Assembly (NCBI GenBank): GCA_964355275.1
Contig: CAYHCB010000004.1
Coordinates: 22,615-86,614 of the forward strand
Reading direction: 5' to 3'
Length of the DNA: 64,000 nucleotides
Source: an uncultured Gammaproteobacteria bacterium
GTDB taxonomy: Bacteria; Patescibacteriota; Patescibacteriia; Patescibacteriales; UBA12465
Part shown: in pieces, positions 1 through 64,000 of the stretch
How positions within the stretch are numbered: position 1 is the stretch's first letter
How the letters are laid out: each line of letters begins with the position of its first letter
The notes under the pieces: generated by a model
The model's input: only the letters and a program-made list of their open reading frames with translations
What the model was told of the DNA's origin: nothing
The model's database searches: none
Program-made: the position numbers and the translations under genes

Positions 1-171
1 ATTGATATTAAATTAGCAATAACAAAAAACCAGGTTACAGCCGATAAATTAAAAAAGTTTCCTAAATAACTTGATTGTATATATGTAGGTAGAGCACCGG
101 CCACCGCCAAAAAAAAGGCCATGGAGTATAAAATATTTAAATTAATTTTTGATTTTTTCCAAAAAATTAGA

Positions 172-972
<801 letters not shown>

Positions 973-973
973 G

Positions 974-1055
974 TGCGGGCGGAGAGACTCGAACTCTCAA
1001 GAGTTGCCCCGCTAGCTCCTAAGGCTAGTGCGTCTACCAATTTCGCCACGCCCGC
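974..1055 (-). tRNA. tRNA-Leu (anticodon TAG)
   Basis: The reverse complement folds as a class II tRNA: acceptor GCGGGCG/CGCCCGC, anticodon loop CTTAGGA, long variable arm, T-loop TTCGAGT. No CCA is encoded. Confidence 0.9.
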
Positions 1056-1135
1056 ATGTTTATTATCTTATCTAATTATTCGTTTAATGTAAAGAATGTG
1101 ATATAATAATTAAAAATAATATAAAATAAATAAAT

Positions 1136-3541
1136 ATGAAAAAAATTTCATTTATTAAATTCTTTAAAGAGTTAAGTATCTTAGATGTCCCTTCTGTGGG
1201 GGGCAAAAATGCGTCTTTAGGCGAAATGTATCGTAAATTATCAGATAAAGGAATTCATGTGCCCAATGGATTCGCGACCACCTCAGAAGCTTATCGTTAT
1301 TTTTTAGAAAATACCGGACTTAAAGATAAAATTAAAAACATTTTAAAAGATTTAAATACAAAAGATGTTAAAGCTCTAATGAAAAAAGGTGCCGCTATTC
1401 GTCAACTTATCATGGACGCGGAATTATCGGAAGATTTCAAAAAAGCAATTTTACTAGCGTATCATAAATTATCAGCGGAGCATAAAGTTAAAGCTTTAGA
1501 TGTGGCGGTTCGCTCTTCGGCAACAGCTGAGGATTTGCCAGACGCCTCTTTTGCCGGACAACAGGAAAGTTTTTTAAATATCGTTGGTGACAAAGCTTTA
1601 CTTCAAGCCGTTAAAGCTTGTATTGCTTCTCTTTTTAATGACAGGGCTATTTCTTATCGTGTAGATAAAGGTTTTGATCATTTTTCTATTGCTTTATCAG
1701 TTGGGGTACAAAAAATGGTTAGATCTGATTTAGGGGCGTCTGGTGTTATGTTTACTATTGACACTGAATCAGGATTTAAAAATGCGGTGCTGATTAACTC
1801 AATTTATGGTCTGGGTGAAAATATTGTTCAAGGAAGAGTTAACCCTGATGAGTTTTATGTTTTTAAACCAACAATGGCTATTATTTCTAAAGCTATTGGC
1901 AAAAAAGCCTTGCGAATGGTTTATGATACAAAAGGAAAATTACCAGTTAAAAATATAGATGTTTCTCCTGGAGATCAACTGAAACAATCAATTACCGACG
2001 AGCAAGTAAAGCAATTAGCTAAATGGGCCATTTTAATTGAAGAGCATTACAAGCGGCCGATGGATATAGAGTGGGGTTATGACGGAAAAACAAAAAAACT
2101 TTATATTTTACAAGCCAGACCAGAAACGGTTGAAAGTATTAAGGATCGTAATTTTTTAGAACGTTATATAATAAGTCGTAAAGGTAAGATTATTGTTAGT
2201 GGTCAGAGCGTTGGTAGTCGCATCGGTGAAGGAGTAGCTAACCGAATAATGAGCATAAAAGATATTAATGATTTTAAAAAAGGACAGGTTTTGGTGACTG
2301 ATATGACTGATCCAGATTGGGAGCCGATTATGAAAATTGCCTCAGCTATTGTTACTGATAAAGGGGGCAGAACTTGTCACGCCGCGATTGTTTCTCGTGA
2401 GTTAGGAATTCCTTGCGTAGTCGGTACTAATAATGGCTCGAGTAAAATAAAAAAAGGCAGCTTAGTAACCGTTTCTTGCGCTGAAGGCGATGCCGGTTTT
2501 GTTTATGAAGATAAAATTCCTTATAAAATAGAAAAAACCAATGTTAAAGAAATAAAACGACCAAAAACTAAAATAATGATGAATATTGCTGAGCCAGATT
2601 TAGCTTTTTCTTGTTCACAAATTCCTAATGATGGCGTTGGCTTAGCTAGATTAGAGTTTATTATAAATAATTATATTAAAATTCATCCGCTTGCTCTTTT
2701 AAATTACCAAAATCTAAAAGATAAAGAAGCTAAAAGAAAAATTGACGAGTTAACGATCGGTTATAATAAAAAATCTGATTATTTTATTGATCGTTTAGCA
2801 CAGGGGGTCGCCATGATTACGGCCGCTTTTTATCCAAAGGATGTTATTGTTCGTTTGTCTGATTTTAAAACAAATGAATATGCTAATTTAATTGGTGGCC
2901 GAGAATTCGAGCCGGTTGAATCTAATCCGATGATTGGTTGGCGGGGGGCTAGTAGATATTATGCTCCGGAATTTTTACCAGCCTTTATTTTAGAATGTCA
3001 GGCTCTAAAAAGAGTTAGAGATGATTTTGGTCTTAAAAATTTAAAGGTCATGGTTCCTTTTTGTCGAACAGTTGAAGAAGGAAAAAGAGTTTTAGAAATT
3101 ATGGCAAAAAATGGTTTAAAAAGAGGACAAAATGGTTTAGAAGTTTATGTTATGGCGGAAATTCCAGCCAATGTTATTTTAGCTGATCAGTTCTGTAAAA
3201 TATTTGATGGTTTTTCTATTGGTTCTAATGATTTAACTCAACTAGTTTTAGGTATTGATCGTGATTCTGGTGGCACCTTAGTTGTAGAGGGCGTTTCCAA
3301 TGAAAAAAATGAGGCTGTTAAGATTTTAATAAAAAATTTAATTGATGTTGCTAAAAAGAATCATCGAAAAGTTGGTATATGTGGTCAAGGTCCTAGTGAT
3401 TTTCCCGAGTTTGCTGAGTTTTTAGCAGAGTGTGGAATTGATAGCATTTCTTTAATTCCCGATACAGTTATTAAAACAACAATCTTAATTAATAAAAAAG
3501 AAAAAACTAAGACCCGCGGATTTTTGTCTTTCTTGCTCTAA
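1136..3541 (+). CDS. ppsA: Phosphoenolpyruvate synthase (pyruvate, water dikinase)
   Basis: 801 aa. It has an N-terminal ATP-grasp region, the phosphohistidine motif GGRTCHAAIVSRELGIPCVVG and a C-terminal PEP-utilising domain. Confidence 0.9.
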   Translation: MKKISFIKFFKELSILDVPSVGGKNASLGEMYRKLSDKGIHVPNGFATTSEAYRYFLENTGLKDKIKNILKDLNTKDVKALMKKGAAIRQLIMDAELSEDFKKAILLAYHKLSAEHKVKALDVAVRSSATAEDLPDASFAGQQESFLNIVGDKALLQAVKACIASLFNDRAISYRVDKGFDHFSIALSVGVQKMVRSDLGASGVMFTIDTESGFKNAVLINSIYGLGENIVQGRVNPDEFYVFKPTMAIISKAIGKKALRMVYDTKGKLPVKNIDVSPGDQLKQSITDEQVKQLAKWAILIEEHYKRPMDIEWGYDGKTKKLYILQARPETVESIKDRNFLERYIISRKGKIIVSGQSVGSRIGEGVANRIMSIKDINDFKKGQVLVTDMTDPDWEPIMKIASAIVTDKGGRTCHAAIVSRELGIPCVVGTNNGSSKIKKGSLVTVSCAEGDAGFVYEDKIPYKIEKTNVKEIKRPKTKIMMNIAEPDLAFSCSQIPNDGVGLARLEFIINNYIKIHPLALLNYQNLKDKEAKRKIDELTIGYNKKSDYFIDRLAQGVAMITAAFYPKDVIVRLSDFKTNEYANLIGGREFEPVESNPMIGWRGASRYYAPEFLPAFILECQALKRVRDDFGLKNLKVMVPFCRTVEEGKRVLEIMAKNGLKRGQNGLEVYVMAEIPANVILADQFCKIFDGFSIGSNDLTQLVLGIDRDSGGTLVVEGVSNEKNEAVKILIKNLIDVAKKNHRKVGICGQGPSDFPEFAEFLAECGIDSISLIPDTVIKTTILINKKEKTKTRGFLSFLL

Positions 3542-3550
3542 TATTTTTAT

Positions 3551-3586
3551 AAAAAGACACCCCATATTATAGGGGTGTCTTTTTTA
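3551..3586. terminator. Bidirectional rho-independent terminator between ppsA and the 3D-domain gene
   Basis: Stem AGACACCCC / GGGGTGTCT with an A-run on the 5' side and a T-run on the 3' side. Confidence 0.8.
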
Positions 3587-3605
3587 ATATATATTGATTT
3601 AAAAA

Positions 3606-4226
3606 TTATTCTAAAACTTGGATTCTGGCTGTTTTTATACCAAACTTCATGGCACTTGGTCTATCTTTCATCCAGACATCAACGCGGTTAGGATGTTTTT
3701 TGTTCATTCTATCGCGAACTACAAAAACACGATCACCAAATAAGTCAGGAATTTTTACTTTAGTACCAAACTTTAAAAAGTTGGCAGCAATAGTATCTTC
3801 TTGCCCGTGTTTGCAAACATTAAAACCATTAGCTGTAATACAGGGGGAGTCATCGGTCTGCCCAACTTCGGAATTATAAGCGGTCATTACATGGACGCTA
3901 GTACTTTTTACCTTTTGTTCTTCTTTTTCTGGGGCGGTAGACTCTGATTCAATCGGCTGCGATTTAACAGTCTTTATTACAGGAGTTGGGGTCACCTCTA
4001 TAGTATCGGCAATTTTTTGAGCATTTTTGTCCATGTCCGTACTTTTACTCATTTCCCCTAAACTAATTTGCTGCTCATCTTGAGCGGCCACAGTTTCCGC
4101 GGCTAATGCGGGTGTGAAGAATAGTAAAAATTGAAAAATACAGGCAATTAACAATAATAAAACAAGACTTTGCTTTCTACTGAGAGGTACAATCTCCTCT
4201 CCAAATTTTTGAAGACGTTTTTTCAT
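3606..4226 (-). CDS. Secreted/membrane-anchored 3D-domain (RlpA-like double-psi barrel) cell-wall protein
   Basis: 206 aa with an N-terminal TM/signal segment. The C-terminal block TAYNSEVGQTDDSPCITANG...VFVVRDRM is typical of 3D domains. Confidence 0.7.
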   Translation of the reverse strand: MKKRLQKFGEEIVPLSRKQSLVLLLLIACIFQFLLFFTPALAAETVAAQDEQQISLGEMSKSTDMDKNAQKIADTIEVTPTPVIKTVKSQPIESESTAPEKEEQKVKSTSVHVMTAYNSEVGQTDDSPCITANGFNVCKHGQEDTIAANFLKFGTKVKIPDLFGDRVFVVRDRMNKKHPNRVDVWMKDRPSAMKFGIKTARIQVLE

Positions 4227-4285
4227 AAGTTTATATAATTTGCCGTAAATAAAAACCCCAGAGTAAGGGGTTTTTGCGACCTATA

Positions 4286-4314
4286 TTTATATCACAGGAC
4301 TATTTATAAGTCAA
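4286..4314 (-). promoter_or_regulatory. Sigma70-like promoter for the 3D-domain gene
   Basis: On the minus strand: TTGACT, a 17-nt spacer, then TATAAA preceded by TGn (extended -10). Confidence 0.5.
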
Positions 4315-4430
4315 GACCTACCTGGGGATAAACCATTGACATTATTTAATAAATATGTTAAACTATTTTTAACTGGAAAATAGCTTTCTAGTTTAAAAAA
4401 CGTATATTAACAATAAAAACCATAGAAACC

Positions 4431-5189
4431 ATGAAAAAATTCTTGTTTATTATGATCGCGCTGATTTCTTTTAGCGCCCAGGCTCAAACCTACACCGAAA
4501 CTCAGGAAAGAGTTAATGAGGAAATTTTAAAACTTCAAACGAGACTCGACGAAGTGAAAAATCAAATCTATTATTTAGAGGTTACTCTGGATAAAGATAT
4601 TTACGAAATAAGCCATAAACCAAACTTAACTTTCGTTAATAAAGCTGAGTTAGCGGAAATGGAAAAGAAAAAACACTTTGCCCCTGAAGACTTAGTAACA
4701 CTTAAACTGGAAAAAACTAAACTCGAAGAAACTCTTGCTGGTTTAAAGGAAACCGGTTTAGAGGGCACAGGGTATCGTACCCAAAGTGACATGAGGTCTA
4801 ACTTGCCTGAGCAGATGAGTCCACGCCAGTACAGACGCTATAGCCGTACCCAGTCTTATAAACTATCTGAGGGGACAATTAATTCAGATGGTAATTCTTC
4901 ATCAGTGAATCAGTTCAAGGGCGTTCTTATAAATGATAAAACCGGACTTAATGAAGTGACCATATTTTATATCACTCGCACCGATATAAAAAATTTACCC
5001 ACCGTCTCCATCGAGGTTGATCCGGGAAAAAGAAAAACTTGGTTATTGGCGGCCGGCACCTATCAGGTACAAATTGTTTGTGGCTCTTATAACGCTACAA
5101 GAATCTTCCACGTTGATCCGAGAGTATTAAATTGGGTTGACAATGATTATGCTTATTTTGGAATCAGAAAAACCATGAGTGATTGGTAA
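4431..5189 (+). CDS. Hypothetical secreted protein
   Basis: 252 aa. It has the signal peptide MKKFLFIMIALISFSAQAQ, an N-terminal coiled-coil-like segment and a C-terminal beta-rich region. I recognise no family. Confidence 0.6.
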   Translation: MKKFLFIMIALISFSAQAQTYTETQERVNEEILKLQTRLDEVKNQIYYLEVTLDKDIYEISHKPNLTFVNKAELAEMEKKKHFAPEDLVTLKLEKTKLEETLAGLKETGLEGTGYRTQSDMRSNLPEQMSPRQYRRYSRTQSYKLSEGTINSDGNSSSVNQFKGVLINDKTGLNEVTIFYITRTDIKNLPTVSIEVDPGKRKTWLLAAGTYQVQIVCGSYNATRIFHVDPRVLNWVDNDYAYFGIRKTMSDW

Positions 5190-5206
5190 ATTAATTAAAA
5201 AAGTTT

Positions 5207-5244
5207 AAAAAAAGGGCTATCAAAATGATAGTCCTTTTTCTTTT
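5207..5244. terminator. Rho-independent terminator (convergent genes)
   Basis: Stem GGGCTATCA / TGATAGTCC followed by a T-run. Confidence 0.7.
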
Positions 5245-5262
5245 ATTTATAGAATATTATTT

Positions 5263-5685
5263 TTATGGAGTGATTATTGCCCCCCCTGCGCCACCGCCAC
5301 CAGCAAATGGTAAATAGGTAAAGACTGACCAAGTTATAGCATAGGCGGCAATTACAATTATTAAACCGATAATGGAATTAGTTAGAGACTCTTTAGCTTT
5401 TTTTATAGAATCCTCATTCCCCTGAGAAGTCATCCATTTAAATCCGGCCATTATAGTTAAAGCTAGAAAAACAATACCCAAAAAACCAAGGACAGATTTA
5501 ATCAGCATCCCAATAATTGTTGCTAAATTACTATTACTGGCTAATCCAGAGCCAGCCATTAAGGCGGTGTCCTGGCTGTCTAATCCAGCGGTATCTATAG
5601 AAGATGCAGCAAAAAGGCCAGTTACAAAGAGTAACTGAAATATAAACAGAAAAATAGAAAATCCTAAAATTTTTAATTTACTCAT
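5263..5685 (-). CDS. VirB2/TrbC-like small pilin-type membrane protein, paralog 1
   Basis: 140 aa with a signal peptide, a variable segment, TM1, the loop KWMTSQGNEDSIKKAKES, TM2 and a Gly-rich tail. Its start overlaps the stop of paralog 2 (ATGA). Confidence 0.7.
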   Translation of the reverse strand: MSKLKILGFSIFLFIFQLLFVTGLFAASSIDTAGLDSQDTALMAGSGLASNSNLATIIGMLIKSVLGFLGIVFLALTIMAGFKWMTSQGNEDSIKKAKESLTNSIIGLIIVIAAYAITWSVFTYLPFAGGGGAGGAIITP

Positions 5686-6092
5686 ATTGTTTTTATAAAA
5701 ACTGTTTTAATGAAGGTCCAAATAGCATAAGAAGAAATAACTACAATTAAACCAATAGTTGCTCTTGTTACCGAATCTTTTGCCTTTGTGACTTGATCCT
5801 CGTTACCTTGAGCGGTCATCCACTTGTAGCCAGCAATAATAACAATAAAGATAAATATTACACCAAGGATGCTTAGAGCGGTATTTATAACTATACCAAG
5901 AATTGAAGCCAAAGATGTGTTAGTAGCTTCATCTTTATACGGACCACTAACGGCAGCGGCTTTATTTAACCTTTCTAATGGGGAGGCGCCTTCTGTTAAG
6001 ATGGTTGTTGAGGCGGCAAACACTAAGCCAGGAACAATTAAAATTAAAGTTAGAAAAAAAACATTGAGCCAAGATTTTAATTTTTTTACCAT
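5682..6092 (-). CDS. VirB2/TrbC-like small pilin-type membrane protein, paralog 2
   Basis: 136 aa with the same architecture; loop KWMTAQGNEDQVTKAKDS. Confidence 0.7.
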   Translation of the reverse strand: MVKKLKSWLNVFFLTLILIVPGLVFAASTTILTEGASPLERLNKAAAVSGPYKDEATNTSLASILGIVINTALSILGVIFIFIVIIAGYKWMTAQGNEDQVTKAKDSVTRATIGLIVVISSYAIWTFIKTVFIKTI

Positions 6093-6100
6093 AAATGATT

Positions 6101-6487
6101 TTATGTAAATATTCTTAATAAAAAAGTAGTTAAAGCATAACCTCCGATTACAAACAATAAACCGATTAAAGCGCTGGTTAAATTATCTTTTGCTTTGGTA
6201 ACTTTAGCTTCATTACCTTGAGCGGTCATCCAAACAAAACCACTATAAAAAATTAAAGCCATTACAATTATTCCTAATAGAGAAAAAAGAGCGGTTAAAA
6301 TTAAACCAATATAATACTCAGGGTCTTGTGGTGCGGGATAGTTTGCTTTTTCTGAAAAAGTGCCAAGAACACCGTCTTGAGAAAAACCATCTTTTAAGCC
6401 GACGGCTAATATTGGTTGGGCAATAAAAAAACAACTTAAAAAAAATAATGGAAAAAAATATTTAGTTAAATTTAATTTTTTTAACAT
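6101..6487 (-). CDS. VirB2/TrbC-like small pilin-type membrane protein, paralog 3
   Basis: 128 aa with the same architecture; loop VWMTAQGNEAKVTKAKDN. Confidence 0.7.
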   Translation of the reverse strand: MLKKLNLTKYFFPLFFLSCFFIAQPILAVGLKDGFSQDGVLGTFSEKANYPAPQDPEYYIGLILTALFSLLGIIVMALIFYSGFVWMTAQGNEAKVTKAKDNLTSALIGLLFVIGGYALTTFLLRIFT

Positions 6488-6508
6488 TTAAATTTGAAAG
6501 AGTAATTT

Positions 6509-6907
6509 TTATTGTATTACTGGCGGAACGTTTGTTTTATAAAAAATATTCATTATAAAAAAGGTTATCCCATAGGCCGCTATTACGATAATTAAACCGA
6601 CAGTGGCTCTAATTAAGGTTTCCTTGGCCTTAGTTACTTGGGCAGCATCTCCTTGAGCCGTCATCCATTGTATACCGGCATAAATTGTTAATATAAAAAA
6701 AATAATACCTAAAAAAGAAAAAAGAAGAATTAAAACTGTGCCAACATGTGCCTCGGGTTCCAGGCTATTACTTAAGCCAGTTTTCTCCGCCATTTTCTGT
6801 AAACCACTACCTTCATTAAAAGTATAAGAAGCCGCCGCGTTAACAGAGAAAAAAGAAATCATTATAAATATTATACTAAGTAGCGGTAAAATTAAGTATT
6901 TTCTCAT
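6509..6907 (-). CDS. VirB2/TrbC-like small pilin-type membrane protein, paralog 4
   Basis: 132 aa with the same architecture; loop QWMTAQGDAAQVTKAKET. Confidence 0.7.
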   Translation of the reverse strand: MRKYLILPLLSIIFIMISFFSVNAAASYTFNEGSGLQKMAEKTGLSNSLEPEAHVGTVLILLFSFLGIIFFILTIYAGIQWMTAQGDAAQVTKAKETLIRATVGLIIVIAAYGITFFIMNIFYKTNVPPVIQ

Positions 6908-6915
6908 AGAGCAAG

Positions 6916-7302
6916 CTATTTAACTAGTTGGTTACCAACAAACGATGTTATCGAGTAAGCGGCGGTGACAATTATTAAACCAATAAGAGCATTAATTAAT
7001 AATTCTTTAGCTTTATCAACTTGAGCGGAGTTCCCTTGAGCGGTCATCCACATCAAACCAGCATAAATGGTTAGTATTAAAAATATTATGCCAACAAATG
7101 ACAGAATTAAGCCAACTATACCGCCGACTCTATCAAGAATTGTATCTTTAGCGTTCATACCCGTTTGACCACTAAAAGCAGGAATTTTTTTAGCAGTACT
7201 ATTTAAACCATCAATAGCGCTCGTATCGCCGGCCGCAAAAACAGGAGTTGTTAGACTGATAGATAAACTAAAAATTACTAAGAAATATTTTATTAAATTC
7301 AT
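6916..7302 (-). CDS. VirB2/TrbC-like small pilin-type membrane protein, paralog 5
   Basis: The track ORF extends to 7359. The internal ATG at 7302 (MNLIKYFLVIF...) gives a normal signal peptide like the paralogs. Loop MWMTAQGNSAQVDKAKEL. Confidence 0.65.
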   Translation of the reverse strand: MNLIKYFLVIFSLSISLTTPVFAAGDTSAIDGLNSTAKKIPAFSGQTGMNAKDTILDRVGGIVGLILSFVGIIFLILTIYAGLMWMTAQGNSAQVDKAKELLINALIGLIIVTAAYSITSFVGNQLVK

Positions 7303-7401
7303 ATATTTTTTCACTGCCCTAAAGCTAATTAAATTTAGATTCAAGGCGGTGCCCCCCATAAAATATGAGGGGCCATTTTTCTAAAATCGATTTTCGAAAA
7401 A

Positions 7402-7803
7402 TTAGTTGTTTGTACCAGCTCCACCAGTGGAAACAGTAACTGCGGTTTTGAGAACGTAATTAGCGATACCCCAAGCAGAAAGTATAATAATTATACCAAC
7501 TACACCGGCAACCATTAATTTTTTTGCTTCTCCAACTTTTTCTTCGTTACCCATAGCGGTCATCCATTTGAAACCACCGACTAGAACGATAACAACAGCG
7601 ATTAAGCCTAAGAAAAGCATAGCGGTGTTGATTAAACTAGTTGCAGTGTTCAAAGGGGATGTATTGCCTAATTTAACGGTATTTTGTACTTCGGTTGTTC
7701 CTAAATCCTCAATTGTAGGATTTACGGCCAAAGACATGGCTGGAATAACAAAAATAGATAATACGAAAACTAAAGATAATAAATTCTTAGCGATTTTTTT
7801 CAT
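7402..7803 (-). CDS. VirB2/TrbC-like small pilin-type membrane protein, paralog 6 (first gene of the array)
   Basis: 133 aa; loop KWMTAMGNEEKVGEAKKL. A strong SD (GGAAGGTGGTGA) lies upstream. Confidence 0.7.
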   Translation of the reverse strand: MKKIAKNLLSLVFVLSIFVIPAMSLAVNPTIEDLGTTEVQNTVKLGNTSPLNTATSLINTAMLFLGLIAVVIVLVGGFKWMTAMGNEEKVGEAKKLMVAGVVGIIIILSAWGIANYVLKTAVTVSTGGAGTNN

Positions 7804-7850
7804 AATTCACCACCTTCCTAGTTTTTAATATTTTTATAATTTATGTAATT

Positions 7851-7879
7851 ATTTTAGCATATTGGAAGTAACAAGACAA
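7851..7879 (-). promoter_or_regulatory. Candidate promoter of the pilin-like array
   Basis: On the minus strand: TTGTCT, a 17-nt spacer, then TAAAAT, about 45 nt upstream of the paralog 6 start. Confidence 0.4.
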
Positions 7880-7910
7880 ATAAATTAAATTGTGTATAAA
7901 GGAGCTATTA

Positions 7911-8255
7911 CTAGATGTCAAGACTATGTTTTAAGATGACTGTGTTTTTATTTTTTAGCTTTATTATTATTAAATCTAGTCTGGATTTATTATAATTAAA
8001 AGAGTTAAGAGAACAATAAGCTTTTAGTGCTAGACGCAATCTGGCCACTTGTTTAACCTTTAAAACTGTAAAAGCTAGCTCGATATTATTTTTTCTAGTT
8101 TTAACTTCAATACCAATTATTATTTTTTTATGGGCAATTATATCTAACTCGCTGTGGTGAAAGCGCCAGTTTGTTTCTAAAATAGTATAACCTTTATTTT
8201 TTAAATACTCTTTCGCGATATTTTCGCCCCAATTTCCAATTATTTTTTTGTTCAT
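7911..8255 (-). CDS. YraN-family (UPF0102) endonuclease-like protein
   Basis: GENIAKEYLKNKGY...ELDIIA...IEVKTR is the YraN pattern. The start is set at the ATG at 8255, because the track start at 8270 lies inside the upstream terminator hairpin. Confidence 0.7.
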   Translation of the reverse strand: MNKKIIGNWGENIAKEYLKNKGYTILETNWRFHHSELDIIAHKKIIIGIEVKTRKNNIELAFTVLKVKQVARLRLALKAYCSLNSFNYNKSRLDLIIIKLKNKNTVILKHSLDI

Positions 8256-8286
8256 ATAAAAACCCCTCACAAAGGAGGGGTTTTTG
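8256..8286 (-). terminator. Rho-independent terminator
   Basis: Stem ACCCCTC / GAGGGGT followed by a T-run on the minus strand. Confidence 0.6.
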
Positions 8287-8310
8287 TGCTCTTTAAACTT
8301 ATTTTATAAT

Positions 8311-8694
8311 TTATGGTAGATATTTTTTTATTTGATCAATTTCTCCTTGTTGTTTTCTTCTGGCGGCAATTTTTTTTAAACCTTTAATAATATAAGTTGC
8401 CCACCAAATAGCTATTATTAACCAGATTAGATACCAAAAATGAGCGGAAAAAAATGGAACTATTTCATAATTAAAAAATAAAAGAAGTAGACCAATAAAA
8501 GCGTTAGAGATACAAAAATCGTAAATGTTTGAAAAAAAATGATGAAATAAACCTTTTTTCTTTTTAGCAATAAAAAATATAATAGAACCGATGATTAAGG
8601 TAATAATAATCCCAATAAAAATATTTCTAGCCGTGCCACTCATACTCCCCGGTCTTAGATTAAACCAAAAAGCAAGTGATAATAATGTTGACAT
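8311..8694 (-). CDS. Hypothetical membrane protein
   Basis: About 4 TM segments. The start is set at the ATG at 8694, because the longer track ORF overlaps the upstream gene by 56 nt. Confidence 0.5.
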   Translation of the reverse strand: MSTLLSLAFWFNLRPGSMSGTARNIFIGIIITLIIGSIIFFIAKKKKGLFHHFFSNIYDFCISNAFIGLLLLFFNYEIVPFFSAHFWYLIWLIIAIWWATYIIKGLKKIAARRKQQGEIDQIKKYLP

Positions 8695-8698
8695 AGTT

Positions 8699-9250
8699 TT
8701 ATAATTTTTTAAGAAGAAGGGCGTGATATTGTTCTCCAACCGCGAACTCTTCAATAATAGTTAAGCTTAATTTAGGTGCTGTTTGTTTTAAAACCTCAAT
8801 ATTTAGGCGATGTTCTGGTTTAGGCCCAAATAATAAAGCATCACTTTTGAAGTCGATTATTAATAATTTTCCACCATGCTTTATTAGTCTAACAGCTTCG
8901 CGTAAAATTTCAACCTTTTTTTCGGATTGATGTAAAACGTTTATAAGTAGGGCGGCATCAACACTCGAGGCTTCAATTTTTGTTCCTTTAAAAATTTCCA
9001 AATTACTCCAAACAGTCTTAATTTGTGGCAAATTATCAGTGTGGGCTCTTTTTTTTATTTCATCAAGAACAGCGGGGAGAATATCAACGGCATAAAGAGT
9101 TCCATTTTTACCTATTATTTTAGCTAAAGGAAAAACAAAATAGCCAAAGTGGCCACAACCAAGTTCGGCCACCACATTATTTTCTTTGACCGCTATTTTT
9201 TTTAAAGCAAGCTCTATATCAAAGAGTTTAACTCTTAGGTTTTTAGGCAT
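8699..9250 (-). CDS. Class I SAM-dependent methyltransferase
   Basis: 183 aa with motif I VAELGCGHFGY and a downstream acidic loop. Confidence 0.7.
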   Translation of the reverse strand: MPKNLRVKLFDIELALKKIAVKENNVVAELGCGHFGYFVFPLAKIIGKNGTLYAVDILPAVLDEIKKRAHTDNLPQIKTVWSNLEIFKGTKIEASSVDAALLINVLHQSEKKVEILREAVRLIKHGGKLLIIDFKSDALLFGPKPEHRLNIEVLKQTAPKLSLTIIEEFAVGEQYHALLLKKL

Positions 9251-9260
9251 ATTTTTTTTA

Positions 9261-9920
9261 TTATTCTACTAAAATTTGTCTTAAAATTAAAGCTTCGCCG
9301 CTATATTTCTTTTTAGCCTTTATTACAATATTATTTACGCCTTTTTTTAAATTTATAGAGGTTGAAAAATCTCCGCGACTAGTATTTAAGATAGTTTCAC
9401 CATTAATACTTAGCTCAGCCTCTGGTTCGGTTATACCTTTTATTTTAATAAAATTTTCGGATATTTTAATATTTTTACTGGGCTGATAAACCTCTAAAAA
9501 CGGGGGGAAAATAATTTTTTTAAAATAAAAAGCTAAATAAAGTAAACAGGCTAAAAAAACAGACGCTAGAATTAAATTTTTAATTAATTTAGGAAAAACC
9601 ATAAATTCCTTGCGTCTCACTATTTTTTGTGAAAAAGGATTAATGGTTTCGTTGGTTATTTCTAAATTATCTGCTATCCATTTCTTAGTTTCATTCGCTG
9701 GAAAACCAAGTAAGGCGGCGTAATCTTTTATATAGTTTTTACTATATAGTCCCGCTGGTAAACGATCAAAGCGTCCACCCTCAATAGCCAAAAGGTATTC
9801 TAAACGAATATTTAGACGACGGGCAGCCACCTCAAGATTTATCTGTCTAAGCTCTCTAGCGGCTTTTAATTTAGCGCCTAAACCGTTATCGTTTAAATTT
9901 TTTTTAGTAAATTCGGTCAT
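9261..9920 (-). CDS. RodZ-like HTH-domain membrane protein
   Basis: It has an N-terminal Xre-type HTH (LKAARELRQINLEVAARRLNIRLEYLLAIE), a single TM and an extracellular beta-rich C-terminus. The ATG at 9920 overlaps the upstream stop (TAATG); an alternative start is at 9938. Confidence 0.6.
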   Translation of the reverse strand: MTEFTKKNLNDNGLGAKLKAARELRQINLEVAARRLNIRLEYLLAIEGGRFDRLPAGLYSKNYIKDYAALLGFPANETKKWIADNLEITNETINPFSQKIVRRKEFMVFPKLIKNLILASVFLACLLYLAFYFKKIIFPPFLEVYQPSKNIKISENFIKIKGITEPEAELSINGETILNTSRGDFSTSINLKKGVNNIVIKAKKKYSGEALILRQILVE

Positions 9921-10444
9921 TATTTTGGTTGGCAACATTTATTTGTGGCATCTCCGGGGCAAAGTCCTGTCTTACAGTTTTTTCCACTAGAGACATTCAT
10001 ACAACTATAACCCTGATCACTAAATTGAGCGCAGCCACTTATTTTAATTTCTCCGGTAACAGCATTCCAGCCTACACCGATGCCGCCGAAAAAAAGATTC
10101 ATAATTAATACGCTAGCAAAAGTGATAATCAGGCCAACGATAGCCGCCTTTATAATATCCATTCCTTTTTTTACCTTTTCGGAGCTACCAGCAGAAAGTA
10201 AAAAAGTTATACCACCATAAATAAAAGCTAGTAAAGAGAGGGTCCCCACTAAACTTAAAATAATTTTCATAATGTAGACGGCGTAATTTCCGACGTCGTT
10301 TAGGGTGTAATTACCGCTGGCATAATTACCGCTAGTATCTACAATACTGCTTATAGCTAAGCAGTCGTAAGCGTTGAACAATAAAACAAAACTGACAATT
10401 ACTAGACTTATTTTTAAAGTTTTTAAAATTTTTAGTTTTTTCAT
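9920..10444 (-). CDS. Divergent pilin-like membrane protein with cysteine-rich C-terminal extension (paralog 7)
   Basis: 174 aa with a signal peptide, two TM helices flanking the loop LLSAGSSEKVKKGMD, then a roughly 55-aa tail containing 7 Cys. Confidence 0.6.
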   Translation of the reverse strand: MKKLKILKTLKISLVIVSFVLLFNAYDCLAISSIVDTSGNYASGNYTLNDVGNYAVYIMKIILSLVGTLSLLAFIYGGITFLLSAGSSEKVKKGMDIIKAAIVGLIITFASVLIMNLFFGGIGVGWNAVTGEIKISGCAQFSDQGYSCMNVSSGKNCKTGLCPGDATNKCCQPK

Positions 10445-10458
10445 AATATATTTTTAGA

Positions 10459-11826
10459 CTAATAAACGGTCTGTTGTACTTTCATGGCGCCATCAGTTAA
10501 TACTTCCTGTAATTTATCGGTTACGGTTGGGACTAAATTTATCATTTCAGCAATCGCACTTTCGGCGTCATTTATGCTTTTTCCTTTATACCAACTTTTA
10601 GCACTGAGAATTTGTTCAGCAAAAACTCCTAAATCTTCGTTATCTTTCTGAGAATTTATTAATGTTTTTAAAGCGGTTGGTTTTTTGGTTTTTTCTAAAT
10701 ATATTTTGGCGTTTTCTTCTTTGGTTAAGAATTGAATAAAGTCCCAGGCTTCATTTGGGTTCTTACTTTTTTTAGATACTGATTCAACCCAATAATTAGC
10801 AAAATTTATTTCCATAGAATTACCTTCAATTTGTGGTAATTTTGCTATTCCAAAATTTAGTTTTGGCGCTTGAGCGCGGATTTGTTCTAAATTAAAGGAG
10901 TAACCAAACACCATGGCGAGGTTTCCACTAGTAAAAGCTTCCATGGAATTTGGTAAGTCATTGTTCCAGCAATAAACCTCTTTGGCTGGGTTTGCAAAAT
11001 CAGTATAAAAGCGTAAAGCCTCAAGTCCTGGATTGTAATTATTTGACATATTAGGTGGGGTGGCATGAAAAGTTACCTGATTACCGTTATTCATAATTGC
11101 TCCATTTTGCATCATTAAAACTGATAGAATATCGCTAAAACGACTAATATTTTTAGCAGTTCCTAGCGCGATTCCAGACTGAATTAAACCTTTTTTAGGA
11201 TCTTGTTTGCTCAACTTTTTAACGCTTTGTTGAAATTCTTTATTCCAGTAACGAGGGGCACTAGTTATTCCAGCACTATTTAATAAATCTCGGTTGTAAA
11301 AAAGGGCCAAGGTATCAACCGACAAAGGTAATCCGTATATTTGGCCATCTTCTAAAATAACATCGCTAGAAACCACATCGGCGAAATTATTTTTTAAATC
11401 CCTTATAGATAAACTTTTAACAGTTTGCAGTTGAGGGACCACTTCCTTCTTTATGGTACCAGTTTCAACCATATAAGCCATGGTAATTTCGGCCGGCATC
11501 GGGGTTATTTTTGTTTGGTATTTTTTTATCCAAGTATTATGGATAGCAAAAATATCTGGCCCTCTATCTTCGGCCCAGGCGTTTAACAATTCATTTTCAT
11601 ATTCTTCATAACGTAATTTACGGAACTCAATGGTTATATTTGGATGTATTGCTTGATATTTAGAAATAATAGTATCAAAAGCCTCAGAATCATCAAATGC
11701 TTGCCAGAAGGTTAAAACTATTGGCTTAGTGGCTTCTTGCGTTTGGTTATTAACCGTTTTACAACCAAAACCAGAACTTAGAATAAAAATAAGTAAAAGT
11801 GAAAAAATTATTATTTTTTTTGTCAT
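10459..11826 (-). CDS. ABC transporter extracellular solute-binding protein (sugar-type), putative lipoprotein
   Basis: 455 aa with an N-terminal signal ending GFGC. The length and composition resemble family 1 solute-binding proteins. No permease or ATPase gene is adjacent. Confidence 0.65.
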   Translation of the reverse strand: MTKKIIIFSLLLIFILSSGFGCKTVNNQTQEATKPIVLTFWQAFDDSEAFDTIISKYQAIHPNITIEFRKLRYEEYENELLNAWAEDRGPDIFAIHNTWIKKYQTKITPMPAEITMAYMVETGTIKKEVVPQLQTVKSLSIRDLKNNFADVVSSDVILEDGQIYGLPLSVDTLALFYNRDLLNSAGITSAPRYWNKEFQQSVKKLSKQDPKKGLIQSGIALGTAKNISRFSDILSVLMMQNGAIMNNGNQVTFHATPPNMSNNYNPGLEALRFYTDFANPAKEVYCWNNDLPNSMEAFTSGNLAMVFGYSFNLEQIRAQAPKLNFGIAKLPQIEGNSMEINFANYWVESVSKKSKNPNEAWDFIQFLTKEENAKIYLEKTKKPTALKTLINSQKDNEDLGVFAEQILSAKSWYKGKSINDAESAIAEMINLVPTVTDKLQEVLTDGAMKVQQTVY

Positions 11827-11959
11827 AATATTTAAAATCCTGTTACTTATTTTGTTAAACAGGAAAGTTATAAAGTATTTTTATTATACCAAAAATACCT
11901 TAAAAAATAAAATAAAAACCCGCCAAGATCAGCGGGCCTTTAAAGATCGAAAAATTTGT

Positions 11960-14900
11960 TTAAGATAAATCCTGTCTATTTTCTATTTCTTCTAGTTTTA
12001 CACTTAGCAATTTACTAACACCATCAGATTGCATAGTAACGCCATAAAGAATATTAGCTCTTTTCATTGAAGCTCTGTTATGGGTAATTACAATAAATTG
12101 AGTTTTATTAGATAAATCATCTAAAATTTGAGCCAATCTCTCTGAATTAGCTTCATCTAGGGCGGCATCAACTTCATCTAAAACCACAAATGGTGATGGG
12201 TTGGCACTAATAATAGCACAAATAAGAGCAATGGCGGTTAGAGCTCTTTCTCCTCCAGATAACATAGAGATTGTTTGTATTTTTTTACCCGGTGGGGTGG
12301 CCTGGATTTCGATTCCAGCAACACCCAAAGCATTCCTTTTCTTCAGGAGTTTAACTCTTTTTAAGCTATCACTACTGGGGTTTAACTCTATAACATCCGG
12401 GTTTCCCGGTAATTGCAAATTTTTTTCTTCTTCATTTAATTTAAATATTTTTGCGCTACCGCCATTAAATAAAATTTTAAAATATTCACTAAATTTTTCT
12501 GAAATAATTTTAAATTCATGGTCAAAACGATCTTTAATATTAAGATCAAGTTCTGAAATAATTTTTTCTAGTGATTTAACCGCATTATTTAAATCATTCG
12601 TTTGGTTACTCAAAAAATTGAATCGTTCTTTTGTTTCGTTAAATTCTTTTTCAGTTTCTGGGTCAATACCGCCAATTAATTCTAGTTGATTTTTGCAATC
12701 CGTTAATCTTTTATGCCATTTAGTTATATCAACCACATCCTCAGTTATTTTGTGAGCCTTTATTTCGTTTAAATTTAACTCATCATTTCTTATATTATTT
12801 TCTAAATCTTCTAACTTAGTTTCTTGTCTGGTTGCTTCAATTTTTAAATCACTAAGTTCCGCTGAAAGAGAGTTTATTTCTTGTTGCAATTCTTGAAGAC
12901 GATGTTGAATTTCAAAAGTTTGAGACTTTTCTTTTTCTTTCGCGTAATTAAGTTCATTTATTTTTTCTTCTAAATTTTTTATTTTAGAATCAACGTTTTT
13001 TAAAAGAATGGTTATTCTATTTTTTTCTGTTTCTATAGCACTTACGTCGATTTTAATTTGGCTTTTAGCCAATTTAATTTTTATCTCAGATATTTCTTTG
13101 ATAGTTTGATCTTTCTTTTCCTGAAGTAATTTTAAACGCTCCTTAGTAGATGATATTTTTAAACGATGCTCATTTAATTTATCTAAAGTGGTCTGTTTTT
13201 TCTCTTTTAATTCACGAGTCTGGCTCTTAGTCCACAAAACTTTTACCTCCTCTTCAAGTAATTTTATTATTTTTAATAAATCTGTTTTTTCATTTTCTAT
13301 TTGGCTGGCATCAAATTTTATTTGGCTTTTATCCAGTTTAATTTTTAACTCAGCAATCTCTTTTTCACTCTGTCTTTTTTTATCTTCCAGTAATTTTAAT
13401 CTTTCGTTTATAGACGACAATCTAAGAAGTTCACTGCTTAGTTCATTATTTAAATTTTGACGATCTTCACTTTTACTAATAATTTCATCTTGAATTTCTT
13501 TGATTCGATTTAATTTATCGGCGTTTTCGTCGGCTAAATACTCTCTTATTTGATCTTGAAAAGTATTCTTAGCCTCTTCAATCATTTTTTTTACTTTTTC
13601 TAGATCAGCTTCTTTTTTTATAGATTCCAGACAACCTAAAAATTCTTCTATAATGCGACTTATTTCTTCGCGGTTATTTTTTGTATTGCCGGGTTTTTTT
13701 AATTCATTTTTAATAGCTTCAAGTTCGCGACTCAAAAGACTTACCTGATTAAAAATATCACTTAGTTTGTTTCGCAAAGAAATTTCTTTTTCGTGGTTAT
13801 TTTCTTGTTGTAATTTTTCTATTTCTAAATTTAAATTAGTTAGTTCGGTTCCTAATTCTTCGTGTTTATTACTAAGCCAAGATACGTCGAATTGACCTTG
13901 AGCCTCTAGATTAGCCTCTAAAGTGGCTTCTAATTTATTTATTTGTTTAAGATACTCGCCAACAGTTAACTCTTTTTTTTCAATTTCATGGCGAACGGCG
14001 TAAGCTTTATTTATTTCTTTTTCTAAGTCAGTAAGCTCTTCTTGATATATTTTTTCGTTTTGATTATTTTGATTGTAGTCTAAATTAGAAATTTCACTTT
14101 CTATTTTTTCTAAATCAGAAGTTAATTCATTATTTTTATTATTAAGCCAAGAAATATCAAATTGCCCTTGGGATTCAAATTGCACTTCTAATTCGGCTTG
14201 TAATTTAGCAAGCTGCCTGAGTAATTGATTCTTTTCTATCTCTAATTCCTTAAGTTGTGGTTGCAGAGAATTTATTTCTTGAAAATTATTAGTTGTTCTG
14301 ATTTGGTTTAATTCTTCACTTAATTTGGCTAACTTATTATCCCTATCTATTTTTATCTTTTCTAAGTCTAAAAACTTTTTATTAACAGTTTCTAACTTTG
14401 TATTAGATTCCTGGTATAAAAAATTGTAATAATTAAATTGGTTACTCGTTAAATCGCTTTCTATTTCGCTCCGGCGTTTTAATTTTTCCACCTGACGAGT
14501 GAGACTTTTAAGTCGAGGACGTATTTCTGTTAGTAGCATTTCCACTTGTTGTAAATTCTCATAACTACCCTCTAACTTATTTAAAGAAGAATCTCTTTTT
14601 ATTTGAAATTGTTTAACTCCGGTAGCTTCGTCAAAAAAATCTTTACGCTCCGAGGCGTTAGTATTTAAAAAATTCTCAACCATGCCCTGTCCGATAACAC
14701 TGTATGTTTTTTGTCCGACACTTGCTTTAGCAAGGAGCATTTGAATGTCGGCTAAACGAACTCTTTTATTATTAATTAAATACTCGCTATCTCCACTGCG
14801 ATAAATACGGCGGGTGATTATAATTTCATCAGCATTTAAAAATTCACGAATTTTATCAAAATCTAATTCCTCTTGAATCTCCCCGTTATCCGGTTTCAGA

Positions 14901-15211
14901 TCATCAAAAAAACGTAAAGATTCTTTATCCTGATTATTTAATATTAATGATACCTCAGCCAAGCTTAATTGATTTTTTTTGTCTGATCCAGAAAAAATAA
15001 CATCTTCACTTTTTTTACCACGGAGTGTTTTAAGACTTTGTTCGCCTAAAACCCAGCGAATAGCATCAGCGATATTTGATTTACCTGATCCATTTGGGCC
15101 AACTATAGAAGTTAAACCTCTTTTTCCGCCAGCGATTAAGCCAGGAAAAACAAGTTTATTTTTATCAGCGAAGGATTTAAATCCTTGAATTTCTAATTTT
15201 TCTAAATACAT
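11960..15211 (-). CDS. smc: SMC-family chromosome segregation ATPase (atypical, hinge not recognisable)
   Basis: 1083 aa. Walker A is GPNGSGKSN, the signature is [13 protein letters not shown] and Walker B is [12 protein letters not shown]. The arms are long heptad-rich coiled coils. Confidence 0.85.
13013..13414 (-). repeat. Intragenic duplication in the SMC C-terminal arm (about 88-aa period)
   Basis: [43 protein letters not shown] (aa ~601) matches [43 protein letters not shown] (aa ~689). The similarity is also visible at DNA level. Confidence 0.8.
13802..14209 (-). repeat. Intragenic duplication in the SMC N-terminal arm (90-aa period)
   Basis: [30 protein letters not shown] (aa ~335) matches [30 protein letters not shown] (aa ~425). 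Confidence 0.8.
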
Positions 15212-15308
15212 AAATAAAATAAATCTAGAGTCGTAAAGCGTTGCACTTTTGCAAACATTGCTTTATGATAACTATATAATAAACTGTTATCACCTAAAAG
15301 ACAATGGA

Positions 15309-15884
15309 ATGATTATTTCTATCGGTGGCAATCATGGTTCAGGTAAAAGTATGCTAGCTAAAAGATTAGCAACAACTTTGGGTTGGCCTCGTTATTATAT
15401 GGGTGGCTTGCGTCGCGAAGCCGCGACCAAAAGAGGCCTTACTTTAGCAGAGTACAATAAATTAGGCGAAGATGATCCTAGTACTGATTTAGAGGTTGAT
15501 GAATATCAAAAAAAGTTAGGAGAAACTGAGGATAATTTTATAATTGAAGGCAGAACTTCTTGGCATTTTATACCAAAATCACTGAAACTTTATTTAGATG
15601 TTAGCGATGAAGAGGGGGCTAAACGCATTTTTTTAGCTAATAGATTAGGTGAAGACAAATCAATGGAAACCTTAGAGGATGTTCTTAGAAGCGTAAAAAC
15701 ACGTAAAACTAGCGATAAAAAGAGATATTTAAAATTTTTTAATATCGATACTTATGATTTAAAAAATTATGATCATATCATCGACACTACAAATATTAGC
15801 CCCGAAGAAGTTTTTAATCAGGCCTATTTAGTGATTAAGGAGGCTTTAGCTAAGGAATTGACCATTGACAAGCCAAGAATTTAA
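15309..15884 (+). CDS. Cytidylate kinase-like (AAA/P-loop NMP kinase) protein
   Basis: P-loop IGGNHGSGKS directly after the ATG at 15309. The track ORF starts at an upstream TTG (15249), which adds a non-homologous leader. Confidence 0.65.
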   Translation: MIISIGGNHGSGKSMLAKRLATTLGWPRYYMGGLRREAATKRGLTLAEYNKLGEDDPSTDLEVDEYQKKLGETEDNFIIEGRTSWHFIPKSLKLYLDVSDEEGAKRIFLANRLGEDKSMETLEDVLRSVKTRKTSDKKRYLKFFNIDTYDLKNYDHIIDTTNISPEEVFNQAYLVIKEALAKELTIDKPRI

Positions 15885-15948
15885 TTATAATATTAAACAA
15901 GAATAAAAATATTTTATTAAGCAGTAACGGGATTGAAAAATCTCGTTT

Positions 15949-16326
15949 ATGAAATTTTATACTAATATGGCCGAAAAAAAAGCTACTCTGGCCGAAGAGG
16001 TTACAGACAAGGATATGGAACTCAAGCCTGGTCTAACCGTCAGAGTTTATCAAAAGATTAAAGAATTGAATTCCAAGGGCGAAGAAAAGGAGCGAATCCA
16101 GTATTTTGAAGGTATGATTATCGCTAGAAAACACAATAAAGAAATTGGATCAACTATTACTGTTCGTAAAGTTTCCGATGGTATTGGTGTAGAAAAAATA
16201 TTTCCTTTAAATTTACCTACTATTACTAAAGTTGAGGTTAAGAAAAAAGCTGAAGTAAAAAGAGCTAAACTTACCTTCTTAAAGAAAGGTTACAAGAAAA
16301 GACTTAAAGAAACGGTTGTCCGCTAG
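15949..16326 (+). CDS. rplS: 50S ribosomal protein L19
   Basis: KERIQYFEGMIIARKH...TVRKVSDGIGVEKIFPL is the bL19 core. An alternative start is at 15967 (MAEKK). Confidence 0.9.
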   Translation: MKFYTNMAEKKATLAEEVTDKDMELKPGLTVRVYQKIKELNSKGEEKERIQYFEGMIIARKHNKEIGSTITVRKVSDGIGVEKIFPLNLPTITKVEVKKKAEVKRAKLTFLKKGYKKRLKETVVR

Positions 16327-16363
16327 ATTTATTTTAAAAATCTATAAGTTTTGCGGATTTTTG

Positions 16364-16450
16364 GGCGAATGGTGAAATTGGTAGACACGCAAGCTTGAGG
16401 GGCTTGTGGCCGCAAGGCTGTGGAGGTTCAAATCCTCTTTCGCCCACCAC
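16364..16450 (+). tRNA. tRNA-Leu (anticodon GAG), CCA encoded
   Basis: Acceptor GGGCGAA/TTCGCCC, anticodon loop TTGAGGG, long variable arm, T-loop TTCAAAT. Confidence 0.9.
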
Positions 16451-16482
16451 AAGCTTAAAAATGGCAGTCATCTGCCTTAAAG

Positions 16483-16555
16483 GGCGCATAGCTCAGCTGG
16501 TTAGAGCACTTCGTTTACACCGAAGGGGTCCAGGGTTCGAATCCTTGTGCGCCCA
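16483..16555 (+). tRNA. tRNA-Val (anticodon TAC)
   Basis: Acceptor GGGCGCA/TGCGCCC, anticodon loop TTTACAC, T-loop TTCGAAT. It is followed by the hairpin AAACCCAC/GTGGGTTT. Confidence 0.9.
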
Positions 16556-16672
16556 CATAACAATAAAACCCACTGTAAGGTGGGTTTTATTATTATACAA
16601 GGATGAGAAGTTTATGCCCCGGAACTTTAGCGTAGGGGTAAATCCTTGTGCGCCCACATAACAATAAAACCC
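16540..16672 (+). repeat. 32-bp perfect direct repeat (16540-16571 and 16641-16672)
   Basis: AATCCTTGTGCGCCCACATAACAATAAAACCC occurs twice, 101 bp apart. It spans the last 16 nt of tRNA-Val plus 16 nt of flank. Confidence 0.9.
16634..16656 (+). pseudogene. Truncated tRNA-Val 3' fragment
   Basis: AGGGGTA-AATCCTTGTGCGCCCA matches the variable loop and 3' end of the upstream tRNA-Val but lacks most of the T-arm. Confidence 0.7.
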
Positions 16673-16791
16673 CAAAAATGGATTTTTTTTACCAACAAAT
16701 AGAGGAATTCGAAGTTTAGGCTTAAATGGGTAAAAATATGGGTAGCTATCTTTACAGTATGTGATTTTAAATTTACAATTAGAGGTATTCT

Positions 16792-17208
16792 ATGATAAAA
16801 GAGAAAAAAACAAAAAATCCAGAAGAGACATTTTCTTTAGGGAAAGAATTGGGTCAAAATTGCCAAGGAGGCGAAACTTTTTTATTGTTAGGCTCTTTAG
16901 GTGCCGGAAAAACTTGTTTAACTCAAGGAATAGCAAAAGGATTAGGCGTACGAGTTAAAGTAAATAGTCCGACATTTAATATAATGAAAATCTATAAAAT
17001 AAAAATAGGTATTTTATGTCACATTGACGCTTATCGTTTAAATTCAGGACAAGACTTAGAAATGATCGGGCTTAGTGATTATTTAGGTAAAAAGGATACT
17101 GTGGTAGTAATTGAGTGGGCAGAAAAAGTAAAAAGTATTTGGCCAAAAAATAAAATAAAAATAAAACTAAAAACCATTAAAGATGGCAGAGAGATAAAAA
17201 TATTTTAA
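16792..17208 (+). CDS. tsaE: tRNA t6A37 biosynthesis ATPase TsaE
   Basis: 138 aa with GSLGAGKTCLTQGIAKGLG, SPTFNIMKIY and HIDAYRL motifs. Confidence 0.85.
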   Translation: MIKEKKTKNPEETFSLGKELGQNCQGGETFLLLGSLGAGKTCLTQGIAKGLGVRVKVNSPTFNIMKIYKIKIGILCHIDAYRLNSGQDLEMIGLSDYLGKKDTVVVIEWAEKVKSIWPKNKIKIKLKTIKDGREIKIF

Positions 17209-17231
17209 AAAATAACTTCCTTTAATCGGAG

Positions 17232-17699
17232 TTATTTTTTTGTTTTAAGAAGGTAAATAATTAAAATAAAAACATTTACACTAATTAAAAAGTCAGCTAA
17301 GTTAAAAACAGTAAACCATTTTAAATCTAAATAATCAATAACATAGTTATATTTTAGGCGGTCTATTAGGTTACTAAGAGAGCCTAGGATGATGCCAAAA
17401 TAAGAAATAATTTCTAAGCGGCTTAATTTTTTTATATTTATTAGTAAGTAGAGAAAAATAGCTGAAAGAATAATCGTTATAAAAATTTTTAACCAGTCAC
17501 CGCTAAGTGGCAAGGAAAAGGCAATTTTGTAATTAGGTACGAAATTAAAGGTTAAAATATTTTTAATTATATCATGTTGGTTGTTTGGCCAAAAAGTAAT
17601 AGCTAAAAATTTTAAATAACGATCAAATAAAAAAAACATAGCCATAGTAATTAGCCAGGCTATGTGTTTAAAAGAAAGTTTAAAAGTATTATTATTCAT
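17232..17699 (-). CDS. lspA: Lipoprotein signal peptidase II
   Basis: 155 aa with 4 TM segments and NLIDR...DYL...FNLADFLISV motifs. Confidence 0.85.
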   Translation of the reverse strand: MNNNTFKLSFKHIAWLITMAMFFLFDRYLKFLAITFWPNNQHDIIKNILTFNFVPNYKIAFSLPLSGDWLKIFITIILSAIFLYLLINIKKLSRLEIISYFGIILGSLSNLIDRLKYNYVIDYLDLKWFTVFNLADFLISVNVFILIIYLLKTKK

Positions 17700-18075
17700 T
17701 TTCCTGTAACTCCGTTTTGCAGGCTATGCATGAGCTGGCGACGGGGCGAGCGATTAATCTTTTTTGGTTAATTGGTTTTTTACAATATTTACAAATACCA
17801 TAAGTACCGCTACTGATTCTTTCTAAGGCACCATCAATATCCTCAAGAGTTTTTTCTAAAACTTTTTCAGTCAGCAGGTTGGTGGTGTAATCATTAATTT
17901 CTTGAGCGTTTTCGTCTGGTTTATCACCATATTCCGGAAATTTGGCACCAAGATTATCAGAGTCGTGGCTATCTTGTTTAGCTACTTCAGTGAGTTCGTT
18001 TAATAGCTGTTCTTTTCTTGTAAGAAGCTCAGTTTTTATCTTTAAAATAGCCTCTTTCGTTAGTTCTTTTTCCAT
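17692..18075 (-). CDS. DksA/TraR-family C4 zinc-finger protein
   Basis: 127 aa with an N-terminal coiled coil and C-terminal CKYC...CIAC. Confidence 0.75.
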   Translation of the reverse strand: MEKELTKEAILKIKTELLTRKEQLLNELTEVAKQDSHDSDNLGAKFPEYGDKPDENAQEINDYTTNLLTEKVLEKTLEDIDGALERISSGTYGICKYCKKPINQKRLIARPVASSCIACKTELQENE

Positions 18076-18166
18076 ACTTTTAGTGTTAATTTCGGGTAAA
18101 AAATTAATCCGCCGGTTGGCGGAAAATCTGTTTCATTTGCTATAATTATAAGATAAAAAAAGATGT

Positions 18167-18195
18167 TTGACAAGATATAAGGCCTTTGCTATTAT
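18167..18195 (+). promoter_or_regulatory. Sigma70-like promoter upstream of tRNA-Asp
   Basis: TTGACA, a 17-nt spacer, then TATTAT. Confidence 0.55.
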
Positions 18196-18244
18196 TTGCT
18201 TGTTGAATCAAGTAAAATTGATTAATTTTTTAAAAATACACTAT

Positions 18245-18321
18245 GGAGTGGTAGCTCAGTTGGTTAGAGCGCCTGCCTGTCACGCAGGAGGTCGCGGGTT
18301 CGAGTCCCGTCCATTCCGCCA
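18245..18321 (+). tRNA. tRNA-Asp (anticodon GTC), CCA encoded
   Basis: Acceptor GGAGTGG/CCATTCC, anticodon loop CTGTCAC, T-loop TTCGAGT. Confidence 0.9.
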
Positions 18322-18374
18322 AGATAAAAGACCTAAGTAAAATTAGGTCTTTTTATATAAACTATTAATAAAAA

Positions 18375-19184
18375 TTAGCTGCCAATTTGTATTTCTTGGC
18401 AATAAGAGTCTAGTCTTTTCTGACTGTCAATTAACGGTTTAAGAGACACCTCTTCAACTAGATTTTCTTTCTCGTTATAGCCAAAAGGGTTGTCTAAATC
18501 TTTTATAAAATAAATCATATAAATTAAAATAAAACTAACAAAAGAAATAAAAAATATGCTTTCATAAAATGGATCCATTTTTATAAATATTAAACCGAGC
18601 ACTAAAATTAAAGTAATTATTTCTGCAATGGCATATCCGGTTCCTAAAAATGAGGTCTCTCTGATTGTGTGTACTCGATTAATCATTCTTCTAATAGAAT
18701 TTTGCTCTTGTTTTAGTCTGACAATAAAATTAGCCTGAGTTTGGCTTTCAAAATTTAAAAAGTCATCATTAAAAGATTTTAATTTTTCCATTAGAATATT
18801 AGTTCTCTCTTTCTTGTAGAACCAATCAATCAATATTTTATTAAATTGTGATAATTTAAGTAAAAAATTTTTAGCTTCAGCACTCTTTTTATTTTTATAA
18901 ATAATTAAACCTTCGTCGGCCATAGTTTCTAGGCTAGAAGACAAATCGCCTGGCAATTTTTCGCTTTCCTTGTAATCGACTAAAGTTCCTGAAATTAAAA
19001 AACCAATTAAAAAAATATTAGCTGATATAATCGCGGTAAACAATGAATTTAAAGTTAAAAATTCATAATTTAAATAATGAGCTGTAAATTTTAATAAAAT
19101 AATTATAACTATAAAAGGTATAGTTTTTAAAGCTAATTTCCAGCGTGAGTTAATTGGCAATTTAATCATTATTTTTTTTAACAT
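18375..19184 (-). CDS. Hypothetical membrane protein (2+2 TM with a central soluble helical region)
   Basis: 269 aa. The topology is reminiscent of the bestrophin/DUF4239 type, but I see no diagnostic motif. Confidence 0.45.
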   Translation of the reverse strand: MLKKIMIKLPINSRWKLALKTIPFIVIIILLKFTAHYLNYEFLTLNSLFTAIISANIFLIGFLISGTLVDYKESEKLPGDLSSSLETMADEGLIIYKNKKSAEAKNFLLKLSQFNKILIDWFYKKERTNILMEKLKSFNDDFLNFESQTQANFIVRLKQEQNSIRRMINRVHTIRETSFLGTGYAIAEIITLILVLGLIFIKMDPFYESIFFISFVSFILIYMIYFIKDLDNPFGYNEKENLVEEVSLKPLIDSQKRLDSYCQEIQIGS

Positions 19185-19588
19185 ATTTTTTTAAGTCTCA
19201 TACCAGTTTCGAAAAGCTCGAAGCCGAACTTATTATAGAAAGGTATTAAAAATTTTTTATTTTCTGGGTCAGCGAATAAACTAATAGAACTAAATTTTTT
19301 ATTTTTGGTAAATAATAATAAATTATTCATTATCATTTTTCCTATTCCTTTATTTTGATAATCTTTATGGACAACAATATCGTAAAACATACACATTATT
19401 CCATCTTCAACAATGCGTCCCATGCCAACAAGTTTATCTTGGTCAAAAATGCTATATACAAAGGAGGATTTATTTAATACTTCTCGCCATTTTTCCTCAC
19501 TTCTTTTAGTGCACCAACCGACAGTAAATCGCAGAGCATTTATTTGTTCTCCGGATAAGTTTTTATGGGTTGATTCTATTAATTTCAT
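19178..19588 (-). CDS. GNAT-family N-acetyltransferase
   Basis: 136 aa with the acetyl-CoA motif VHKDYQNKGIGKMIM. Confidence 0.8.
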   Translation of the reverse strand: MKLIESTHKNLSGEQINALRFTVGWCTKRSEEKWREVLNKSSFVYSIFDQDKLVGMGRIVEDGIMCMFYDIVVHKDYQNKGIGKMIMNNLLLFTKNKKFSSISLFADPENKKFLIPFYNKFGFELFETGMRLKKIC

Positions 19589-19663
19589 ATATAAAAATTA
19601 TAACACACCACTTTAAAGTAATACTTACTTAAAAAATAATCACAAACTATTGGTTATTTAAAT

Positions 19664-19757
19664 TGGCGGAGGAGAAGGGATTCGGACCCTTGATACCTTA
19701 TGACAGGTATACCGCGTTTCGAATGCGGCGCAATCAACCGGGCTATGCGACTCCTCC
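19664..19757 (-). tRNA. tRNA-Ser (anticodon CGA), CCA encoded
   Basis: Reverse complement: acceptor GGAGGAG/CTCCTCC, anticodon loop TTCGAAA, long variable arm, T-loop TCCGAAT-like. Confidence 0.8.
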
Positions 19758-19766
19758 ATTAAAATA

Positions 19767-20480
19767 TTATAATTTTTTTAATCTTTCGATTTCAGCTTTA
19801 TTTAAATATCCCCATTTACCTTCTGGTAAACTACCTAGTTCCAATCCGGCGAAGCTAACTCTTTTTAAATCAATTACTCTTAAGTCAGTCCAATCAAACA
19901 TGCGACGTATTTGACGTTTTTTACCTTCGCATAAAACAATTTTAAAAAAGCCTGACCCCAAATATTCTACTCTTTTAGCTTTAGCTACTCCTTCATCTAA
20001 ATTAAAAGGGATACCTTTTATAAAGGCAGCCTTAGCTTTTTGAGCGCTTAAATCACTTATATCGGATCTAACTTTTACTTCATAAACTTTTTCATGAGCC
20101 AATCTAGGATGAGTTAATTTTAAAGTTAAATCTCCATCATTACTTAAAAGTAATAGGCCGCGACTATTTTTATCTAATCTTCCGACTGTAAAAACGCCAC
20201 TAGGAAGTGACTCGGCTAACTCAAAAATATTTTTTTCTCCTTTAAATTGTCGGTTAGTGCAGGTGTAGCCTATAGGTTTATTCATTTTTATATAAACCTT
20301 TTCTCTAGGGGCGCCAATAATTTGTCCGCGAACTTTAACGGCGTCATTATCGTCGGCCATGTCTCCCGGTTTAGCTAATTCTCCATTAATTTTTACTTGT
20401 CCACGACGAATTAAGTCTTCAGCCGCACGACGAGAGCAGTAACCAGATTCAGCAATTAATTTTTGTAGGATTCTTTTCAT
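19767..20480 (-). CDS. Pseudouridine synthase, RsuA/RluB family (S4 domain + catalytic domain)
   Basis: S4 motif SGYCSRRAAEDLIRRGQVKING and catalytic GRLDKNSRGLLLLSNDG. The start at 20480 gives an ATGA-type overlap with the upstream gene. Confidence 0.85.
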   Translation of the reverse strand: MKRILQKLIAESGYCSRRAAEDLIRRGQVKINGELAKPGDMADDNDAVKVRGQIIGAPREKVYIKMNKPIGYTCTNRQFKGEKNIFELAESLPSGVFTVGRLDKNSRGLLLLSNDGDLTLKLTHPRLAHEKVYEVKVRSDISDLSAQKAKAAFIKGIPFNLDEGVAKAKRVEYLGSGFFKIVLCEGKKRQIRRMFDWTDLRVIDLKRVSFAGLELGSLPEGKWGYLNKAEIERLKKL

Positions 20481-21865
20481 TTTATTTTTATATTTTGTTT
20501 TAAACTTAAGCCGCCTAATAAGGCAATAATCACCCAAAACAAAACAGATAAGTCATTTTTAAAATATGGAACGTCAACTAGGCCGTGTATTAATAATACA
20601 AGCATAAAGCCAAAAAGTCCCAAGGCGATAAATCTTTCCGGGTCATTTTTTTCTTTGTTAAATAATAGAGCAGATTGCCATAGAAACTTAGCAATAATCC
20701 ACAAGAATAACAAGGCGCCAAAGATTCCGAGTTCGCTCCAAAAATTTAGGAAAATATTATGAGGGTACATGTAAATTTCTGTTGGCTGCCACATTTGTTT
20801 ACGGTAATCAGCCGAATTTCTTATTTTTTCTAGCCAGTTCGGGTCATTATTTTTTACAAATATTCCTTCTTGATGATAAGGGGCAACCATTTTTTGATAA
20901 TTGCTTAAACCGGCGCCCTGTAAAAAAAGATTATTGCTTAGCATCTTTTTTGTTTCAATCCATTGCTGGCGCCTTATTTGTCCAGATAAATCATTTAAAG
21001 TAATTTTTTCTAAAGTAAATTGACGAAGTGGACTATAGCTAGCGATAATAATAACTGTAATTGTTGCTAGGATAATTACCCCTATTCGCACTTTTTTATT
21101 AATAAATAAAGAAAAAATAAAACCAGCAACCATTATACCAACTAAGGCGCCTTCTGATTTAGCAAAAATGATAGCTAAAAGAGATAAAAATATTGTAATA
21201 ATTAAAAAAAGTTTTTCTTGCCATCCTTTATCTTTTAAAATAGAAATTAAGTAGCCGCTAAAGAGCAGGGTTAGTGGTGCTAAAAATAAACCAACAGCAT
21301 TAGGGTAGCCAAAGAAAGAAACTACTCGCCTGGTTTCTTCTATTGCCCAGAAAGGATTAGAAATAAAGTATCCAGTAAATTTTTGATAAATAGCAAAAAT
21401 TGAAACAATTAAAGCAGAGGTAGCTAGTGACCAAATAATTTTTTTACGACCACTGGCCGAAGAAAATAAATTTATTATCAATATAAAAAGAAGTAATGGT
21501 TCAAAAAAATAAGCTTTCCATACTCCTAGTGATTCATTGCTAATGCCAGCGCTAATAATAGCTATCCAGGAAATAAATAATACAGAGATTACTTCCCATT
21601 TATAAGGGTAACTAGTATTATTATTTTTTTTAAAAAGATTTTTAAAATTAATACTTTTATAAATAAAAATCCAAAGTGTAAAAGCGATTAAAATCATCGC
21701 CTCTAAAACAGTAAACGGGATGCTAATTATATTAAAACGGATTAAATATAGCGGTGTAGTAGCTATTATAAGTAGCGTAGCCAAATCTAAACGCTTCCAA
21801 GCTAGAATGGTAAATAGAGTTAAAAATGTGGCAATTATAATGGTCATATAATAATAGTATAACAC
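20477..21865 (-). CDS. O-antigen ligase/Wzy-like polytopic membrane protein
   Basis: 462 aa with more than 10 TM segments and a large loop before the last helices, typical of the Wzy_C family. Confidence 0.6.
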   Translation of the reverse strand: MLYYYYMTIIIATFLTLFTILAWKRLDLATLLIIATTPLYLIRFNIISIPFTVLEAMILIAFTLWIFIYKSINFKNLFKKNNNTSYPYKWEVISVLFISWIAIISAGISNESLGVWKAYFFEPLLLFILIINLFSSASGRKKIIWSLATSALIVSIFAIYQKFTGYFISNPFWAIEETRRVVSFFGYPNAVGLFLAPLTLLFSGYLISILKDKGWQEKLFLIITIFLSLLAIIFAKSEGALVGIMVAGFIFSLFINKKVRIGVIILATITVIIIASYSPLRQFTLEKITLNDLSGQIRRQQWIETKKMLSNNLFLQGAGLSNYQKMVAPYHQEGIFVKNNDPNWLEKIRNSADYRKQMWQPTEIYMYPHNIFLNFWSELGIFGALLFLWIIAKFLWQSALLFNKEKNDPERFIALGLFGFMLVLLIHGLVDVPYFKNDLSVLFWVIIALLGGLSLKQNIKIK

Positions 21866-21877
21866 GGCATTTTTTAT

Positions 21878-21911
21878 AAAAAAACTGCCCCGGTAAAGGG
21901 GCGGCTTTTTT
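21878..21911 (-). terminator. Rho-independent terminator after efp
   Basis: GC-rich stem GCCCC/GGGGC with a T-run on the minus strand. Confidence 0.65.
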
Positions 21912-21927
21912 ATAATTAGGGCTAAAT

Positions 21928-22488
21928 TTAATTAGCTCGTTCTACATATTCGCCGGAGTCAGTATTTATTCTAATAACTTCACCCTCTTCAATAAACATT
22001 GGTACACTTATTAAGGCACCGGTTTCTATCTCTACTTGTTTATTAACATTACCGGCGGAATTACCACGCACTCCTGGCGGAGCAGAGACAACTTTAAAAT
22101 CCATTTTTATTGGTAATTGAATCGTCACCGGTTTACCCTCAAAGTATAAAACAGAAACATCAGTTCCATCTTTTAAGAATTTTGTTTGGTCGCCTAAATC
22201 TTCTAAAGCTAAAGTAAATTGTTCGTAATTACCGTTGTCCATAAAATAGGCTTCAACAGCGTCTTTGTATAGAAAGTTAGCTTTTTTAGTTTCAGTTTCC
22301 GCTTCTTCTGCTTGGCCTACTCCTTGAAAAGTTTGTTCAAGAACTCGACCATCAATTAGATTACGCAATTTTGTTTTCAACACTGCTCCACCACGACCCA
22401 TTTTATGATGGTCTGTTTTGGTGATAACATAAGGCTGATTGTTTACTTTAATGACCTTGCCGGTCTTGATTTCACTGATACTTAGCAT
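21928..22488 (-). CDS. efp: Translation elongation factor P
   Basis: 186 aa with ...KTDHHKMGRGGAVLKTKLRNL and a three-domain length. Confidence 0.9.
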   Translation of the reverse strand: MLSISEIKTGKVIKVNNQPYVITKTDHHKMGRGGAVLKTKLRNLIDGRVLEQTFQGVGQAEEAETETKKANFLYKDAVEAYFMDNGNYEQFTLALEDLGDQTKFLKDGTDVSVLYFEGKPVTIQLPIKMDFKVVSAPPGVRGNSAGNVNKQVEIETGALISVPMFIEEGEVIRINTDSGEYVERAN

Positions 22489-22509
22489 AGTAATTTCAGT
22501 ATTTAATAA

Positions 22510-22722
22510 TTAGCGATGAGTGTGGGCAAGAAGCGCCATAATACGCGCCCTCTTAATTGCTTCTGATAACTTTCTTTGGTGCCAAGCACAAACGCCAGTT
22601 CTTTTTCCTGGTAAAATTTTTACATAGAAGTTAACGAACTTACGTAAAGATCTAGTGTCTTTATAATCAACATCTAAATTGTTAGCGCAAAAATAGCACT
22701 CTTTATTTTTTTTAATGGCCAT
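22510..22722 (-). CDS. rpsR: 30S ribosomal protein S18
   Basis: 70 aa with DYKD...LRKF...ILPGKRTG and ...QRKLSEAIKRAR. Confidence 0.9.
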   Translation of the reverse strand: MAIKKNKECYFCANNLDVDYKDTRSLRKFVNFYVKILPGKRTGVCAWHQRKLSEAIKRARIMALLAHTHR

Positions 22723-22750
22723 ATTTATTATTTTTTTGTTTAATTATTTT

Positions 22751-23188
22751 TTAGAAAGGAATGTTTTCAACTCTAATTTCTTCTTCTTGGCCGTTATCCA
22801 TTGGTCCTTCGGCCTGTATGTCATTTTTAAATTCATTATTACTGCTACCAGCCGTAGCTCCTTGGCGATCAAGCATAATCATATTCTCTAGAACGATTTC
22901 GGTGCGGTATCTTTTTATACTATCTTGACCAGTCCACTCAGTTGTTTGTAATCGTCCTTCAACGTAAACCTTTGAACCTTTTCGTAAATATTGTCCGCAA
23001 ATTTCTGCTAATTTTCTCCAAGCCACAATGTTATGAAATTCTGTCTTCTTTTGTTGTTGGCCTCCTTGGTCGGTCCAAACTAAACTAGTGGCAACACTGA
23101 AAGATGCAACTTGCGCCCCTGATGGAGTGTTGCGTATCTCGGGATCACGGGTTAAATTGCCGATGATCATTGCTTTGTTTAAATTCAT
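22751..23188 (-). CDS. ssb: Single-stranded DNA-binding protein
   Basis: OB-fold start MNLNKAMIIGNLTRDPE and an acidic tail ending IPF. Confidence 0.9.
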   Translation of the reverse strand: MNLNKAMIIGNLTRDPEIRNTPSGAQVASFSVATSLVWTDQGGQQQKKTEFHNIVAWRKLAEICGQYLRKGSKVYVEGRLQTTEWTGQDSIKRYRTEIVLENMIMLDRQGATAGSSNNEFKNDIQAEGPMDNGQEEEIRVENIPF

Positions 23189-23225
23189 ATTTTTATATAA
23201 GCGATAGGGGGTCGCTTGTTATTAT

Positions 23226-23735
23226 TTAGATTAAATCTTTAGCGCTTAGAATACCTTCTAATTTTTCATCTAAATCTTTAAGCTCAGCACGATTCTCTTC
23301 TTTTACAACAACCTTTTTAGTGGTTTGTTTAGAGGCAGCTTCTTTTTTTATAGTTTCCTCTTCCTCTTTTTTAGCGTCAAGTTTTTCACGAGAAACTTTA
23401 GCTTTAGCTAACTCCTCAGCTGTTTTTGGGGTTACCTTAAGAATCTGATGACGTAATATTTCATGAGACAAACGAAGGTCGGTATCAATTTTAATTAAAT
23501 CTTTACCATTTAAATCAAATTGGTATAGCTGATAATAACCGTAAACATTATGCTTAATTTCATAAGCTAATTTTTTCTTACCCCAATATTCTGAGTAAGT
23601 AATCTTGCCCTCACTATCGGTTAACATTTTTTCAACACGACTAATAATTGTTTTAGCCTCGTCTTCAGTGTACTGATTTGGGACAATGAACATAATCTCA
23701 TAACGGCTCATGCCCGATGCTTTGGTTTTTGACAT
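23226..23735 (-). CDS. rpsF: 30S ribosomal protein S6 (with Lys/Glu-rich C-terminal extension)
   Basis: The RYEIMFIV... core is followed by YGYYQLYQF. An alternative start is at 23711 (MSRYEIMF). Confidence 0.85.
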   Translation of the reverse strand: MSKTKASGMSRYEIMFIVPNQYTEDEAKTIISRVEKMLTDSEGKITYSEYWGKKKLAYEIKHNVYGYYQLYQFDLNGKDLIKIDTDLRLSHEILRHQILKVTPKTAEELAKAKVSREKLDAKKEEEETIKKEAASKQTTKKVVVKEENRAELKDLDEKLEGILSAKDLI

Positions 23736-24008
23736 AAATTATGTAATACAATGAGTAAAAATATTTACATAGTTTGTAAAATAATTTTTAACTCGTTTTT
23801 AAATAAAAACCCTCTAAAGTATTCTAAAACTTAAAGGGTTTACAGAATACCTCTAGTTATCTGCTTCAGAAAAATCTGTGAGATAACTGGCCTTGCAATT
23901 AAGCAGGGTCGTGGAAAAGATATATAAAAATATTTTTTTGTATTGATAATTTAGCACGAACTATAAATAATTGCAATAGTCAGAAATTTAGGGTATCGTA
24001 AGAAACGT

Positions 24009-25184
24009 ATGATTTATTTCTTTATTTTAGGAAACAACCCAACTCTTTCTTTAGCCGAATTATCGGCTGTTTTGCCTTGTCAGGATGGTCGTTTAATTAA
24101 TAAAGATTTATTTATTTGGGAAACGGATAATGAAATTGTCCCAGAAAATTTAATTAAAACTTTAGGCGGAACTATAAAAATTGGTGTTTTTGAAAAAATA
24201 GTTCCTTTAAAACAAGATTTAACTGACCCAATGTTGGCTATTTGTCTTAAAGTTAGTAAAAATGGAACTGGTAAATTTAATTTTGGTATATCTGATTATG
24301 GACAACAACCCCTTTCTTTGACGCCAATTGGGCTAACACTTAAGAAAAAACTCCGCGAAAAAGGGGTAGCTTCCCGCCTAGTTACTAGTCGAGATAAAAA
24401 TTTATCAAGTGTTGTTGTTGAACAAAATAAATTACTCACTAAGGGCGTTGAAATTGTTTTAGCAGCTGATGGTGGACGTACTTTAGTGGGGCACACAATA
24501 GCCGTTCAAGCCTTTAAAGATTTATCAAAACGTGATTTTGGAAGACCAGCACGTGATGACGCCTCTGGCATGTTGCCACCGAAGGTGTCTCAGATTATGA
24601 TAAACTTAGCTCAAATAAAGAATTATGATGGGCTTATTTTAGATCCTTTTTGCGGTTCAGGAACGATTTTGCAGGAAGCAATATTAATGGGCTTTAATCA
24701 GGTTTCCGGAACCGATTTATCGCCGAAAGCCGTAGAAGATACTAAGGAGAATATTAGCTGGTTAAAGGATAAATTTAATTTAACCGGAGTCAAAACTAAT
24801 ATTTTTTTAAAAAATGCCACTAAATTATCAGAATCTTTTAAAAGTGAGAGTGTTGAGGCTATTATTTGCGAACCTTATCTGGGTCCACAACGAGGTTGGA
24901 ATGATTTAAAAATAGTAAAAGCGGAGCTTGAAGATCTCTATACTAAATCTCTTCGCGAATTTTCTAAAATTTTGAAACCACACGGTCGAGTTGTTATGAT
25001 TTGGCCAATGTTTTTTGGTAATAAACAAATTAATCCAGATTATTATAAGTTTCAAATTATTAGTAGTTTACCGGAAGAATGGAAAACTAATCCAATTATT
25101 AAATTAACTCAAAGAAATACTGTAGTTTATGGCAGGTCGGGGCAGAAAGTTTTCCGAGAAATAGTAGTACTTGAGAAAAAATAA
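24009..25184 (+). CDS. Putative RNA (N2-guanine/N6-adenine type) methyltransferase, UPF0020/Trm11-like
   Basis: 391 aa with motif I LDPFCGSGTILQEA and a motif IV-like ICEPYLG. Confidence 0.55.
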   Translation: MIYFFILGNNPTLSLAELSAVLPCQDGRLINKDLFIWETDNEIVPENLIKTLGGTIKIGVFEKIVPLKQDLTDPMLAICLKVSKNGTGKFNFGISDYGQQPLSLTPIGLTLKKKLREKGVASRLVTSRDKNLSSVVVEQNKLLTKGVEIVLAADGGRTLVGHTIAVQAFKDLSKRDFGRPARDDASGMLPPKVSQIMINLAQIKNYDGLILDPFCGSGTILQEAILMGFNQVSGTDLSPKAVEDTKENISWLKDKFNLTGVKTNIFLKNATKLSESFKSESVEAIICEPYLGPQRGWNDLKIVKAELEDLYTKSLREFSKILKPHGRVVMIWPMFFGNKQINPDYYKFQIISSLPEEWKTNPIIKLTQRNTVVYGRSGQKVFREIVVLEKK

Positions 25185-25212
25185 AAAAGCCTTAGTAAAA
25201 TAAGGCTTTTTT
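25183..25212. terminator. Bidirectional rho-independent terminator
   Basis: Stem AAGCCTTA / TAAGGCTT flanked by A- and T-runs. Confidence 0.75.
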
Positions 25213-25226
25213 GTTATAAAAAATGA

Positions 25227-26294
25227 TTATTTGTTGATTAAGAAGTTACAAATATCGCCATCAGTAACAATATAATCTTTTCCCTCAGTTTTAATTAAAC
25301 CAAGTTCTCTGGCCTTAGCATCGCTTCCTACTTCGACGAATTTATCCCATCTAATTACTTCCGCTCTCACAAAACCCTTTATAAAATCGGTATGAATCAC
25401 GCCAGCGGCATAAGGGGCCTTAGTTCCCGATTTGATTGTCCAAGCGCGACTTTCATCTGGGCCAGTTGTAAAAAAGGTATCAAGGCCTAAAATTTTATAA
25501 GCAGCGGCAATTAACTTATCTAATCCGCTTTGATTTAAACCTAATTCTTTTATATATTCTGCCTGATCTTCAATTGGAAGGGCAGTGATTTCTTCTTCCA
25601 TTTTTACGTTAACAGCAATTACTTGTTCATTTATATTTTTTAAAATAACTTCTCCACCATACCCTTCGTCAACATTGAGTAAGTAAATGATTGGCTTAAT
25701 GGTAAGTAAGCATAAAGATTTAACATATGGATAGTCAGCTTCGGAAAACTCCAAATCACGAACTGGTTTACCTATAGCTAAGGTGTCATAAATAAGTCTT
25801 AGTATTCTGGCTTGAGCAATAATTTCTTTATCGCCGCTTTTTTCCTCTCTTTTTACTTTATCTAAGCGTTTTTCAACCGTAGATAGATCGGCGAAAATAA
25901 GTTCCATATTAATCGTCTCTTTGTCACTATCGGGGTCTATTTTATTATTAACATGAATAATATTTTTATCTTTAAAATCTCTAACTACCTCACAAATAGC
26001 GTCGCATTCTCTAATGTGAGCTAAAAATTTATTACCTAAGCCCTCACCTTTACTAGCTCCAGCGACTAAACCAGCAATATCTACAAATTCAATAGAAGTT
26101 GGAATAACTTTAAGTGGCTTAGATATCTCAGCCAGTTTATCTAAACGAAAGTCCGGCACCTTAACAACCCCCACATTTGGGTCAATAGTACAAAATGGGT
26201 AATTAGAGGCGTCGACACTCTTTTTTGTTAGAATATTAAATAGAGAGGATTTCCCAACATTAGGTAAGCCGACAATTCCGATGGATAATGACAT
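25227..26294 (-). CDS. ychF: Ribosome-binding ATPase YchF
   Basis: 355 aa with GIVGLPNVGKSSLFN and the C-terminal TGS-like GFVRAEV. Confidence 0.9.
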   Translation of the reverse strand: MSLSIGIVGLPNVGKSSLFNILTKKSVDASNYPFCTIDPNVGVVKVPDFRLDKLAEISKPLKVIPTSIEFVDIAGLVAGASKGEGLGNKFLAHIRECDAICEVVRDFKDKNIIHVNNKIDPDSDKETINMELIFADLSTVEKRLDKVKREEKSGDKEIIAQARILRLIYDTLAIGKPVRDLEFSEADYPYVKSLCLLTIKPIIYLLNVDEGYGGEVILKNINEQVIAVNVKMEEEITALPIEDQAEYIKELGLNQSGLDKLIAAAYKILGLDTFFTTGPDESRAWTIKSGTKAPYAAGVIHTDFIKGFVRAEVIRWDKFVEVGSDAKARELGLIKTEGKDYIVTDGDICNFLINK

Positions 26295-26351
26295 ATATAG
26301 ATTAATTAATTTATTCTATTTTATTTAAGCAGGTTTTTGGGAAAATAAAAA

Positions 26352-26417
26352 GAGGCTCAGGTGGGCCATTTTTTATATTATATAAAAAAATTTATTTATG
26401 GGCCTTGTCTGAGCCTC
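26352..26417. other. Large hairpin flanked by T-runs on both strands (terminator-like)
   Basis: GAGGCTCAG at 26352-26360 pairs with CTGAGCCTC at 26409-26417. There is inner GGCC pairing and an AT-only self-complementary apex. Confidence 0.5.
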
Positions 26418-26984
26418 ACTTATTTTTGCTGTTTTTAGTTTTTTTACAAAAATAAAAAGCAAAAAAAGTTAGGCTTCATGTTAGATTTTGAAGCATATTT
26501 CTCACCAACTCTTGGTAAACAGGGTTCTAAAATAAAAGTTTAATTTTTGATATTTTATCTAGAATCAAATTTTGATTTTTTTGGCTGTATACCCAATTAG
26601 CTTTTACCACTCTAACTTTGGTATTTTTTCGGGCTAGTTGAGAAATTTTATTGGAAAATGAACGGAAAGAACTGATTAAAATTGTATTATTTAGTTGTAA
26701 TTGTAGCAAAGAACATTGATCTTAATTACAGATAAGAAAAATTTACTAACTTATCTGTGTATATTTTAACATTTTTTTAATATGCTAGCAACAGTCTGTC
26801 AATTAATTGTTGAAAACTTATTAATAACTTAGTAATTTTTGCTATTATTAAACAAATAACATATTTTGCCAAATATGTAATTTTATTTTTTTTTCTTTCT
26901 AAAGTCCACACTTTTATGGACAAAAACTATTTTTTAAAAAAGAAAATCACAAGTTATGCACAGATTAGGCACTTAATTTTAAAA

Positions 26985-27031
26985 TAAAAAAACGATCTAA
27001 AGTTATGATTTTAAACTTTGACCGTTTTTTG
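26985..27031 (-). terminator. Rho-independent terminator after tsaD/tRNA-Cys
   Basis: AACGATCTAAAGTT pairs with AAACTTTGACCGTT, flanked by A- and T-runs. Confidence 0.65.
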
Positions 27032-27037
27032 CTTTTG

Positions 27038-27111
27038 AGGTTCGGGTGGGAGTCGAACCCACGAATCGCAGTTTTGCAAACTGCTGTGTTAGACCACTTC
27101 ACCACCGAACC
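27038..27111 (-). tRNA. tRNA-Cys (anticodon GCA)
   Basis: Reverse complement: acceptor GGTTCGG/CCGAACC, anticodon loop TTGCAAA, discriminator U73, T-loop TTCGACT. Confidence 0.9.
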
Positions 27112-27116
27112 AGTCT

Positions 27117-28148
27117 TTATAAACCAAAGTTTACATCAACTTTTAATTTCTGCCAAGAGGTATCAACCTTAGATTGTATGGCGTAGTATCCCGCTAAGGC
27201 AATCATGGCGGCATTGTCTGTGGTATAAGAAAGTTTTGGTACGATTAAGGGATTTTTTGGTAATTCTTGGCTTACTTTAGCTGCTAAATAATCTCTAAGT
27301 TCTAGATTGGCTGATACGCCACCAGAGAGCATAACTGTCTTTGCTTTATATTTTTTAGCGGCGGCAATAGTTTTTTGACTTAAAATGTCAATAATAGCTT
27401 CTTGGTAGGCAAAACAATACTCATTTACGCGATTTCTCCAATTTTTATCCTTTTGTAACTGATATAATAAGGCTGTTTTTAATCCAGAGAAAGAAAAATC
27501 TAAACCATTTTTTAACATTGGGCGAGGTAGCGTTATATTGTTCCTTTCTCCACTTTCAAAGAAAATTTTGGCATGTTTAGAAATAATTGGGCCACCAGGA
27601 TAACCAAGTTCTAACATCTTGGCCCCCTTATCGTAAGCCTCACCAGCCGCATCATCGCGAGTTTCCCCAATAATTTTAAAATTATTATGATCTTTCATAA
27701 AAACAAGATTAGTGTGTCCCCCTGAAACAGTTAAAACAACCAGAGGAAAAATTACTTTATTTTTAAGATCTAAAAAATCAGAATAAATATGCCCAGCGAT
27801 ATGATTAACCGGGATTAACGGTTTGCCCCAGGCATAAGCTAAAGATCTGGCCGTCTCAGTACCGGTAATTAAAGAAGTGACCAAACCTGGTCCTTTGGTT
27901 ACAGCTATGGCAGCAATTTTTTTTGGAGTAACCCCGGCTCTAATTAGAGCTTCGTGAACGACTGGAAGAATGTTTAATACATGTTCTCGTGCTGCCACTT
28001 CAGGAATAACACCTCCATATTTTTTATGAATTTCTATCTGAGAAGAAATAATATTAGATAAAGTTTTTGATTTTCCAGTTTTAACATTAACATCCACAAT
28101 TGCGGCTGCCGTTTCATCACAACTTGATTCAATTCCTAATATAAGCAT
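27117..28148 (-). CDS. tsaD: tRNA N6-adenosine threonylcarbamoyltransferase TsaD
   Basis: 343 aa with ILGIESSCDETAAAIV and GHI...SGGHT motifs. Confidence 0.9.
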   Translation of the reverse strand: MLILGIESSCDETAAAIVDVNVKTGKSKTLSNIISSQIEIHKKYGGVIPEVAAREHVLNILPVVHEALIRAGVTPKKIAAIAVTKGPGLVTSLITGTETARSLAYAWGKPLIPVNHIAGHIYSDFLDLKNKVIFPLVVLTVSGGHTNLVFMKDHNNFKIIGETRDDAAGEAYDKGAKMLELGYPGGPIISKHAKIFFESGERNNITLPRPMLKNGLDFSFSGLKTALLYQLQKDKNWRNRVNEYCFAYQEAIIDILSQKTIAAAKKYKAKTVMLSGGVSANLELRDYLAAKVSQELPKNPLIVPKLSYTTDNAAMIALAGYYAIQSKVDTSWQKLKVDVNFGL

Positions 28149-28194
28149 AAGCTAATTGTAGACGATTTTAAAGAAAAGGCAAATATTTTTTTAC

Positions 28195-28223
28195 TTGACA
28201 CGAGTCGTTTTTGTTTATACAAT
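28195..28223 (+). promoter_or_regulatory. Sigma70-like promoter upstream of tRNA-Glu
   Basis: TTGACA, a 17-nt spacer, then TACAAT. Confidence 0.55.
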
Positions 28224-28283
28224 AAAATCAACAATTTAGTTCCATAAGAGGTTCTAAATTTTTTCATGCAGGTTTTCTGAAAT

Positions 28284-28355
28284 GGTCTCTTCGTCTAGTG
28301 GTTAGGACGCCAGGTTTTCATCCTGGTAACAGGAGTTCGATTCTCCTAGGGACTA
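28284..28355 (+). tRNA. tRNA-Glu (anticodon TTC)
   Basis: TCGTCTAGTGGTTAGGAC D-arm, anticodon loop TTTTCAT, T-loop TTCGATT. The acceptor stem has two G-U pairs. Confidence 0.85.
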
Positions 28356-28455
28356 CGAGTTAAAAAATAGGTCAAAAGACCTATTTTTTATTTTTTTGAA
28401 AACTTTTACTATACTGTGCTAAAATATAGAAGAAGGATAATAAAAAAATAATCAT

Positions 28456-28731
28456 ATGTTTTTAAATAAAGTTGGCAAACCCACAAAAATAAAAAAATTA
28501 GTTTATTTAATTACTTGGGTGTTTCTAGGTATTTTATTAAGTTTTATTTTACATGCTTTAGTGGAAACTAGTTATTTATATTGGTTTTTGGCTCATGAAA
28601 AAATAGTAATATTTTATGGCGGCTGTGCTTTGCATCCAATTATTCAGATGCTATTTCTATTATTAGGCGCAACCAGTGGGCTCTTCTTAGGTTTATTTTG
28701 GTGGCAGAAAGTATATTTAAAAAAGATTTAA
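28456..28731 (+). CDS. Hypothetical small membrane protein
   Basis: 91 aa with 3 predicted TM helices. Confidence 0.4.
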   Translation: MFLNKVGKPTKIKKLVYLITWVFLGILLSFILHALVETSYLYWFLAHEKIVIFYGGCALHPIIQMLFLLLGATSGLFLGLFWWQKVYLKKI

Positions 28732-28758
28732 TTACAAAATTTTTTATTAAAAAATTGT

Positions 28759-28977
28759 ATGCGAAAGTTAAAAGAATATTGGGTAATAATTTTATTAATA
28801 AGTTTAATGTCCGGGGGCCTTTTTTATTGGCTGGAGTGGCGCCCCGCTAAAATAAGAATAGATTGTGCGAGTAAAATGCACAAAGCTACGCCGAGTGAAT
28901 TAGGCGCTGATAAGATAAATGGTACTTTTGATGAAATGCTCACCCTTTGTTTGTTTAAAGCAGGTATAAATAAGTAA
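28759..28977 (+). CDS. Hypothetical small membrane-anchored protein
   Basis: 72 aa with one N-terminal TM helix. Confidence 0.35.
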   Translation: MRKLKEYWVIILLISLMSGGLFYWLEWRPAKIRIDCASKMHKATPSELGADKINGTFDEMLTLCLFKAGINK

Positions 28978-29048
28978 TTATCTACGTTTTAATTAAAACT
29001 AAACCGTCTCTTTTGAAGACGGTTTTTTGAAGATTTACTCATTTATAA

Positions 29049-29498
29049 CTATTTAGTTTTAAAGTAGTCAAAAAGAGTTTCGTCGTGGATGTCGCTTAAT
29101 ATATCACCAAGCTTTTTAAATTGACTGATGTCGTGGTGTGGTTTTTGCAAAAAGAAGACTTTCATATTTTTATTTTCTTCTTTTAACTTTACGATGATTT
29201 TAAGCAGAGAATGTTCGGCGGCTTCCCAGTGCATACTATCATCGTTTATATCCATGTTCCATGCTCCTCCGCAGATTATAATGTCAGCCTGACTAAGTCG
29301 CCTTAAAAGCATTTTTCTTTCATCGTGGATGAATCCGCCGTGGAAATGCCATTTTAGATTAAGCTCCGACTTAATTTTTTTTTGGGCCTTTTTAAATATC
29401 GGGCCGTCTATTCCGTAAAAATTATTTTTACGCGAACCGTCTGGAAAGTCGTTATGCCAAAAGACAACGCGCAATTCCTTTTTTCTATTTTCTTCCAT
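29049..29498 (-). CDS. Hypothetical protein
   Basis: 149 aa and soluble. I recognise no motif. Confidence 0.45.
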   Translation of the reverse strand: MEENRKKELRVVFWHNDFPDGSRKNNFYGIDGPIFKKAQKKIKSELNLKWHFHGGFIHDERKMLLRRLSQADIIICGGAWNMDINDDSMHWEAAEHSLLKIIVKLKEENKNMKVFFLQKPHHDISQFKKLGDILSDIHDETLFDYFKTK

Positions 29499-29648
29499 CT
29501 TTGTTTAATTTGTTGGCCTAAATTATATTATTATTGTTGATATTTGTCAAGATAGGAGCCATTTAATTTATTAATCCTTAGTGTTTATTTTTTTATTTGA
29601 ATAAAAAAACTATAAAAGATAAGGCATTTTTGGTATACTAGTAAACAT

Positions 29649-30449
29649 ATGAAAAATGTAAAAAAAATTGGCTTAGCTTTAGGCAGCGGTGGATTTAGAG
29701 GTTTTGCCTTGATTGGTGTTTTGCAGGCTTTAGATGAAAATAAGATTCCGATTGATTTTATAAGCGGGGCATCGATTGGTTCATTGGTGGCGGCCCATTA
29801 TGCGGTTTTTAAAGATTTAGATTTACTAAAAGAGGATATAGTGGGTAACTCTAAAAATAAATTACCTTCAATTTTTGATTTAGGCTTTAGGGGTGGATTT
29901 GTAAAAGGTGATAAATTTGAAAATTTAGTAACCCGAGTTATCGGTGAACACACTTTTTCTGAGACAAAAATACCGCTTAGGGTTATGACTACAGATTTAA
30001 ATAATGGGCAGGCTTATGTTTTTAAGGATGGAAAAATATCATTTAGTGTAAGAGCTAGTTGCACGGTGCCAGTTTTGTTTGAGCCGATTAAGATGAACGG
30101 ACATTATTTTGTAGATGGTGGGCTTAGTGACCCTGTGCCAGTTGAAACTTTAAAAGAGTTGGGGGCTGATATTGTTATTGCAGTTAATCTTTATCACAAA
30201 AATGAATTTATAGATAAACGTTTTAATTTAGCCAGAGTGGCGTTAAGAAGCACCCGTATTGTCCTTTATAATTTAGCCCAATCATCTATAAAATCAGCCG
30301 ACATTGTTATTTCTCCGGATGTATCGGCGTTTGTGCAGGTTAATGATTTAAAAAAATACTTAGATAAAAAGGTTATTGAAAAGATGATAAGTGTTGGTTA
30401 TAAGGAAACGATGAAAAATATGCAGGCGATTAAAAAGAAATTACAGTAA
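29649..30449 (+). CDS. Patatin-like phospholipase
   Basis: 266 aa with the oxyanion motif GSGGFRG, the nucleophile GASIGS (GxSxG) and the catalytic Asp in VDGGLSD. Confidence 0.85.
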   Translation: MKNVKKIGLALGSGGFRGFALIGVLQALDENKIPIDFISGASIGSLVAAHYAVFKDLDLLKEDIVGNSKNKLPSIFDLGFRGGFVKGDKFENLVTRVIGEHTFSETKIPLRVMTTDLNNGQAYVFKDGKISFSVRASCTVPVLFEPIKMNGHYFVDGGLSDPVPVETLKELGADIVIAVNLYHKNEFIDKRFNLARVALRSTRIVLYNLAQSSIKSADIVISPDVSAFVQVNDLKKYLDKKVIEKMISVGYKETMKNMQAIKKKLQ

Positions 30450-30452
30450 TTT

Positions 30453-31490
30453 ATGAAATATCGTTTTTATACTACATCAAAAAAAGCTTGGGATGGAATG
30501 TTTAAGTCTATTTCCGAGGCGACTAAATCAATATATATAGAAATGTATATTTTTTTAGATGATACAAAAATAACTCATGATTTTTTAGGGATGTTAAAAA
30601 ATAAAGCTCGCGCCGGCATTGAAGTCGTTATTATTGCTGATTATTATGGTAGTTATTATTTGAAAACAGCAGCTATTAATGAACTTAAAGAAGCTGGGGT
30701 GGAGTTTATTTTTTTTAGTCATTGGTTACGCCATACCCATCGAAAATTTTTAATTATTGATAATAAAACTGCTTTTTTAGGGGGAGTAAATATTGAAGAA
30801 AAAATTCGTGATTGGCGTGATCTCCAAATTAAATTACAGGGACAAATTGTTAAGCCAATTATTAAGTCATTTGCTTACGCCTATAAAATGTCTGGCGGTA
30901 AAAAAATTTCAATTCTAAAATATAATAGTTATTCTTTTACTAAGAAACTAAAAAGTTGGTTAATTGATAATTGGTCAAATACTCAGCACTCTTATTATTT
31001 AAATAATTACTACCGAGTTAAAATTATTGAGGCTAAACGATCTATTCAAATAGTAACTCCTTATTTGTTGCCACCACGTTGGTTGTTAGCTTTGCTTGAT
31101 AACGCCGTGCGTCGCGGAATAAACGTAGAAATTATTATGCCTCGGATTACCGATCTAAAATCTCTTAATAAAATTAATTATTTAAATTCTTGTCGTTTAT
31201 CTGCTCTTGGCGTGAAGTGTTATTTTATGCCAGTTATGACTCACGCTAAACTTATGTTAGTAGATAAAGAAGAGGGTGTTATTGGATCTCAAAATCTGGA
31301 TGTTCTTTCTTTTGGATTAAATGTTGAAGCGGGAATATTTTTTAGACAAAAGGATATTATAAATAGCCTTAGTCATTTGATTGAAAAATGGAAAAATGAA
31401 GCATTTTTATTTATACCGAAGGACCAAAAGATACTTTTTTTGGATCGTTTTTTAATTTCAATTTTTAAATTCTTCTATCCAATTTTTTAG
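30453..31490 (+). CDS. Phospholipase D-family protein (cardiolipin synthase-like, two HKD motifs)
   Basis: 345 aa with HRKFLIIDNKTAFLGGVNI and HAKLMLVDKEEGVIGSQNL. No TM segment. Confidence 0.8.
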   Translation: MKYRFYTTSKKAWDGMFKSISEATKSIYIEMYIFLDDTKITHDFLGMLKNKARAGIEVVIIADYYGSYYLKTAAINELKEAGVEFIFFSHWLRHTHRKFLIIDNKTAFLGGVNIEEKIRDWRDLQIKLQGQIVKPIIKSFAYAYKMSGGKKISILKYNSYSFTKKLKSWLIDNWSNTQHSYYLNNYYRVKIIEAKRSIQIVTPYLLPPRWLLALLDNAVRRGINVEIIMPRITDLKSLNKINYLNSCRLSALGVKCYFMPVMTHAKLMLVDKEEGVIGSQNLDVLSFGLNVEAGIFFRQKDIINSLSHLIEKWKNEAFLFIPKDQKILFLDRFLISIFKFFYPIF

Positions 31491-31597
31491 CCTATTTTTT
31501 AGCCTATTTTGAGCCCCAATAAGTTAATTATTAGGGGCTTGTTTTTTTGATAGTTTTAAGCTATTATGTAGGCTAACTTATATTATTTTAAAATAAA

Positions 31598-34078
31598 ATG
31601 TCATCCGATTTTATAAAAATTCGCGGAGCTCGCGCTAACAATTTAAAGAACGTAAATCTTGATATTCCTCGTAATAAGCTAGTGGTAATTACCGGATTAT
31701 CAGGATCAGGTAAATCGTCTTTAGCATTTGATACTATTTACGCTGAAGGACAACGCCGCTATGTTGAATCTTTATCTTCTTATGCTCGGCAGTTTGTTGG
31801 TTTAATGGATAAGCCAGATGTTGATATTATTGAAGGACTATCTCCGGCTATATCAATCGATCAACGTACAGTAGGTAGTAATCCCCGTTCAACGGTAGGA
31901 ACAATTACCGAAATTTATGATTATTTTCGTCTTCTCTATGCTAAGGCTGGTGTGCCTCATTGCCCAAATTGTAAAAGTAAACTAAAAAAAGAAAATATTG
32001 CTACAGAGAATGGTAAAAAAAATCAGGAAATAAAAGATAAGACACTTTTTTATGTTTGTTCTTCTTGTTCTTTTAAGAGAACTGAGCTTGAACCAAGGGA
32101 TTTCTCCTTTAATTCAAGTTATGGCGCCTGTTCTTCTTGTGGCGGATTGGGGACTAAACTAGAAATTGATGAGTTATTAATTTTTAATAACAATTTAAGT
32201 ATTAATCAGGGGGCCATTAAATCTTTAGCTCACACCAATTCTAATAATCAATCTTGCTTGTTATCCGATTTAAAAAAATTAGCAGAGCGTCATGATTTTA
32301 ATTTAGACCTTCCTATTAAATCTTTAAATATTAATCAGAAGAAGGTTTTATTATGGGGTGATGATTTTTTTAATGGTTTGGTGGATTATTTGATGTCTAG
32401 ATATAGCGCCACTAAATCTAATTTTGTAAAACAAGAAATTGAAAAAATAATGCATTTATCCGTTTGTTCAGATTGTCATGGTACCAGACTGCGACCAGAA
32501 GCTTTAGCCGTTAAAGTATGTAATTATAATATTTATGATTTAGCTAATTTAAATATTTTAAAATTAAAAGATATTTTTCAGGAATGGCAGTTGAATGATA
32601 AAAGTTTTAATGGTAAGGCGATTGTCGTTATTCCGATTATAAAAGAGATTGTAAAAAATTTAGAATTTTTATCAAAAGTGGGATTAGATTATCTTACTTT
32701 GTCTCGTGGAGCGGCTAGCTTATCTGGTGGTGAAGCGCAACGTATTAGATTAGCGACTCAGGTTGGCTCTACTTTAAGTGGGGTCTTATATGTTTTAGAT
32801 GAACCTTCTATTGGCTTGCATCAAAGAGATAACGATAAATTAATTGAAACGCTTAAGCGTTTACGTGATAATGGTAATACGGTTATTGTTGTTGAGCACG
32901 ACGAAACTACGATGTTGGCAGCTGATCATTTAATTGATATGGGTCCGGGTGCTGGGGAATATGGTGGAGAAGTAATTTTTTCTGGGAAACCTGAAGAGAT
33001 AAAAAATTGCCCAGAGTCTTTAACTGGTGATTATTTAGCTAAAAGAAAAACTATTAAGATTAGAGGGATTGCTAGAAAAGACAGTAATCGATCAATAAAA
33101 ATTATTGGTGCCTGTGAGCATAATTTAAAAAATATTGATGTTAATATTCCACTAGGTAAACTAGTCGCAATAACTGGCGTTTCTGGCTCCGGTAAATCTA
33201 CTTTAATGAGCGATATTTTAGCTAATGCACTCAATAAAAAGTTTTATAGAGCTAAACTTGAACCCGGAAAACATCAAGAAATTAAAGGATTGGAAAATAT
33301 AGATAAGGTAATTGATATTGATCAGTCACCAATTGGTCGCACACCGCGTTCTAATCCAGCCACCTACACTGGCCTATTTACTTATATTAGAGACTTATAT
33401 GCTAGTTTGCCGGAAGCCAAGATGAAGGGCTTAGAAGCCGGACATTTTTCTTTTAATGTTCCTGGTGGCCGTTGTGAAAATTGTTCAGGCGATGGTGTTA
33501 TTAAAGTAGAGATGCAATTTTTATCTGATGTTTATTTAACTTGCGACGTTTGTAATGCTCAACGCTTTAAACCTCGTGTTTTAGCTGTAACCTACCAAGG
33601 AAAAAATATTTATGAAGTATTAAATATGACAGTTAAAGAGGCAATGTCTTTTTTTAGGGATCAATCAGCTTTATATCATAAATTGGAAACACTTCATCAA
33701 GTTGGATTGGGTTATATTAGGTTAGGTCAAGCGGCAACTACTTTTTCTGGTGGCGAAGCTCAAAGAATAAAATTAGCCACCGAACTGTCACGTCGGGCAA
33801 CCGGTAAGACTTTATATATTTTAGATGAACCAACGACCGGACTACATTTTGCCGATATTGATAGATTGCTCCATGTTTTAAATTTGTTAGTTGATCAAGG
33901 TAATTCGGTATTAATTATTGAACATAATTTAGATGTTATAAAGGCAGTAGATTGGATTATTGATATGGGGCCTGGTGGCGGAGATAGCGGCGGAAGAGTT
34001 GTAGCCGAAGGTACGCCAGCTCAAGTATCTAAAATAAAGGAATCCTATACTGGTCAGTATTTGAAAAAAATAATATAA
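31598..34078 (+). CDS. uvrA: Excinuclease ABC subunit A, short form lacking the UvrB-binding domain
   Basis: 826 aa with two ABC modules ([18 protein letters not shown]) and two LSGGE signatures. The zinc motifs CPNC/CSSC are only 28 aa apart. Confidence 0.85.
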
Positions 34079-34108
34079 AAAAGTCACCCCGATTGGGGTG
34101 ACTTTTTA
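34077..34108. terminator. Bidirectional rho-independent terminator
   Basis: Stem AGTCACCCC / GGGGTGACT flanked by A- and T-runs. Confidence 0.8.
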
Positions 34109-34127
34109 TTAATAAAAAATTATACTT

Positions 34128-34622
34128 TTATATAATTTCTAGTATTTTTAATTCTAGTTCACCGGTTTTAGTATTAAGTATCGCAAATGAAGATTTACTA
34201 AAAACTTCACTTAGTGTTCCGGGGTTAGCAATAATTAAACCATCTTCTTTTAGTAACCAGGGTTTATGAGTGTGACCATGGAAAGCAAAATCAAAATTAT
34301 GATTAATGGCTAATATTTTTTTTAAATCACTTGGTTTGTGAATTATTAATATTTTTTGATTATCAATTTCTATTTCCAATTTGTCTTTATCGTAAATTAA
34401 ATTCTTAATTTTTTTAGTATCTGTAAGATGAAATGAGTCTGCATTACCACCAACTAAAAATATCTCACCGGAAAAATTAGTAGTAAGATATTCTAAGGTG
34501 TCTGTGTTACTTAAATCGCCGCAGAAAATAAGTTTTGGTATTTTATATTTTTTTACCCACGATAAAAATATTTTTAGGTTAGGTATATTGTCGTGAAGAT
34601 CAGAAAAAATAGCTATTTTCAT
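34128..34622 (-). CDS. YfcE/MJ0936-family metallophosphoesterase
   Basis: 164 aa with MKIAIFSDLHDN, CGD, GNAD and GHTH motifs. Confidence 0.8.
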   Translation of the reverse strand: MKIAIFSDLHDNIPNLKIFLSWVKKYKIPKLIFCGDLSNTDTLEYLTTNFSGEIFLVGGNADSFHLTDTKKIKNLIYDKDKLEIEIDNQKILIIHKPSDLKKILAINHNFDFAFHGHTHKPWLLKEDGLIIANPGTLSEVFSKSSFAILNTKTGELELKILEII

Positions 34623-35194
34623 TTACTTGTTTTTAATTTTATTTCGTAAGCCATTTGTTCTAATTTGCGAAGGTGCCCTTTGGCTTGATCATACTTAGTT
34701 CGAAGATAGCCGGTCATATCAAAATCAATTAATTGATCCATTATGTCGTTAGATAATTTTTTGATAATTTCTACTTGTTCGAAATTTCCAGTTGCCGCCT
34801 CATTGGTCGCACGTCTTACAAGTTCGCCAAGTAAATCACAAATACCGCCTAAATAGGCATCATTATCTAATTTTAATTTTTTTATTTTATCAATTTTTTC
34901 ACCTTTTATAACAAAAGATAATAATTTAGCTTCAACATATTCCTCAACAGCTGCTCGGTATGCCCCCTCTTTTTCGATTCTTTTTAAGCTAAATTTTTTT
35001 TCAAGTTGCAGAAGTGTTGCTTCCATTTCTTTTAATTTAGCATCAGCAATTTTTATCTCATTACGGTGTAAAGCAAAAATAGCTTTTTTAGAATGAAATA
35101 ATACATCGTTAGCTAGAGAGATAATTTGTCTACGCTGACCCTCCTGGTCTTTATAATTTTTTTTCAGTTCGGTGATAAACTTATGATTAATCAT
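34619..35194 (-). CDS. Translin-family protein
   Basis: 191 aa and all-helical. YLGGICDLLGELVRRA and C-terminal LRTKYDQAKGHLRKLEQMAYEI resemble the translin/TRAX blocks (compare LRKRYDGLKYDVKKVEEVVYDL in human translin, from memory). Confidence 0.55.
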   Translation of the reverse strand: MINHKFITELKKNYKDQEGQRRQIISLANDVLFHSKKAIFALHRNEIKIADAKLKEMEATLLQLEKKFSLKRIEKEGAYRAAVEEYVEAKLLSFVIKGEKIDKIKKLKLDNDAYLGGICDLLGELVRRATNEAATGNFEQVEIIKKLSNDIMDQLIDFDMTGYLRTKYDQAKGHLRKLEQMAYEIKLKTSK

Positions 35195-35209
35195 ATTATA
35201 TTTTTAAAT

Positions 35210-38200
35210 TTAAATAACCCGAAAAATTTCGTCTAAACTTGTTTCTCCTGCTAAAGCTTTTAGAATCCCATCGGCAACGATAGTAACGGTGCCATTTTTT
35301 ATGGCCGCTTGTTCTATTTCGTAATCTGTAATATTAGGATTTTGTATTAATTTTTGTATTTCAGGAGTTACGGTAATAGTTTCGTATAATCCAACTCTAC
35401 CTTTATATCCAATGTTGCCACACTTATCACAACCAGTGCTTGTAAAGAAATTTAAATCGCTGGGAATAACTAATAGTGGGTTATTAATTTGGCTTAAAAT
35501 ATTTTTTACTTTATTTATTGTTTCTTCGTCTGTGGTTGCCGGTTTTTTACAATAAGGACAGAGACGACGAACTAATCTTTGGCCGATTGAGAATTCTAAA
35601 GAATTAGCCAGGGCTTGTCTTTCGACTCCTAATCCAGAAAAACGAGAAATTGCCCCCGCGGCACTATTAGCATGAATAGTAGATAACACCAAGTGACCGG
35701 TAGAAGCCGCCTCAATCGCAATTTTAGCTGTTTCATTATCACGGATTTCACCAATCATCATAATATTTGGATTTTGGCGGAGTAAAGAACGCATTGCTGA
35801 AGCAAAAGTGTAGCCGTGCTCGCTGTCTATTTGAGTTTGCATGACTCCCGCTAATTGATATTCAATAGGATCTTCAACAGTAATTATTTTAACATCAGGT
35901 TTATTTATTTTATTTAAAATACTATATAAGGTTGTAGTTTTTCCTGATCCAGTTGGACCGGTAGTGATAATAATTCCTTTAGTTTTTTTAATAGCCTCTT
36001 GAAGAGATTTTAAGGCAACTGAAGTAATACCTAGCGTTTCCATATTTAAATTAGCCGCGGAAGTGCTAAGCAAACGAATAACGATTGTCTCTCCATAGCC
36101 ACCAGAAATAATAGACAAACGACAGTCCATTTTTTTATCAACTAAACGTAAACTAAAACGACCATCTAAGGTTGCTATTTTTATATTAGTGGCAAAACCG
36201 GCTAGTATTTTCATTTCCGAGAGAACTGGTAGATAAGCGGTTGTTGGTAGATTTAAGACATCATGCAACACACCATCAATACGGAAACGAACTTTAACAT
36301 CAGATTCACTTGGTTCAATGTGAATATCTCCAGCATTACTTTGAATAGCTAGAGACATGATTAAGGTAATAATTTCTTTAGACGGGATATTATTTACTAG
36401 CTCAGACATTTGTTTAACATCTTGGCTTATTGTAGCGGCCCTGGTTAGATCTTCATTACTAATATTTAAGCCACGACCGATAGTTTGGGAAACCACAATA
36501 TCATAAAGTTCATTGATATAATCGAAGTTACCAATTACGCGATAAACCTCTTCTAGTGACGTGATACCGTCAAAACACTTAAGAACGCCATCTTGTAACA
36601 TAGTAATCATGCCATTTTCAATGGCCTGCTGTAAAATTTTAAACGAGGGAGCCTTATCAATCGTTAGTTGTTTTAGATTATCAACCATCGTAAAAATTTC
36701 ATAAATACCAAGACGACCCTTGTAGCTTGTATAATTACAACTTGGGCAACCGGGACCAGCCTGATAAAGAGTTGGTAAATTATGAGGTATATTCACTCCT
36801 GATTTAGGAGAAACAACGGCTAATATTTTATCAACTTGAGCCTTTTCTTCGATATTTAAAATATGTGTAGTGCGGCAATTAGTGCATAAACGACGCACTA
36901 AACGTTGTCCAATAACAGCGTTAATAGAAGGGACTAAGAAATAAGGTTTAACCCCAAGATCTATAAGGCGAGGAATAACGCCAGCGGCGTCATTAGTGTG
37001 TAAAGTCGATAGTACCAAGTGTCCGGTTATTGAAGCTTGTACAGCTATTTCGGCAGTTTCAAGATCACGAATTTCACCGATCATTAAAACATTAGGATCT
37101 TGACGTAAAATTGAACGTAAGCCATCAGAAAAAGAGTAACCTTTTTTTGTGTCAACTTGACTTTGATTAATTCCGGTAAGCTGATATTCAATTGGATCCT
37201 CTAAAGTGATAATTTTGGTCCCTGGTTTATTTAATTTATTTAAAATAGCATATAGCGAGGTAGTTTTTCCTGATCCAGTTGGCCCAGTTGTTAAAATTAA
37301 ACCATTTGGTTTAGCTATTTCTCTTTTTAAAATTTCAAAAACTTCATTTCTAATTCCTAATTTTTCAAATTCTAAAGAAGCGGCTGATGAGTCAAGCAGA
37401 CGCATTACTACACTTTCACCATAGGCGGTGGGTAAAAAAGAGGAACGAACATCAAGCTTTCTATCAGACAAAGCAATGCTATAACGACCATCTTGAGGTT
37501 TATCGGTTATATTAATTTTTACCTTAGCTAATATTTTTATACGAGTGGCAATCTTTTGCCACTTACCGCCAGTTATAACGGCTGCCTCCTGAAGTACGCC
37601 ATCAATTCGTAAACGGATGACAGCTCCTTTTTCTTCAGCTTCAATATGGATATCACTAGCGCCAACTTTAATCGCCGTAGCCAGCATTAAAGTAACCACA
37701 TCAGAAATACTTACCTCATTAATTTTTTGATTAAGTAAGTGATAATCAGTTAACTCCTCTTTAAATTGGTTTAATTTTTCTTCGCTTATTTCTACTAAAC
37801 CTTTATATTGCTTAACTTTAGGTAGCGTCTTATAAAGATCAAAAGCATGATTAAGACTCTCTTCGGAAATTAAAAAAACTGATCCTTTGGCAAAATATCT
37901 GTCAGCTAATTCGTCGGTTAAATCTATAACAGTTTGGTTTATGACGGTGGCTCCAAATTGAATCCCGGTGCCATCATAATAAAAACAAACCAATTTTAAA
38001 TCATTGGCTGTTTCTTCGTCAATTAAACCTAAGGCTTCAGGGCTGATAGGAAAGCCAACTAAACTAATATAAGGCAAGTTTTGCGCTCTTGCCTTAGATT
38101 CAGTTGATCTTTCAATTTCTTTAGCCTTTATTTCGGCTTGCTTTTTAGAAAATTTATCTAAAATTGAGCCCTCCTCAGGTAAATCATCATGAATTAAATT

Positions 38201-38224
38201 ATCAATAGAGGCTAAATCACTCAT
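35210..38224 (-). CDS. Tandem-duplicated PilB/GspE-type secretion ATPase (two complete ATPase modules in one polypeptide)
   Basis: 1004 aa. An N-terminal GSPII/MshEN-like domain is followed by two N2+CTD modules. Each module has Walker A GPTGSGKTT (aa 314 and 755), E-DPIEYQL, MIGEIRD, TGHLVLST-H and a 4-Cys cluster. Confidence 0.85.
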   Translation of the reverse strand: MSDLASIDNLIHDDLPEEGSILDKFSKKQAEIKAKEIERSTESKARAQNLPYISLVGFPISPEALGLIDEETANDLKLVCFYYDGTGIQFGATVINQTVIDLTDELADRYFAKGSVFLISEESLNHAFDLYKTLPKVKQYKGLVEISEEKLNQFKEELTDYHLLNQKINEVSISDVVTLMLATAIKVGASDIHIEAEEKGAVIRLRIDGVLQEAAVITGGKWQKIATRIKILAKVKINITDKPQDGRYSIALSDRKLDVRSSFLPTAYGESVVMRLLDSSAASLEFEKLGIRNEVFEILKREIAKPNGLILTTGPTGSGKTTSLYAILNKLNKPGTKIITLEDPIEYQLTGINQSQVDTKKGYSFSDGLRSILRQDPNVLMIGEIRDLETAEIAVQASITGHLVLSTLHTNDAAGVIPRLIDLGVKPYFLVPSINAVIGQRLVRRLCTNCRTTHILNIEEKAQVDKILAVVSPKSGVNIPHNLPTLYQAGPGCPSCNYTSYKGRLGIYEIFTMVDNLKQLTIDKAPSFKILQQAIENGMITMLQDGVLKCFDGITSLEEVYRVIGNFDYINELYDIVVSQTIGRGLNISNEDLTRAATISQDVKQMSELVNNIPSKEIITLIMSLAIQSNAGDIHIEPSESDVKVRFRIDGVLHDVLNLPTTAYLPVLSEMKILAGFATNIKIATLDGRFSLRLVDKKMDCRLSIISGGYGETIVIRLLSTSAANLNMETLGITSVALKSLQEAIKKTKGIIITTGPTGSGKTTTLYSILNKINKPDVKIITVEDPIEYQLAGVMQTQIDSEHGYTFASAMRSLLRQNPNIMMIGEIRDNETAKIAIEAASTGHLVLSTIHANSAAGAISRFSGLGVERQALANSLEFSIGQRLVRRLCPYCKKPATTDEETINKVKNILSQINNPLLVIPSDLNFFTSTGCDKCGNIGYKGRVGLYETITVTPEIQKLIQNPNITDYEIEQAAIKNGTVTIVADGILKALAGETSLDEIFRVI
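35213..37711 (-). repeat. Intragenic duplication: ATPase module 1 (36530-37711) and module 2 (35213-36385)
   Basis: The protein-level repeat has a period of about 441 aa and is colinear across all conserved boxes. Confidence 0.85.
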
Positions 38225-38240
38225 AGTCAGAAATTTATGA

Positions 38241-39227
38241 TTATTTTTTTGATTTGCGGTTTTTACTTTTATTAAATATTCTCTCCAGTTTAGCTTTTAC
38301 ACCAGTTTCTTTTAGTTCTAAAAATAGAATAGTCCAGGCGGATGTTTGAAAAACCATTAAAACAGCGGCAGCAGTTACAAGTAGTAAAAAAGAAAAACCA
38401 GTGATCACGTAAAGAGGAAACACTAAATTAAATATAATTAAAGTTAGCATGATTGGTAATAAAATAACTGACAAGACAAAAGCGACAAGTAAACCAATTA
38501 GGAAGTTAAAAAGAAATAGTAAAATAGCCATTTCTAAACTGACTAACCAATTTTTATAAAATAGTTTATAACCAGATTCAAAGGCTTGAACAAATGTTTG
38601 TTTTTCTAAGATAACACCAGCAATAGAATATTTTATAATTAAAGACAGGGAAATAGCTATCGGTAAGAATATTATAAAAAATATTGTGTAAACTAAAATA
38701 GCTAAACTGGAATCTCTAAAAAATAAAAAAATAAGAGGTAGACTTAGTAGAAAGAAAAGCGCTGTAATTAATATTTTAAGACTGATATTTAATCCTAAAA
38801 CTGGCCAGAAATTTACATCAGGGGTGGAAATCTCCGTCCAAACACTTGCTTGTTTTTCTTTATTTTTATTATTTAAATAAACTTTAGTCCAACTTACTAA
38901 GGCTATTTGAGATTTTATACAAACCCATAAGACAGCTAGCACAATAATGGCCATTAATATAAGTAAGAGAAATAACCCTAAACCTGTTTGTGGGTTAGAA
39001 ACGCATACTCGACATAAATCTAACCAAAAAGAAGTATTCATTAAAACTGAGCCTGATTCCATTTTTTGATAAACTCCGGCACCGTAGTCTTCGTTAAGAA
39101 GTTTTGTCAGAATTTGATATTCACCGCCAGCGGATAATAAGAAGGCTAAAAAGCCAAATATCCATAATTTTTTATGTTGCTTGGTAATTGTCCAAGCAGA
39201 ATTTAAGACTGATCGGTAAGAAAACAT
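38241..39227 (-). CDS. Hypothetical polytopic membrane protein
   Basis: 328 aa with about 6-7 TM segments and a Lys-rich C-terminus. It sits 16 nt upstream of the double ATPase gene on the same strand. Confidence 0.5.
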   Translation of the reverse strand: MFSYRSVLNSAWTITKQHKKLWIFGFLAFLLSAGGEYQILTKLLNEDYGAGVYQKMESGSVLMNTSFWLDLCRVCVSNPQTGLGLFLLLILMAIIVLAVLWVCIKSQIALVSWTKVYLNNKNKEKQASVWTEISTPDVNFWPVLGLNISLKILITALFFLLSLPLIFLFFRDSSLAILVYTIFFIIFLPIAISLSLIIKYSIAGVILEKQTFVQAFESGYKLFYKNWLVSLEMAILLFLFNFLIGLLVAFVLSVILLPIMLTLIIFNLVFPLYVITGFSFLLLVTAAAVLMVFQTSAWTILFLELKETGVKAKLERIFNKSKNRKSKK

Positions 39228-39345
39228 AATTTTTTTGCTAATTTTTTATAGTTTTTTATTAAATAAACCTATTTTAAATAGATTGAAAAAAAATAAAATC
39301 TTTGTTAATATTATATCATATTTATGAAATAATCTCCAAATCATT

Positions 39346-40572
39346 ATGAGCCAAGTAATTACCGATGAGAAGTTAGTGGATGAAATCTTAAGCAGAGGTG
39401 TTGAAAGGGTTTATCCAAACCGTGAAGAACTTAAGAAAAAACTTATGTCCGGCGATCGGATTCGTCTTTATTGTGGTTTTGATCCAAGCGCGGCCTCACT
39501 ACATGTCGGGAATGCTATTTTAATTTCTAAATTAGGTCAATTTCAAAAATTAGGCCATGAAGTTATTTTTTTAATAGGTGGTTTTACTGGCATGATTGGT
39601 GACCCGACAGACAAAATGGCCGCTCGTAGTAAACTGACCAGAGAAGAGGTGATGTTAAATGCTACTAATTTTAAACAACAAGCCTCTGCTTATTTGTCTT
39701 TTGAGGGCAATAATCCAGCTGAAGTAAAATATAATAATGATTGGAACGATAAACTTTCTTTCAAAGATTTAATTGAACTTGCCTCTAACTTTACTGTTCA
39801 GCAAATGATTCAAAGAGATATGTTCCAAAAAAGATTAGCCGAAGAAAAGCCAATATTTTTGCATGAATTTTTGTATCCACTGGCACAAGCTTATGATAGT
39901 GTTTTTATGGATGTTGATTTAGAGGTTGGCGGAAATGATCAAATGTTTAATATGATGTGTGGCCGTGATTTACTTAAAACTTTAAAGGGTAAAGATAAAT
40001 CAGTCCTAACTATGAAATTGTTATCTGATAATAACGGTAAAAAAATGGGCAAAAGTGAGGGTAATGCTTTTTTCTTAGATGACACAGCAAATGATATGTA
40101 TGGCAAAGTAATGTCTTGGGCTGATGGTGTTATCGCTTCAGCTTTTGAACTTTGTACTGAGGTAGAAATGAGTGAGGTTTCTCAGATGATAAATAATATG
40201 GAGATGGGGAAACTTAATCCACGTGATTTAAAAATGCGTCTAGCTTACGAAATCACTAAAATTAATCATGGTGATGTCGGCGCTCAAGAAGCTCAAGATT
40301 ATTTTATAAAAACCGTTCAAAATAAAGAGGTTCCAGATGAAATCGAAGAACGTCGAGTTGATTTAGAAATAATAAATATTATTGATTTATTAATTCTTTT
40401 AGAAATGGCAACCAGTAAAACAGAGGCCCGGCGTTTGGTTGAACAAGGCGGGGTAAAAATTGGAACTACTGAAAATTTAATAACAATTTCTGACTATAAG
40501 ACGCAAATTACTATACAAAATGGCTTAATTATACAGCGTGGTAAGCGTCAATTTATGAAAATTGTAAAATAA
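39346..40572 (+). CDS. tyrS: Tyrosine--tRNA ligase
   Basis: 408 aa with HIGH-type SLHVGN, KMGKS and a C-terminal S4-like domain. Confidence 0.9.
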   Translation: MSQVITDEKLVDEILSRGVERVYPNREELKKKLMSGDRIRLYCGFDPSAASLHVGNAILISKLGQFQKLGHEVIFLIGGFTGMIGDPTDKMAARSKLTREEVMLNATNFKQQASAYLSFEGNNPAEVKYNNDWNDKLSFKDLIELASNFTVQQMIQRDMFQKRLAEEKPIFLHEFLYPLAQAYDSVFMDVDLEVGGNDQMFNMMCGRDLLKTLKGKDKSVLTMKLLSDNNGKKMGKSEGNAFFLDDTANDMYGKVMSWADGVIASAFELCTEVEMSEVSQMINNMEMGKLNPRDLKMRLAYEITKINHGDVGAQEAQDYFIKTVQNKEVPDEIEERRVDLEIINIIDLLILLEMATSKTEARRLVEQGGVKIGTTENLITISDYKTQITIQNGLIIQRGKRQFMKIVK

Positions 40573-40577
40573 ATATT

Positions 40578-42260
40578 ATGGTTTATTTAGATAATATAAA
40601 AAAACAATTAGGCCAAGCGCTGAACTGTGATCCTAAGTCATTTGTTTATCCACCTAAATTAGACATGGGAGACTTAAGTTTACCAATGTTTGAATTATCA
40701 AAGAGTTTAGGAATTAGTCCGATTGAAGCAGCTAAAAAAATGGTTGATAATTTTGCAGGGTCAGAATTAGTTAAAGAAGTGAGAGCTGTCGGTCCTTATT
40801 TAAATTTTTATTTAGAGCCTGTTAGTTTTATAAGTCACTCTCTAGAAGAAGTTATTAGACTTAATTCTGGTTTTGGAAATAATGATAGTGGGGCTAAAGA
40901 GGGAGTGATGATTGAATACTCTAATGGTAATACTCATAAAGAATGTCATATTGGTCATTTACGTAATATTTCTTATGGTGATGCTATCTATAAAATTTTA
41001 GCGGCTAACGGATACAATGCTATTCCTGTTTCATATATCAATGATTTTGGTATTCACACCGCTAAGACTATTTGGAATTGGCAAAATGATAATTCTTATA
41101 GTAAGTCAACGGCGCCTAAGGGCTATTTACTGGGCAAGTGTTACAGTGAAGCGGCGGCAAAAATTGGTGACGATTCTAAAGCTAAAGAAGAAGTTAGTCT
41201 TATTATGAAAGAGATTGAAAGCCGAAGTGGCGCTGGTTATAGTTTATGGCAAGAATCAAGACAGTGGAGCATCGATTACTTTAATGATGTTTATCGGGAT
41301 TTAGGTATTAAATTTCAGGAAACGTTTTACGAAAGTGATTTTATAGATGATGGTTTAAAAATAAAAGATGAGCTTGTTTCTTCCGGTATTTTAAAATTAA
41401 GTGAGGGGGCTATTATAGCTGATTTAGAGCCTTATAATTTAGGTGTTTTACCAATAGTTAGATCGGACGGCACGGCTTTATATCCAGTAGCTGACTTAGC
41501 TCTCGCTTCTGCTAAATTTAAAAAATATAAATTAAAAGAATCTATATATATAGTTGATGTTAGACAGAGTCTTTATTTTAGTCAGTTATTTAAAGTAATT
41601 GAGCTCTTAGGTTATAAAGAAAAGATGACTCACTTGTCTTATGAATTTTTAACTACTAAAAATGGAATGATGGCCTCTCGTACCGGTAACGTGGTTACTT
41701 ATAAAGATTTATTAGATGAAGCTTTAACTAAGACAAGTAGTGAAATTAAAAAACGTCACGAAGACTGGGATGAGATAAAAGTTTCTTTGGTGTCGCGTGG
41801 TTTATCTATTTCGGCGATGAAATTCGAAATGATTAAAGTATCATCTGACAAGGTAATTACCTTTGACATGAACGATGCTTTAAAATTTGAAGGCTTTACG
41901 GCCGCTTATTTGCAATATACGGGGGCTAGAATTTGTAGCTTATTAAACAAAGGAAAGGATTTTGAAAAAGTTTCTTATGACCCAAATAATCTAGTAGAAT
42001 CTAAAGAATTCAGATTAGCTTTTAAATTAGAACAGTACGGGGAAATAGTTTTTAAAGCCGGACTAGATAGGGACCCTTCAATTGTTGCGAGATATTTATT
42101 TGAGTTATCTCAAGATTTTAATGATTATTATCATGAGATAAATATTATAAAAGCCGAAGAAGAAATAAGAACGTCTCGTTTGTTTTTAGTTACTGCAATC
42201 AAACAGGTTTTAGAAAATGGTTTTAATTTATTAGGGCTAACCTTCTTAACAGAGATGTAA
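40578..42260 (+). CDS. argS: Arginine--tRNA ligase
   Basis: 560 aa with the HIGH region NTHKECHIGHLRN and a C-terminal DALR-type anticodon-binding region. Confidence 0.9.
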   Translation: MVYLDNIKKQLGQALNCDPKSFVYPPKLDMGDLSLPMFELSKSLGISPIEAAKKMVDNFAGSELVKEVRAVGPYLNFYLEPVSFISHSLEEVIRLNSGFGNNDSGAKEGVMIEYSNGNTHKECHIGHLRNISYGDAIYKILAANGYNAIPVSYINDFGIHTAKTIWNWQNDNSYSKSTAPKGYLLGKCYSEAAAKIGDDSKAKEEVSLIMKEIESRSGAGYSLWQESRQWSIDYFNDVYRDLGIKFQETFYESDFIDDGLKIKDELVSSGILKLSEGAIIADLEPYNLGVLPIVRSDGTALYPVADLALASAKFKKYKLKESIYIVDVRQSLYFSQLFKVIELLGYKEKMTHLSYEFLTTKNGMMASRTGNVVTYKDLLDEALTKTSSEIKKRHEDWDEIKVSLVSRGLSISAMKFEMIKVSSDKVITFDMNDALKFEGFTAAYLQYTGARICSLLNKGKDFEKVSYDPNNLVESKEFRLAFKLEQYGEIVFKAGLDRDPSIVARYLFELSQDFNDYYHEINIIKAEEEIRTSRLFLVTAIKQVLENGFNLLGLTFLTEM

Positions 42261-42271
42261 TTTAAATAAAT

Positions 42272-43639
42272 ATGAATAATCTAAAAAATGATTTAATGGA
42301 TAAGATTGTGTCTTTGTCTAAGCGTCGTGGCTTTGTATTTTCTGCTTGTGAGATTTATGGCGGATTAACCGGTAGTTATAGTTATGGCCCTTATGGGGTA
42401 ACTCTTAAAAATAATATAAAGCGTTTGTGGTGGAAGAAATTTGTTGAAGATAGAGATGATCTTTATGGAATTGACGGGCCTATTTTACTTCACCCAAAAG
42501 TTTGGGTAGCCTCTGGTCATATTGGCGGTTTTAACGACGCTATGGTTGATTGTAAAAAATGTAAGAAAAGATTTAGAGCTGATCATTTAGTTGAAGAAGC
42601 TACCGGCCAAGACTTAGAAGGGGATTTATCTAAAATGGATGAAGCTTTAAAGAATATAAAATGCCCAATTTGCGGGGCCAATAATTGGACTGAAGTAAGA
42701 TTTTTTAACATGATGTTTAAAACGGAGATGAACGGAGTCAGTGAACCTGTTTATCTTCGCCCGGAAACAGCTGGCGCTATTTTTGTAGAATTTAAAAATG
42801 TTATTGATGTAATGCGACCAAAACTTCCTTTTGGTATTGCTCAAATTGGCAAGGCTTTCCGTAACGAAATAGTTGTTGGTAATTTTATTTTTCGAACTCG
42901 CGAATTTGAACAGATGGAGATAGAATATTTTATCGACCCAGAAATTGCATGGGAGCCTATTTTTGAAGATTTCTTAGTTAAACAGGAAGAGTTTGCTTAT
43001 GAGCTTGGAGCGCCTAAAGATAAATTGCGTCGCTTTGAGCATCCCAAAGAAAAACTTTCTCATTACTCTCGTAAAACCGTAGATATTGAGTTTGATTCTC
43101 CTTTTGGTGGCTTTAAAGAATTATTTGGCTTAGCTCACCGTGGAGACTTTGATTTAAAGCAGCACAGCGAATTTTCCAATGAAAAGTTGGAATATTTTGA
43201 CACTTTAAGTAACCGTCGCTTTACCCCTCATGTGTTAGAGCCTACCTTTGGTTTAGATAGAGCTATCTTATTAACATTACTGTCCGCTTATCATGAGGAA
43301 GTAATTGGTGAAGATATTCGGGTGGTTATGAAATTTCCCCCTAAAATAGCCCCAGTATCTATCGCGGTGTTTCCTCTACTTAAAAATAAGCCAGAGCTCG
43401 TATCTCGCGCTAGGGAAATTTATAATATGTTGCGCTTAGATTATCGTTGCGAGTTTGATGATAATGGTAATGTAGGGAAACGCTATAGGAGACAAGACGA
43501 AATTGGAACACCATATTGTATAACCGTTGATTTTGATACCCTCGAAGATTTTTGCGTTACCGTTCGTGATCGAGATACCATGGATCAACCAAGAATTAAA
43601 ATTGAAGAATTAAAAAACTTTTTTAGTAGTAAGTTTTAA
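42272..43639 (+). CDS. glyQS: Glycine--tRNA ligase (homodimeric class II type)
   Basis: 455 aa with YLRPETAGAIF, FRNEI and GLDR motifs. Confidence 0.9.
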   Translation: MNNLKNDLMDKIVSLSKRRGFVFSACEIYGGLTGSYSYGPYGVTLKNNIKRLWWKKFVEDRDDLYGIDGPILLHPKVWVASGHIGGFNDAMVDCKKCKKRFRADHLVEEATGQDLEGDLSKMDEALKNIKCPICGANNWTEVRFFNMMFKTEMNGVSEPVYLRPETAGAIFVEFKNVIDVMRPKLPFGIAQIGKAFRNEIVVGNFIFRTREFEQMEIEYFIDPEIAWEPIFEDFLVKQEEFAYELGAPKDKLRRFEHPKEKLSHYSRKTVDIEFDSPFGGFKELFGLAHRGDFDLKQHSEFSNEKLEYFDTLSNRRFTPHVLEPTFGLDRAILLTLLSAYHEEVIGEDIRVVMKFPPKIAPVSIAVFPLLKNKPELVSRAREIYNMLRLDYRCEFDDNGNVGKRYRRQDEIGTPYCITVDFDTLEDFCVTVRDRDTMDQPRIKIEELKNFFSSKF

Positions 43640-43885
43640 AATTTTTTGTAAAATATTTTTATATTTTAAAAAAGGAGAAATTTTTTCTTCTTTTTTTTAT
43701 TATTTTTGTAAAATATTTTTCAATTGTTTATTTTTTATAAAAAATATAAAATTTATTATAATGCATATTAACTATATTATATAAGGCTAATTATTTTTTT
43801 TATTAAAATATAAAAGTTGATAAGTTTTATTTTTAATAAAAATATTTTGCAAAAAAGTAAATTAATCTTTTTTGTCTAAAAAGTA

Positions 43886-43914
43886 TTGCTAATATATGTC
43901 CTTGAATGTATAAT
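43886..43914 (+). promoter_or_regulatory. Sigma70-like promoter for the small basic-protein gene
   Basis: TTGCTA, a 17-nt spacer, then TATAAT. Confidence 0.55.
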
Positions 43915-44015
43915 TATATGTATAAGTTTCTCGGTCGAAATTTTTAAAAACGATTGTTTAAAAAAGTTTTAATTTAAAATTTTTTTAGACATCATTTAAG
44001 AAGGGAGGTGAGATT

Positions 44016-44153
44016 ATGCCAGCTAAAAAAATTGCTCCAAAAAAAGTGGTAAAAAAAGCTGCCCCTAAAAAGGCCGTTAAAAAAACTGCTAAAAAGGTGG
44101 TAAAAAAAGCTGCCCCTAAAAAGGCCGTTAAAAAAACTGCTAAAAAGAAATAG
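44016..44153 (+). CDS. Small lysine/alanine-rich histone H1-like (HC2/AlgP-type) basic protein, 45 aa
   Basis: It is not in the ORF track because it is shorter than 60 aa. The SD AAGGGAGGTGA lies 5 nt before the ATG. The translation is MPAKKIAPKKVVKKAAPKKAVKKTAKKVVKKAAPKKAVKKTAKKK. A promoter lies upstream and a terminator downstream. Confidence 0.7.
   Translation: MPAKKIAPKKVVKKAAPKKAVKKTAKKVVKKAAPKKAVKKTAKKK
44046..44147 (+). repeat. Perfect 51-bp tandem duplication (2 copies) inside the small basic ORF
   Basis: GTGGTAAAAAAAGCTGCCCCTAAAAAGGCCGTTAAAAAAACTGCTAAAAAG occurs at 44046-44096 and again at 44097-44147. Confidence 0.95.
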
Positions 44154-44216
44154 TATTTAGAATACTAACTTTTTATATAAAATCAATAATGTTTATTGAT
44201 TTAAAAATTATACAGA

Positions 44217-44244
44217 AACCAACCTAGGAATAGGGTGGTTTTTG
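44217..44244 (+). terminator. Rho-independent terminator after the small basic ORF
   Basis: Stem AACCAACCTA / TAGGGTGGTT followed by a T-run. Confidence 0.6.
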
Positions 44245-44294
44245 TAAATAAAAAATTTAAGAAAAATTCAGTTCGTTTATGGTAGTTTTTTAAC

Positions 44295-45131
44295 ATGAAA
44301 AATATTTTAATTTCATCAATTTTTATAGTTTTGACTATTTATTTTTTTTGGACTTACCGTGTATGGTATTTTTCAGATTCTTTTAGATTAATATTTTTTG
44401 ATGTTGGGCAAGGAGACTCTATTTTAATTATTGCCCCGAAAGGTTTAACTATTTTAGTAGACGGTGGACCGGATACAAAAGTCTTACGTGGGTTAGGAAA
44501 GGTTTTACCTTTTTGGCGACGCAAAATTGATCTACTTGTTGTAACTCACTCTCACGACGATCATGTTACTGGTTTAGTGGAGGTTAGTAAAAGATATCGT
44601 ATTTTAAAGGTTTTACATAATAATTTAAATTTTAACACCCCAGTGCTGAGTGATTTATTAAAATCTTTTAAAAAAAATAAAATTACCTTAATAAATAGTG
44701 AGGTCGGTATGTTTTTTAAACTCGGAAATGATTGTAATTTATCTGTATTAGCGTCTGATAAAAACCTGAAGGTTAATGAAAATGATCGCTCTATAGTAAC
44801 TATGCTAAGTTGTTTAAACAAAATGGTTTTACTTAGCGGTGATGCGGGAACTGAGGTTGAAAAAAAGTTATTAGAAAATAATAGTAATATAAAAACTGAC
44901 ATTCTTAAAATTTCTCATCATGGGTCGATAAGCGCTAGTTCTCAGGAATTTTTAATTAGCATAAAACCTAAAATAGCCGTTGTTTCTGTGGGGGTAAATA
45001 ATAGATTTAATCACCCATCTCCGCTTATATTAGAAAGATTAAGTAAATTAAATATCAATTTATATCAAACAGCTAAACTCGGCTTGATAGAGTTTTTGGC
45101 CAGTTATAGTGTAATAAAATTGGTTAATTAG
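44295..45131 (+). CDS. ComEC/Rec2-related MBL-fold metallo-hydrolase (stand-alone C-terminal-type domain with N-terminal TM)
   Basis: 278 aa with FFDVGQGDSILI and VVTHSHDDHVTGL (HxHxDH). Confidence 0.75.
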   Translation: MKNILISSIFIVLTIYFFWTYRVWYFSDSFRLIFFDVGQGDSILIIAPKGLTILVDGGPDTKVLRGLGKVLPFWRRKIDLLVVTHSHDDHVTGLVEVSKRYRILKVLHNNLNFNTPVLSDLLKSFKKNKITLINSEVGMFFKLGNDCNLSVLASDKNLKVNENDRSIVTMLSCLNKMVLLSGDAGTEVEKKLLENNSNIKTDILKISHHGSISASSQEFLISIKPKIAVVSVGVNNRFNHPSPLILERLSKLNINLYQTAKLGLIEFLASYSVIKLVN

Positions 45132-45158
45132 TTAAAAAATAAGCATTAGAGAAAACCC

Positions 45159-45187
45159 TTGACAAAGATTTGCTCATGTGATATAGT
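45159..45187 (+). promoter_or_regulatory. Near-consensus sigma70 promoter with extended -10
   Basis: TTGACA, a 17-nt spacer ending TGa, then TATAGT. Confidence 0.65.
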
Positions 45188-45193
45188 TAATCG

Positions 45194-45385
45194 TTAACAA
45201 GTGAATAAAAATCAAGGCCATTTTAAACGGGTCAGGCACGACAAGCATGGGGATGTTCTCACTAGGGTTTTTTGGGCCTACAAAAGTTGATTAATAATAA
45301 AAGTTATTATCATTTTTTGTGGGCTCTGGAATTCCTAGGAGATATTTTCTTGCCTACCCGTTTAAGTTGGTCTTTTTTTTATTAA
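45194..45385 (+). ncRNA. Candidate structured small RNA (rod-like, 6S-like architecture); identity unknown
   Basis: A 22-bp closing stem forms between 45216-45238 and 45351-45372. Moving inward there is an asymmetric bubble, then 8-bp and 12-bp stems, then an AT-rich apex. A promoter lies upstream and a terminator downstream. Confidence 0.5.
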
Positions 45386-45415
45386 AAAACCGTTCAATTA
45401 TTTGAACGGTTTTTT
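45384..45415. terminator. Bidirectional rho-independent terminator
   Basis: Stem AACCGTTCAA / TTGAACGGTT flanked by A- and T-runs. Confidence 0.8.
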
Positions 45416-45435
45416 AATTTAGTTATAGCCAGTTT

Positions 45436-47289
45436 TTAATTTTGAATAACTTGTGTTGAGGTGGTAGTAATTGATGTAGAAGTTGTAGTAATTGGAGTGG
45501 AAGTAGCGACACCAATTAAGCAGACCTCTTGCCAAGGGACGTAATGAGATTTAAAGCGATTAGTTTTAGTATCTCCATTTAAGTAGGTGACCGTGTAATC
45601 GAAGTAGGCGTCGGCACCGTTATGAGCTTTTTCAGTACATTTTTTTTCTCCTGGTTTTAAATCAGTACTTTCTATTATTTTAGTGGCCGCCGGTTTGGTT
45701 ATATTATATATTACCGGTGCCGTTGATGAGGCTATTCGTCCATCATTCTTTCCCCAAAAGTCAAAATATAGATAATCACCAACAATACGTGATTGAATTA
45801 AAATATAATTTCCCGAATCATTTAAAAAACGAACATCCGGCCAAGGATCATAGATAGCGGCATCAGTTCCGGCCGGCTCATAATAAGACACTCTATAAGA
45901 ATGATTTTGTCGGGCAGTTATTGGTAGTCCAGACATTAAAGCTGATCTAAAAATTGTTGTACCAACCTGACATAAACCACCGCCATATTCAGGGATAGTT
46001 CGGTTATTCTTAATTACTAGTTCTTGCAAGTATCCAGAAGCAGCGTCAATTTCGCCAAGAGCGGTAACTAAAGAAAACTCTTCTCCTGGTGCTATCAAAA
46101 TACCGTTAACAGCGTCAGCCCCCACTTTAATATTATGTCTTCTATTGGCCGGGGAACCAGAAAATTTTGATTGACCGGTGCCTATTATTTCTTGGATATT
46201 AAAGGTATCAGTATTTTCTGATATATCACTTTTTACAATTTCAACTACTAACTCCGCTTCGTTTTGTTTATTTATTAAATATTGTTCTTTTATTTTATTT
46301 GCGCTATTTTCTAAATTTATTTTTTTTCCATCAGACCCCGCTTGCCAACTAGACATTTTTCCGTTAATTATTTCATAACGCTGTCTTTTTGGCTCTAAAT
46401 CAACACTAGGGGAAATTATATCTTTTAAGTAGTTAGATATTTTAGCGATATCAAGAGATATTCGTTGATTTTCTGAGTCACCCTCACTGATTATCCAAGA
46501 GGCGATAACTTCTTTTTTAATTATCCAATCGCTACTTGTGTTAGCTATTATTATTTTTAAATCACCTTGTGAAATTAGAGATTCGGCTTCTGGTTTTAAA
46601 GTTTCTAAATCGCTAACATAAACATAAGGCCGAGCAGTCATTGTTCTAAGAGTGATTGTTGTGTTTTCTAAATTTTTAAGTTGTTCTTTTATTGTATTAA
46701 AAGCTGCTTCAAAGTCAATTTGCCTACCCACTCTTTCGGGCTCGATTATAAAAGTTATTTCATTTTTATCTTTTTTATCAACATTAAAAGTTGCGTTTAG
46801 GGGTGCTATTTCTATATCTTTTAAATTTTCTCTAATAAATGATTTAGCTCTTTCTTCGTCAAAAGAATAAACCATTGCTATATTTTTTTCGGAAAAAGCC
46901 CCTTTTATACTACTAAATAGATAAGAAAAAAAAGAATTTTTTGAACTAGCTTGAAATAATTCTTTTAAAGTTTCTTCTTGATTATAAGTAAATACAGGGA
47001 AAGAGAGGTCTGTATTAATTGAAATTATAGATGGTAGAATTATTTGTTTATCGTTGTAGACGATAGGAACGCCCTCGGATTCTAAACGAATAGATTCAGA
47101 ATTAATTTTATCTTCGGCCTGTTTACTTGTTAATCCGCTTAGATTAATTTGACCAATTTTTATTCCTGGATTAATTCGGTTACGATAATTTCTATCCCAG
47201 TTAATATATAATAGTCCTAAAATTATACAAATTAATAAAAAAGCCACTGAAAATGTAATGGTCTTTTTTTTGTTTATTATTTTATTCAT
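45436..47289 (-). CDS. VanW-family protein (membrane-anchored, extracellular)
   Basis: 617 aa with an N-terminal TM and the VanW core GGGLCQVGTTIFRSALMSGLPITARQNHSY. The tail is Thr/Ser-rich. Confidence 0.8.
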   Translation of the reverse strand: MNKIINKKKTITFSVAFLLICIILGLLYINWDRNYRNRINPGIKIGQINLSGLTSKQAEDKINSESIRLESEGVPIVYNDKQIILPSIISINTDLSFPVFTYNQEETLKELFQASSKNSFFSYLFSSIKGAFSEKNIAMVYSFDEERAKSFIRENLKDIEIAPLNATFNVDKKDKNEITFIIEPERVGRQIDFEAAFNTIKEQLKNLENTTITLRTMTARPYVYVSDLETLKPEAESLISQGDLKIIIANTSSDWIIKKEVIASWIISEGDSENQRISLDIAKISNYLKDIISPSVDLEPKRQRYEIINGKMSSWQAGSDGKKINLENSANKIKEQYLINKQNEAELVVEIVKSDISENTDTFNIQEIIGTGQSKFSGSPANRRHNIKVGADAVNGILIAPGEEFSLVTALGEIDAASGYLQELVIKNNRTIPEYGGGLCQVGTTIFRSALMSGLPITARQNHSYRVSYYEPAGTDAAIYDPWPDVRFLNDSGNYILIQSRIVGDYLYFDFWGKNDGRIASSTAPVIYNITKPAATKIIESTDLKPGEKKCTEKAHNGADAYFDYTVTYLNGDTKTNRFKSHYVPWQEVCLIGVATSTPITTTSTSITTTSTQVIQN

Positions 47290-47307
47290 AAGCTTCCCTT
47301 GAGGAAC

Positions 47308-47520
47308 TTAATTTTTATCACCTAAAATTTCATTTAATATTTCTTTAGCAATAATATTTTCTGATCTAGCTGATTCAAAATTAATTTGTAAATTTAGTAT
47401 TTGCCCGATTGTTAAATTTTCTGGTAATTTATTTTTAGGTAAATATACAAGATTACTTTCGTTGTCCTGTAAAATAGCTTGTTGGCTAGTTAAATCTTTT
47501 ATAATTAAAGGGTATTCCAT
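47308..47520 (-). CDS. Hypothetical small protein
   Basis: 70 aa, tightly linked to the Hsp20 and VanW genes. Confidence 0.4.
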   Translation of the reverse strand: MEYPLIIKDLTSQQAILQDNESNLVYLPKNKLPENLTIGQILNLQINFESARSENIIAKEILNEILGDKN

Positions 47521-47523
47521 AAA

Positions 47524-47940
47524 TTAATTTTTGGTTTTTATTTCGATCTGACTACCGCGAACTTTTTGAAGGGTAATGGTTAATATGCCATTTTCTAAAA
47601 TAGCATCTACCTGATGGTTATCAACTTCGGCCGGTAAAATAATTGAACGAGAAAATGATCCAAAATAACACTCTTTATAAAAATAATCTTCTTCTCTTAC
47701 GCTGTTATTTTCTTGACGACTACCTTTAATGGTTAATAAATCGTTATGAAGAGATATTTTTAAATCTTCTGGTTTAACTCCAGCGATAGTAGATTTTATA
47801 ATAATTTCTTGAGGAGTTTGATAAACATCAACTGATAGTTGACCCTCTAAATCTTTTTCACCAGTCCACTGACTAATAGACGGAGAGTTATCATTATCCA
47901 TTTCAGTTTGATTTTTTTTGGCAAATAAGTTGTTAAGCAT
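47524..47940 (-). CDS. Hsp20/alpha-crystallin small heat-shock protein
   Basis: 138 aa with an alpha-crystallin domain including GSFSRSIILP...GILTITL. Confidence 0.85.
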   Translation of the reverse strand: MLNNLFAKKNQTEMDNDNSPSISQWTGEKDLEGQLSVDVYQTPQEIIIKSTIAGVKPEDLKISLHNDLLTIKGSRQENNSVREEDYFYKECYFGSFSRSIILPAEVDNHQVDAILENGILTITLQKVRGSQIEIKTKN

Positions 47941-47960
47941 AATAGTATGAGTATTTGATG

Positions 47961-48034
47961 TGGGCCCGTGCAGACTCGAACTGCAGACCTCTACGATGTC
48001 AACGTAGCGCTCTAACCAACTGAGCTACGAGCCC
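47961..48034 (-). tRNA. tRNA-Val (anticodon GAC)
   Basis: Reverse complement: GGGCTCGTAGCTCAGTTGGTTAGAGC, anticodon loop TTGACAT, T-loop TTCGAGT. Confidence 0.9.
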
Positions 48035-48134
48035 ATTAGAGCTCACCACAATTTAATCAATATTTATAATGGTATCAGCTTTATCTCTAAAAGTAAATAA
48101 TAAAAAATGCCCGATTTTGTCAGTCATTTTTTTG

Positions 48135-48207
48135 TGCGCCCAGATGGAATCGAACCATCGACCCCCGCTTTATAAGAGCGGTGCTCTAACCGCTGAGCCA
48201 TGGGCGC
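48135..48207 (-). tRNA. tRNA-Ile (anticodon TAT)
   Basis: Reverse complement: acceptor GCGCCCA/TGGGCGC, anticodon stem CCGCT/AGCGG with loop CTTATAA, T-loop TTCGATT, A73. Confidence 0.8.
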
Positions 48208-48277
48208 TCTTAGTTATTTTTATTAATCTCCTTTATATATACCACTAGAAACAATAGAGCGCAAGATTGTCTTATAA

Positions 48278-49420
48278 TTATTTTATCAGAGAGTTTAGTT
48301 TAGTTTCTAAGTCAGCTAAATATTTTTGACTAATTTCTTCTAACTTGCCCGGTAATTCGGCTTGCGCAGTTTTAGGACCACCTTCTGGTGAATAATCTTT
48401 TAGTATCTCAAGGGCGTTTATATTTTTTACAGCATAAAGCAATATTTTATTATTTTCATTTTTGGGATTTTCAAAAATAATAGTAATTGCTTTTGCTTCA
48501 GGAATATTTACAATTAATTCATCAATTATATCCGATAAACTATCTTCTAGCGTTTCGGTATCCTTAAAATCATCTCGCTTTACAATAGACCAGATTAATT
48601 GGCCGTTTAAAGATGATTTTAGGTTATTTAAAACCTTTCCCCATAATTTTAAAGTTTTAAAATCTCGTGAGCGGTATAATTTATCGATTATTTGCTCTCT
48701 TCTAGCCCCCAGACTTATTAATTTAGAAGTTGATAGTAATGTTCTTGGTGTTAAATTTGTGGTTTTAAAATTTCTAGTGCTAACAATTATTCCAGTTAGT
48801 AAGCAGGTTGTAATATCTTCATCTAGCAACTCTGGTTTTTGGTTTTGCAGTAAATCAAATAAAATTTCTGAATTTGCCGCCGAGTTAACATCAATTAAAT
48901 TTATTTGGCCGAACTCTTCATTGCCAACCTGGTTGTCAATATTAATAATTGTTGTCTTATAGAAAAATTCAATATTATTATCATAAAGTTTCCCGAGAGA
49001 CTCCAGGTCAGTGGCACCAATTACAATTATTAAATCATATTTAAAAATAGTCGCTGAGGTTGTTATGTCACTATCTTTTGGCCAACCATCTTCTGGGGAG
49101 ATTATAAAATTAATTTTTTCATCAGCAATAGTATATTTTACTTGGCTTATTTTTGTTTGGCTAATGTCGAGCGAAATAATAAATTTACGAAGGTGTTCTA
49201 GCGAATTTTTTATTTCATTATGAGCTGGCAAAAAAGACCAAACTAAACTCTTTGCTGAATTAATAGCAATAATATCTGGGGTTTTTTTTAATTTTTTTAA
49301 AAATAGATAAAAGGCCAGAGACGATGCAACGGCGTCACCATTCCAATCGGCTGGAAATATGATGAGTGGGCGCTCTGATTTTTCTATTTGTTTAAATATT
49401 TGTTGTTGAGTATCAAACAT
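48278..49420 (-). CDS. DHH/DHHA1-family (NrnA-like) protein with degenerate catalytic motifs
   Basis: 380 aa. It is colinear with NrnA-type phosphoesterases, but the motifs read DWNGD, IDNQ (in place of DHH) and EGGP (in place of GGGH). Confidence 0.6.
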   Translation of the reverse strand: MFDTQQQIFKQIEKSERPLIIFPADWNGDAVASSLAFYLFLKKLKKTPDIIAINSAKSLVWSFLPAHNEIKNSLEHLRKFIISLDISQTKISQVKYTIADEKINFIISPEDGWPKDSDITTSATIFKYDLIIVIGATDLESLGKLYDNNIEFFYKTTIINIDNQVGNEEFGQINLIDVNSAANSEILFDLLQNQKPELLDEDITTCLLTGIIVSTRNFKTTNLTPRTLLSTSKLISLGARREQIIDKLYRSRDFKTLKLWGKVLNNLKSSLNGQLIWSIVKRDDFKDTETLEDSLSDIIDELIVNIPEAKAITIIFENPKNENNKILLYAVKNINALEILKDYSPEGGPKTAQAELPGKLEEISQKYLADLETKLNSLIK

Positions 49421-49542
49421 TATATTTTAAGTTTATCGGTGGTTTAACTTATAAATATATATTTATTTTAGGCTTAAGTCAAGGTCTTAAAATATCTGTT
49501 TTTTAGTTGACTATTAGGCTTTTTTTTGTTAATTTAGATGAT

Positions 49543-52170
49543 ATGAAACAAGAGCTAGAAAAGACTTATGTCCCTCAAGATAATGAGGATAAAATTTATA
49601 AAATTTGGGAAGATTCTGGTTTTTTTAATCCCGATAATCTAGACCTAAAAGAAGACGCTCCTTCTTATACTATTGTTTTACCGCCACCAAATATTACCGC
49701 CAATTTACATATTGGGCACAGTTTTATGATAGCAATTGAAGACATGCTTATTCGCTATAAAAGAATGAATGGTTACCGTACTCTTTGGTTGCCAGGAACT
49801 GATCACGCCGCGATTGCGACTCAAATGGTGGTTGAGAAAAAAATATTTCAAGAAACTGGTAAAACTAGACACGATTTAGGTCGTGAAAAGTTACTTGAAG
49901 AAATTTGGAAATTTTTAAGGAGCACTCAGGCAACTATTTTACATCAAACTAAAAAAATGGGCTCATCACTCGATTGGTCTCGCGAAGCTTTTACTTTTGA
50001 TGATTTAAGACAAAAAGCGGTTAATCGAATGTTTGTTGAAATGTATCAAGAAGGAGTAATTTATCGCGGGGAACGTATTGTTAATTGGTGTCCTCATTGT
50101 CACTCTACTTTAGCTGATGACGAGGTTGAATATAAAGAGCAAAACGCTAAATTATATACTTTTAAGTACGATAAAGATTTTCCGATTTCAATTTCTACTA
50201 CTCGACCGGAGACTAAACTGGGGGATACCGCTGTGGCTGTTAATCCTCATGATTTAAAATATCAAAAATATATTGGCAAAGAGTATGTCGTTAATTTTTG
50301 TGGTCAAAAACTGTTAATAAAAATTATTGCTGATCGAAATGTAGACTCAGAATATGGTACTGGCGCGCTAGGTGTTACTCCGGCACACTCGATGGTTGAT
50401 TGGCAAATGGCGGGGTCTAATAATTTACCAATTATTAAAGTAATTAATGAGGATGGCTTGATTTACGGCGGTTTTGATAAATTTTCTGGATTAAAAACGG
50501 AACAAGCGAGAGAAATTATTTTAGAAGAATTAAGAAATCAGGGGTTGATGGAAAAAGAAGAAGATTTAATTAATAATTTATCAGTTTGTTATCGTTGTGA
50601 TACGCCAATTGAACCTATGCCATCTAAACAATGGTTTGTAAGTGTTAATAAAAAATTAGAACGCCTTGATGGACAGTCTATGAAAGAAAAGGCGCTTGAA
50701 TCCGCTAGAAGCAAAAAAATTACCTTTATCCCTGAGCGCTTTGATAAGCGTTATCAGGATTGGATGGAAAATTTACATGATTGGTGTATTTCTCGGCAAA
50801 TTTGGTTTGGTCACAGTATCCCTGTTTGGTATCGTGGCGAGGAAATCTATTGTGGCGAAATTGCCCCCACAGGAAACGATTGGGTAAAAGATGACGACAC
50901 ATTAGATACTTGGTTTTCTTCTGGAATGTGGACTTTTTCTACCCTTGGTTGGCCGGATACTTTTAACAATGGAGTGAAAACTGGTGATTTAGCTAAGTTT
51001 CATCCTACTCAAATACTTGAAACTGGATATGAGATTTTAACTTTATGGGTGTCTCGCATGATAATGATGTCTTTTTTTGCTTTAGGAGAAATTCCTTTTG
51101 AGAAGGTTTATTTACATGGAACGATTTTAGATAAAAATGGGAAGAAAATGAGTAAAAGTAAGGGGAATGGAGTTGACCCCCTAGATGCAATTTCGGAATA
51201 TGGCGCCGATGCTTTGCGCTTATCTCTTCTTACAGGCTCTACTCCAGGCAACGATAGTCGCTATAGTGAAGACAAGATAGAAGCTAAGAGAAATTTTATA
51301 AATAAATTATGGAATATTTCTCGATATATTTTAAGTAATTTAGAAACAGATATCAGTGCAATCTCAGGAGATGTTATTCCTGAGTCAAAAACTTTAGCTG
51401 ATCGTTGGATTTTAAGTGAGTTAGTTAGTACTAGAAAAAAAATAAAAAATCGTTTGGAAGAATTTGAGTTTTCTTTAGCCGCTGAAGAGTTAACCGATTT
51501 TACTTGGAATAAACTAGCTGATTGGTATTTAGAAATAGCAAAGATAGAAAAAAATAAAGATGATATTTTAATTTATCTTCTTAAAAATATTTTAATTATG
51601 TGGCACCCTTTTATTCCGTATGTTACGGAAACAATTTGGAGCCAATTAGGTGATGGATTATTAATAGTTAAGCAGTGGCCCAAAGATGATGATTTAAATT
51701 CTGACGATGAAGCTGTTAAAAAATTTATTAGCTTACAGGAGATAATTATTCCTATTCGTAATGCTAGAAGTGAAAATAAAATAGAACCGGGACGTAAAAT
51801 TAAAGCTTTAATTTATACTAGTATAAATCAGGAATTTTTAAATGATTCTAAAGAATTAATTAGTGGCCTTAAAACTGGACTTAGTGATTTAGAAATAAAA
51901 GAGAATGGCGATGTTCCGCTTGGAGCAATTACGATTGCCATGCGAGATTTATATATTTATCTGCTCGGTGCCGTAGATGAGGCTAAGGAAAAGGAGCGTT
52001 TAGTAAAGGAAAAAGAAAATTTAGAAAAAATGATAGCTAATTTAAAAGTTAGACTAAATAATAATGAATTTGTAGCTAAAGCGCCAAAGAATATTGTTGA
52101 CGCGGAAACTAAAAAGTTAAATGATTATATTCTGGACTTAGAAAAAGTAAATAAATTAATAAATATATGA
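49543..52170 (+). CDS. valS: Valine--tRNA ligase
   Basis: PPPNITANLHIGH, KMSKSKGN and a C-terminal coiled coil. The start is set at the ATG at 49543 (the track starts at TTG 49507). Confidence 0.9.
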   Translation: MKQELEKTYVPQDNEDKIYKIWEDSGFFNPDNLDLKEDAPSYTIVLPPPNITANLHIGHSFMIAIEDMLIRYKRMNGYRTLWLPGTDHAAIATQMVVEKKIFQETGKTRHDLGREKLLEEIWKFLRSTQATILHQTKKMGSSLDWSREAFTFDDLRQKAVNRMFVEMYQEGVIYRGERIVNWCPHCHSTLADDEVEYKEQNAKLYTFKYDKDFPISISTTRPETKLGDTAVAVNPHDLKYQKYIGKEYVVNFCGQKLLIKIIADRNVDSEYGTGALGVTPAHSMVDWQMAGSNNLPIIKVINEDGLIYGGFDKFSGLKTEQAREIILEELRNQGLMEKEEDLINNLSVCYRCDTPIEPMPSKQWFVSVNKKLERLDGQSMKEKALESARSKKITFIPERFDKRYQDWMENLHDWCISRQIWFGHSIPVWYRGEEIYCGEIAPTGNDWVKDDDTLDTWFSSGMWTFSTLGWPDTFNNGVKTGDLAKFHPTQILETGYEILTLWVSRMIMMSFFALGEIPFEKVYLHGTILDKNGKKMSKSKGNGVDPLDAISEYGADALRLSLLTGSTPGNDSRYSEDKIEAKRNFINKLWNISRYILSNLETDISAISGDVIPESKTLADRWILSELVSTRKKIKNRLEEFEFSLAAEELTDFTWNKLADWYLEIAKIEKNKDDILIYLLKNILIMWHPFIPYVTETIWSQLGDGLLIVKQWPKDDDLNSDDEAVKKFISLQEIIIPIRNARSENKIEPGRKIKALIYTSINQEFLNDSKELISGLKTGLSDLEIKENGDVPLGAITIAMRDLYIYLLGAVDEAKEKERLVKEKENLEKMIANLKVRLNNNEFVAKAPKNIVDAETKKLNDYILDLEKVNKLINI

Positions 52171-52547
52171 CCCTAAAAAAGTATTTAATGTTGACCGCTA
52201 TAGCGACGGCGATATGTTGGACGGTCTTCTTATTTATTTCTAGCGTCGTTAATCCAGAGCTTACTAGTTGGTTAGGATTTTTGTTGTTTTATTTGTCATT
52301 GTTTTTAGCAATTTCTGGTACCGCCTCGCTTTTTGGTTTTTTAGTTAGATTTGTCGCCCTAAAACATGAGCTAGCTTTTTATGCTGTTAAAATAGCCTTT
52401 AGGCAATCATTTTTATTTGCATTATTTATTATTGCAATTTTAATTTTGCTGTCCTACAGTTTATTTACTTGGCTTAATTTATTTATGTTGGTTGCTGTAT
52501 TTGTTATTGCAGAAACATTTATGATAAATTCTCAAAAAACCAGATAA
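52167..52547 (+). CDS. Hypothetical membrane protein
   Basis: 126 aa with 4 TM segments and a 4-nt overlap with valS. Confidence 0.5.
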   Translation: MTLKKYLMLTAIATAICWTVFLFISSVVNPELTSWLGFLLFYLSLFLAISGTASLFGFLVRFVALKHELAFYAVKIAFRQSFLFALFIIAILILLSYSLFTWLNLFMLVAVFVIAETFMINSQKTR

Positions 52548-52557
52548 TGTTAAAAAT

Positions 52558-53586
52558 ATGAAAATAAAGTTACAAAAATTAAAAGAAGAATTTTTAAAAC
52601 AATTAGAAAATATTAGCAGCTCAGATGAACTAAAAGAATTCGAGCTGAAATTTTTATCCCGCAAAGGCGAATTAGCTAAGGTGGTCGGCTCTTTAAAAGA
52701 TTTAAGTGAGGATGCTCGTCGTGAGTTTGGCGCCTTAACTAATGAGGTTAAAACAGAATTACAAACCCAGTTTGAAAATATTAAAAAGACTTTTGAAAAT
52801 AAAAAATTAGATAATTCCTTGAGTGACGTTACTTTGCCTGGTAAAAAAATAGAAAGTGGTCATCTTCACCCACTGACGCTAGTACAAAATGAAGTTGAGG
52901 ATTTATTTACTTCGATGGGTTTTATGGTACTTGACGGTCCAGAACTGGAAAGTGATTACTATAATTTTGAAGCTCTTAATTTACCGCTTCATCATCCGGC
53001 TCGCGACATGCAAGATACTTTTTATGTTGATTTAAAAAATAAAGACGATAAATATGATCTGCTCATGCGCACCCAAACTTCTAATGTTCAGGTTAGGGCA
53101 ATGAAAAAATATGGTGCGCCGCTTAAAGCTATTATTCCCGGACGAGTTTTTCGTTGCGAGGCAACTGACGCTAGACACGAACATACTTTTTATCAGTTAG
53201 AAGGAATTATGATTGATGAAAAAATAAACTTTTCGCATCTAAAAGGATTATGTGAAATTGTTGGCCAAAAACTTTATGGACCGGAAACAAAATTTCGTAT
53301 GCGACCCAAATATTATCCTTTTGTTGAACCAGGCTCTAATGGTGAATATACCTGTTTTTTATGCCAAGGTAAGGGGTGTCGAGTTTGTAAGCACACTGGT
53401 TGGTTAGAAATATTAGGTTGCGGATTAATTCATCCAGATGTTTTACGTGCTGGCGGAATAGACCCTGATAAATACTCTGGTTTAGCTTTTGGTTTCGGTC
53501 TTACTCGCTTGGCTATGCTTAAATATGGAATCGATGATGTTCGTCTGCTTATGTCCGGCGACCAACGTTTTCTTGAACAATTCTAA
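52558..53586 (+). CDS. pheS: Phenylalanine--tRNA ligase alpha subunit
   Basis: 342 aa with HPARDMQDTFY, FRCE and GFGLTRL motifs. Confidence 0.9.
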   Translation: MKIKLQKLKEEFLKQLENISSSDELKEFELKFLSRKGELAKVVGSLKDLSEDARREFGALTNEVKTELQTQFENIKKTFENKKLDNSLSDVTLPGKKIESGHLHPLTLVQNEVEDLFTSMGFMVLDGPELESDYYNFEALNLPLHHPARDMQDTFYVDLKNKDDKYDLLMRTQTSNVQVRAMKKYGAPLKAIIPGRVFRCEATDARHEHTFYQLEGIMIDEKINFSHLKGLCEIVGQKLYGPETKFRMRPKYYPFVEPGSNGEYTCFLCQGKGCRVCKHTGWLEILGCGLIHPDVLRAGGIDPDKYSGLAFGFGLTRLAMLKYGIDDVRLLMSGDQRFLEQF

Positions 53587-53597
53587 TTTTTAATATT

Positions 53598-56018
53598 ATG
53601 TTATTATCCCTTAATTGGTTAAAAGATTTTGTAAAATTATCACATAATTTTAGTCCTGAGGATTTAGCCTTAAGATTATCAATGCACACCGTTGAAGTGG
53701 AGGGTTGGATAGATCAGGCAATTAATTTTAAAGGTGTTGTTGTTGGTAAAGTTATTGAGGTAGAGAAACATCCAAATGCCGATAGATTAAGAATTACTAA
53801 AGTAGATATAAAAAAAGAAATTCTATCTATAGTTTGTGGCGCGCCTAATGTCGCGATTGGACAATTTGTTCCCGTGGCTACAGTCGGAACTATTTTGCCA
53901 AATGGTTTGGAAATTAAAGATTCAGAAATTAGAGGCGAAAAATCTTTTGGTATGATTTGCGCTGAGGATGAGCTTAGTTTAGGCAGTAATCATGAAGGAA
54001 TAATGGTTTTAAATAAAAAAGCTAAAATTGGTCAACCTTTAGCAGAATATTTGAATTTAAATGATATTATTTTAGAAATTGATAATAAGTCATTATCCAA
54101 TCGTTCTGATTTATGGGGGCATTATGGTATGGCTCGTGAAATCGGAGCCTTCTATAATTTAGATTTAAAAAGTTATGCTAGTTTTTTAGAACCAGCAATT
54201 ATAGAAGGGGCAGAAAAAATAGAAGTTAAGGTGGAAGAAAAAAAATTATGTCCTCGTTATATGGCTCTTGCTTTTAAGGGCTTAAAGATTGAAGAGTCCC
54301 CTAATTGGCTAAAAGATAGGTTAGTTGCAATTGGGCTTAAACCAATTAATAATATTGTTGATATTACTAATTATGTAATGTTTGAAACAGGACAACCCTT
54401 ACACGCTTTTTCTCAAAATAAAGTAGAAAAAATTACAGTTCGACTGGCCGATAAAAATGAACACATCGAAACTTTAGATGGCAAAGAACGAGAATTAAGC
54501 GAAGATATGTTGGTTATCGCTTCACCAGATGGACCAATTGCTATTGCCGGCGTAATGGGTGGAATAAATAGTGCCATAACAAAAGAAACTACAGAAATTA
54601 TTATAGAAGCCGCCAATTTTGAGGCCGTCTCTATTAGAAAAACAGCGGGAAAACTGGGTTTACGTACCGACGCTTCAATTAGATACGAAAAATCTCTAGA
54701 CCCAAATTTAGTAGAAACTGGTTTACGCCGTGCTCACGCTTTACTTAAAAGTATTTGTAAAAATGTTGAAATAAGTAGCGCTATTACTGATATTAGTAAT
54801 TTTTCTTTAAATACTGAGCCAGTAACTTTAAGTCTAGAGTGGGTTTATGAAAAAATTGGTCAAGAAATACCAAAAAAACAAATAATTACTATTTTAGAAA
54901 GATTAGGTTTTTCTATTAAAGAGGAATCTGATAATTTACAAATAATAATTCCTAGTTGGCGCGCCGCCAAAGATATCTCTATTCCAGAGGATATTTTAGA
55001 GGAAATCTTACGTATTTATGGTTATGATAATATTATTTCTTCTGCTCCATTTATTTCTTTAGATCCACCAATTATGCTACCGGAGAGAACACTAGAGAAA
55101 AAGATTAAAGAAATTTTATCAGGCAGTTTATCTTTAACTGAAACTTACAATTATTCTTTTATTGGAGAGAGCCAACTTAAAAAATTAAATGTAGATTTTA
55201 ATAATTATCTTAAATTAGTAAATCCGATATCCGACCAACAAACAATCTTACGTCAAAGTTTAATCGTTGGATTGCTTAGCGATGTTAAAATTAATCAGTT
55301 TAATTATGATGAAATAAGTTTATTTGAGTTAGGTAGGGTTTATTTAGATGCCCCCGGCTCATATGATAAGATTGGTGAAGATAACGAGAGACTGCCTTAT
55401 CAAGAAAAGAGAGTCGCTTTTGTTTTATCAGGAAAAAAAGGAGAATATTTTTCTGAAGCTAAGGGCTTGATAGAAAATATGTTTAAAAATATTTTTCACA
55501 GTACTTGGGAAACAGAATTTGTAGTTGTGGAAGATTTCCCTGCCTATAGCGATAACAATGAATCCGTTAGAGTGAGGGTTGGTAATCATGATATAGGGTT
55601 GATTTCCACAATTAATTCCGAAGTGGCTGGTAAATATGGTTTAAAAAATAAAACAGTTTTTGCTGAACTTAATTTAGCGGAAATATTTATTTTATTTAAA
55701 ACATGTAAAGAATATAAATATGAGTCCGTTCCTAAATATCCAGCTGTTTCTCGTGATTTAGCTTTTGTAGTTGATAGTGGAATGCTGTATAATGATTTAA
55801 GAAGAGAGATGAAATTATTTAATGATTTAATTATTAATGTCGAGTTGTTCGATAGTTATCAGGGGGATAAATTAGGGGATGATAAAAAAAGTTTAGCTTT
55901 TCATATTGTTTATCAGTCGATTGACAGAACTCTGCGAACGGAAGAAGTTGATGCTATCCAGTCAGACTTAATTTTAAGATTAGAAAAAAAATTTGGCGCT
56001 CAAATTAGAAATTTTTAG
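53598..56018 (+). CDS. pheT: Phenylalanine--tRNA ligase beta subunit
   Basis: 806 aa with an N-terminal tRNA-binding OB domain (HPNADRL), a B3/4 domain, B5 and a C-terminal FDX-ACB-like domain. Confidence 0.9.
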   Translation: MLLSLNWLKDFVKLSHNFSPEDLALRLSMHTVEVEGWIDQAINFKGVVVGKVIEVEKHPNADRLRITKVDIKKEILSIVCGAPNVAIGQFVPVATVGTILPNGLEIKDSEIRGEKSFGMICAEDELSLGSNHEGIMVLNKKAKIGQPLAEYLNLNDIILEIDNKSLSNRSDLWGHYGMAREIGAFYNLDLKSYASFLEPAIIEGAEKIEVKVEEKKLCPRYMALAFKGLKIEESPNWLKDRLVAIGLKPINNIVDITNYVMFETGQPLHAFSQNKVEKITVRLADKNEHIETLDGKERELSEDMLVIASPDGPIAIAGVMGGINSAITKETTEIIIEAANFEAVSIRKTAGKLGLRTDASIRYEKSLDPNLVETGLRRAHALLKSICKNVEISSAITDISNFSLNTEPVTLSLEWVYEKIGQEIPKKQIITILERLGFSIKEESDNLQIIIPSWRAAKDISIPEDILEEILRIYGYDNIISSAPFISLDPPIMLPERTLEKKIKEILSGSLSLTETYNYSFIGESQLKKLNVDFNNYLKLVNPISDQQTILRQSLIVGLLSDVKINQFNYDEISLFELGRVYLDAPGSYDKIGEDNERLPYQEKRVAFVLSGKKGEYFSEAKGLIENMFKNIFHSTWETEFVVVEDFPAYSDNNESVRVRVGNHDIGLISTINSEVAGKYGLKNKTVFAELNLAEIFILFKTCKEYKYESVPKYPAVSRDLAFVVDSGMLYNDLRREMKLFNDLIINVELFDSYQGDKLGDDKKSLAFHIVYQSIDRTLRTEEVDAIQSDLILRLEKKFGAQIRNF

Positions 56019-56042
56019 ATTTAATTTAATTATAATATTATT

Positions 56043-56378
56043 ATGTTTGAAACTTCAAGTGATATATTAAATTTAGTTTTGTCAGTTTGTATTGTTGCCT
56101 TAACTTTTTTTCTTTGTTGGGGGATTTATTATTTTGTAGTTGCTGTTCAGAAATGGTATAAAATTACTAGACAAGTAGAAAAAGGTGTAAATGATGTAGA
56201 AGAGATTATTTTAACTGTGAAAGAAAAGCTCCATGGTAGCGCCGCTTATCTTCTTACTTTAGGAGATGTTGCTAAGAGGGTTTTTGAATATGTAAAAGAA
56301 AAAAAAGAGGAAAGGAGCGAGAAGAAAGAAAATACAAAATCAAAATCTAAATCTAAATCAGTGAAAAAGAAGAAATAA
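56043..56378 (+). CDS. Hypothetical membrane-anchored protein with Lys-rich tail
   Basis: 111 aa with one TM segment and a C-terminal KSKSKSKS/KKKK tail. Confidence 0.4.
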   Translation: MFETSSDILNLVLSVCIVALTFFLCWGIYYFVVAVQKWYKITRQVEKGVNDVEEIILTVKEKLHGSAAYLLTLGDVAKRVFEYVKEKKEERSEKKENTKSKSKSKSVKKKK

Positions 56379-56408
56379 AAAAAATCCCGCCATGAGGCGG
56401 GTTTTTTT
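56379..56408. terminator. Bidirectional rho-independent terminator
   Basis: Stem CCCGCC / GGCGGG flanked by A- and T-runs. Confidence 0.8.
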
Positions 56409-56435
56409 ATGATAAGTATACTTTCTTTGGTAAAT

Positions 56436-58688
56436 TTATTTTACAATTTTTTCTTTAGTTTTTTTAGTTGTTGTTTTATTTTTTTCTTTGTAGGTGCATT
56501 CGCGATTACTACATTTAACAGTTTCTGTTTTTAGATCTTTTATAATCAAGCCGTCACATTTTGGACATTTTTCTCCGGTTGGCTCTCCGTAGTAAGCATT
56601 TTTGCAGGTCGGATAATTATCGCAGGCATAAAAAGCTCCACGTTTACTAAATTTTTTAACGATGTTGCCGTGATTACAAATTGGACATTTTACATCTGGA
56701 GCGTTATCAGTTTTTATATTTTTTATATTTTTACATTTAGGGTAGGCGGTGCAAGCGAGAAAGGGGCCATACTTCCCATTTTTGACTGCCATATCGGCGC
56801 CGCATTTGTCACACTTTTCGCCGTTAAATTTAGCAGAAAGTTCCACTAATTTTGAATTTTCCGGTGCACCTTCTTTTGTTTTTCCGGCCAGTGGTTTAAT
56901 ATTGCGACAATTAGGAAAACCACTGCAAGCTAAAAATTTTCCGTAGCGACCAGTTTTTATTATCATGTTAACGCCGCACTTATCACATTTTTCCTCGCTT
57001 GTTTCTTCGGGCATAATATCATTTTTATTAATTTCAGCGTATTTAGCTTCTAAATTTTCATGAAATTTATCATAAAAATTTTTAATTACCGGTTGCCAGT
57101 CTTCTTCTCCGGTGGCCACTTTATCTAAATCATCTTCCATTTTAGCGGTAAATTTATAATCAATTATTTCTGGAAAATGGGCGATAAGTAAGTCGCTAAC
57201 TACAAAGGCAATATCGGTGGGTTCTAATTTTTTATTATCATCACGATTTACATAACCGCGAGTAATTATTGTATTAATTGTCGGTGCATAAGTTGATGGT
57301 CGTCCGATGCCATGTTTTTCTAATTCTTTTACTAAACTGGCGTCAGAATATCTACCAGGAGCTTTAGTAAAATGTTGTTCACTTTTTATAGCTAGTAATT
57401 TTAAAATTTCACTTTTTATAACCATCGGTAATTCCTGCTCACTAGTTTTTTCATGGTATATTTTTAGATATCCAGGAAAGTCTAAAATTTGCCCGGAAGC
57501 CCTTAAACTGTATTTACTGGCGCTCACATAAATAGTGGTAGCACTAAGTATAGCGGCCGGCATTTGGCTGGCAACGGATCTTTCCCAAATCAATTTATAT
57601 AAGCGATATAAACCTTTTTCTAGTTTTTCCTTTAAATTTTCCGGAGTATTTTGTACTTCAGTCGGACGAATTGCTTCGTGAGCCTCTTGAGCATTTTTAT
57701 TTTTATTTTTAAAAATACGAGGTGCACTTAAGGTATACTCTGCTCCTAAATTATTTTTTAACCATAGAGCTGCCTCACCTAAAAACTTATCAGATAAGTT
57801 TAAAGAGTCGGTACGCATGTAAGTTATATAACCCTGTTCATATAACTTTTGAGCTAAAGTCATAGTTTGTTTGGCGGAAAAACCTAACTGACGATTAGCA
57901 CTTTGTTGCAAAGTTGAGGTTGTAAAAGGATTCGGCGCACTTTTGTTTACTTTCTTTTTTTCAACTTTTTCTACTGTATAGCTGGCAGCCTCTAATTCTT
58001 TTTTATAAATTTCGGCGCTAGTGGCGTCAATTTCTAGTTTATCTAGAGACTTATCATTTATTTTATATAATTCGGCGCTAAACTTTTCTTTTTTGTTTGT
58101 TTCAAGGTCGGCCGTGACGCTCCAATATTCATCGCTTTTAAAAGCTTTTATTTCTTTCTCACGTTCAACTACTAGACGCATAGCAACACTTTGTACTCGA
58201 CCAGCTGATAGTCCTTTAGCAACTTTCTTCCATAGAAATGGTGATAGCTCATAGCCAACTAAACGATCCAAAATACGACGTGCTTGTTGCGCGTCAACCA
58301 TTTTCATATCTAAGTTACGAGGATGTTCTAGGGCTGCTAAAATTGCCTCTTTAGTGATTTCATGAAAAACAATTCTTTTAGCATTAGTCGGGTTAATTTT
58401 TAAAGCCTCCGCTAAATGCCAAGCAATAGCCTCCCCTTCTCGGTCTTCATCGGACGCGAGAATGATAGTATCCGCTAAGGCTGCTTGTTTTTTAAGATTG
58501 CTTACAGTTTTTTTAGCAGAAGTAGGAATTATATATTTAGGTATAAAACCATTTTCAATATCAATACCCATATCACTTTTTGGAAGGTCGCGAATGTGAC
58601 CGAAAGAAGATTCCACGGTATATTTTTTGTCTAAAAATTTGGAAATAGTGCGCGCTTTAGTTGGTGACTCAACGATAATTAGGGTCAT
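56436..58688 (-). CDS. topA: DNA topoisomerase I
   Basis: 750 aa with a Toprim start MTLIIVESPTKA, the active-site region ITYMRTDS and four C-terminal C4 zinc-ribbon repeats. Confidence 0.9.
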   Translation of the reverse strand: MTLIIVESPTKARTISKFLDKKYTVESSFGHIRDLPKSDMGIDIENGFIPKYIIPTSAKKTVSNLKKQAALADTIILASDEDREGEAIAWHLAEALKINPTNAKRIVFHEITKEAILAALEHPRNLDMKMVDAQQARRILDRLVGYELSPFLWKKVAKGLSAGRVQSVAMRLVVEREKEIKAFKSDEYWSVTADLETNKKEKFSAELYKINDKSLDKLEIDATSAEIYKKELEAASYTVEKVEKKKVNKSAPNPFTTSTLQQSANRQLGFSAKQTMTLAQKLYEQGYITYMRTDSLNLSDKFLGEAALWLKNNLGAEYTLSAPRIFKNKNKNAQEAHEAIRPTEVQNTPENLKEKLEKGLYRLYKLIWERSVASQMPAAILSATTIYVSASKYSLRASGQILDFPGYLKIYHEKTSEQELPMVIKSEILKLLAIKSEQHFTKAPGRYSDASLVKELEKHGIGRPSTYAPTINTIITRGYVNRDDNKKLEPTDIAFVVSDLLIAHFPEIIDYKFTAKMEDDLDKVATGEEDWQPVIKNFYDKFHENLEAKYAEINKNDIMPEETSEEKCDKCGVNMIIKTGRYGKFLACSGFPNCRNIKPLAGKTKEGAPENSKLVELSAKFNGEKCDKCGADMAVKNGKYGPFLACTAYPKCKNIKNIKTDNAPDVKCPICNHGNIVKKFSKRGAFYACDNYPTCKNAYYGEPTGEKCPKCDGLIIKDLKTETVKCSNRECTYKEKNKTTTKKTKEKIVK

Positions 58689-58763
58689 AAATTTTGCTAA
58701 ATTTTTTAATCTATCATAAACAGTGTACTATTTACTCGTAACATGTCAACTCAAAAGATAAGC

Positions 58764-59420
58764 TTAATTTAAACCTAAGGCTTCTTTTAGTTCATATGAA
58801 CTGGTAATTGGAGTAGCGCCTTGAGCAATTAAAAGGTGCGGCCCTTGACTTAGATCATTAAATATTGAACCGGGGATCGTTAAAACATCTCGACCGTTTT
58901 CTAGAGCTAATCGGGCTGTAATTAAAGCCCCTGATCTTATTTTAGCCTGAATAACTAGAGTTGCTAAGCTGAGTCCAGCAATAAGGCGATTTCTTCGGGG
59001 AAAATTTTGCGATTGAGCTCTTGTTCCTATTAGGTATTCAGAAATAATTAGGCCGCCATTTTCGATTATTTTTTGGTAAAGTGGCCAATTATTTTTTGGG
59101 TAAAAACTAGCCTTATCTAAACCGGTTCCTAAAACGGCAATGGTATATTTAGCTCTTAAATGAGCTGCCGTGTCGGCACCTAAAGCTAACCCACTTATAA
59201 TTACAGTTTTTTCTAGAATATCGGTATTTAAAATATTTTTTATAACTCTTTCTCCGTAATCATCCGATTGTCTGCTACCGACCACAGCTAAAGGGAAAAG
59301 ATTGTCGGGCGGGAAAGAACCGCAATAGTATAATATTTTAGGTGGATCAGTAATATTCTTCAAAAGTGCTGGGTAAAGCTGGTCACTTATTTTTACACTT
59401 TTAATGTCATAAACGGACAT
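58764..59420 (-). CDS. dprA: DNA-processing protein DprA (short, Rossmann-like core only)
   Basis: 218 aa with AVVGSRQ...GLALGADTAAH...QNFPRRNRLIAG. Confidence 0.8.
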   Translation of the reverse strand: MSVYDIKSVKISDQLYPALLKNITDPPKILYYCGSFPPDNLFPLAVVGSRQSDDYGERVIKNILNTDILEKTVIISGLALGADTAAHLRAKYTIAVLGTGLDKASFYPKNNWPLYQKIIENGGLIISEYLIGTRAQSQNFPRRNRLIAGLSLATLVIQAKIRSGALITARLALENGRDVLTIPGSIFNDLSQGPHLLIAQGATPITSSYELKEALGLN

Positions 59421-59608
59421 ATAAAATTTAAATATAATACCCAGACTGTTAAATAATCTGGGTATTATTGCAAATTAGCTTTTTTTATATTAAGATATTA
59501 GAAATCTTATTTAGTAGTGCTCGAAATCTTGCCTAAAACTTATCAGGATTAAGCCGCCCCTCCTTGGCTTAAAATTGATTTTTTAGGCAAAACTGCGAGC
59601 ACTATTTT

Positions 59609-60151
59609 TTAAATATTTTTTGGGATACTAGCTATAACATTTTTTATAATTTCTTTTTCTTCGGTATTAAAGTTTTGTAAAACAAATTTATCGGCTGGAA
59701 TTCTAATTCTTAGAAGTTCATTTTTAACACCTATTTTTATTCTTTTAAATTTTTTTGTTTTCAGATGATCAATAATTGATTGTACTCCATTATTGCCGCC
59801 ACTTCTGGAATCACTAGCTATTTTCCATTTGCCAATTTCTATATCAATGTCATCGTGGATAACTGTTAAAACGTCAGTTAGGTCGGCATCCTTCTTGGAA
59901 AATATACCTAATGACTTAGGAAGCAGTCCGTAATAAGACATAATATTCTGAACCGCTTGTCCGGAATTATTCATAAAAGTCTGAGGTTTAATATAAAGAC
60001 AATCAGACGTTTCATAGATAAGTGCTTTAAATTTTTTGCTTACTTGCCATTTTACTTCACCAAGTAATAGGTCTAGAGCCATGAAGCCGATGTTGTGACG
60101 ATTTTTTTCGTATTGTTCACCGGGGTTACCAAGTCCAACAATGATATGCAT
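59609..60151 (-). CDS. pth: Peptidyl-tRNA hydrolase
   Basis: MHIIVGLGNPG...NRHNIGF and HDD motifs. The start is set at the ATG at 60151 (the track starts at 60184). Confidence 0.88.
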   Translation of the reverse strand: MHIIVGLGNPGEQYEKNRHNIGFMALDLLLGEVKWQVSKKFKALIYETSDCLYIKPQTFMNNSGQAVQNIMSYYGLLPKSLGIFSKKDADLTDVLTVIHDDIDIEIGKWKIASDSRSGGNNGVQSIIDHLKTKKFKRIKIGVKNELLRIRIPADKFVLQNFNTEEKEIIKNVIASIPKNI

Positions 60152-60364
60152 ATTTTTTTTCTTATTAATATTTTTATTATACAACAGGAACCATTAAAAT
60201 ACGATTAGAATTGGTTATTTAATTAGTAAAGATGAAATAAAATTAAACTGAAGTCCTTTACAGTTAATTGTTATATTTTTTTCTATTTGTTTATTTTTTT
60301 TATTTTTAGATAAGCGCTTTTAACTCTTTTTGATGATTCTGTGGAAAAATATTTTTGTATTTTT

Positions 60365-60394
60365 TAAAAAATCTCCAAATTAATGGAGATTTTT
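60365..60394. terminator. Bidirectional rho-independent terminator after der
   Basis: Stem ATCTCCA / TGGAGAT flanked by A- and T-runs. Confidence 0.75.
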
Positions 60395-60396
60395 TA

Positions 60397-61791
60397 TTAA
60401 GAAGCAACGCCGTGTACTTTTCTATTTTTTACTACAGTCATTTTAATTGGCGTGCCAGTAAATTCATATTTTTCGCGTAATCTATTTTCCATAAACCTGA
60501 CATAAGAAAAATGTAAATTATCTTTTGAGCCGATTCTTATATCAAACATTGGTGGGTTGCTACGAATTTGGGTAAATTCATAAATTCTCGGCGCCTTTAA
60601 TCCCTTTCCTTTGGCCGGTAGATGAATCTTTACAATCTTCATTAAGAATTTCTGTAATTGAGAATCAGTTATTTCGGTTTTACGCGCAGCTGATATAGAA
60701 ATAACCAAATCCATAATCTTATTAACCTTTAGCCCGGTTTTAGCTGATAGAAATTGTAGCGGCGCCCAGGAAGCGAAAGGTAATTCGTGATAAATATCTT
60801 GTGTCCATTTTTTAGTATCTTTTAACTCTATCTTATCCCATTTATTAGCAATTAGTATCAAGCTTTTATGACGCTCAATTACTTCACCAACTATCTTGGC
60901 GTCTTGATGAGTTAAAGGTTCACTGACATCAAAGACTAATAAGGCGATATCAGCTTTATCAAGTACGTGTAGCGATTTGCCAATTCCTAATTTTTGAATA
61001 CCGTCACCTTTATGGCCTTGTCTAGATATTCCGGCGGTATCGACAAAGCGAATTTTTTGTCCCTGCCAATTTATAACAGTGTCTTGTGGCTCGCGAGTGG
61101 TGTGTGGCTCCTGACTAACAATTACTCTTTCGTAACCTAAAATAGAGTTAAGTAGTGAGGACTTGCCAACGTTAGGTTTTCCGATAATACACACTTTTAT
61201 TTCATCACGTCTATCCTCTTCAATAATTTTTTCATCGGCAAATGATTTTAGTCGAATAACAATATCATCAAGCAAGTCTCCAGTTCCTGATCCAGTGGTA
61301 GCTGAAATGAGTTGTGGTTTACCTAATCCTAATTTAACAAAACCCTCAGCTTCAATAGCATGCTTTTGGCTGTCTACCTTATTAACAACGACAATAGTTT
61401 TTTTAAGTAAGTCTGGATTTTTTTTAAGAGCGGCCGCTAAATGTCTATCTTCCGTTAGAAGCCCAGCGCGGTTATCTACCATAAAGACAATAAGAGCTGA
61501 ATCGTCTAAAATTTGACGTACTTGTTGTTGTGCTAAAAAATCAATAGTATCTTCGGATTTTTTAAATTCATTATTTAAATGTTTAGCATCAAAAATACCA
61601 GCAGTGTCGACTAGTTCAAAGTCTCGATTATTCCAAGAAACATATCCAAAATTACTATCGCGGGTTGTACCGGCGATATCAGAAACTAAAGCTTGCTGTT
61701 TCTCGGTTAAACAATTAAAAAGAGTTGACTTGCCAACATTGGCTCGTCCGAGTAAAGCAACTAAAGGTAGGTTGTGTTTTATATTATTCAT
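60397..61791 (-). CDS. der: Ribosome biogenesis GTPase Der (EngA)
   Basis: 464 aa with two GTPase domains (GRANVGKST, GKPNVGKSS) and a KH-like C-terminus. Confidence 0.9.
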   Translation of the reverse strand: MNNIKHNLPLVALLGRANVGKSTLFNCLTEKQQALVSDIAGTTRDSNFGYVSWNNRDFELVDTAGIFDAKHLNNEFKKSEDTIDFLAQQQVRQILDDSALIVFMVDNRAGLLTEDRHLAAALKKNPDLLKKTIVVVNKVDSQKHAIEAEGFVKLGLGKPQLISATTGSGTGDLLDDIVIRLKSFADEKIIEEDRRDEIKVCIIGKPNVGKSSLLNSILGYERVIVSQEPHTTREPQDTVINWQGQKIRFVDTAGISRQGHKGDGIQKLGIGKSLHVLDKADIALLVFDVSEPLTHQDAKIVGEVIERHKSLILIANKWDKIELKDTKKWTQDIYHELPFASWAPLQFLSAKTGLKVNKIMDLVISISAARKTEITDSQLQKFLMKIVKIHLPAKGKGLKAPRIYEFTQIRSNPPMFDIRIGSKDNLHFSYVRFMENRLREKYEFTGTPIKMTVVKNRKVHGVAS

Positions 61792-61800
61792 TTTATTTTT

Positions 61801-63234
61801 TTATGGTCTTTTGAGGTTCCACTTTTCCGCATCAGTTCCTAATATTAAAATTAAGTTAGGGGTAGAGGTGTTATTTTTTAAATCTGCTAACCATGACGGA
61901 TTATCATAACTTAGAGTAGCTCCAGTTAAATTAGTTAAGCTTTGTATCGCCTTATCGTTGCGACCGTATGATAGGTCGTAGATAGCACTCTTATTAGAAT
62001 TACGCTCCACACCATTACTTATTTTGATAGTGTCAAAATTATAAACTTTTAAATCTTCAGAAATTTTACTAGCCAGTCCGGTTACCCAAGTATTGTTTAT
62101 AATCTGTAAACTAACAGATTCTTTAAGAGGGTCAACTTCTATAATTTTAGGAGCATCATTAAAAATATTTTGGACAAAATATTTTACAGCATCATAACTT
62201 CCGAGGCGTGGCATTAGTAAGTAGGCACCATCTAAACCAGTTTGATCAACTAATAAACCATCTGCGCTATTATCAATAACTTTATTAATTAAATTTGCAT
62301 GATCTAGATTCTTGTAATTATCCCATAAAGCCAACATGTCGGTTATAGAAATATTTGTATCAATGTGTTCGCTTAATTGATTAGAAATACGCACAATCAT
62401 CGCTGGTTTAAGTAAAGTGCTCTTGGACAATAATTTATCTTTTACTGCTTGTAAAATAAGTTGTTGTCTTTTAGCTCTAGCAAAATCTGAGCCTTCGCCA
62501 TTTATTCCATGGCGACTACGAGCAAATTTAAGAGCTAAACTGCCATCCATGTTTTGCGACCCAGTATCAACATGTAAATGTTCGTATCTTGAATAATAAC
62601 TAGGGTTATCTTCTTGTCCTAAAACAGGATATGAGTAGTCATCTAAAGTATTCTCTACATTAACGGTGACCCCATCCATTTCATCCACTATATTAACAAA
62701 ACCATCGAAATCAGCTCTTACATAATAAGTTATCGGGGTGCCTAAAATCTCGCTTAAAGCTTTAGTCATTGCCTCTCCACCGCTGCCAGACTGAACCACT
62801 TCCGCGTTAGCGTTAATTGAATTTATTTTTCGCCAAGAACCGTTTTCAAGTGGAACAGTCATATCACGAGGGATAGAAATCATGGAAACCTGCTTAGTTG
62901 ATGGTTTAAGACTAACTAGCATAATAGTATCTGCTAGATAACCACCATCATGATTTTTCCCGCCCATTCCAATTAGTAAAACATTAATCCGGTCATTTTC
63001 TTCCCCGATTAAAGCTTTATTTGGAATAATACTAATGTGAGCCAATCTATTAAAAATATTAACCGGGTTAAACCAGGAATCACTACTAGGACCAGCGATT
63101 AAAACTTGTCCGGTAAAAATTAGACCAATAATTATAATTATCCCTGAATAAAAAAATAATTTTTTTCTTTTTTTACTCTTATATTCCAAAGGAACGCCGA
63201 TTTCTGGCTCTATGCCTTCTTTAAAGTCTATCAT
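61801..63234 (-). CDS. LytR-CpsA-Psr (LCP) family protein with C-terminal LytR_C-like domain
   Basis: 477 aa with an N-terminal TM and the LCP core INVLLIGMGG...ADTIMLVSL...ISIPRD. Confidence 0.8.
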   Translation of the reverse strand: MIDFKEGIEPEIGVPLEYKSKKRKKLFFYSGIIIIIGLIFTGQVLIAGPSSDSWFNPVNIFNRLAHISIIPNKALIGEENDRINVLLIGMGGKNHDGGYLADTIMLVSLKPSTKQVSMISIPRDMTVPLENGSWRKINSINANAEVVQSGSGGEAMTKALSEILGTPITYYVRADFDGFVNIVDEMDGVTVNVENTLDDYSYPVLGQEDNPSYYSRYEHLHVDTGSQNMDGSLALKFARSRHGINGEGSDFARAKRQQLILQAVKDKLLSKSTLLKPAMIVRISNQLSEHIDTNISITDMLALWDNYKNLDHANLINKVIDNSADGLLVDQTGLDGAYLLMPRLGSYDAVKYFVQNIFNDAPKIIEVDPLKESVSLQIINNTWVTGLASKISEDLKVYNFDTIKISNGVERNSNKSAIYDLSYGRNDKAIQSLTNLTGATLSYDNPSWLADLKNNTSTPNLILILGTDAEKWNLKRP

Positions 63235-63392
63235 ATATAATAAAAATAATTCAATAACAGGAGCATTATTGAATTACTGGGGTGTGGTAGCTAATTTATT
63301 ACAATTACTCAGGCTAGTATATAATCTTTTTTGCTTTTTGGCAATAGCTAAATATTAGCAAAAATACCCCTATTTAGGATATTTTTTTATAA

Positions 63393-63466
63393 TGGTCGGG
63401 CTGCCCGGAATCGAACCGGGATTACACGAACCCGAATCGTGCGTAATACCACTATACCACAACCCG
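63393..63466 (-). tRNA. tRNA-Pro (anticodon CGG), CCA encoded
   Basis: Reverse complement: C1-G72 acceptor CGGGTTG/CAGCCCG, anticodon loop TTCGGGT (G37), T-loop TTCGATT. Confidence 0.85.
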
Positions 63467-63558
63467 TTTTTACTTTTTTAAAGCTGAAAGTTGAGAAATT
63501 TAGTACAACAGCAGGGGTGTGATGCTTTAATTAAAGTCACTAATCTAAATATTACAAA

Positions 63559-63632
63559 TGGTCGGGCTGCCCGGAATCGGACCGGGGCTACATGCACCCC
63601 ATGCACGCGTACTACCATTATACTACAGCCCG
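63559..63632 (-). tRNA. tRNA-Pro (anticodon GGG), CCA encoded, atypical T-loop
   Basis: Reverse complement: acceptor CGGGCTG/CAGCCCG, anticodon loop ATGGGGT (G37), T-loop TCCGATT (C at position 55). Confidence 0.7.
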
Positions 63633-63709
63633 AAATTATTTATTTTTTATTACTGGGTGCTTATTTTTTTCTTAATCTTAATTTGATTTGTATTTTTTGT
63701 CAAAAAAAC

Positions 63710-63738
63710 TTGACTAAGTTTAAAAGACGCGTTAATAT
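63710..63738 (+). promoter_or_regulatory. Sigma70-like promoter
   Basis: TTGACT, a 17-nt spacer, then TAATAT. Confidence 0.5.
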
Positions 63739-63770
63739 GCTTGTAGGTAATTTATGCTAATTAGCTAGAC

Positions 63771-63797
63771 GGGACCCTTAAAAGGGGTCTTTTTTTG
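63771..63797 (+). terminator. Rho-independent terminator upstream of trpS
   Basis: Stem GACCC / GGGTC followed by a 7-T run. Confidence 0.6.
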
Positions 63798-63828
63798 TTG
63801 CTTAAAATTCTAATTTATCATAATATAG

Positions 63829-64000
<172 letters not shown>

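What the first reader, a model, noticed from the sequence alone, without database searches (positions are those of the whole stretch)
5263..7803. Array of six tandem VirB2/TrbC-like pilin paralogs with conserved core and hypervariable exposed segments
Six consecutive minus-strand genes of 128-140 aa share one architecture. Each has a Sec signal peptide ending around AxA, a 30-45-aa non-conserved segment, TM1, a conserved loop W-M-T-A-Q-G-N-E-x-x-V-x-K-A-K, TM2 and a short variable tail. The loop is also conserved at DNA level: CCTTGAGCGGTCATCCA recurs near 5806, 6216, 6651 and 7034. This two-helix hairpin with a signal peptide is the fold of conjugative/T4SS pilins. However, no VirB4, VirB6, VirD4 or relaxase gene lies in the window. 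A conserved core combined with diversified surface segments across six adjacent copies suggests either a heteropolymeric surface filament or a repertoire for surface variation, in a lineage thought to live attached to host cells. The assembly machinery is not evident locally.
Basis: partly seen in the sequence, partly recalled or inferred. Interest (0 to 1): 0.6.

Follow-up and report, generated by a model that had tools for sequence, protein, structure and literature searches.

The report
Conserved VirB2-like pilin operon in Patescibacteria
The six small tandem genes are real and belong to the known family of type IV secretion pilin-like proteins that ultrasmall Patescibacteria often carry in arrays, so this is another case of a published pattern, not a new system.

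Summary
Six same-strand genes at 5263-7803 encode proteins with a signal peptide, a variable segment, TM1, a WMTAQGNE..KAK loop, TM2 and a tail. All six pass the Pfam PF18895 (T4SS_pilin) gathering score. A seventh, divergent member lies at 9920-10444. The window is chromosomal DNA of a Falkowbacteria-like Patescibacterium. It carries no VirB4, VirB6 or VirD4 gene. Arrays of 2-11 VirB2-like pilins in Patescibacteria are already published (Quinonero-Coronel 2025; Wang 2023, where the array is essential), so this is a new member of a known kind.

Three points were not found in the literature I searched:
- The seven copies are positional orthologues across 11 genomes: 76 of 77 best cross-genome hits sit at the same array position. 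The array is therefore old and stable, which favours non-redundant co-expressed subunits over a variation repertoire.
- None of 80 related arrays has a VirB4-like ATPase within 10 kb.
- In 46 of 80 loci an orphan SBP_bac_1 gene sits directly upstream of a pilin gene (in the window it encodes a probable lipoprotein).

The shared 17-mer follows from the protein motif and codon preference, not from gene conversion. Whether a pilus forms, and whether this genome encodes a T4SS, could not be tested.

The parts
7402..7803 (-). pil1, first gene of the six-gene run (133 aa). It is the best Pfam match, the only copy with a strong Shine-Dalgarno sequence (GGAAGGTGG), and a candidate major subunit.
   Evidence: PF18895 41.3 bits. 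Upstream sequence. AF2 hairpin H50-82/H87-126.
6916..7359 (-). pil2 (147 aa as the longest ORF; the likely true start is the ATG at 7302, giving 128 aa)
   Evidence: PF18895 30.6 bits. Orthologues are 130-131 aa. Internal Met precedes a normal signal peptide.
6509..6907 (-). pil3 (132 aa)
   Evidence: PF18895 27.1 bits. Positional orthologues.
6101..6487 (-). pil4 (128 aa)
   Evidence: PF18895 28.8 bits. Positional orthologues.
5682..6092 (-). pil5 (136 aa); its stop overlaps the pil6 start (ATGA)
   Evidence: PF18895 33.3 bits and TrbC E 0.008. Gap of -4 nt.
5263..5685 (-). pil6 (140 aa), last gene, with a Gly-rich C-terminal tail
   Evidence: PF18895 33.5 bits. NCBIfam NF045849 40.5 bits against a cut-off of 40.
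9920..10444 (-). pil0, a seventh and divergent family member (174 aa). Its loop motif is FLLSAGSSEKVKK. Its Cys-rich C-terminal extension is absent from the 10 orthologues examined.
   Evidence: PF18895 27.3 bits. HMM of the six copies gives E 1.3e-10. Orthologues at the same position in 10 genomes.
10459..11826 (-). Orphan SBP_bac_1 solute-binding protein (455 aa, lipobox-like ...SSGFGC), 14 nt upstream of pil0. It is the conserved partner gene of these arrays.
   Evidence: Pfam SBP_bac_1 E 1.6e-29. NCBIfam carbohydrate-SBP hits. Directly upstream of a pilin gene on the same strand in 46 of 80 loci.
7911..9938 (-). Four same-strand genes between pil0 and pil1: RodZ-like HTH_25 protein, methyltransferase, small membrane protein and UPF0102. 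They are syntenic in the closest relatives and probably co-transcribed passengers.
   Evidence: Gaps of -19 to 55 nt.
7851..7879 (-). Promoter-like site (TTGTCT-17-TAAAAT with TG) in the 107-nt gap before pil1. This is a consensus match only.
   Evidence: The number of promoter-like sites in the region is not above chance.
5209..5239 (.). Palindromic hairpin flanked by A and T runs, between the convergent pil6 and the 252-aa gene. Likely a bidirectional terminator that ends the operon.
3606..4226 (-). Secreted 206-aa protein conserved just downstream of the arrays in about 27 of 80 loci. Its C-terminal domain weakly resembles the C-terminal region of Bacillus EntA/EntB wall-binding proteins. 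It is a possible peptidoglycan-active helper; the association is tentative.

Best explanation
This is a chromosomal, origin-proximal operon of a Falkowbacteria-like Patescibacterium. It encodes seven distinct VirB2-like pilin-family proteins (Pfam PF18895): one next to a solute-binding protein gene, and six in a tight tandem run.

Shown:
- Family membership of all seven proteins.
- A signal peptide followed by a two-helix hairpin.
- A conserved helical core and loop, with faster-evolving N-terminal segment and tail.
- Tight same-strand packing, ended by a terminator-like hairpin.
- One-to-one positional orthology of every copy across 11 genomes.

Inferred:
- The proteins are exported by Sec and cut by signal peptidase I. 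They sit in the membrane with both ends outside and the WMTAQGNE..KAK loop inside.
- They are drawn from that pool by the Patescibacteria-type T4SS related to the monoderm MPF-FATA class (VirB4, VirB6, VirB3-like). That system would be encoded elsewhere in the genome.
- They would assemble into a pilus-like or wall-spanning polymer, as proposed for Southlakia epibionticum, where such an array is essential.
- Because each paralogue has been kept separately for a long time and all appear co-transcribed, the copies most likely have non-redundant roles, such as major and minor subunits or a mixed polymer. They are unlikely to be alternative variants. pil1 is the candidate major subunit.
For: - Family: PF18895 is above its gathering score for all seven proteins. 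NF045849, the Mycoplasma ICE pilin-like conjugal transfer family, scores 26.9-40.5 bits for the six tandem copies, reaching its cut-off of 40 only for pil6, and 19 bits for pil0. TrbC/VirB2 hits are sub-threshold in the window, but reach 28.9 bits against a gathering score of 27.9 in a related fusion protein. hhalign to verified Agrobacterium VirB2 aligns 54 columns at 33% identity and lines up the W-M at the end of helix 1.
- Topology and model.
- Region-wise identity: core 0.54-0.58 against exposed 0.18-0.26 in orthologues.
- Operon structure: gaps of -4 to 21 nt within pil2-pil6 and a terminator-like hairpin at 5209-5239.
- Positional orthology: 76 of 77 best cross-genome hits are at the same position, and all 77 outscore the best within-genome paralogue. 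Divergence is similar to that of neighbouring envelope genes.
- Literature: arrays of 2-11 VirB2-like pilins occur in 383 Patescibacteria assemblies. The pilin genes in the T4SS cluster of S. epibionticum are essential. VirB4 is present in 2,417 of 3,035 Patescibacteria genomes, including the three Falkowbacteria entries I saw in Table S1.
- Position: the array lies about 15-20 kb from rnpA-yidD-yidC (the closest relative also shows dnaA-dnaN there), the origin-proximal position reported for T4SS genes.
Against: - No VirB4, VirB6 or VirD4 gene lies in the 64-kb window or in the flanks examined (about 10 kb beyond each end).
- No VirB4-like ATPase lies within 10 kb of any of 80 related arrays.
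- I could not show that this genome has a T4SS.
- The fold search against PDB does not discriminate: all E values exceed 2 and hairpins match many things. A profile search of PDB sequences finds no pilin.
- The hhalign probability is only 26%.
- The most consistent neighbour is an orphan solute-binding protein gene, not a T4SS gene.
- In the papers I read, no pilus made of PF18895 proteins has been observed; the 2025 FEMS review still treats a T4SS pilus as a possibility.
Confidence: 0.6

Rival explanations
1. The PF18895 hairpins are a T4SS-independent envelope module. They would be small membrane-embedded proteins, or anchors, that work with the co-encoded solute-binding protein and other envelope functions. 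Possible roles are to hold or organise surface proteins, or to capture host-derived sugars. No VirB4-driven pilus would be built.
For: - An SBP_bac_1 gene lies directly upstream of a pilin gene on the same strand in 46 of 80 loci, with a median gap of about 3 nt.
- No VirB4-like ATPase lies near any of the 80 arrays.
- The neighbours are envelope and housekeeping genes: GalU-like, MGDG-synthase-like, PBP1A, Lgt, LspA and RodZ-like.
- In 12 loci the same domain forms the N-terminal membrane part of proteins of about 500-3,351 aa. The two scanned with Pfam, both in L083, carry Ig-like domains. This looks like an anchor role.
Against: - The family is homologous to Mycoplasma ICE pilin-like conjugal transfer proteins and, weakly, to TrbC/VirB2.
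- In Saccharibacteria the equivalent array sits inside the T4SS cluster and is essential together with it.
- In 1,135 assemblies a VirB2-like gene lies near virB4.
- No ABC permease or ATPase accompanies the binding protein, so a transport role is not evident.
Confidence: 0.25
2. The array is a repertoire for surface or antigenic variation, or for host-range switching. The copies would be interchangeable, expressed alternately or diversified quickly, as proposed for the Bartonella and Anaplasma VirB2 paralogues.
For: The exposed N-terminal segment and tail are the least conserved parts. The published analysis of Patescibacteria arrays raises this analogy. Copy number differs between more distant lineages, with tandem runs of 4 to 11.
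Against: - Positional one-to-one orthology across 11 genomes (76 of 77), with every cross-genome best hit stronger than any within-genome paralogue.
- No long identical DNA tracts: the 97-nt repeat is only 61-70% identical. There are no notable inverted repeats, and no recombinase was found.
- Tight operon packing with overlapping stop and start codons implies co-expression.
- The locus is 100% identical at DNA level in five metagenome contigs.
- Orthologue divergence is no faster than that of Lgt or the methyltransferase.
Confidence: 0.1
3. They are type IV pilus (T4P) pilins, serviced by the PilB-like ATPase at 35210-38224.
For: The window carries a 1,004-aa protein with two T2SSE ATPase domains. 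T4P are known in Patescibacteria.
Against: There is no class III (prepilin peptidase) leader motif. The proteins have an ordinary Sec-type signal and two transmembrane helices, not one N-terminal helix plus a globular head. No T4P pilin family is hit, and PF18895 is.
Confidence: 0.02

Closest known systems
VirB2-like pilin arrays of Patescibacteria (Quinonero-Coronel et al. 2025, Microb Genom 11:001409), including the essential pilin series in the T4SS cluster of Ca. Southlakia epibionticum ML1 (Wang et al. 2023, Cell 186:4803) and the 'Sec secreted array' of TM7x
   Same: The same Pfam family (PF18895) was used to define them. [quoted passage not shown] Southlakia also has six divergent copies. 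Both sit on the chromosome in Patescibacteria, and T4SS genes are often near the origin there.
   Different: In Southlakia the array lies inside the T4SS cluster. Here, and in all 80 related loci sampled, no VirB4-like gene lies within 10 kb. Arrays were reported as most abundant in Microgenomatia and Saccharimonadia, whereas this one is in a Falkowbacteria-like (ABY1) lineage. Positional orthology and the coupling to a solute-binding protein gene are absent from the sections of those papers I read.
TrbC/VirB2 conjugative and T-pilus pilins (Pfam PF04956; Agrobacterium VirB2, PDB 8cue/8exh)
   Same: They share a signal peptide, two hydrophobic helices joined by a short polar or charged loop, a W-M at the end of helix 1, and Gly-rich helices and tail. 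hhalign aligns 54 columns at 33% identity.
   Different: The window proteins score only 15-17 bits against PF04956, whose gathering score is 27.9. The loop is about 8 residues longer. No adjacent virB operon is present. The host is a monoderm. Cyclisation and lipid co-assembly are unknown.
Mbov_0395 / MMCAP2_0565 pilin-like conjugal transfer proteins of Mycoplasma ICEs (NCBIfam NF045849)
   Same: They are small two-helix proteins of a wall-less monoderm T4SS. The six tandem window copies match at E 1.6e-10 to 2.9e-6, and pil6 reaches the curated cut-off.
   Different: Five of the six tandem copies score below the equivalog cut-off, and pil0 scores only 19 bits. The Mycoplasma genes are named as ICE conjugal-transfer genes, whereas these form a chromosomal multi-copy array with no mobile-element genes nearby.
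VirB2 paralogue clusters of Bartonella and Anaplasma phagocytophilum T4SSs
   Same: Several tandem, divergent VirB2-family genes in a host-associated bacterium. They are cited as the analogy.
   Different: Those clusters are discussed as antigenic or host-interaction variants in diderm pathogens. Here the copies are stable positional orthologues with no sign of recombination.

Membership tests
Pfam PF18895 T4SS_pilin | Whole-protein HMM score at or above the gathering score (26.6 bits) | tested here: met
   The six copies score 33.5, 33.3, 28.8, 27.1, 30.6 and 41.3 bits, and pil0 scores 27.3 bits. Precomputed PF18895 hits are also recorded for the same proteins.
Pfam PF04956 TrbC/VirB2 pilin | HMM score at or above the gathering score (27.9 bits) | tested here: not met
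   Only two copies hit, at 16.8 and 15.0 bits (E 0.008 and 0.028). A related giant fusion protein in L083 does reach 28.9 bits.
VirB2-type T4SS pilin (functional class) | Cleavable signal peptide followed by two hydrophobic helices joined by a short polar loop | tested here: met
   Hydropathy segments. AF2 helices 2-26, 50-82 and 87-126, with pLDDT 78-91 in the hairpin.
VirB2-type T4SS pilin (functional class) | Detectable similarity to an experimentally solved VirB2/TraA pilin | tested here: inconclusive
   hhalign to Agrobacterium VirB2 gives E 7e-4, probability 26% and 33% identity over 54 columns. The PDB profile search finds no pilin. Foldseek E values all exceed 2, and an archaeal conjugation pilus appears only at rank 48.
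VirB2-type T4SS pilin (functional class) | Encoded with, or at least alongside in the same genome, a VirB4 ATPase and VirB6-like channel | tested here: not met
   Local linkage is not met. None was found in the window, the flanks examined, or within 10 kb of 80 related arrays. Presence elsewhere in the genome cannot be tested with these tools. The base rate is 2,417 of 3,035 Patescibacteria genomes.
VirB2-type T4SS pilin (functional class) | Polymerises into an extracellular pilus | not testable with these tools
   This needs microscopy or biochemistry. The 2025 FEMS review still describes a pilus in Patescibacteria as a possibility.
Patescibacteria VirB2 array (as defined by Quinonero-Coronel et al. 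2025) | [quoted passage not shown] | tested here: met
   Six uninterrupted tandem genes with 26-39% identity to the first copy.
NCBIfam NF045849 Mbov_0395 pilin-like conjugal transfer protein | Score at or above the curated cut-off (40 bits) | tested here: inconclusive
   pil6 scores 40.5 bits. The other five tandem copies score 26.9-37.4 bits, below the cut-off, and pil0 scores 19 bits.
Type IV pilus (T4P) pilin | Class III leader with a prepilin-peptidase site, and a single N-terminal hydrophobic helix | tested here: not met
   The sequences show ordinary Sec-type signals and two transmembrane helices, and no T4P pilin family is hit.

The most novel reading that the evidence does not exclude
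The conserved solute-binding protein gene plus a fixed set of seven distinct PF18895 subunits, always unlinked from VirB4 in this lineage, would encode a defined heteromeric envelope-spanning filament or conduit. The sugar-binding protein would be its working partner, used to capture or import host-derived carbohydrate. This would be a nutrient-acquisition organelle derived from a conjugative pilin, possibly assembled without a canonical T4SS.
Probability: 0.12. Interest if true: 0.75.

Novelty: new member of a known kind. Interest (0 to 1): 0.33.

Why it matters
Patescibacteria are a large part of uncultured bacterial diversity. Their T4SS and pilin array are essential in the one species tested genetically, yet their function is unknown. 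This locus adds no new kind of system, but it narrows the options in three ways. First, the paralogues are old, individually conserved and co-transcribed. That argues for a fixed multi-subunit structure and against antigenic variation. Second, in this ABY1-type lineage the array has separated from the T4SS genes. Third, it is instead coupled to an orphan sugar-type binding protein gene. If that coupling is functional, it gives a concrete handle on the proposed role in taking molecules up from the host.

Tried and rejected
- I guessed that the conserved ORF of about 750 aa downstream of Magasanikbacteria-type arrays was VirB4, and that the 120- to 200-aa ORFs beside it were VirB3/VirB8-like. 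Pfam shows PNPase, ribosomal protein S15 and a NYN protein. The 378-aa, 289-aa and 985-aa ORFs are an MGDG-synthase-like glycosyltransferase, a GalU-like transferase and PBP1A.
- I screened all 98 unlabelled ORFs of at least 480 aa in the 80 loci. They fall into 37 clusters. Only five cluster representatives carry a plausibly placed Walker A motif. Two were scanned and are FtsK and a ComM/Mg-chelatase-like protein. The other three match window-type UvrA-like, double-T2SSE and Der-like proteins by length and motif position. None is VirB4.
- I asked whether gene conversion or a DNA-level element explains the shared 17-mer. It does not. W and M have single codons, and GCT and CAA are the preferred codons. 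ACC, which makes up 23% of Thr codons, is shared by 4 of 6 copies, a mild excess only. Flanking synonymous sites differ, and the 97-nt repeat is 61-70% identical.
- The Foldseek search of PDB and the profile search of PDB sequences were uninformative for a helical hairpin.
- Promoter-like sites in the region are not above chance: 26 against 29.9 expected.
- I tried to model the conserved 206-aa neighbour using orthologues from the fetched loci. PDB sequence searches for this protein found nothing useful.
- I tried to reach the origin side of the source contig through YidC. The exact protein was not the cluster representative, so I used the 85%-identical Falkowbacteria ELA424 copy. It shows dnaN-dnaA-rpmH-rnpA-yidD-yidC and no T4SS gene there.
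- I could not obtain a Patescibacteria VirB4 query that the tools would accept, so I did not search this organism's other contigs.
Full report

Yes. ORF listing gives six consecutive minus-strand genes between 5263 and 7803, of 140, 136, 128, 132, 147 and 133 aa. The fifth most likely starts at the internal ATG at 7302 (128 aa). That start precedes a normal signal peptide and matches the 130-131 aa orthologues.

A MAFFT alignment shows one shared architecture:
- a basic N-terminus, a hydrophobic signal and an AxA-like cleavage site;
- a poorly conserved polar stretch of about 25-35 aa;
- a long hydrophobic helix;
- the loop W-M-T-A/S-Q/M-G-N/D-x-x-x-V/I-x-K/E-A-K;
- a second hydrophobic helix and a short variable tail.

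It has one mismatch at 6651 and three mismatches at 5420 and 7550. That is six matches against 0.02 expected.

An HMM built from the six copies finds one further member in the window, at 9920-10444 (174 aa, E 1.3e-10).

**2. What the proteins are**

All six pass the gathering score of Pfam PF18895 'Type IV secretion system pilin' (27.1-41.3 bits against 26.6). The seventh scores 27.3 bits.

Other family evidence is weaker:
- NCBIfam NF045849, the Mycoplasma ICE 'Mbov_0395 pilin-like conjugal transfer protein', matches the six tandem copies at E 1.6e-10 to 2.9e-6. Only pil6 reaches the curated cut-off, at 40.5 against 40.
- Hits to the classical TrbC/VirB2 family PF04956 are sub-threshold in the window (15-17 bits). 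The same domain in a related giant protein does pass (28.9 against 27.9).
- I recalled the mature Agrobacterium VirB2 sequence and checked that it is identical to PDB 8cue/8exh. An hhalign comparison with my 59-sequence alignment gives 54 aligned columns at 33% identity, E 7e-4 and probability 26%. The W-M at the end of helix 1 is in register, and the loop here is about 8 residues longer.
- AlphaFold2 on that alignment gives a signal helix (2-26), a disordered segment (27-49) and a helical hairpin (50-82 and 87-126). pLDDT is 78-91 in the hairpin.
- Fold and sequence searches against solved structures do not discriminate for such a small hairpin.

Membership of PF18895 is therefore established. 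Membership of the wider VirB2 superfamily is likely but weakly supported. Pilus formation is untested.

**3. Genomic setting**

The window has 30-36% G+C and 11 tRNA genes. Its genes are housekeeping genes, including Lgt, PPDK, SMC, several aminoacyl-tRNA synthetases, TopA, Der, DprA, LspA, TsaD/E and ribosomal proteins. The nearest genome is Ca. Falkowbacteria ELA424, with PPDK 90% and SMC 80% identical. The published survey assigns Falkowbacteria to GTDB class ABY1.

No VirB4, VirB6, VirD4 or relaxase is present in the window. None lies in the roughly 10 kb examined beyond each end.

The array lies about 15-20 kb from rnpA-yidD-yidC, both in the source metagenome contig and in ELA424. ELA424 also shows dnaN, dnaA and rpmH there, so the array is close to the replication origin. 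Published work notes that position for Patescibacteria T4SS genes.

On the minus strand, gaps are short from a terminator-like hairpin after SMC (11942-11913) to a palindromic terminator-like hairpin at 5209-5239. The order is: SBP, pil0, RodZ-like, methyltransferase, small membrane protein, UPF0102, then 107 nt, pil1, 99 nt, and pil2 to pil6. Within pil2-pil6 the gaps are 8, 21, 8 and -4 nt. Only pil1 has a strong Shine-Dalgarno sequence.

**4. Relatives**

One scan of species-representative genomes returned 80 loci. Every informative record title names a Patescibacteria group (Falkowbacteria, Magasanikbacteria, Uhrbacteria, Komeilibacteria or Parcubacteria). Many other MAGs carry generic or apparently wrong titles, such as 'uncultured Gammaproteobacteria'.
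- 63 of the 80 loci have an uninterrupted run of at least four family members. The median run is six and the maximum is 11.
- About a dozen loci, ten of which I used for comparison, show the window's layout of one copy, about 4 kb of other genes, then six copies.
- Across those ten plus the window, 76 of 77 proteins have their best hit in another genome at the same array position. All 77 such hits outscore the best paralogue within the same genome.
- Orthologue identity falls from 56-75% in the nearest genome to 33-58% in the further ones. That is about the pace of Lgt or the neighbouring methyltransferase.
- By region, orthologues are 54-58% identical in the two helices and loop, but 26% in the N-terminal segment and 18% in the tail. 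Paralogues score 38-51%, 11% and 5% for the same regions.
- The locus is 100% identical at DNA level in five independently assembled metagenome contigs.
- DNA repeats between copies are only 61-70% identical over 97 nt. No notable inverted repeats are present.
- The shared 17-mer is explained by the single codons of W and M plus the preferred GCT and CAA codons.

The array is therefore ancient, ordered and under purifying selection. It is not a recently amplified or recombining repertoire.

**5. Linkage in relatives**

My first guess was that a conserved ORF of about 750 aa downstream of many arrays was VirB4. That was wrong: it is PNPase, and the other recurrent neighbours are envelope or housekeeping genes.

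I clustered all 98 unlabelled ORFs of at least 480 aa from the 80 loci and examined every cluster with a plausibly placed Walker A motif. The two I scanned are FtsK and a ComM-like protein. The other three resemble the window's UvrA-like, double-T2SSE and Der proteins by length and motif position. No related array has a VirB4-type ATPase within 10 kb.

The one consistently linked gene is an SBP_bac_1 solute-binding protein. It lies directly upstream of a pilin gene on the same strand in 46 of 80 loci, with a median gap of about 3 nt. In the window this is 10459-11826. It has a lipobox-like ...SSGFGC and is of carbohydrate-binding type by NCBIfam. No ABC permease or ATPase accompanies it.

A secreted 206-aa protein (3606-4226) follows the arrays in about 27 loci. 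It weakly resembles the C-terminal region of Bacillus EntA/EntB wall-binding proteins.

In 12 loci the pilin domain is the N-terminal part of proteins of about 500-3,351 aa. The two I scanned with Pfam, both in L083, carry Ig-like domains after the pilin domain.

**6. What is already known**

Quinonero-Coronel et al. (2025) searched 3,035 Patescibacteria genomes with PF04956 and PF18895.
- They found VirB2-like genes in 1,948 assemblies that also had VirB4.
- The pilin gene lay near virB4 in 1,135 of those.
- They found 441 arrays of 2-11 pilin genes in 383 assemblies, with a mean identity of 25%.
- They proposed an analogy with the Bartonella and Anaplasma VirB2 paralogues.

Wang et al. (2023) showed by Tn-seq that the predicted pilin genes in the T4SS cluster of Southlakia epibionticum are essential. 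[quoted passage not shown] The role of the T4SS is described as completely unknown.

I found no paper in the searchable library that mentions the solute-binding protein coupling.

**7. Most likely mechanism**

Shown: family membership, topology, operon packing and positional orthology.

Inferred:
- Sec export and signal peptidase I cleavage.
- Insertion in the membrane as hairpins, with both ends outside and the conserved charged loop inside.
- Extraction and polymerisation by a Patescibacteria-type T4SS encoded elsewhere. VirB4 is present in 80% of Patescibacteria genomes, including the Falkowbacteria entries I saw.
- The variable N-terminal segment and tail on the outer surface, and the conserved loop lining the lumen. 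This step rests on my knowledge of the F- and T-pilus structures.
- Non-redundant roles for the seven subunits, with pil1 as the candidate major subunit.

I give this 0.6.

The main rival, at 0.25, is a T4SS-independent envelope module working with the binding protein. It rests on the missing VirB4 linkage, the binding-protein coupling and the anchor-like fusions. The variation repertoire gets 0.1, and type IV pilus pilins are effectively excluded.

**8. Verdict**

The phenomenon is published, so this is a new member of a known kind. Interest is modest (0.33). It rests on the positional orthology, the consistent separation from VirB4 in this lineage and the solute-binding protein coupling. Each of these is cheap to test further on complete genomes and expression data.

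Noticed in passing
window 9920-10444 (-): A seventh, divergent PF18895 member (pil0), 14 nt after the solute-binding protein gene and overlapping the next gene by 19 nt. Its mature N-terminal motif S-I-V-D-T-S..Y-A-x-G-N-Y-x-L-N-D recurs, with variations, in most of its orthologues. Its Cys-rich C-terminal extension (8 Cys in the last 40 aa) is absent from all 10 orthologues examined.
   Followed up: partly
window 10459-11826 (-); 46 of loci L011-L090: An orphan SBP_bac_1 carbohydrate-type solute-binding protein gene lies directly upstream of a pilin gene on the same strand, with a median gap of about 3 nt. No ABC permease or ATPase is nearby. The window copy has a lipobox-like signal. I found no mention of this in the searchable literature.
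   Followed up: partly
window 3606-4226 (-): A secreted 206-aa protein is conserved just downstream of the arrays in about 27 of 80 loci. It has an invariant TAYNS..Q..PC.TA..C..EDT core and a weak match (E 1e-3) to the C-terminal region of Bacillus EntA/EntB wall-binding proteins. It may be a peptidoglycan-active helper.
   Followed up: partly
L083 9956-20011 (+), also L041, L054, L055, L060 and others: In 12 related loci the pilin domain is the N-terminal part of proteins of about 500-3,351 aa. In the 3,351-aa L083 protein it is followed by Big_5, Big_7 and TIG Ig-like domains. These genes sit in housekeeping contexts, next to HisRS, signal peptidase, S21 and YqeY.
   Followed up: partly
window 35210-38224 (-): A 1,004-aa protein has two T2SSE (PilB/PilT-type) ATPase domains in one chain. 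No recognisable type IV pilus genes were found next to it.
   Followed up: no
window 48134-48207 (-): ARAGORN predicts a tRNA-Ile with anticodon UAU. To my knowledge this is unusual, because most bacteria read AUA with a lysidine-modified CAU tRNA.
   Followed up: no
L006 18276-20801; L091 6178-10747: The array lies about 15-20 kb from the origin-proximal rnpA-yidD-yidC genes in both the source contig and the closest relative. The relative also shows dnaN, dnaA and rpmH there.
   Followed up: yes
loci L011, L013, L015, L019, L020 and others (record titles): Many species-representative MAGs that carry these arrays are titled 'uncultured Gammaproteobacteria', and a few Planctomycetota, Binatia or Vicinamibacterales. 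The pilin arrays and, where present, their syntenic neighbours are Patescibacteria-like, so these are probably mislabelled records.
   Followed up: no
L014 6286-7905 (-) and equivalents in 14 loci: A gene of about 530 aa with no Pfam or NCBIfam match is inserted on the opposite strand directly upstream of the six-gene run in many relatives. It is absent from the window.
   Followed up: no
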